Assembly: GCA_020137815.1 (NCBI GenBank)
Contig: CM035353.1
Coordinates: 4,154,001 to 4,218,000 of the forward strand
DNA from: Hormiphora californensis
Lineage: Eukaryota > Animalia > Ctenophora
Direction of reading: 5' to 3'
DNA: 64,000 nucleotides
Every line of letters begins with the position of its first letter. Positions within the stretch are counted from its first letter, which is position 1. Below are positions 1 to 64,000 of this stretch, one piece after another. The notes beneath the pieces are model-generated. The model made no database searches and was not told the DNA's origin. It was given only the letters and a program-made list of their open reading frames with translations. The position numbers were made by a program, and so were the translations under genes.

Positions 1-1618
1 TATCGAACCCGCTAACTAGCGAAATCATTTCCACACACGGCGTGCCTGGTGAAATTTTAACACGACCTAGCATGCAACGGGAAACCACCACTTGTACGTG
101 GTAGCTGAGGGTCTACAGAATGGCGCTACGGTGCGGGAAAAAAAAGTCCATGCCCTAAAATCGTTTTTTTTACTTTTATTTGATTTGGGTCAAAATTGGC
201 TATATTAAACGTGGTCCCGAAAAATCCATAATGACTTAGCACACGAAATATGTCACCCCTACGTATTTTTGCACGTAGAATCGATTGCCGTTGAAGTCGA
301 ATCTCTAAAATGACTGTAAAATGGTCAAAAGTTGATTTTTTACCATTTTTTGGAGGTTTTTGGCCCCTAAACCATTGAAAACGTTGAGATAGGAATTTGA
401 AACTAGTGCCAATCGTTAAAATGGTCATTTTTCTACCAAGAACCAAGTTTTCGTGTATATCCGATTTATGGTTAGATTTGGGCAAATTGTTGAAATCTGC
501 CAACTAGGAGAACCGTAACTTGATTTTCTTGTTTTTTGGATTTTGGCATTTTTGACAAACTTCTGATTGAAATGGTCAATCGGGACCATGCTTAAGTTGT
601 TTATGGGACAATTTTCGACTAAAATCCAAGATTTCATACCAATCCAATAACAGATCGTTGATTTATAGAAAATTTAAGTAGGCAAAACGGTCAAAATGAC
701 AACTTTTCTTGCTTATTTTGACCGTTTTGCCTACTTAAATTTTCTATAAATCAACGATCTGTTATTGGATTGGTATGAAATCTTGGATTTTAGTCGAAAA
801 TTGTCCCATAAACAACTTAAGCATGGTCCCGATTGACCATTTCAATCAGAAGTTTGTCAAAAATGCCAAAATCCAAAAAACAAGAAAATCAAGTTACGGT
901 TCTCCTAGTTGGCAGATTTCAACAATTTGCCCAAATCTAACCATAAATCGGATATACACGAAAACTTGGTTCTTGGTAGAAAAATGACCATTTTAACGAT
1001 TGGCACTAGTTTCAAATTCCTATCTCAACGTTTTCAATGGTTTAGGGGCCAAAAACCTCCAAAAAATGGTAAAAAATCAACTTTTGACCATTTTACAGTC
1101 ATTTTAGAGATTCGACTTCAACGGCAATCGATTCTACGTGCACAAATACGTAGGGGTGACATATTTCGTGTGCTAAGTCATTATGGATTTTTCGGGACCA
1201 CGTTTAATATAGCCAATTTTGACCCAAATCAAATAAAAGTAAAAAAAAACGATTTTAGGGCATGGACTTTTTTTTCCCGCACCGTAGCGCCATTCTGTAG
1301 ACCCTCAGCTACCACGTACAAGTGGTGGTTTCCCGTTGCATGCTAGGTCGTGTTAAAATTTCACCAGGCACGCCGTGCACATAGCACCACCGATTCGAAA
1401 TAGGGTTAATACGGCGAAATTGACATTGAAATCCATACAATTTTCGTGAAATAATTGAAAAATTTTGCATGAAAAAGCCCGATTTCTGGGCATTTTTTGA
1501 CCAAAAAATTCGGTGGTTCGGCCAAAATTTCCTACCGAACCGAACCGAACCGAACCGCCCAAAAAACACCGAATTTCCGAACCGAACCGAACCGAACCGA
1601 ATATTCGGTCGCTTCCTG
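1..1618. mobile_element. Right part of a non-autonomous hAT-like element (same family as 20816-22162), interrupted by a foldback insertion
   Basis: 1-35 plus 1382-1618 match about 21891-22162 nearly base for base; it carries (CCGAA)n subterminal repeats and ends TTCGGTCGCTTCCTG. Confidence 0.88.
36..1377. mobile_element. Foldback (almost fully palindromic) non-autonomous DNA transposon, CAC...GTG termini, 4-bp TSD (Chapaev/CMC-like)
   Basis: Arms 36-697 and 715-1377 are near-perfect reverse complements (mirror ORFs 425..637- and 775..987+) around a 17-bp loop. CACA flanks both ends, and the uninterrupted copy at about 21920 has a single CACA. Confidence 0.88.
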
Positions 1619-1861
1619 CCGTTCAGGAAATATTTGCCATTTTCCGTTTTGGCGGGAAAACATTTCGGCGTGCCACTGCACCCAGCAATCAACATAAATT
1701 GTAGTTAGTAATTGTGGAGTGGGGTGCCATGCCTGTAGATGTAAGCAATACTTTTTAAAACTTTTGCTGAAAAATGGGTAAGCGGATCTGTAATTTTGGG
1801 TTATCTCGTTACGAACTCCCTCTCTCTCTCTCTCTCTGATATCCCCCATATATATATATTG

Positions 1862-2012
1862 AGGGAAGTAATTTTGATATCTCCTTCTGGTGATCAACAC
1901 ACACACACGCCCTCTGTACAACAGTTTAATGGGGAATCTGTACATTAAACTGTTGTACAGAGGGCGTGTGTGTGTGTTGATCACCAGAAGGAGATATCAA
2001 AATTACTTCCCT
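1862..2012. repeat. Perfect 70-bp inverted repeat with 11-nt loop (hairpin or MITE-like)
   Basis: 1862-1931 is the reverse complement of 1943-2012; no clear TSD. Confidence 0.85.
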
Positions 2013-2080
2013 TTATCACATGGTGTCTAGCTAAGGGCAGGAGCTTGAATATAGAGCGATGAAATGCGATCAGTACATAG

Positions 2081-2250
2081 GGTTTGGTAGCTTAGTGGTT
2101 TATAGCTCCGAGCATGTCTCTCTGGAGGTCCCTGGTTCAATTCCCGGTCAAACCCAGTATTTTATAGGGTTTGGTAGCTTAGTGGTTTATAGCTCCGAGC
2201 ATGTCTCTCTGGAGATCCCTGGTTCAATTCCCGGTCAAACCCAGTATTTT
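2081..2250 (+). pseudogene. Two tandem tRNA-like units (87-bp period): tRNA pseudogene or SINE head
   Basis: A box TAGCTTAGTGG, B box GGTTCAATTCC, acceptor stem GGTTTGG/TCAAACC and a following T-run; the anticodon arm is imperfect (no U33). Confidence 0.65.
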
Positions 2251-2768
2251 TCGATTTTCTTCCCTATTTAATTCTTGCTCTGAACTCATTATTCAGTATA
2301 TATATTGAGCCCCTTAATAATTTTGCATTTTGAAATGATAATCCTTAGAAATGCTTATATACAAAAATAAAGTTACAAGTCTCATAGCCCCTGCCCATCC
2401 TCCAACCCAACACCAAGACGCACATTCACTATTAACCTCAGGAGCGCAGTAATGCAATTGGGGGTTAGAAATGCCATTATGACCGTAATTCAACTACCCA
2501 TTTTTGTCTCGGCCGGAATGTGGAGGTATACGAGGATATATGGGAAATTACATACTAGTGCATGATTTTATTTTATATAGTATAGTACACTTTGAAGTTG
2601 AGGTGTTTCAAAAGATATATATTTGAGATGTAGGGAGATTGGAGCGAAGTTAGAGTGGATTATATCGAATTGGAACTTCCTGCGCCGTGTATTTATATGT
2701 AGTGGGTGTTGTGGGGGTGAGGATTGGAACTTCCTCACCAAATTAGGCTTGCCCCCACTCTTACCATA

Positions 2769-2775
<7 letters not shown>

Positions 2776-2834
<59 letters not shown>

Positions 2835-2853
2835 TCTTTCTCTCTCCCTCTCT

Positions 2854-2907
<54 letters not shown>

Positions 2908-3117
2908 GATCTCTTTCTGATCTCTTTCTGATGTCTCTCTTTCTTTCTCTCCCTCCCTCTCTCTATCTCTATCTATTTCTATCGCTCACTTACTTGCATT
3001 CACTATACTGTGTATGTTTCTCCTCTTATTCCCTCTGCATCTTAGTTACCCCTCTCTGTCCCTCCCACTCTCTTCCTGTTATAAAGTCTTCTCTCCCACT
3101 TTAACTTTCACTCTCTT

Positions 3118-3154
<37 letters not shown>

Positions 3155-3170
3155 CTCTCTCTCTCTCTCT
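2776..3170. repeat. (CT)n microsatellite tracts
   Basis: Long CT runs; similar tracts at about 3858-4020, 11700-11860, 18500-18655, 48014-48125 and 54816-54950. Confidence 0.95.
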
Positions 3171-3343
3171 AACGTTTTCTCTCCTGCAATTAAATACCAA
3201 ATTTACGAATGCACACGCCTGTATCTACCCTCAACACGCCCCCTACCTGTACACATAAACCTACCTTTGTATATTTTGTGGGTGTGTTACTAATGACAAG
3301 TTCAAGAACCCTGCACCTGTGTCCTAACCCCCCATCCTCCTAG

Positions 3344-11395
<8,052 letters not shown>

Positions 11396-11699
11396 AGACT
11401 GTAAACTGACGCCACGAATCAGGCGATCTATCTAGGCACAAGTTAGAAGTTCCAGCGAGAGAGAGAGAGAGAGTGATGGGATGATGTTGACACACCGCAG
11501 CTGCCCCCGCCCAGAGACTCCCAACATGACCAGACACTATCTATGTATTACTTTTTACACTTTATAGGCCCAACTTGTATTCACTTAGATCATGTTCATT
11601 ATAGAAGTAGGGAGTGGAGAGAGGAAAAAAGAGAGGGATATATATAGAGATTAGAGACAGGAAAGGAAAGGGAGAGAGAGAAAGGAGATAGATAGGGAT

Positions 11700-11788
<89 letters not shown>

Positions 11789-11973
11789 AGAGAGAGAGCT
11801 GAGAGAGAGTAGAGAGGAGAGAAGAGAGAGAGAGAGGACTGAGAGAGAGAGAGAGAGAGATCTGCTGAGTTATACATCTAGGATAGTGATTATGATTGAA
11901 ATTGAAAGATTTAATGACACAAGATATATGTTTTATAGAGGATTATTAGAGATTTTGACAGATATATGTGAAA

Positions 11974-12082
11974 CAGGAACCGACCGAATCAGGAAATACT
12001 GGTCCCTGATTGGCTGATAACCAGTCACGTGACCTAAATAACGAGTTCTGATTGGTTGTTTACTTGTTTCGATCGGTTCCTG
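11974..12082 (+). mobile_element. 109-bp hAT MITE
   Basis: TIR CAGGAACCGA...TCGGTTCCTG; 8-bp TSD ATGTGAAA. Confidence 0.93.
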
Positions 12083-12626
12083 ATGTGAAATGAATAGTTG
12101 TTGAGTAACCCCTCACCAAATTGATATAGTGTTTTTATGACGACACTTATTAACAGTTGTTCAGGAACAAGTTGATGCATCTCTCATTGTGTATGGAGAT
12201 GTTTGGAGAAAGAGTGCGTATGTGTGACAATGTTCTATGTGATATCCTGTGCATTGGGAATTTACATGGGATACGATTTATTTCCGCCTCCAATGAAGTA
12301 CCCTCTTATTTTTGTTGAACAAAATATTACTACGGAACAAATTGTTCCGTCGAAATCATGACACTGGAATCGGTGTTACCATCTCATTTGTCTCATATAA
12401 GACCGTCCTCTTCGCACCGGACCGTATAGAAGGCCCGTTGCGAAGGGTACGGGACTTCTATACAGTGTACATCTCTATACAGTGTACAGCTCGGTCAGTG
12501 CCTGACGCCCTGACAACATCTCATCCACACATACGTTACTTCATGGTGATAGGTCTTCAGTGTTTGTTGACTTCTTTCCTGACTGAATACGTGGAAAATG
12601 ACTAAGGCGGGTTTTTTATAGGAATT

Positions 12627-13290
12627 CTTTCCTGGCAGACGCTCAGCTTGAAGCTGAGCGTTGCGTCGGACTGAATCTGAGCGCGGCGCGACTTCTCAAA
12701 GTTTTCACCGCAGTTAAATGTAGCGCGTTCAAAGAAATTTTGTGATCACGCGCGCTTTAAAATGACCAGACATAAAAAGTAAGTGCAGTTTTATTTTGGC
12801 CAGCGTTAAAATCGGCCAGCGTTAAAATGTGGGTGTTTTGGAAGTGCTGACAAACGGTTTTTTTAGGGTTAGGGCTAAAGTAGGGTTAGGGTTAGGGTTG
12901 GGGTTTGGGTTGGGGTTAGGCCTTGACATTCCCTACCAGATAAACTTTGAATCAGCCAAAACGGTTGAGTGGTTTTGCGGTTAGAGCCATTTTAGTGAAT
13001 CAACTTTTTTGGCAGCGCGCACCTGTAAACAGGCCTCCAAACACCCAGATCGTAACGGCGCCCGCTAAAATCTGGGTGTTTGGTGAGTGCTGACAAACGG
13101 TTTTTTAGGGTTAATAACCCTGGGTTATGGCTAAAGTAGGGTTGGGGTTAGGCCTTGACATTTCCTATCGGAAATACTTTGAATTAGCCAAAACGGTTGA
13201 GTGGTTTGGCGGTTAGAGCCATTTTAGTGAATTAACTTTTTTGGCAGTGCGCACCATACACCCAGATCATAACGGCGCCCGAATTTCCCC
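12627..13290. mobile_element. Dispersed repeat with interstitial TTAGGG-like tracts and an internal duplication; related copy inverted at about 38880-39300
   Basis: TAGGGTTAGGG tracts; blocks at about 12825-13020 and 13065-13252 repeat; reverse-complement match near 38890-39130. Boundaries approximate. Confidence 0.65.
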
Positions 13291-14154
13291 GTGTCTGAAA
13301 GTATGTGGGGGTCTCACCCCCCACTCCCCCTGATCCGGGCTGCCGCCCAAGGCCCCTGGACGCACAGGTACGCGATGGGCCAGCGACGTCCCTGACTTTT
13401 TCGTTTGTTACTGAAGTCGTGAAAAATCGTGTGTTAACCTCTGGCCCACCGCCCAGCGACTCTTGGTTTGTCTGACAAACTTTGTTATCCATGATGGCTG
13501 TCAATTTTGTGTCCCTTTTTTAAGGGGAGAGGCGAGAGCGTTCCCGTGACTAAAGTCCAGAGTCCTTGTTACTAAGAATTCTCATCTGTTTGTCTCATGG
13601 ACTTATTAAGTGTCCGGTGTCCGCCGCACATCCTGACTTGTTCAGACCTGAGACCGGGATTTAGTATTAGCTAAACCCAACCTAATATATGACCCTTGCT
13701 GCCTCTCCATCAGGGAATGGAGCTATGACCGTAAGAAATTTCGAAAAACCTAACGAGGGTCACATTAGTTTGGGTTTGCCTTTACAAAGGAAGCAACTAT
13801 ATGTATTGTGTGTCAAAAGATTAAATGGAGGCCCGAAGACCGTGTTCCGACATGCGTGTAACTTGCTTGTGTCGCTAAACCCGTCAAACAAGCTAGATTC
13901 TCTAACCGCCACTTCCAAAATTCGTTGTTAAAACATCATCAGCAAATTAATTTATTTAAAGTTGAAATGTTACACTCTTACACCACTGACATCTTTAGAC
14001 TTGGCAGTTGGCTGTGAGACTGTTTACAGTCCCAGATGAGCGGCCCAAACCAAACCAAAAACTGACATCTTCAAATTTAGGATGGTGTTGTTTGACCAAC
14101 ACTTGGAGCAAGGTTAAACACCGCCGACCCATGAACCTCCGATATGGTCACTAA

Positions 14155-20315
<6,161 letters not shown>

Positions 20316-20698
20316 ATTCCTGGAATAAATCTTTGCTTTCCTGCTGATTCCTCGCCGATGGAGGATCATTCGAAACTTAGGAGCAGCTATACTATGGGAC
20401 AACCTGCTCGGGATTAATAATGTGTATTATCCCAAAAATCCCATCAAGTCCCCTTCCCCCCACTTTCAATACATTTAAATCCCCCTACTTTCACCCCTTC
20501 CCCTATCTTTATTGGAAAATGATTTATTGATATTCGCTATAATACAGACAGTTATATATATAATTCTATGTAATATGTAGTATGAGTGATTGGGAACGAA
20601 AAAAAACAGAGTAAGGGAAATAGGGCTCCCAAGGAGCAACTACTGCATCCCCCCGTATTATTTGTCGTACATACGAAATGCATGGAGTGAGTGTGTAT

Positions 20699-20703
20699 GT
20701 GTG

Positions 20704-20793
<90 letters not shown>
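20699..20793. repeat. (GT)n microsatellite
   Basis: Direct reading. Confidence 0.95.
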
Positions 20794-20795
<2 letters not shown>

Positions 20796-20815
20796 TTAGT
20801 GTCTTGGTTGTGTAG

Positions 20816-22162
20816 CAGGAAACGACCGAACCGGGTTTTTTTCCACCGAACCGAACCGAACCGAATTTGAAAAACTTTTTTACCGAACCGAACCGAACCG
20901 AACCGAATTTCGGTAACCGAACCGAACCGAACCATACAAAACTTTTTCTATATAAATGTTTCTCTAAAAAGTCATGGAGAGCACCGATCAAGGTATTGAG
21001 AATCATTCTCTGAAATTTTGTTAAAAAATGTTTGAAAAAATTTCAAAATCAATTTTGTGAAAAAATTTTCAAAGTCAATTTTATCGTAAATTTTCTATGT
21101 CAATTTTTGCGTACGAATCGTGTTTCGAATCGGCAATGCTATACGGGAATGGTATTGCTAATTAGCAGGATTAAACGAACCATGAATCGTGTTTCTCTAA
21201 ATTTCCTAATTAGATTTGATGGGGGATCACGTATCAGCACAATCCATCTCGGACCCACTAATTACCAACATCACTCCCGTTTAGCATTGTCGATTAGAAA
21301 CACGATTCATATACCATAATTTACTTAAAATATTTTTCACAAAAAAAATTTCACAAAATTTCAGGTAATGATTCTCAATACCTTGATCGATGCTCTCCAT
21401 GAACTTTTAGAGAAACATTTAATTTTGTGAAAAAACTTTGTAAAATATTTCAAAGTCAATTTCGGAAAAAAAAATTCTATGTCAATTTTGCCGTACGAAT
21501 CGTGTTGCGAATCGGTGATGCTATGCGGCAGTGCTCTCGCTAATTAGCAGGATTTATTGAAACATGAATCGTTTCCCCTAAACTTCCTAATTAGATTTGA
21601 TGGGGGATCACGTATCAGCATAATCCATCTCGGACCCACTAATTAGCAACATCACTCCCGCTTAGCAATACCGATTCGAAACACGATTCGTACGCAAAAA
21701 TTGACATAGAAAATTTTCCATAAAATTGACTTTGAAATATTTTCCAAACTTTTTTTACAAAATTTCAGAGAATGATTCTTAACACCTTGATCGGTGCTCT
21801 CCATGAATTTTTTGAAAAAAAAGTTTCTGAATTTGTTGACCCTCTCATGAGGACACGATTCGACGGGAAGTCAGGTATCAAATCAATCCATATCGAACCC
21901 GCTAACTAGCGAAATCATTTCCACATAGCACCACCGATTCGAAATAGGGTTAATACGGCGAAATTGACATTGAAATCCATACAATTTTCGTGAAATAATT
22001 GAAAAATTTTGCATGAAAAAGACCGATTTCTGGGCATTTTTTGACCAAAAAATTCGGTGGTTCGGCCAAAATTTCCTACCGAACCGAACCGAACCGAACC
22101 GCCCAAAAAACACCGAATTTCCGAACCGAACCGAACCGAACCGAATATTCGGTCGCTTCCTG
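20816..22162. mobile_element. 1347-bp non-autonomous hAT element
   Basis: TIR CAGGAAACGACCGAA...TTCGGTCGCTTCCTG; 8-bp TSD TTGTGTAG; (CCGAA)n subterminal arrays; internal direct and inverted duplications; no transposase ORF. Confidence 0.93.
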
Positions 22163-22322
22163 TTGTGTAGAAAACATTACGGTTTCCTCCACACACCAAA
22201 TCAAAAGAAGCCAAACCTTTCAAAAATGTTTTTTCACTTTTTCTCGGCTTCTTGTGAGACACATTAGTATTTGTCAACACGTGTAGTGAGGCAAATGATG
22301 TTATATAATATACATACATATA

Positions 22323-22424
22323 TCACGCGTCTATTTCTGTTTGTCACGCGTCTATTTCTATTAGTCACGCGTCTATTTCTGTTTGTCACGCGTCTATTTC
22401 TGTTTGTCACGCGTCTATTTCTGT
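22323..22424. repeat. 21-bp tandem repeat, about 5 copies
   Basis: TCACGCGTCTATTTCTGTTTG units. Confidence 0.9.
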
Positions 22425-22430
22425 TATAAA

Positions 22431-22513
22431 CTGTCTGGCGGCGCCGACCCGATCTGCACACACTGTCGTGTTTGATTTGATAATCAAAACGGGGTCTCGC
22501 GGCGCCAGACAGG
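22431..22513. mobile_element. Small MITE-like element (CTGTCTGG...CCAGACAG); related copy at about 49770-49872
   Basis: Terminal inverted repeats and shared internal motifs GATCTG and AAAACGGG. Confidence 0.55.
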
Positions 22514-23379
22514 TTGTAGACCTGTTTTTTTGCTCAAAAACAGACGGAACAACGAAGTGCGTGTTTCTTGTTTAGTACTCAAAAGATCCCTTTGCCTTGC
22601 TCGACCCTCAGAAGGGTGTGAACAAAGTTCTATATTTTCGAGTAAGACATATGTAACACATGTATTAGAGTGAAAATAGTGTAAAACGTTTTATATCTAC
22701 TGAATACTCAGTTGTATTCGTTAAAGGCGCCCAGTAGATTGCTGCATGGCGGTACCGAACCGATCTGAGCTTCGTACGAGAAATAGAACGGAGTCGGCGC
22801 CACCAGAAATGTGCATGTCTTGTGTATGTGTGTGTGTGTGGTAAGGTGTTAAACTCGACAGCTCCACCAATATTTGTCCTAGATCTCTAAATTAGTAGAG
22901 TAGAGATATTTTCCCCTTTTGTGTTTCAAGACAGAAAGAACTAGCAATTTAAGTAATACCCCATTCAGTTTTACACGGAAATGAATGTCTTTTTGTTTGT
23001 TGCTACAACAATAGTGACGGTGTGACATCAAAAACACATCTGCCCTTTCCGGAAAACAGTTTGCTGTTTTAGCAAGAGGCAGAAAAATACTGCATCTGAA
23101 TGTAGCAGCTCCGATGTAATCATGCCTGTAATGACGTTGGTAAGCGAAGTGATGACGACAATGGTTTTATGCTGTTTGCCCCGCAAAATAGAAGAGGAAT
23201 AAAATGTGAATGCGCGCAAAATAATGCACTGCAGACAGTTGCAGTTTCACTGTTATTTTGTCATCGCGCGCTACTGTCCAGTACACCGTTGCATTGTCAC
23301 AAATTACATAGAAAATCCGGATTCTGAGAGGGTTGTAAAAAAATACTCTGTCTATATACATAATTTACACATTTTCACA

Positions 23380-24069
23380 TTATCTGAAGGGTCTCTGTTT
23401 CTGTTTTATCCTCAGTGGGGGAAGCTGGCTGGCTGGAGAGGAGAAGGAAGGGTTGTGATATTGTCTGGTATGGAGGGGTTGGACACTTTCCCACTGGTAC
23501 ACAACCTCACTCTCACTATCACAACTATTAGCAGTGGGTGGCGGGGGTGTTCGGTGCTGCCGCTGGTGTAGAAACCTCTCCCTCACCATTTCCCGCTTTT
23601 TAGCAGCACTCACTTTCTTCCCGAACTTCTTGGATCGTGAAATGAGTTTTTGGGCCGTTTGATCACTAACCCCCCATTCAGTGACCATCTCCTGTTGTCT
23701 TCTGCTCACTCTTTTACTACTCGGCATTGAGAGGATGCTAATCTCACTGGGCCCACTGGCGAGACTATTGCCTCTGCTAGGGGGACACAGCCTGCTGAGG
23801 GGTAAGAGAGGTACGGGGGTGCGTGTCGTGTCCGTTACAACTGATGATACTGAGAGATGGGAGTAGGCAGGGGTGGGAGGGAGGGAGACGTGGTGTGCGA
23901 GAGATGGGGTCGGAGGTAACCCCCATCCTCTGTCGAGATCATCCTCGTCCCAGTTAAGGGATCCTACTTCATCCAAACTCTCGAGGTCGTCCAGGTCATA
24001 GGTAGCTTGTCGGTACGCCTGGTGAGAGAGGGGGGAGGTGAGAGAGGGGAGATATAGGGTGGGATATAA

Positions 24070-24139
<70 letters not shown>

Positions 24140-27100
24140 TGGCTAAAAACAATAGATAGTCTACTAATAATACCTCTGCAATTCGCTTCCTCACTATCCA
24201 CCCCCTAGCAAGAGACTGAACAGCGACCACTCCCTTCTCCATCTGCCTTCTTCTCTCCTGTCTCCTATGTAACCATGGTAACCAATTCCAAAGATCTCTC
24301 CTCACGGTGTAACCTCTCCAAATCCTTTGTACCAAAACGGAGGCGACCGAGAGCCGCTTGTACTCCCTATACAGCTGCATTTGTCGCTGCTCAACTAGGT
24401 TTTTATAACGTAGTCTGCTACTGAAACCTCTTATCAGGCTCTGCAAACTGAGGACTGATTTGGCCGCAGACTGTCCAATGTTAGCTACTGGCTGGGTCTT
24501 GTTAGGTACAGGTGACTGCAGTTTTGTAACACTAACAGGTCGAACAGTGTCTCTAGAAGGTCGACTAGTGACTTGAGAAGGTCCAGTAGTGTCTCTAGAA
24601 GGTCCAGTAGTGACTTGAGAAGGTCGAGTAGTGACTTGAGAAGGTCCAGTAGTGTCTCTAGAAGGTCCAGTAGTGTCTCTAGAAGGTCCAGTAGTGTCTC
24701 TAGAAGGTCCAGTAGTGTCTCTAGAAGGTCCAGTAGTGTCTCTAGAAGGTCGACTAGTGACTTGAGAAGGTCCAGTAGTGTCTCTAGAAGGTCGACTAGT
24801 GACTTGAGAAGGTCCAGTAGTGTCTCTAGAAGGTCCAGTAGTGACTTGAGAAGGTCCAGTAGTGTCTCTAGAAAGTCCAGTAGTGACTTGAGAAGGTCCA
24901 GTAGTGTCTCTAGAATGTCGAGTAGTGTCTCTAGAAGATCGACTAGTGTCTCTAGAAGGTCGAGTAGTGACTTGAGAGGAATCATCTTTCTTGGGTGTAG
25001 GTGGTCGTGGGTTGTATAATTTAGTAGGATGGCCCTCTCTCGTGGAAGGGGGTGCTTCCAATTCGGGTAAAACTTTGCTATAGAAGCCTTCCTTTGGAGT
25101 TGCAACAGGCGTGTAATTCTCCGCTTCCAATCCGTTCCAGTTGCCTGTCTCAGCACACTGCTGAAGTATCATCTTTGAAATCTCCCAGCGTTCCCTCAGA
25201 TAATCCACCTAAAAAAGGGCACTGTTTAAATCATCACGTTGGTGGTGGTGGTTTATACACAGATCATTGTTGTGTCTGTGTGTTGTCGCCATTATATATT
25301 TTCTAAGAAACAATTTCTGTAATTCATACCTTTGCAGTTGTCTCGTAAGGTGGCTCGAACTGTTTTAATCTCTCCTGAAGCTTCCTCAGTCCCCTCTGAA
25401 GTTCTGTCGCATGACTTGTCACGTGACCCCTCACGCGTGAGGACAGCTGCGTGATGTCCAACGCGTTACCCTCTGCAAGCAGCTCACTTAGCGTGAGATA
25501 CCGGAGACATTGTTTTATATCTCCTGCTAGTGCGTTATTAGAGATATCCAGTGTGTGTAGAAAGGGGGCCACTGTGTAGATGGAGGGCAGGGAGCTGAGG
25601 ACATTACCACCAAGTCGGAGGGTAGAGAGAAGGGGCAACCAGGCAGTACTCAACATCCCAATATCTGTCAGACCTATAGAGAAGAGAGAAGGGGTGAATA
25701 ACTTTGGGATATTGTCAGTGGCCATGAGATAGAACACAATCTCCTCACAAAATCTCCACTTAGTACTTCTCGAAAATTCTCTGAGGCTGAGAGTCTCAGC
25801 TACCGCATATCATGTACTGTATATAATAATAGCTGAATTATATGTTACAAGTTCATGAGGTGCATGAGTCGCAGTAGTACACTCGTGTTTTCATCTATGT
25901 GAACCTCTATGTGTGTTAGCGCGGGGAGGACTCGAAAAAAAAACAAGAAAAACCTCTAGATGTGAGGTGGCCGGTATTTTCTAATTTATCCCACTATTAC
26001 TCCTGAATATGTTACTACGTACCATTATTTGATAGATCCAGGAAGGTTAGGAGGATGTTGTTCGAGAGACAGGGTACATTAACCAGACTGTTACCAGACA
26101 AATCTAAAAACTGGAGCAATCCTGTCAGGGGATTATTTGTTATGTTTGAACGGGGCACGGAAAAGGACAGAGAGACAGAGACAGCGACAGAGAGAATCGC
26201 CCCTATTATAACAGACCCCCATTACATCTAGTCACCCCCATTTCACATACCACATGTCGGGAGATGTTGTACAGTAGAGAGAGAGTTGTTACTTAGGTTT
26301 AAGTGAATCAGGTTAGGTAGGTACTGTAGTGCTCGAGTTGAAACCAACTTGTTCCCAGAGAGATTTAACTGAAGGGGATAGATAGTGTTGTGGGCTGGTT
26401 GTTTGTGACAGATGGTGTTGTGGACTGGGTGTTTGGGAGAGAGGGTATTGTGGGCAGGGTGTTTGGAAGAGAGGGTGTTGTGGGCTGGGTGTTTGGAAGA
26501 GAGGGTATTGTGGGCTGGGTGTTTGGGAGAGAGGGTGTTGTGGGCTGGGTGTTTGGGAGAGAGGGTGTTGTGGACTGGTTGTTTGGGAGAGAGGGTGTTG
26601 TGGGGCGGTGTTTGGGAGAGAGGGTGTTGTGGACTGTGTGTTTGGGAGAGAGGGTATTGTGGGCAAGGAAGGAGGCTTGTAAACTCGTATATTTTTATTT
26701 AAAAGACCAATTATGAAAAGTTATACCATACTAGTCATTATCATAATAAAACGCATTTATCAATTTCTCAGACAGGGTCAATAAGTTACCAGAGTCTCTT
26801 GATTTCTTTCACATAAATTATCTTTCAATCACACCTCAATCACACAACAATCACTGATCACACCTCAATCACACAAAACTCAGGCAAAACTCACACATCA
26901 ATCAAAGACTCAATCACATCCTTCAAACCCTCAGTCTGTCTCTGGTGGTGGCATATCGGGAACATGATATTTGCAGACAGCAGCAAACATTGGACACCCG
27001 AACTTCTCACACAGCCATTTATTCTTAACAACGGCCAGCTTTAGGGACTCCACTTTGAATTGGCAATTAAAATTGGTGTGAATAGCTCGTCCCATTCCCT

Positions 27101-30100
27101 CAATCACAACCAGATCACACCCCACACACTCCGCAGCTACCTGCTGTGATATCCTACTGAGATCCAGACAAGGTGATCCCAAACCGTTCTCAATAATCCT
27201 AAGTTTACCCTCGTCCACCGCACCCTGTACAACATCTGACATACTACAGACTTGGGAGACTATCATTCTCAGCTCATGTGATGTGATGTCGTTTAGAGGC
27301 GGGTCTACTGTTAGCTGCTAACACCACTTCACTCCCCATTCGCAGCATCTCAACCACAAAGGGTAGGATCCCAAGGATGATGTCAGCCCCGCTGTTGTCA
27401 ACAAACACCAACATTTTCCTAATGCTCGCCCTTTTAAGTCGCTTGATCCAGTGTTCAAGGTGGTCAACGAACCAGGGGGGTGACTGAACGAGATCACAGG
27501 CAGCACCAAAATCTATCTTCGTCTTTTCATTGATCCGCACCACCGCAGACGAGCCCCAATCGAATATGTTGCCCCCTAAGATCCCCTTTATTAACTCTAC
27601 TTGCCTCTCCTCCCAGGGGAGTGTCCGGAGATACTCCAGCCGCCCTGGAAGCTGCTCTAACGCAGCATTGTTCTCCTCTAGCTTGAACTTTAGATAGGGA
27701 TCATAAAAATCAAATTCAGCCAAGAACTGCTCCCTGCAGTCTAACAGTGTTCTTACGGTGAGATTCCCATACGCAAATGGGTTCTTTCTCAGCAGGGCTA
27801 GACACTCCAAAAACTTCTTTTTGAACAACGCCATCCTTTTGTCGATATGAACTCTGTTAGACTCTCCATCTCGGATCACTTTACAGAACTTATCCAGTCC
27901 GTCCTTGAATATGTCCAACCAATAATTCCTCGCCTCAGTTTCTAACGACAGGTCTATCAAGTCAGCTTGGTACTCCTCAGCGTTTAGCAATGGAAACTGC
28001 ACCAGGGGCAGATCCAACCTATCTAGCTCCAGGAATTGAAGTGCCTGGGTCACAGCATCGTTCACCTCAAAGCTATCAGAAAATGCGTAGTTTTCTCCGT
28101 AGTTCCCGACCGTTTCCGAGTCGCCCACATTTTCATCAGTTGTGCCTGTCATGTAGGCACCCACCGCACCCAGGTACCCCTCATGACGCATGAAGAGCGC
28201 CTGGATTGTACCCTTGCTCCAATAATTAATTGCATAGGATATGGAATGCATCGTAGTTTTCTTACCTCGGATAAAGAACCCTCCGAATATCACGTGCGAG
28301 CAATTGTATAGGTTGGCGTGAAGGTATGCTATCTGGCCAATACCATTACTAATCATATGTAGAAGACTCTTAGCGATACTCGATTTGGGAAGCTGCTCCC
28401 TGGCAGGTCCGGCTATCCGAGACCTGGCTGCCTTTCCGAAGCTGCTGGCCACCAGGTCTCCAGGTAGCCCCATGGCTTCATAAGATCCTCCATAAATGTC
28501 CTTGACTAACAAGTCAACTGCACTCGAGTCCCCTTCCTCTGCTAATGCTAGCAGCTCGTCAAACCCTTGAGCGTTAGTCAGTAGGGATCCTAGTCCCCAG
28601 AATGTCCCGCCGCCCATGGCCGTACCTCCAACCCTCTCAAACTTACTGTCGCTGTGAACCTTTAGTATACTGACACCTGACCCGATGTTAACTAAAAGAT
28701 AGGGAAACTCACAGCCCGCCTTCCGGAATTCAATCTCCGGATTTCGGTTCTTTTTAAACGAGAAAGCTTCGTTTGGGATGTTGTTGAGGAGAAAGTTGGC
28801 ACCTTTAATGAGACACTCCATTTCGTCCTCCTTCACTATCTTCAGCCCCAGTTCCTGCTCAAAAAGGGCGGTAAACTTAAAGGCACCCCCACCCGTCACC
28901 CTGATAGTACGTCCATGACACAAATCCACGTCATCGCCCATACAGTCCTTGATGTAGTGCGTCAAACTCTGTATGTGCTTTGTTTCAAACTTGACGAATT
29001 GCAACCTGCTCCTCCTACATTCCTCATCTCTTACTTCCCCCTCCCCTCCTCCCTTGCTACTCCCCCCACCGTCCTGGGAAATAGTCCGGCGTCGGCCCGG
29101 CACATGGGTCAGGTAGGCTAACTTTGCGAGGGAACCACCAATATCAATGGCCAGGTTTGAGGCCTGACGAAGAGCGTTGAGATGGCGTTCTGGAATGTAA
29201 ATTGGAGGAGCGTACCGGTCGATTCCTCCGTGAGACATGGCTAGTTAAGGGGCGTGTGTTAGAGCGGTTCTGGTCAAGACAAGTTGAGTGCAAAAAGGGT
29301 GGGAGACGTGTTTCCTTCTCAATTGTGAATGTGGTCAACGTGTAATGGAAAGGTAAACAGAGAACTGGAAGAGAAGGAAGACAGAGAATTGGAAGACAGC
29401 GAAAGGGAGGCACCGTACCCAAAAGCACATGGAGGTACACAGCAGTAAAGACCAAACAACAGCTAAATGCAGCAGATGCTGGGAAAGATGCGGCATCGTG
29501 ACCATTGAGTCAGAGAAAGAGAGGGAGAGAGAGAGGGACTGAGAAAGAGGGCGAGGGAGAAAGAGGGGGAGGGAGAAAAGAAGTTAATTAGGAAATCAGT
29601 TAACAAAGCTCTGTTCTTTTGCACCTGCTACACATACAATAGCTTTACAATCAGTGGGTCGGCAATTAACAAAGAGAATATACACGTGTTACAGTCCGAA
29701 GAGTAAGGGCAATGAAAATGGGGACATGTTCTAATAACAGTAGAAAACGGGGCTGTAATAAAAGACTATACTAGCCAGACAGGATGGATGTTTTGGAAAT
29801 TACGTTAGAGATAGGAACATGACTTACAAGATTGAGGAATGTACTGCGATATATGTGTGGGGTAATCAGAGTAAGTAGTGACGTCACGTGAGGGAGATTG
29901 GGATTGTAATAAACACTATTGCTGTACACCACTTTGTCGCAATATAGTGCTCTGTGAGCTCGAGGGTTCGGAAGAGCAAAAGTAAGTAAGGTTACAGAGG
30001 ATAAAACATGGGGGGGGGGGGGGGGGGGTGGCGTCACTAGGGGGTGTGTCGCAACATACCACAGTGAGGTTAGAGGATAGTACGGGACTGAGGCGGTGTA

Positions 30101-33100
30101 TGTCATTCGAGGAGAGGTCCCATAACAGTAGAGAGGGTGTTCCTTTTCCTATTTTTGTAAGACCACAACTCGTCTGAAAGGGAGCCGTTTTAGGTCAGTT
30201 AACAGTTTGGGGCATAAATGGGGTGGCAGAGGTGATCATATTCAACTAGGAGACAGGAAGACAACAAAAGTCATTACTACCCCACGCACCTCCCCCTCCA
30301 ATATTAAAAAGAAGATAAAGAGACTACAGAGAGATTGTCGTTTTACCCCCCCCCCCCACCACCGCATCATCCCACAGAATATATCTCAGGGAGTGTACCT
30401 GGTAGAGAATGGAGAGATTGTCATGTTTTCCTGTCATTGTAACATCACTAGATCCATCTATTGACAGTAACACCGCTTCACCAGGGACCACCTAGATGAA
30501 AACATTATTAGCAGTAAAACATGTGTTACTAGTGCAATTGTTGCCAAGCTAGACTGCCACTCGGGGTTGAACAAAACAAGTGCAATGGTAGTACATCGAG
30601 GAATTGACCCATAACAACTACTACAGAATTCCCATACCTCAATATTAGTAGAGTCCTTGATAAACAATTCCCTGCACTCGCCCCTCACCCTCACTCGATC
30701 AGCTCCCTCCACCACAGCCGTTACACCCCCAATTACTCGGGGCCTTATCTCCTGGTAACCGCCCCCACTAGAACTCCTTCCCGCGGTTGCAGGTCGTGCC
30801 GGCCTATCACTCCAGCGTGCCCCCTGAGCGAGCCACCTGTCTTGTGCAGCTTCTAATTCCCTCCCAAACTCCCCCCAGTCTTCATCGTCGTCTATAACCA
30901 AGGAGAGCTCCCGTGCGAAAACGAGATCATTTTGAAGTTTTCTTCTCCTACGATACTCGCTCCGTGCCCCCTCGACCTTTTTCTCTTTTTCTTCAACTGT
31001 TCTCTCTTGTTGGGAATCTTCAACTTTTCTCTCTTGTGGCTCTCCAAGATTTCTGTCTTCCTGACTAGGCACTTGTAACCCCGTACTAGGTTGTTTTATC
31101 CTGCCTTGGGCGTTTTCTTCAACCAGAGTTCTGCCTACTTCTGGTATTTCATGCTGCTTAGGGGCAGTCTCAAGCATCGAGGGTTTAATAACAGGTATTT
31201 CTCCACATGTATGTTCCCCGAGTTTTTCGGCTGGTTCTTCTTTTCCAGATTCAGAAAGTTTCTCATTTCCGACAGAAACCGAAGGAAGTTTGACGGATTC
31301 GAACGGTTCCACAAGGCCCAAAGGTTCTAAAGGGTTTGCAGGTTTTAACGGTTCTGCTGGTATCGAAGGTTCTGACGGTTCCGGTATTTCTTTTCTATAC
31401 TCCTTGGTAGGTTCCCCGATAGATTTTATAGGTTGATCAGGTTCACTTTTCACCTGTTCAGAAGCCACCTGTTCAGAAAGCCACCCTGTTCAGAAGCCCC
31501 TTGTTCAGAAGCCACCTGTTCAGAAGCCACCTGTTCAGAAGCCACCTGTTCAGAAGCCACCTGTTCAGAAGCCACCTGTTCAGAAGCCACCTGTTCAGAA
31601 GCCACTTGTTCAGAAGCAACTCGTTCAGAAGCCACCTGTTCAGAAGCCACCTGTTCAGAAGCCACTTGTTCAGAAGCCACTTGTTCAGAAGCTACATGTT
31701 CAGAAGCCACCTGTTCAGAAGCTACCTGTTCCGTTTTGACTGGCTCTGTTAACTCTGAACTTTTGAAAAGCCGTTTTGCTTTGTTAGCCATTGAAGATAA
31801 GAATGATTGCTTCGTTGTCTCAACAGGGGATGAAGTTGTTTTCTCCTGGTTGCATTTAGAGGATGAAGTTGCCTCAGTGGAGCCTGAGGGTTTCTCAGTT
31901 AGATACTGGTCTCCATGTTGTCCTAACCAGTGCATTTCCTGTTTCCCTGCCAACTGTCTAGTTCTCTCTTCCTCCTCTCTTCTAGCCCTATCCTCCTTCT
32001 CTTTTTCCCTTTGTCTTTCCATTTCCTCCTCCTCTCTTCGTTTCTTCTCCTTCTTCATCCGCCGCTGTTTCAACTCCTCTGCTCTTTCCTCTGCCCTAAT
32101 CTTCTCTTCCACTTCTTGTCGTTTCCTTTCTATCTCCCTCTCCACGGCCAGTTTTTCCTGACGAATGATCTCCTCAGTACCTCCTCACCTCTTCCTCAAG
32201 TGCCATCTTTCTCCTTCGCTCTATCACTTTTTCAACCTCCTTCTTGTAAACTTTCCTAGCCAACATCCCTCTCACGCGGGACTGGATGACTGTAGCTGCT
32301 CTCTCCCTTTTTTCCTCATTCTTTCTCTCCTGATCTCTTAGTCTCCTCTCATGCTCCACTCTCTCCCTCTCCACTTCTTCTGCCAGTATGTTTAGTTGAT
32401 GCTGGTGAGCCACAAGGTCCTTTTGAAGCTCCTCCTCAGCCAACTCCATCTCCTTCTCGATCTTCCGTAGCTCAGCCTAAAACAGGGGATGTTAGGAATG
32501 TGAAACATGTATTTGGAGTTTCGTCCAAACAGCTACCTCTTGTAGCCTCTCGAGTCGCTTCTTTTCTTCATCTAATAATATATTTCGATCCTCTGCTGCT
32601 TTTACTCGATCGGCAACCCTGTTTTCTTCAATTTCCCGCTCTGCTTCTATGTCTTTATCAACTGTTGCAGGAGGTTTTATCACCTGAAATAACGGTGTCG
32701 TTACACTTGTAACCAAACACCTGAACACATCTAGAAGAAACACCAAACTCCATCTTCTACCCTGCCTAGCTAGACCCCCTAGATGGGATTGAACCAGGAA
32801 CCGACCGAATCAGGAAATACGGGTCCCTGATTGGCTGATAACCAGTCACGTGACCTAAATAACAAGTTCTGATTGGTTGTTTACTTGTTTCGGTCGGTTC
32901 CTGGATTGAACAAAACAACTTCTGTACCTGGTATATCGGTAGATCACACTGCAGCTTTATCTTGTATCGGCTAGTGAGAGTTTTCAAATCTATGACGTCA
33001 TCCAAACTACTGTCTTCATCCTCAGCATTCACCATCCCATCTTGTTGGGTTTCTGTAGTCTGGGGTTCCCAACTGAGGGTCTCTCCTGCACCCACCGCCT

Positions 33101-33796
33101 CTTCCTCTAGAACTTCCAATTCCTCCTCCCACTCGGTCGATAGCACACTCACCTGAGAGAGCGAGAGAAGTCAGAAGAGGGTTAAAATAGAGCCCGGTCA
33201 GAGGGAGATAGGAACCTGGTAAAATAGAAGGGGGTAAGAAAAAAAAGGAGCCCAGTCAGAAGAGAGTGGAGATTGGAGAGGTACCTACTTTGTCATGGTA
33301 ATTTAGGATAGTCTCGCATTCTACTAGATCTTCCTCAATACCATTAGAGACACTCTGAATCAGAGACAGGTAGGTTTGTACTGAATCCGGTACACACTCA
33401 TCGTTATCTGAAATTGTTCATAGCACTAACACAATACATGTATTGTCATCGAAATGTCATTATATTCCGCCTTTTTCATTTCTGTTTAATTCTGATAAAT
33501 AGAGTTTTACTTCTAGTTCTCAGGATGTGCTGATATAGCACTATACCTTGTATTATACTCGTGCCGAGGGAAAAAGCTCGGCACTCAACTACCTCAATAA
33601 ATATAATAGTTCAGCAAACCGGTGAAATTAATTACAGATGACCAGTTATGTTTCAGTACTTACCATTCACAAGATTTACATTGTGGAAAGTGAGGTCCTT
33701 TAGCTTATTCTCTGCATCTTCTATACACTGTATGGGGCTAAGTGCCCTTAACTGCCGTTCAAGTTCTTCCTCGGCCCATTCATCCGATATTACCAT
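23380..33796 (-). CDS. LRRIQ1: LRR- and IQ-domain protein (LRRIQ1-like), multi-exon
   Basis: Acidic N-terminus (MVISDEWAEEELERQL at 33796); IQ motifs (VIQSRVRGMLARK, LQSLIRGF, VQRIWRGYTVRR, VQSLARGWIVRK); LRR exons at about 26020-26120 and 25330-25670; C-terminal EWG..QTAQKLISRSKK. Small indels at about 32178 and 31470-31490. Exon list incomplete. Confidence 0.75.
24540..24980 (-). repeat. Coding 21-bp tandem repeat (TTGPSRD/TTGPSQV)n in the LRRIQ1-like exon
   Basis: ORF 23964..25208; about 20 units. Confidence 0.9.
26384..26665. repeat. 30-bp intronic tandem repeat
   Basis: GTTTGGGAGAGAGGGTGTTGTGGGCTGGGT units, about 9 copies. Confidence 0.9.
26931..29238 (-). CDS. PANK4: Pantothenate kinase 4 (type II PanK plus DUF89/ARMT1-like phosphatase), intronless; +1 frameshift at about 27298
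   Basis: AIDIGGSLAKL, TGGGAFKF, YLLVNIGSGVSILKV, GGTAMGGGTFWGLG, RHEGYLGAVGA, then GNIFDWG, VDNSGADIILG, EGMGRAIHTN. Removing one base restores RPALNDIT. Confidence 0.93.
31452..31730 (-). repeat. Coding 15-bp tandem repeat (VASEQ)n in the LRRIQ1-like exon
   Basis: CTGTTCAGAAGCCAC units, about 18 copies. Confidence 0.9.
32795..32903 (+). mobile_element. 109-bp hAT MITE
   Basis: TIRs; 8-bp TSD GATTGAAC. Confidence 0.93.
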
Positions 33797-34598
33797 CTCA
33801 TCTATAACACACATTTTATTGTTATTTCATTAGAAATTGTAGTGCAAAGCAGTCTGACTTGGAAAACGATAAATGGTCTACAAACACTCTCAGATAAATC
33901 TCTAAGACCCTAATGACTTGGTGGAAAATCTCTGAAGATTCGCTGGAAATCTTATGGTGAACTTCTCTAAAAACTCGCATGACTAATTACCGATTGTAGT
34001 AGAGAGCTTCTCCCGAGTTATTTGAAGGTGTTCTCTGCGATCGCTGGTCATTATCTCAGATGACACCAGCTTTCTAATGACCCGGGAGAAGTTCTCTATA
34101 TATGTTGCAATTGGTACCTATCATTATTCATGCGCTGTCAGTTCTCGCGCGAGAATAGGGTAATTATGCCAATGCTCTGACAGCTGTCGACAGGTCATGT
34201 GGGGTCACATCTGCTCCCCAGCTTCATTTTGACAAACGCTGCCTTTGTCGCACAATCTCGTTCGGCATATTTTGCTTTTTCAAAAGCCCGATAATGATGC
34301 TTCCACTTCTGCTTGGAACTTTCATCTCTCCAACCATAGCACAAGGTATTTTTTAGTTGTAAAACTGTTAGAAGCACGCCGCACTGGACCTTCACCAACT
34401 TGTTTGTTTTGATTCAAGGAACACTTTAGTGAAGGTCCGATTCTTCTAACTTATGCTTAAAGCTTGCACTTACGAATTTCGAACACACCATTTTGATTTT
34501 TCGCCAAGGAATGTTACACACAATTGGTATAGATATTAAATTCAAACTTTCGTTTTCGTGCACCTGTGTCCATGCATGTGATATTAATTTGTTAATAG

Positions 34599-35201
34599 GT
34601 TCTGCAGATTGGTTGGAGGTGAAAAGAAATGAAAGTATCGCGTTTGATGAAGCAAATCAATACTTGCAAGTACGGACAGCCACTGAAAGGAATTCTCCCG
34701 ACAGCAAAAAGGTAAACTGAGGATAACTTATCTTTATATATATCCAAGTCATTAACTTTTTAACAAGTGACTTAATTATTAAAAGCAGTACAGGAAAAAG
34801 TAAAACTCCATCTGTTTTCTCATGTAGTTATATATGACAGGTGATGCTACAGTTCTACGACAACTATAATGAAAAAGTTGGACGGGTTAAAATTATATTC
34901 AAAGATAAAGAAAGATATTCTGTTGAGTGGTGTAGATGGCAATATTATCATGCCTTCAAGAATCAAAATCCACTACCTGCTGATGTTAACAAAACCTGGA
35001 CCTTTGCCAAGAATTCTTCTCATCTAATGTTTGCTGTCAACTCAGTGGGTCTAGTCGGGACCAGGGAATTTTCTAAAGTTAGAGATGCTGATTGTGAGAG
35101 GAAGTGGGGAGGTAACGTGGTGCAGAGTTTTATGTTCACTTCTTTGGACAGCGAGTCCTTGAGCTACAGAGTTGTTACTTCACCTTATCCCTATCCTGAA
35201 G
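34599..35201 (+). CDS. Two exons (about 34599-34711, 34841-35201) of an uncharacterised beta-rich extracellular domain, homologous to 55701-56147; gene ends unclear
   Basis: Shared pattern W..V.R...I.FD....LQ.+T ... KxWT..K ... C...WGG.VV..+.F ... S.SYR; GT-AG junctions. Confidence 0.6.
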
Positions 35202-35689
35202 GTAATTCACATGTATAATGTTCGTACTCATTGAATATATACAATTTGCTACAATTCGGTTTAGCTGGCTGTAAGCTTTTTGCTGTTACTTGAACATTCA
35301 AATGACTTAGATATCCATAAAGCCAACATCGCCTTCTATCGCGAGAAAATGTCTATAGATGAAAATGCCTCAAGATTAAGGAATAGCTTACTATGACCGT
35401 GTGTGAGGCAGTGGATCTGAGTTGGATCTGGAAATCAGCTCCAAAGAAGTTTTCATGAAATTTTGTAAAAAAATAGTTTGTAGAGATGGTATCTCCTTTC
35501 GGCTTGGTCAACAGGGACAAAATGAAATTACGGTGTTTTATTAATCAGATTAGTTTCGATGTAACAACATCTTCATCAGCCTCATCAGTTTCAAACTTTC
35601 CAAGCCGGAAGGAGATACCATCTCTACAAACTATTATCATGCGGCTCATAAACAATTATCCGATCTACCGAACTGGAGAGTATCACTAC

Positions 35690-38430
35690 TTGCTAGAGGT
35701 GCTCGAGGGCTTCATCGAGAAATGTTCCAGGGGAAAGGCGGCGCCTGATTTATTCATACTGGGAGACCTAAACCTCCCTCATCATAATTGGGAGCACATC
35801 GAGGGAGATCGGAACTGTGCATCGACGGATATATTCTGTCAAGCGAATTTCCTGACCCAAGTAGTGGTGAAACCAACGAGGGGGTCGAATGTTCTTGATA
35901 TTATCCTCACGAATAGGCCAAACTATTTTGTGTTTACGGACGTAGAGGAGACAGAGATAATCTCTGATCACAAGACTGTTACAGGAGTGTTGGGTTATAA
36001 CCTGACACGGAGATCTGAGGGTAAAAAGGGACTTATAGATCCTCAGTCTTTTTCGGGTATCAACCTTCATAGGGGAGATATGAATATGATACGAGAGAAA
36101 TTGGGAGATATTGATTGGGATGTTTTGTGGAATGAGTGTGAAAGAGCTGAGAATCACGATCCAATCACCGCATTCACTCACCTCCTGACCCTTACAGTCC
36201 TACAGGTGACCTGCCATTACTCGCCCACGAAAAAAGGGCCTAGGAGGCATCCTGAGAAAGATAGGATACTCATTAAATTAAAATCAAAGCGGAGACGGCT
36301 AAATAGGCAGATCAAGAAGAGGAGGAGCGAGAAAGCAAGCCCGTCAAGGATCGAGAAACTACTTGCTCGTGTACAAAGATGTGTGGAAGAAATTCGACAA
36401 CATCTTCTGCAGCAGATCAACTCTGAAGAGGATGAAGCTGTTTCGAAGATCAAGGAGAACCCTAAGTACTTTTTCTCTTATGCCAAGAATAAGAGAAAAG
36501 TCAAGACAAACGTGGGTCCCCTTCTGAAGGAAGACGGCACGCTGACTGATGACCCTGTCCTGAAAGCTGAACTCCTTCAGGACCAGTATGTCAAGGTTTT
36601 CAGTGACCCAACAACAGTTGATGTGGACGAGGCCCTAGAGGGGATAGCTCAACGACAGGAGAGCATCTCAGAAATCATCTTTAACCCATCAACTATCGAG
36701 GAGGCCCTTGCGGAACTGAATCCTCATTCTGCTGCGCCGGATGGAGATATTCCCGCAAAGATTCTCCACGACTGCAGAGGAGTACTGGCATACCCGTTAT
36801 GGAAACTCTGGAGTCGCTCATTTGAGGCCGGCTTTATACCTCAACAACTCAAGGAGCAGCAGATTGCCCCAATTTTCAAGAAGGGCAACAAATGTCAACC
36901 AGAGAACTACCGCCCAGTTGCACTAACTTCGCATCTGGTCAAGACATTTGAGAGAGTAGTGAGGACACAACTTTCGGACTACGTGGAGAACAGTGGAATC
37001 CTGAATGAGGAGCAGCATGGTTTTCGGGCTGGTCGGAGCTGTCTCACACAGCTACTGTTACACTACGATACGATTCTGGAGAGTCTGAACAGTGGACTAG
37101 AAGTAGACGTAGCCTACATAGATTTTGAGAAGGCTTTTGACAAAGTTGATATTCAAGTCCTTCTTCAAAAGCTTCAAAGGTATGGAGTAACTGGGAAGCT
37201 GTTCATGTGGATACAAGCTTTTCTCACAGGAAGATCGCAGACTGTCGTATTGGAAGGATGCAGATCGAGGATGGAGGCGGTGATCAGCAGTGTCATTCAA
37301 GGATCAGTCTTGGGCCCACTATTGTTCATTATCTACATTACCGATCTGGTATCAGGAACGACCGGAAAACTTGGAACTTTCGCTGATGATACCAAGATTG
37401 GTCAAGATATCAGGGACCTGAACGATAGGGACAGCCTCCAGAGAGACTTGAACTTGATAGAGGAGTGGAGCCGGAAGAACAACATGGCTCTCCACGAAAA
37501 AAAGTTTCAGGTCCTGAATTACAGGTTAAACTCCACGAAGCCACTGAGAGACCTACCTTTCAATGCTGAATGCTATTTCTACTTCAACCCGAACGGAGAT
37601 ATCATCGAAGCAGAATTCGGAGTAAAAGACCTTGGGATATACCTGACAGAGGATGGAAAGTTCGATTTCCACATCGCAACCATCGCAACAGAGGCCAAGA
37701 GGATCGCTGGATGGGCCCTCGGAGTGTTCAGAAACCGGTCGAAACGAACGATGATAACACTTTTCAAGGCATTGGTCAGGCCAAAGCTAGAATACTGTTC
37801 GGCTCTCTGGTCTTCCACGACGATTAGTAACATCGCTAAGCTCGAGGGAGTCCAGAGATTCTTTACGCGGCGGATCGAGGAGTGCATCGGGATGGACTAC
37901 TGGGAGAGGCTCAAGTTCCTGGGGATCCAGTCACTTCAACGGCGACGGGAGCGATTCATGATAATCCATCTCTGGAAAGTATATCATGGACTCGTCCCGA
38001 ACCATACCACCAGGCCCGTGGACGAGTCATTCAAGGTTCATCCACGGCGAGGTCTCCTAGCTGAATACCCGGACCTTTACACTTCGGCCCAAGATTCAAT
38101 TGAGACCATCAGGGAAGGATCATTCTCAGTGAGGTCAGTCAAGCTCTTCAATAGGATGCCGAAAGAAGTTCGAAGATGCGAAACACTAGAGGATCTCAAA
38201 GTTTCTCTCGGCAAGTTCCTGGATGGTATACCTGATCACCCTCCAGTTCGGGGCTACAGGAGTCCCAACGACAACTCATTGGTTACACTGCTCCCCCCTG
38301 GGTAGTGTATGTTGGTCACTGCATCATTCACATCATTGTACGTAGAAGCATCATGCTGAGAACGTGGTATATTTGTCTTTATAATGCATTGTATGCCGAA
38401 TCTAATTTTGTAAACTTGTAAACTTGTACT
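35690..38430 (+). mobile_element. 5'-truncated CR1-group LINE: end of AP endonuclease, full reverse transcriptase and 3' UTR
   Basis: ORF to 38305 with ILGDLNLP, PTRGSNVLDIILTN, ENYRPVALTS, QHGFRAGRSC, YIDFEKAFDKV, QGSVLGPLLF, FADD, RPKLEYCS; (CTTGTAAA)n tail near 38410-38428. Confidence 0.93.
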
Positions 38431-39427
38431 TATCCTTTGTAAAAAAGTTTGGAAAATATTTCAAAGTCAATTTTTCAGTGATGAATCGTGTCCCCCTAAA
38501 TCTCCTAATTAGATTTGAAGGAGCCGTGTGAGCTTACGCGACGAATGTGAGCTTACGCGACGAATGGACAGACTGCGTAGCATGGCAACCCAATTAATGA
38601 CATAATTGAAGGCTGAAGCTTCAATTATGTGATATCTTAGTTTTTTGCAGTTTATTATTGGGTAATGAGGGGGTAATGGAATATTATCGTGGTTATGTAG
38701 TCTGTCTCCATGGTTGTGAACTGACCAATGATTGTAAATGTAAATTATGCACTTAATATCCCACTCAATAGTGAATATATACCCAGAAAAATGGTGCCAA
38801 CGCACTCTCTAAAGTATCACTTTCTCAAGTGGATATCCTGCGTTCCAAGGGATCTGCTCTGTAGAACTGAGAGACACTATCAGAATTTAGGAAATGTCAA
38901 GGCCTAACCCCAACCCAAACCCCAACCCTAACCCTAGCCCTACTTTAGCCCTAACCCTAAAAAACCGTTTGTCAGCACTCACGAAACACCCAGGCCGTTT
39001 TTCGGGGTCTTTTCGGACAGGGAAAAAAATTTTCGGATCGAGCTGTGATTTTCACCGAGTGAAAAAAACGCGTGCGCGGCGTATATTCTGGTTTTGCGCG
39101 TTGTATCAAACACCCAGATTTTAACGCCGCGCCCATTTTGCTATTTCCATTTTCAAATTTCACTTGTCGTTTTTGGAACTCTTTTTTTAATTTTTTTTAA
39201 CAAGTCTGGACTTTGGATTGAAAAAGTAAAAACGCTGCCGCCTGCCTTATCCCGCGCTTCAGGGTCAACAGGGCCAGCGTTTAGCTTTTGCCAAGTCTTT
39301 GCATTTTAATTTTCAATTCTCAATAAACTTTTAACTTTCACGAAGGACCGAGAGCGAGACTTTGTTTGCACTTTGCTGCCGGGTATAACTTCCATTACCA
39401 ATTACCATAGTCCAAAATAAGTAATCA

Positions 39428-41008
39428 ATGAATTTAACGGTTTTCACTCTACTACTATACGTCTTCTTCCGAGATTTCCGACCATCTGAGCCCTATCTGA
39501 CTCAATATTTGAGGGACTATAAAAATCTGACAAAGAATGAGGTAAACAATCAGGTCTATCCTGTTTGGAGTTATTCTCAATTGCCCTTTCTTGTTCTCGT
39601 CCTAGCAACGACTGATACTCTCCGGTTTCGACCGCTAATTTGGCTTGGAGCATCTCGGTTATGTGGCTACATGGGCACTACTTGTTTTTGGAAAAGGAGT
39701 CGAAATGATGCAGATGATGCAGGTGACATACGCCCTAGGAACTGCATGTGAGATTGCCTTACAAGTCGTACGTGTTTGTAGCAGTACCAAAAGAGCTGTA
39801 CTCAAGCACGAGTTTCTATCTGGCAGCAGCAACCTTGTTAGGACGGTCTCTGTCCTCCTTCACATCAGCCATCTTGGTAGACTACTCTGTGCCTCTTCTC
39901 ACCCTCAATTGGATCAGTTTGGGGAGTGTGGTTATAGCATTGGCTGTGAGCCTTCTAATCCCAGCCCCAGAATTCCTGTTCGCTCCACCAATCCATACCT
40001 CAGAGGAGGTAAACACCTGCAGCCGGATCGTTAAGGAGAAGTTATTCACTTTAAAACAAAACGCTTTCCTATCCTACAAAGTCGGGACAGACAAGACGCT
40101 GGACCTATTGGGCTGTAACTGCCTTCACCCTTTATTTCATGGTAAGTTACAATTGGTAACTGATCCCAGTAGATTATTGTTATTTTAACGAGCTATTATA
40201 CCAGGTATAACAACGACTTAGTTTTACACTCGTCCCGTTTTAGGTTGGTAATACTTCCCAGTCATTTTGGAAGGAGATAGAACCTCGGAGGACTGATTTT
40301 AAACGGCTAAATGGATATGTCATTGGGGCTCACGCACTTCTGGGGTCCTTCACATCTGGAATTTTAACAAGGTACTATTTGAAGAAAAGAACAAATCACG
40401 TAACTTAGTTATATAAGTAAGTTTACACAGGATTTATACAGGTTTGCAATGGCTAGAAAACTAAATATTGAACAGTATATAATGCATTTGATAATCAACC
40501 TTATTCTCAGTTATGTAACTGAAGCAATTTCAGATACTCCAGGCGATTGGAGGGGGCTACAGGTTCCCTGATGTGTCTCCTAATCCTGGCTATGTCTCTA
40601 ACTACCCTCCTCCCGACCCTATTTCCACACCTCTACCTTGCCTATATCTGTGATATTGTCTTCAATGTCCTGGTGTCATGTACCACAACGATTGCAACCT
40701 TCAAGATCGCCCATTCTCTAACCACCAATTTGTTTGGGTTTGTGGTTGGGATCAATAGTTGCGTGGCGAGTGTTCTTGATCTACTCATATCACTGATTGT
40801 AGTTGAGCAGTCGGTACTGGGGCTAGGTCCCACAATGCAATACAGGGTATATGCTGCAATGGGGGCTTCAAGTGTCGTCGGGTATCTGATATACAGGGCA
40901 TATCGTGTCATTTACAAGTGCAACAACCCGGCCACGAGCTTCACTAGCTTTTTCAACGAGTCTGTAATAGAAGAACCGCAGACTGACGATGTTTTGATTA
41001 ACGCTTGA
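39428..41008 (+). CDS. SLC19A: SLC19 family thiamine/reduced-folate transporter (about 3 exons, several small frameshifts)
   Basis: FFRDFRPSEPYLTQYL, VYPVWSYSQL, TDTLRFRPLI, NGYV, IATFKIAHSL, FGFVVGINS. Paralogue not resolved. Confidence 0.88.
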
Positions 41009-41179
41009 TTCATATATCTATTTTGCTATTAAAATTGTTTTGATTTTGGTTTTTTGATTTTCATGTTTTTAATGTTTGATAATTTGACTTCTGGTATTAT
41101 TGCCGTTTTTCTTTAGATCCACGATTAGTGATTACTTTTTTCAGTTAACTTGAATATCATATTCACATCTTCTATAGCA

Positions 41180-42346
41180 ATGCCTGAGATCGATTGGGAA
41201 GCACTGATGGAGAATGGAGGTGAACCTCCTTCCCCTCGTATAGCCACCCCGCTCTCTGGACTACGGACTCTTGATTCAGATATATCCTCTAGTGCTACTT
41301 CAAACCGCAGGAAAAATAGCGGAGTGTCTACAGAAGATGTGGAGAGTGAAGAAGATAGGTCCTTCATGAATATCCAATCAGTCAATGACTTGCTAGGGTC
41401 AGTACACGATCTTGACTCCCCTGACTCCCCTCACCGGGCCAGATCTGCCGTCAGCCTGAAAAGCAACGTAACCTTTGACGAGAGTGAACCGGAGGTGTTC
41501 AACTTTGTGGATGAGTTCAATTTGTTGTCCGTGGGAGAGTTATCCGCTCCTGAGGAGGACTACAGTGAGGTGTCACGTGATCAGACCCGTCCAATTAGTG
41601 CTGCATACACTGAGGATTTTGAGGAGGAGGAGGAAGAGATATCAGAGGATATCAGGTCGAAAAGTGATGGATGGAAGGCCGTTAGGGACAAAGTGCTGAA
41701 TAAAGGGAGGAGTATACCAGTTTTCATGGTTGCCCCCAAGAAGAAGAAACTCAACCGGGATATTTCGTTCAACAGATCCCTTGATCAGTCTGAGTTATCC
41801 CAGTTGTTGTCAAGAAAGAATTCGATTGCCGAGTCTATCAACTCATCCCGCACCTCAGCAAAGACCTCATCACGCAACAAAACCTCGGTGTCATCTCGTA
41901 CCTCGGTTAGCAAAACCTCAGTCAGTAAAAGCAGTAAAACAAGCAGTAGTGGAGGATATACCTCGGATACGACTACAGTCTCCACTTCCCACACAGCGGT
42001 ATCAAAAGTAAAGTTCACTAAGCCGTGTTGTCAGTGCCAGTGCAAGAAGCAGAAAGTCAACCTGAACTTCCAACCCACACCCCTCCTAGGTGGAGGGGTC
42101 ACTCTTGATAGTAAGACACTAGCAGATCTCTCCGCGATGACACCAGACAGGGTAGCGCTATTAAACATTATGAAGTCTCAGTTCGAGTTAACAAGAGGCC
42201 TGCTAGAGATCACCAATGGGGTTCTGAGGAGTGAGATTGAGGGGACAGTGCCGGACAAGAAGTATACGACACTGGAGAACACTAAACTGTACATCAAGGA
42301 AAACCAACCATATACGAAACCAAGAAAGAAGAGGGGGAAGATTTAA
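41180..42346 (+). CDS. C19orf44: C19orf44-like protein (C-terminal DUF4614), single exon
   Basis: Ser/Glu-rich body with YTEDFE; C-terminal LSAMTPDRVALLNIMKSQFELTRG...YTTLENTKLYIK resembles DUF4614. Confidence 0.72.
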   Translation: MPEIDWEALMENGGEPPSPRIATPLSGLRTLDSDISSSATSNRRKNSGVSTEDVESEEDRSFMNIQSVNDLLGSVHDLDSPDSPHRARSAVSLKSNVTFDESEPEVFNFVDEFNLLSVGELSAPEEDYSEVSRDQTRPISAAYTEDFEEEEEEISEDIRSKSDGWKAVRDKVLNKGRSIPVFMVAPKKKKLNRDISFNRSLDQSELSQLLSRKNSIAESINSSRTSAKTSSRNKTSVSSRTSVSKTSVSKSSKTSSSGGYTSDTTTVSTSHTAVSKVKFTKPCCQCQCKKQKVNLNFQPTPLLGGGVTLDSKTLADLSAMTPDRVALLNIMKSQFELTRGLLEITNGVLRSEIEGTVPDKKYTTLENTKLYIKENQPYTKPRKKRGKI

Positions 42347-42488
42347 TTGTTATTATTGACGTATTATTATTGTGAATGTATGTACATATTTTAATCTGAC
42401 CAACCGTCTTTTACAAAGTTCTGTTTCCACCTTGTAGTTTTAAATTTTTGCGATATATATCTCACGCCTTACCTAATTAGGACTAGCC

Positions 42489-44411
42489 ATGGCGCCGGCG
42501 TATAAACAGAGGTACTATACTCCGGGAGAGGTGGCCCAGCATAGCTCGAGTAAGGATCTATGGGTCTCGTTCCTGGGGAAAGTATACGATCTTACACCCC
42601 TACTGGATAAGAATGCTGGCAATATCTTATTGAAACCAATCCAAAATGCTGGAGGAAAGGATATTTCCCACTGGTTCAATGCTAATGCTGATAGTGTAAG
42701 TTAACTTGAACTCTCCAACCCCCTTTACCTGTGATATTCTCACTCATTATATGTCGGTATTTAGTTGTTTTCTTCATTTGTTCTAGTCATTTCCTCATTC
42801 ACACCTCACACCTCACACCTCACTATTCACACCTCACCAGTCAACTCACCCTCCATACCTCACACCTCACAGGTTATCGTTGCAGAGGCCAAATCACAAG
42901 ACAGCCTACAATCACAAGACACTCAGGTCCACTGTTTAACAAATCACATTTCATTTTCTATCTTAGATCATCATAGATTAATAATAAACAATCTAAATTC
43001 TAAATTCTAAATTCGAGGCTGATAAACAGTTATTCGATCATTCAACTATCTAATAATTGTTAACTCCCCTAATGTTCAGAAAACCGATTTTGACCCGAAA
43101 GTGCGGACTCACATTGATAGGAAAACAGGATGTGAGGTGCCCCACACCCCTCAAGGCCGCTTTATTCACATTCCCCCTGCCTACCCTAGTGCCACATGGG
43201 CCAACGACTTCGGTACTCCCTGGTGGAAAGGTCAGTAGATTGGGGCACACGGGGTTTAGTTGTCATCGAGCTGCAAACACCCGGGGTTTAGTATCGTGCT
43301 GCAAACACCCGGGGTTTAGTACCGAGCTGCAAACACCCGGGGTTTAGTATCCTGATGCAAACACCCGGGGTTTAGTATCGTGCTGCAAACACCCGGGGTT
43401 TAGTATCGTGCTGCAAACACCCGGGGTTGAGTATGGAGCTTCAAACACCCAGTGGGTATTACCCAAACCCGGATATATATCGACCTCCTATTTTATGGTT
43501 GGTTTGAATATTGTAGGGCTGCAGGGTTGTGCAGGGTTGTGCAGTACAGAGCAATAATTTGGGTACTAGATAGTGGTGACGACAGTATTTTATCGTGTAT
43601 AATAATACCCAAGCACGAGTGTGACATATACCCCCCAGATGAGTCATATTGCATTGGGCACCTCAGTACCAAGACAAGGAAGATAAGGATTATCAACACA
43701 TTGACCTCACAAGAACATACCATCGAGGTAATTAGCCACATTTGGGGTTGTTTTAATTTGGAGTTGTTTTATTTTTATGTCTGCTGCTAGGACCAGACTA
43801 CCGCTATATTGTGAATGATTAAATAACAAGAAAAGGCCGGTTTGGATAAATACTGGTTGAGATAACAGCTCAGTAACTCCACCCTCGTATTGAACCTAGG
43901 TTGTAGTCACGTACAATAGAACGTGACCGTCCTAGTACCTACGTCACATGATACTGACAGTCACATGGTACACGATTACACCTACCGATATATCTTATAT
44001 TTGTATGTTTTATTATAATACTGTGCAGGTGTGTGGAGAGGAAACTCTAGAAGAAATTCTAAACCGGTTTTATAAGTACAACAAGCATGCTGCTAGCTAC
44101 ACCTGGAAGTATAATGGTAAGTTAAATCAATTCACTGCTTTCAATGGTTGTTGAAGTTGTTCCACTTCGGATATCACATACTTCCATACCTCATGACGCT
44201 CTTGATTTTGTAGGTTGCAATTGTATACCTCTCCTCTAATTAAAGCTCCTCCCATCTCTCTCTTCTAGGTGCCAATCTTGAGATGACCAAATCGTTGGAG
44301 CAGAATGGAGTGAAGGATGAGGATGAAGAGTTTTATGAGCTGAATTTTAACGAAGAAGACTGGCTACCTGCCATTCACATCTACTTTAACGATGACCTCA
44401 CTGAGGCGTGA
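42489..44411 (+). CDS. CYB5D1: Cytochrome b5 domain-containing protein 1 (exons 42489-42695, 43080-43230, 43639-43727, 44029-44116, 44269-44411)
   Basis: [88 protein letters not shown]; phases consistent. Confidence 0.93.
43246..43452. repeat. About 29-bp intronic tandem repeat
   Basis: TGCAAACACCCGGGGTTTAGTATCGTGC units, about 7 copies. Confidence 0.9.
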
Positions 44412-44658
44412 GTTGTGTAGTGGACTATTACAGGGATTTGTGAAACAGAAGAGAGAGAGATAATGTAAATAATAAATTGTATAGTTTTGTGCGATTCATG
44501 CAAATTTTTACACGCTACTCGCTTCATCTTTTCTCTGCCCACAACCTCTATCATGATAAGAGATCCGACCAATATCAGTTCCTTCCATTTCTAGCGAGGG
44601 AGATAATACATACTCCACCCGACTCCACCAAGTATAATAATTTCCTTTCCCGAATCTA

Positions 44659-44763
44659 CAGGGTGGTTCAGAAACATGGAGCCACTTTGAGATAACTAAA
44701 GAGAGAGGATTGTATTTTTCCTATTCTTATCTCCAAGTGGCTCCATGTTTCTGAACCACCCTG
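44659..44763. mobile_element. Tc1/mariner-type MITE
   Basis: TIR CAGGGTGGTTCAGAAACATGGAGCCACTT; TA on both sides. Confidence 0.88.
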
Positions 44764-44882
44764 TAGACATATGGCAGTTCTGTAAGTGTTCTCCTTGCTC
44801 TATCTAAACTTTAGAGATGTTACAATATATCCCCATTTACTAATAGTTACCATGATGTATTTCCCCTCTAGACTCTAGCGAC

Positions 44883-46376
44883 ATGTTATTCGAGGAGGAC
44901 AATGTTAAAAAGGGTGTTCCAATAAGTTTTGGAACGACCCAAGACAGGAAGCTCTTCCCCCACCACTGTGCTTTTAATAGGCTGGGCAACCTCGATGGGA
45001 TACGAGGAGATCCCCATCTTGGACCCGACAAATACAATGTCGATAAGGTAATATCGGGACTTTGGGGATCTGATCAGAAATGGGGTGTTGCTCCCCTAAA
45101 TTCAATCTTAACCTCCCTCTCCCCATATAGGTAAACAGTATCGATTGCAATATTAAAACTAAGCCAACCAATAAACTGGGTTACTCTCTGGGTGCACGAA
45201 CTGCTAACCGGTTCCCAAACCTCAAATGTGTAAGTTGTGACATACATAAAACAGTTAGTTCCAAGAATCCTTTTTAAAAACTTCTTGGCATGTTTCCCAA
45301 AACCCCTCTCTTTCTTTACAGAAAAACGGCTATTTTGCCCACGATCTAAGCCGAGATTTGGAACTTACTTTCCCAGGACCTACATCCTATCAAAAGGAGG
45401 AAAAGAAGATTGTGTCCCTGAACAAAGAGCCCTTTAACAACAGTGCCGGAAGGTTCCCCGCTGAGAGCAAAGCCACCATGTATCTCCCTGCGTAAGTCCC
45501 GTGTGTTGACTGACTATAGATGAGTGTAAGATTTGTGGGCCAGTGTGCCACAAATGGCATAAGCGTGTATTAGCTGTAACGCGCCGCGACTTGTCCATGT
45601 TTCTATTGTTGGTCAGGTGCGCGGTCACCATAGCCACTGTTGTGCCGCGCACTGAACCTGCCCTTTGAAATCGGAGTTCTAAATTTGGACCGATCCATAT
45701 CCCGATCCGCCGTTATCCTAACATTCTCCGATCCCAGGCCAGGAACGTACGAACACGATGTGCAACGCTTTAGACGAGTCGAGTTTGCCGGGTCGTTCGG
45801 AGGGAAGCAGAGGCTGAAGGAGACGATAACTGTAAAATGTGTGAATAATAATGATGATGTTGTAAGTGCCTGTGCATTATTAGTGGTTAGTAACCACTGG
45901 TTATCATTTCATTTGTGTGCTATTAACAATATGGTAACAGTATATCTCCCTTTCAGTGCGATTCATGTAATCGGCCGCCAATTGGAGATTACTTTGTTTA
46001 CAAGAATAAGGCACTGTGTAGGAATTGTCATTCCTTCCACTCTGTCTACGGAGAGAAGTACCCTCCCTCGTGAGTAGAAAATAGGGCACCTATAACTAGG
46101 GGTCCGGCATCTTATAATCAATCAAATGTACGTCTAGGTTGCACCATGATACCTACACACATAATTGCCAGTATAGAATGGCTAGATATTGTGTGTGATT
46201 TGACCCTCACTTTTCTCTCTCTCTATGACAGGTACCTCCAAGCGTTCAGCAAAGTTAGGGATTGTTCAGAAATACATTTCCACGAGGGAACGAGCGCTAA
46301 AATCAAACTGAAGGACCCCAAACTGGAGACAAAACAGAGATATCGAGAAGCTTACTTTGCTCAGTATTTCCACTAA
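44883..46376 (+). CDS. PIFO: Pitchfork / ciliary microtubule-associated protein 3-like, about 6 exons
   Basis: ISFGTTQDRKLFPHH..NRLGN..RGDPHLGP, GYSLGARTANRF, PGTYEH, FAGSFGG, C-terminal REAYFAQYFH*. Confidence 0.72.
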
Positions 46377-46646
46377 TTTCCACTAAGAGGAAGTTTATCT
46401 GAGAGCAAGGACTCAGTGAGAGAAATATTTATTTAGAGAGAGAGAGAGAGCTGCCAAAACACAATATCAGCTTTAGATGTGCTTAAAATGTGTTAACGAT
46501 TTTACCCAATTAAATTTTTCCAGAAACCCCAATAATAGTTGTTTGAACACGGCCGCTAGCTGCTACAACTTGCCAATGTTGTAGCAGCCAGCTAGTTATT
46601 AAACGAATTTATTTTCATATCAGCAAATAAAATATAAATTAACATA

Positions 46647-47093
46647 GGGGGGAGACACACTGAAGTTGGGCGCGCTCGTTCAAATCTCAACCTCGCGACA
46701 CACACTGAAGTTCAAAGTTCGAAGTTTCGCGAAAACCCATTTTCGGCTGAGAAATCATTTGTAAGAGGCTAACTTATTTACTGGTACATCTCTCGAGGTT
46801 TCCTTTATCCATACTGAGTCAATTTCACCGTTTTTGAAATTTTTGGCTAATCCGGTCACAGTTGTCCCAATTCACCAAAAATTTTAAAAACGGTGAAATT
46901 GACCCGGTATTGATAAAGGACACCTCGAGAGATATACCAGTAAATAATTTAAATCTTACAAATGATTTCTCAGCCGAAAATGGATTTTCTCGAAACTTCG
47001 AACTTTTTCGCGAAACTTCGAACTTCGAACTTCAGTGTGTGTCGCGAGGTTGAGAGTTGAACGCGCGCGACCAACTTCAGTGTGTCTCCCCCC
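46647..47093. mobile_element. About 450-bp foldback MITE with GGGGGG...CCCCCC termini
   Basis: Imperfect palindrome centred near 46865 with repeated ACACACTGAAGTT motifs; no clear TSD. Confidence 0.8.
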
Positions 47094-47462
47094 AAATAAA
47101 TTCCCTGTTAGACCCTTTCTCTACGGGTTTGAACGAAACAACAAATATTAAATAGCTCACACACATCAAGCCACGCACTTTCTCAAGTATACCAATACCA
47201 TGTTGACCCTCTCCGACCCCTTACTCAACAACCAATACCATATGGTTTGGGTATTGCAATTTCAAATAACTTCTTTCAAATAACTTCTTTCAAATAACTT
47301 CTTTCAATTACATAATAACTGTTAATGATATAAGTGCGATAGATAAAAACATCGTCTAATAAAGATCAGGTTAAAAATTGTAACTGTAAGTATATATCGC
47401 AGTAAAAACAACCAGGGTAATACAGTTTGGTAAAACGAACCATAAAACCATTACATATCCTG

Positions 47463-47571
47463 CAGGAACCGACCGAATCAGGAAATACTGGTCCCTGATT
47501 GGCTGATAACCAGTCACGTGACCTAAATAACGAGCTCTGATTGGTTGTTTACTTGGTTCGGTCGGTTCCTG
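47463..47571 (+). mobile_element. 109-bp hAT MITE
   Basis: TIRs; 8-bp TSD ATATCCTG. Confidence 0.93.
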
Positions 47572-47598
47572 ATATCCTGTCCCGCGAGAACTGTGGTT

Positions 47599-62222
<14,624 letters not shown>

Positions 62223-62227
62223 CCTAT

Positions 62228-62789
62228 AACAAGAATTATTGCATTATGTATTCATAATGCTGTGTTTCCCTGCCCTACCGTTTCACATGTCAGTGACATT
62301 GTCACTGCCAACAGGATCAAGGCTTGGTCATAATGTAATGTGAGATGCATACGATCTAGCTGTCAGTATACTTCTCACATAGCTTAGAGTTAGCTAACTC
62401 CCAATCACATGATACTTGCTAACCAGCTTTTGACATTCCAACTTAACTACTTATCTAACATCTCACACTCGACTCGCAAGATGAAAATGTGTATGTAACA
62501 CGCGAAACGCGCGGCAGAGCATTTCATGTTTTGTTGAGTGGCGCGCGCACACACGTCCATGAAACTGTGCCAATGAGGTGTTTGATGAAGGAGTAGCTCG
62601 TCACTGTGCGCGCGGCTCTAGTTGCTACACCGTTGCCCTCGCAACGAAAGTGTGACCAAAAAATGTCCCTCTACCGATTAGTTAGTATACCAAAATGTCG
62701 TTTTCGAATTCTAACCCTGCTATGCCTTTTTACAAAGTAAAAAGGCATCCGGGTGAATGCCTTCGGCATTCACCCGGGCAGGGAAAAAA
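62228..62789 (+). mobile_element. Helentron-type non-autonomous element (HINE/DINE-like), copy 1
   Basis: AACAAG start, subterminal IR TTTCCCTGCCC/GGGCAGGGAAA, 3' hairpin CCGGGTGAATGCC-TTC-GGCATTCACCCGG, A-run end. Confidence 0.72.
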
Positions 62790-62993
62790 TCAGCTGTTGT
62801 AAAATGTAAGCACGTATACACGTTAAAACTCTTTAAAATGAGCTCTTATAAGAACCAGACAAATTCTTTAAAATCATGCGAATCATAATGAGTTATACAA
62901 ATCTAAAAAAGAAAGGCTTATCACTTAAACAAATCTAAAAAAGAGAGGCTAAAAAGGAGGGTATAAAAACATGTATCATAACAATTCCCGATT

Positions 62994-63647
62994 AACAAGA
63001 ATTATTGCATTATGTATTCATAATGCGGTGTTTCCCTGCCACAAATGGATTTAAAATTGATGAATAAGCTTCAAAACTGGATTTCCTGACGAATTTTGTG
63101 CTCAAAGAGCATTTTTGGCCGATGCGATGTTGGTTACTAAGGTAACTAGGTAAGTTGCTATGGTAACCAAAGCAGTTGCTATGGTAACCAAAGCAGTTGC
63201 TATGGTAACCAAGACAGTTGCTTTGGCAGCCAAGGCAGTTGCTAAGGAGACCCCAGTTAGTTACCAAGTGCTTCAACTTTAACCGCATCTCAACTCGAGC
63301 CACTAGTGTGACAGTAGTTTCATGCTTGGAAGACGTTCAACCACTTCATAGCATGGCTGTAGGGCGCCCAAAGTGATTTCAGGTGATAGTGGGAAGTGCT
63401 ATCAGCGAGTAATTGCGCGCCACAATGTGTGTAAATCATTTCCTTTGTTGAATCAACGAAGCGTGAGATGAAAGTTTTATGAAGGAGCAGACTTGTTGTT
63501 AGGCGTTGTCCGTGACGGACGGACGGACACTTTTAGTTAACTACACAATCTGCTGATTTCTAAACCCTGAATGATCTTTTTAGCACACGTGCTAAAAAGA
63601 CCATCCGGGTGAATGCCCTTCGGGCATTCACCCGGGCAGGGAAAAAA
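62994..63647 (+). mobile_element. Helentron-type non-autonomous element, copy 2
   Basis: Same ends as copy 1, internal (GACG)n and 21-bp tandem repeats, different middle. Confidence 0.72.
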
Positions 63648-63740
63648 TACAACATTCCTGTATAGTAGGCCTAACTTGCCTAGCTCGAACCTAAAAGAGG
63701 GTTAGAACATAATAAGGCCTGTCAGAGACAGCTCGTTAAA

Positions 63741-64000
63741 TTAGAGAGTGTCTCTCATTTTGATACCGAATACACCACCAATCCTCTTCTCCCACTCGCC
63801 ATCCAGCTCCCTGCTATGCTCCTCCTTTAGTTCCTCCCTCCAACTACCCACCTTACCCTTCCGGATAAACTTGCTGCCCACCGCCTTTACACTACCGTCT
63901 CGCCAGTTGTAGTTTACCTTAGGGTTCGCTGCCATACTGGAGAACATGCTGCTGGAGGTTATACGGGATATCTTATCAGCAGAACAGTCTAGCCCCAGGA
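63741..64000 (-). CDS. SULT: Cytosolic sulfotransferase, C-terminal part (truncated by window end)
   Basis: PAPS-binding motif FIRKGKVGSW; frame open to the window edge. Confidence 0.85.
   Translation of the reverse strand, partial: LGLDCSADKISRITSSSMFSSMAANPKVNYNWRDGSVKAVGSKFIRKGKVGSWREELKEEHSRELDGEWEKRIGGVFGIKMRDTL

What the first reader, a model, noticed from the sequence alone, without database searches (positions are those of the whole stretch)
26931..29265. Same-strand intronless PANK4 inside an LRRIQ1-like intron, with its own splice acceptor 2 nt before the ATG
Seen: PANK4 lies between LRRIQ1-like exons at about 30640 and 26350 on the same strand. It is preceded by CTCTAAC..CCCCTTAACTAG|CCATG, i.e. 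a branch point plus acceptor. In plain cis-splicing this acceptor should trap the host transcript. Inference: PANK4 mRNA could be cut out of the host pre-mRNA or intron by SL trans-splicing, an intron acting as an operon, or it could act as an alternative terminal exon.
Basis: partly seen in the sequence, partly recalled or inferred. Interest (0 to 1): 0.8.

Follow-up and report, generated by a model that had tools for sequence, protein, structure and literature searches.

The report
Same-strand nested PANK4 in comb jelly
In a comb-jelly genome a whole intron-free metabolic gene (PANK4) lies in the same direction inside one intron of another gene (LRRIQ1); the splice signal just before its start is shared by most neighbouring genes and is likely the ordinary leader-splicing site, so this is a new example of a described arrangement whose promoter is still untested.

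Summary
The nesting is real. The window is ctenophore DNA. PANK4 (29238-26931, minus, intronless, one probable assembly frameshift) fills intron 7 (30059-26369) of a 12-exon LRRIQ1 gene. The upstream host exon ends at 30060, not 30640. The exons on either side join in frame inside one leucine-rich repeat, and five homologues align across the joint, so the host is one gene. The AG before the ATG is not special: 6 of 9 gene starts in the window have YAG within 5 nt (background 18%), as expected where spliced-leader trans-splicing is common. It is a mediocre cis acceptor (rank 9 of 27 AGs in the gap), and joining the host donor to it is out of frame with PANK4, so 'it should trap the host' and 'alternative terminal exon' are weak. 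Parallel nested genes and leaders on at least 56% of reads are published for Hormiphora. Best reading (0.55): own intronic promoter plus leader splicing. Release from the host pre-mRNA stays open (0.25); no RNA data decided it. The scan noted similar layouts on other DNA, not this locus.

The parts
23380..33801 (-). Host gene LRRIQ1-like, 12 modelled exons, about 1628 aa, two frameshifts in exon 5 (near 32176 and 31485)
   Evidence: All 11 introns GT-AG, ten of them 60-349 nt; IQ and LRR Pfam hits; named LRRIQ1 proteins align
33796..33803 (-). Host's own acceptor-like TAG 5 nt before its ATG
30060..30173 (-). Host exon 7, ends in phase 0 with ...NLTV; donor GTG|GTATGT
   Evidence: donor in the top 0.3% of GTs, scored in-sample
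26369..30059 (-). Host intron 7, 3691 nt, holds PANK4
29241..30059 (-). 819-nt gap between host donor and PANK4 acceptor: candidate promoter plus outron; holds CACGTGACGTCA (29890-29879), donor-like GTAAGT (29827), pyrimidine-rich AGs at 29539 and 29365, three short upstream ATG frames (29505, 29496, 29430)
   Evidence: function inferred, not shown
29241..29264 (-). Branch-like CTCTAAC and TAG acceptor 2 nt before the PANK4 ATG; likely SL trans-splice site
26931..29238 (-). PANK4 coding sequence, intronless, kinase (Fumble) plus ARMT1-like phosphatase domain
   Evidence: Pfam E 8e-125 and 4e-27/6e-12; 80% identical to Mnemiopsis and Bolinopsis clusters
27291..27298 (-). Single frameshift in PANK4, probably an assembly indel
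   Evidence: Both sides match intact homologues (68-80% before, 58-71% after); four other frameshifts in LRRIQ1 and the LGR-like gene
26694..26699 (-). AATAAA 232 nt after the PANK4 stop and 325 nt before host exon 8: candidate PANK4 poly(A) signal inside the host intron
26251..26368 (-). Host exon 8, starts in phase 0 with LNLSGNKL, completing the LRR begun in exon 7

Best explanation
PANK4 is a parallel nested gene in intron 7 of one LRRIQ1 gene, and it is likely transcribed from its own promoter in the 819-nt gap, with the spliced leader likely added at the TAG 2 nt before its ATG. Shown: nesting, single host gene, intronless guest, the AG, its enrichment at other gene starts, and that host-donor use of this AG would not encode PANK4. 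Inferred: a PANK4 primary transcript that starts downstream of the host donor has an acceptor with no donor (an outron) and takes the leader; it ends at the AATAAA near 26699. Inferred: host transcripts splice exon 7 to exon 8 and pass over this weak AG as they pass over stronger cryptic ones, with some loss to leader splicing or early polyadenylation not excluded.
For: Host one gene: in-frame NLTV|LNLSGNKL joint; P0139 and P0147 (41-45% identity, one gap) and three named LRRIQ1 proteins align across it. YAG within 5 nt of ATG in 6 of 9 starts against 364 of 2019 ATGs, P 0.002; 5 of 8 without PANK4, P 0.007. The AG ranks 9 of 27 in the gap. Gap of 819 nt with AU 0.43-0.63 per bin against 142-178-nt spacers with AU 0.70-0.74 in the operon-like cluster. 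No AATAAA or ATTAAA in the gap, so no upstream 3' end as in ordinary operons. Internal promoters that create outrons are described in flatworms, nematodes and tunicates (PMC12582326, PMC5832876, passages). PANK4 keeps the motifs matching PANK3 (KEDEMECL, FERVGGT); that it is a broadly needed enzyme while LRRIQ1 is more restricted is recalled knowledge and makes dependence on the host promoter less likely.
Against: No promoter was shown. CpG observed/expected in the gap is 0.61, at the window median of 0.66, though CpG peaks in this window mostly mark repeats. CACGTGACGTCA is unique in the window, but 2 of the 3 other TGACGTCA sites lie in a coding exon or just inside an intron, so the word does not mark promoters here. 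Schistosoma data show leader splicing can occur with an upstream donor present, and long introns can act as outrons, which favours the rival. The acceptor matrix rests on only 21 modelled sites with leave-one-out scores from -11 to +11, so -2.8 is still within the range of real acceptors. The nine starts were picked by me from frames and homology.
Confidence: 0.55

Rival explanations
1. PANK4 has no promoter of its own: the LRRIQ1 pre-mRNA is either cis-spliced exon 7 to exon 8 (host mRNA) or cut by SL trans-splicing at 29241 and polyadenylated near 26699 (PANK4 mRNA), an intron-borne operon.
For: [quoted passage not shown]
Against: The same acceptor type also precedes LRRIQ1 and TMEM260-like starts, so it does not mark operon position; gap long and not AU-rich, no upstream poly(A) word; each such event would destroy one host mRNA and leave a truncated 7-exon piece (inference); a housekeeping enzyme would depend on the host promoter (recalled).
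Confidence: 0.25
2. Own promoter with an ordinary cis-spliced 5' UTR exon: a short first exon ends at the donor-like site 29827 or 29637 and is joined to 29241.
For: CTT|GTAAGT (top 2.2% of GTs) and ATT|GTATGT (top 1.7%) lie in the gap, the first about 50 nt after CACGTGACGTCA, with no ATG between them.
Against: GTAAGT is expected 0.17 times by chance in 819 nt, and two top-2% sites among some 26 GTs is modest; it does not explain why most genes in the window have the AG so close to the ATG.
Confidence: 0.12
3. PANK4 acts as an alternative last exon of LRRIQ1.
For: A high-scoring CAG at 29164 inside the PANK4 coding sequence (top 0.5%) would join exon 7 in frame to PANK4 residue 26 and keep both domains.
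Against: The AG named in the finding is out of frame; the two strongest AGs in the gap stop after 9 and 67 residues; all 9 ctenophore homologues compared are stand-alone proteins of 763-803 aa, though that search covered only 359-1145 aa and could not list a fusion; a Gln codon gives an in-frame CAG by chance.
Confidence: 0.05
4. The arrangement is a mis-assembly or PANK4 here is a decayed copy.
For: Five frameshifts in three genes show an error-prone assembly; no DNA run was listed to confirm the stretch.
Against: Host exon order and phases are intact on both sides; PANK4 identity stays high on both sides of its break and its branch is not long (0.17); one host break is a G and T run lengthened inside a 15-nt tandem repeat, typical of long-read error.
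Confidence: 0.03

Closest known systems
Parallel nested intronic genes of Hormiphora californensis (Schultz et al. 2021, PMC8527503; sections 16 and 35 read whole, other passages; supplements not held)
   Same: Ctenophore; a gene wholly inside one intron of a host; 2357 nested genes in 1654 hosts, 'many' parallel; SL on at least 56% of Iso-Seq reads.
   Different: The paper gives no mechanism, does not link nesting to SL acceptors in the text I saw, and does not name this pair there; its supplementary list could hold it.
Same-strand nested genes of Drosophila (Lee and Chang 2013, PMC3814207; passages read)
   Same: About 29% of nested genes are same-strand and 72.5% of those are single-exon, explained by selection against mis-splicing; PANK4 fits.
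   Different: No SL system, so those guests need no acceptor; here the guest carries one.
SL-resolved operons and internal-promoter outrons (flatworms PMC12582326, PMC5832876; nematodes and tunicates PMC7986045; chaetognath PMC12460157; passages read)
   Same: Acceptor just before a start codon; competition between cis and trans use of one AG; promoters inside long introns.
   Different: Operon genes follow the upstream gene's 3' end at short distance; PANK4 sits mid-host, 819 nt after a coding-exon donor, and is a different gene, not an isoform.
Cholinergic locus unc-17/cha-1 (PMC3875643, one passage read)
   Same: Guest exons on the same strand inside a host intron, one precursor, two products.
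   Different: There the guest is in the first intron and shares a non-coding exon; here it is intron 7, the upstream exons are coding and the joint would be out of frame.

Membership tests
Parallel nested intronic gene | Guest wholly inside one intron of the host | tested here: met
   PANK4 29238-26931 within intron 30059-26369 of the exon model
Parallel nested intronic gene | Flanking exons belong to one gene | tested here: met
   In-frame LRR joint; 5 of 5 long homologues tested align across it
Parallel nested intronic gene | Same strand | tested here: met
Parallel nested intronic gene | Both genes give separate mature mRNAs in this species | not testable with these tools
   No run of this species was available; relatives have stand-alone PANK4 and spliced LRRIQ1 proteins
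SL trans-spliced gene | Acceptor upstream of the ATG without a paired donor | tested here: inconclusive
   AG present; host donor and two donor-like sites lie upstream
SL trans-spliced gene | Leader on the mRNA 5' end | not testable with these tools
   The one relative's contig stops before the ATG; SL known for Hormiphora and Mnemiopsis
SL-resolved operon (downstream cistron) | Short spacer after the upstream gene's 3' end | tested here: not met
   819 nt after a coding donor, no AATAAA/ATTAAA in the gap
SL-resolved operon (downstream cistron) | No promoter of its own; polycistronic precursor | not testable with these tools
   CpG and motif proxies uninformative
Cholinergic-locus type shared-exon pair | Guest in first intron, sharing a non-coding 5' exon | tested here: not met
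   Intron 7; exon 7 coding; joint out of frame
PANK4 | Fumble kinase domain fused to ARMT1-like phosphatase domain; groups with named PANK4 | tested here: met
LRRIQ1 | IQ motif, central LRR array, further IQ motifs; similarity to named LRRIQ1 | tested here: met
   Pfam; chiton, shrew and frog LRRIQ1 at 36-37% over 170-200 aa

The most novel reading that the evidence does not exclude
Ctenophores tolerate many same-strand nested genes because SL trans-splicing releases them straight from the host pre-mRNA, at a distinct class of acceptor (TAG, weak pyrimidine tract; 7 of 8 pre-ATG sites against 8 of 21 cis sites) that cis donors ignore, so an internal intron works as an operon cistron in competition with host splicing.
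Probability: 0.25. Interest if true: 0.75.

Novelty: new member of a known kind. Interest (0 to 1): 0.35.

Why it matters
Schultz et al. left open how parallel nested genes in ctenophores are processed apart from their hosts. This locus is a compact test case: one well-defined host joint, one guest acceptor, 819 nt in which a promoter either is or is not. If no promoter is there, an internal coding-region intron acts as an operon cistron, which I did not find described. If one is there, the locus is an ordinary example of a published arrangement.

Tried and rejected
No whole genome is held, so no genome-wide count. RNA: no RNA holder listed; the single run X1 is a relative at under 90% identity; 3 contigs laid on 25300-30700, none reaching the ATG or bridging exons 7-8: no verdict. 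Metagenome scan: 1 locus, a 3' PANK4 fragment without 5' end. SL motif from the Hormiphora paper: 0 matches in the window at 3 mismatches; Rfam: 2 tRNA-like hits only. Conservation of the nesting: no annotated ctenophore LRRIQ1 was returned (one search covered only 1270-3625 aa), and none of 16 PANK4 entries shares a longest-contig length with any of 17 LRRIQ1 entries; species are unmatched, so this says nothing firm. RNA pairing that would loop out PANK4: best inverted repeat 30 nt at 70%; best duplex -30.5 kcal/mol, reached by 3 of 40 shuffles: not supported. CpG proxy for a promoter uninformative. An antisense gene in the gap: no open frame over about 80 codons on the plus strand and none recognisable. 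Two separate host genes: rejected. Papers not held and unseen: Derelle 2010 and two recalled C. elegans papers on unusual operons and on splicing of the cholinergic locus.
Full report
Organism. The PANK4 protein's best hits are at 68-80% identity; two clusters hold named Mnemiopsis leidyi and Bolinopsis microptera proteins. A tree of 21 rows puts the window's protein inside a 100/100 clade with them, branching outside Mnemiopsis plus Bolinopsis (only 20 of the homologues were used). The window is therefore ctenophore DNA; the species was not determined, and no whole genome is held.

The guest. PANK4 starts at 29238 and ends at 26931 on the minus strand, with no intron and one frameshift at about 27291-27298. 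Pfam gives Fumble and ARMT1-like domains. The parts before and after the break match 9 of 9 intact ctenophore homologues (68-80% and 58-71%). LRRIQ1 has two further breaks and the LGR-like gene two, so an assembly error is likelier than decay. Seven full-length homologues lie on contigs of 52 kb to 2.25 Mb from a source whose LRRIQ1 entries on long contigs are only last-exon fragments of 87-262 aa. I infer these are unspliced ORF calls and that PANK4 is intronless in several ctenophore lineages, so intron loss is not tied to this nesting.

The host. A 12-exon model has 11 GT-AG introns, ten of 60-349 nt and one of 3691 nt that holds PANK4. Exon 7 ends NLTV and exon 8 begins LNLSGNKL in phase 0, forming one leucine-rich repeat in register with the 22-residue series. 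Two unnamed homologues from transcript-sized contigs (P0139, P0147) align across the joint at 41-45% with one gap, and named chiton, shrew and frog LRRIQ1 at 36-37%. The two-genes refutation is excluded.

The acceptor. TAG|CCATG and CTCTAAC are present. Of 9 gene starts I could place in the window, 6 have YAG within 5 nt of the ATG (LRRIQ1, PANK4, DUF4614 gene, Cyt-b5 gene, PIFO-like gene, TMEM260-like gene); 3 do not (folate carrier 17 nt, sushi gene 10 nt, LGR-like none). Background is 364 of 2019 ATGs; P 0.002, or 0.007 without PANK4. The names C19orf44, CYB5D1 and PIFO are recalled; Pfam supports DUF4614 and Cyt-b5 but gave no hit for the PIFO-like exon, and none to TMEM260 for that gene's first exon. 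This pattern is what SL trans-splicing predicts: Hormiphora has a leader on at least 56% of Iso-Seq reads (PMC8527503). The nearest YAG is TAG in 7 of 8 starts against 8 of 21 cis acceptors (Fisher P 0.035), a hint that the two classes differ, on small numbers.

Should it trap the host? A matrix from 21 modelled cis acceptors scores the PANK4 AG at -2.8 (top 12.5% of 8537 AGs), rank 9 of the 27 AGs in the gap; 29365 (9.4) and 29539 (6.3) score far higher, and exon 8's acceptor scores 7.6 in-sample and 0.9 left out. The matrix is crude: real sites score -11 to +11 when left out. A YTRAY word precedes 26% of all YAGs. If the exon 7 donor used 29241 the product would be out of frame with PANK4 and stop after 40 residues. 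One strong CAG inside the coding sequence (29164) would give an in-frame fusion from residue 26, the only support for the terminal-exon idea. The candidate poly(A) word at 26699, inside the host intron, is as much a hurdle for the host as the AG.

Promoter or operon? The gap is 819 nt, pyrimidine-rich, AU 0.43-0.63 per bin, without AATAAA or ATTAAA. The plus-strand cluster at 39.4-46.4 kb has spacers of 178, 142 and 471 nt, the first two at AU 0.74 and 0.70, and looks more like an operon than PANK4 does. Against an own promoter: CpG ratio in the gap is ordinary (0.61), and the E-box/CRE word is not a promoter mark elsewhere in the window. Two donor-like sites allow a cis-spliced UTR exon. No flank pairing that would loop out the guest was found. 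Flatworm papers document both internal promoters making outrons and leader splicing despite an upstream donor. I put 0.55 on own promoter plus leader and 0.25 on release from the host precursor; both could operate together.

What is known. [quoted passage not shown] In Drosophila same-strand nested genes are mostly single-exon. Nested genes are also common in a glass sponge and a dinoflagellate that have leaders (passages). The window holds a second clear nested gene, antisense. In ten searches (listings and abstract starts seen, passages of ten papers read) I found no statement that a nested protein gene is released from a host's internal intron by SL trans-splicing, nor a description of ctenophore operons; Derelle 2010 and two recalled C. 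elegans papers were not held, and PANK4 or LRRIQ1 were not used as paper search terms. Earlier notes of this scan describe similar layouts on other genomes and none on this one.

Verdict. A real, well-supported instance of a published arrangement, with an acceptor that is normal for this animal. The interesting mechanism is neither shown nor excluded. Interest 0.35; new member of a known kind.

Noticed in passing
window 39428-46400, + strand: Four same-strand genes (folate carrier, intronless DUF4614, Cyt-b5 domain, PIFO-like) with spacers of 178, 142 and 471 nt, each downstream ATG 2-4 nt after a TAG, and a CpG-rich stretch at 38.8-39.4 kb before the first: a better operon candidate than PANK4. 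My searches found no description of ctenophore operons.
   Followed up: partly
window 5874-9326 (-) within 5318-11141 (+): Intronless LDLa plus 7-TM receptor gene nested antisense in the intron that splits the SAM domain of an Eph-like kinase (SAM positions 4-25 and 32-63 on either side); two frameshifts.
   Followed up: partly
window 55519-56500, + strand: Signal-peptide plus sushi-domain gene, probably nested antisense in an intron of the TMEM260-like gene that starts at 62222; the host's downstream exons were not verified.
   Followed up: partly
gene starts across the window: Pre-ATG acceptors are TAG in 7 of 8 cases, mostly followed by C, against 8 of 21 cis acceptors; may mark a distinct trans-acceptor class.
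   Followed up: partly
window 28600-28830 (PANK4 kinase domain): Motifs KEDEMECL and FERVGGT match PANK3's KLDELDCL and YKRVTGT; by recall these carry the Glu and Arg lost in human PANK4, so the ctenophore kinase is likely active.
   Followed up: partly
window 35477-38305, + strand: LINE-type element (endonuclease plus reverse transcriptase, 942-aa frame) between the LRRIQ1 5' end and the folate-carrier cluster; another endonuclease fragment at 59024-60022.
   Followed up: no
window about 12024, 17084, 32845, 47513, 57822: A short inverted-repeat element of about 105 nt with a central GTCACGTGAC palindrome recurs, one copy in LRRIQ1 intron 3; likely a MITE.
   Followed up: no
window 31450-31720 and 24540-24960: LRRIQ1 carries two coding tandem repeats (EQVAS and SRDTTGP units).
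   Followed up: no
window 2081-2242: Two tandem tRNA-like Rfam hits (34 bits), possibly a SINE.
   Followed up: no
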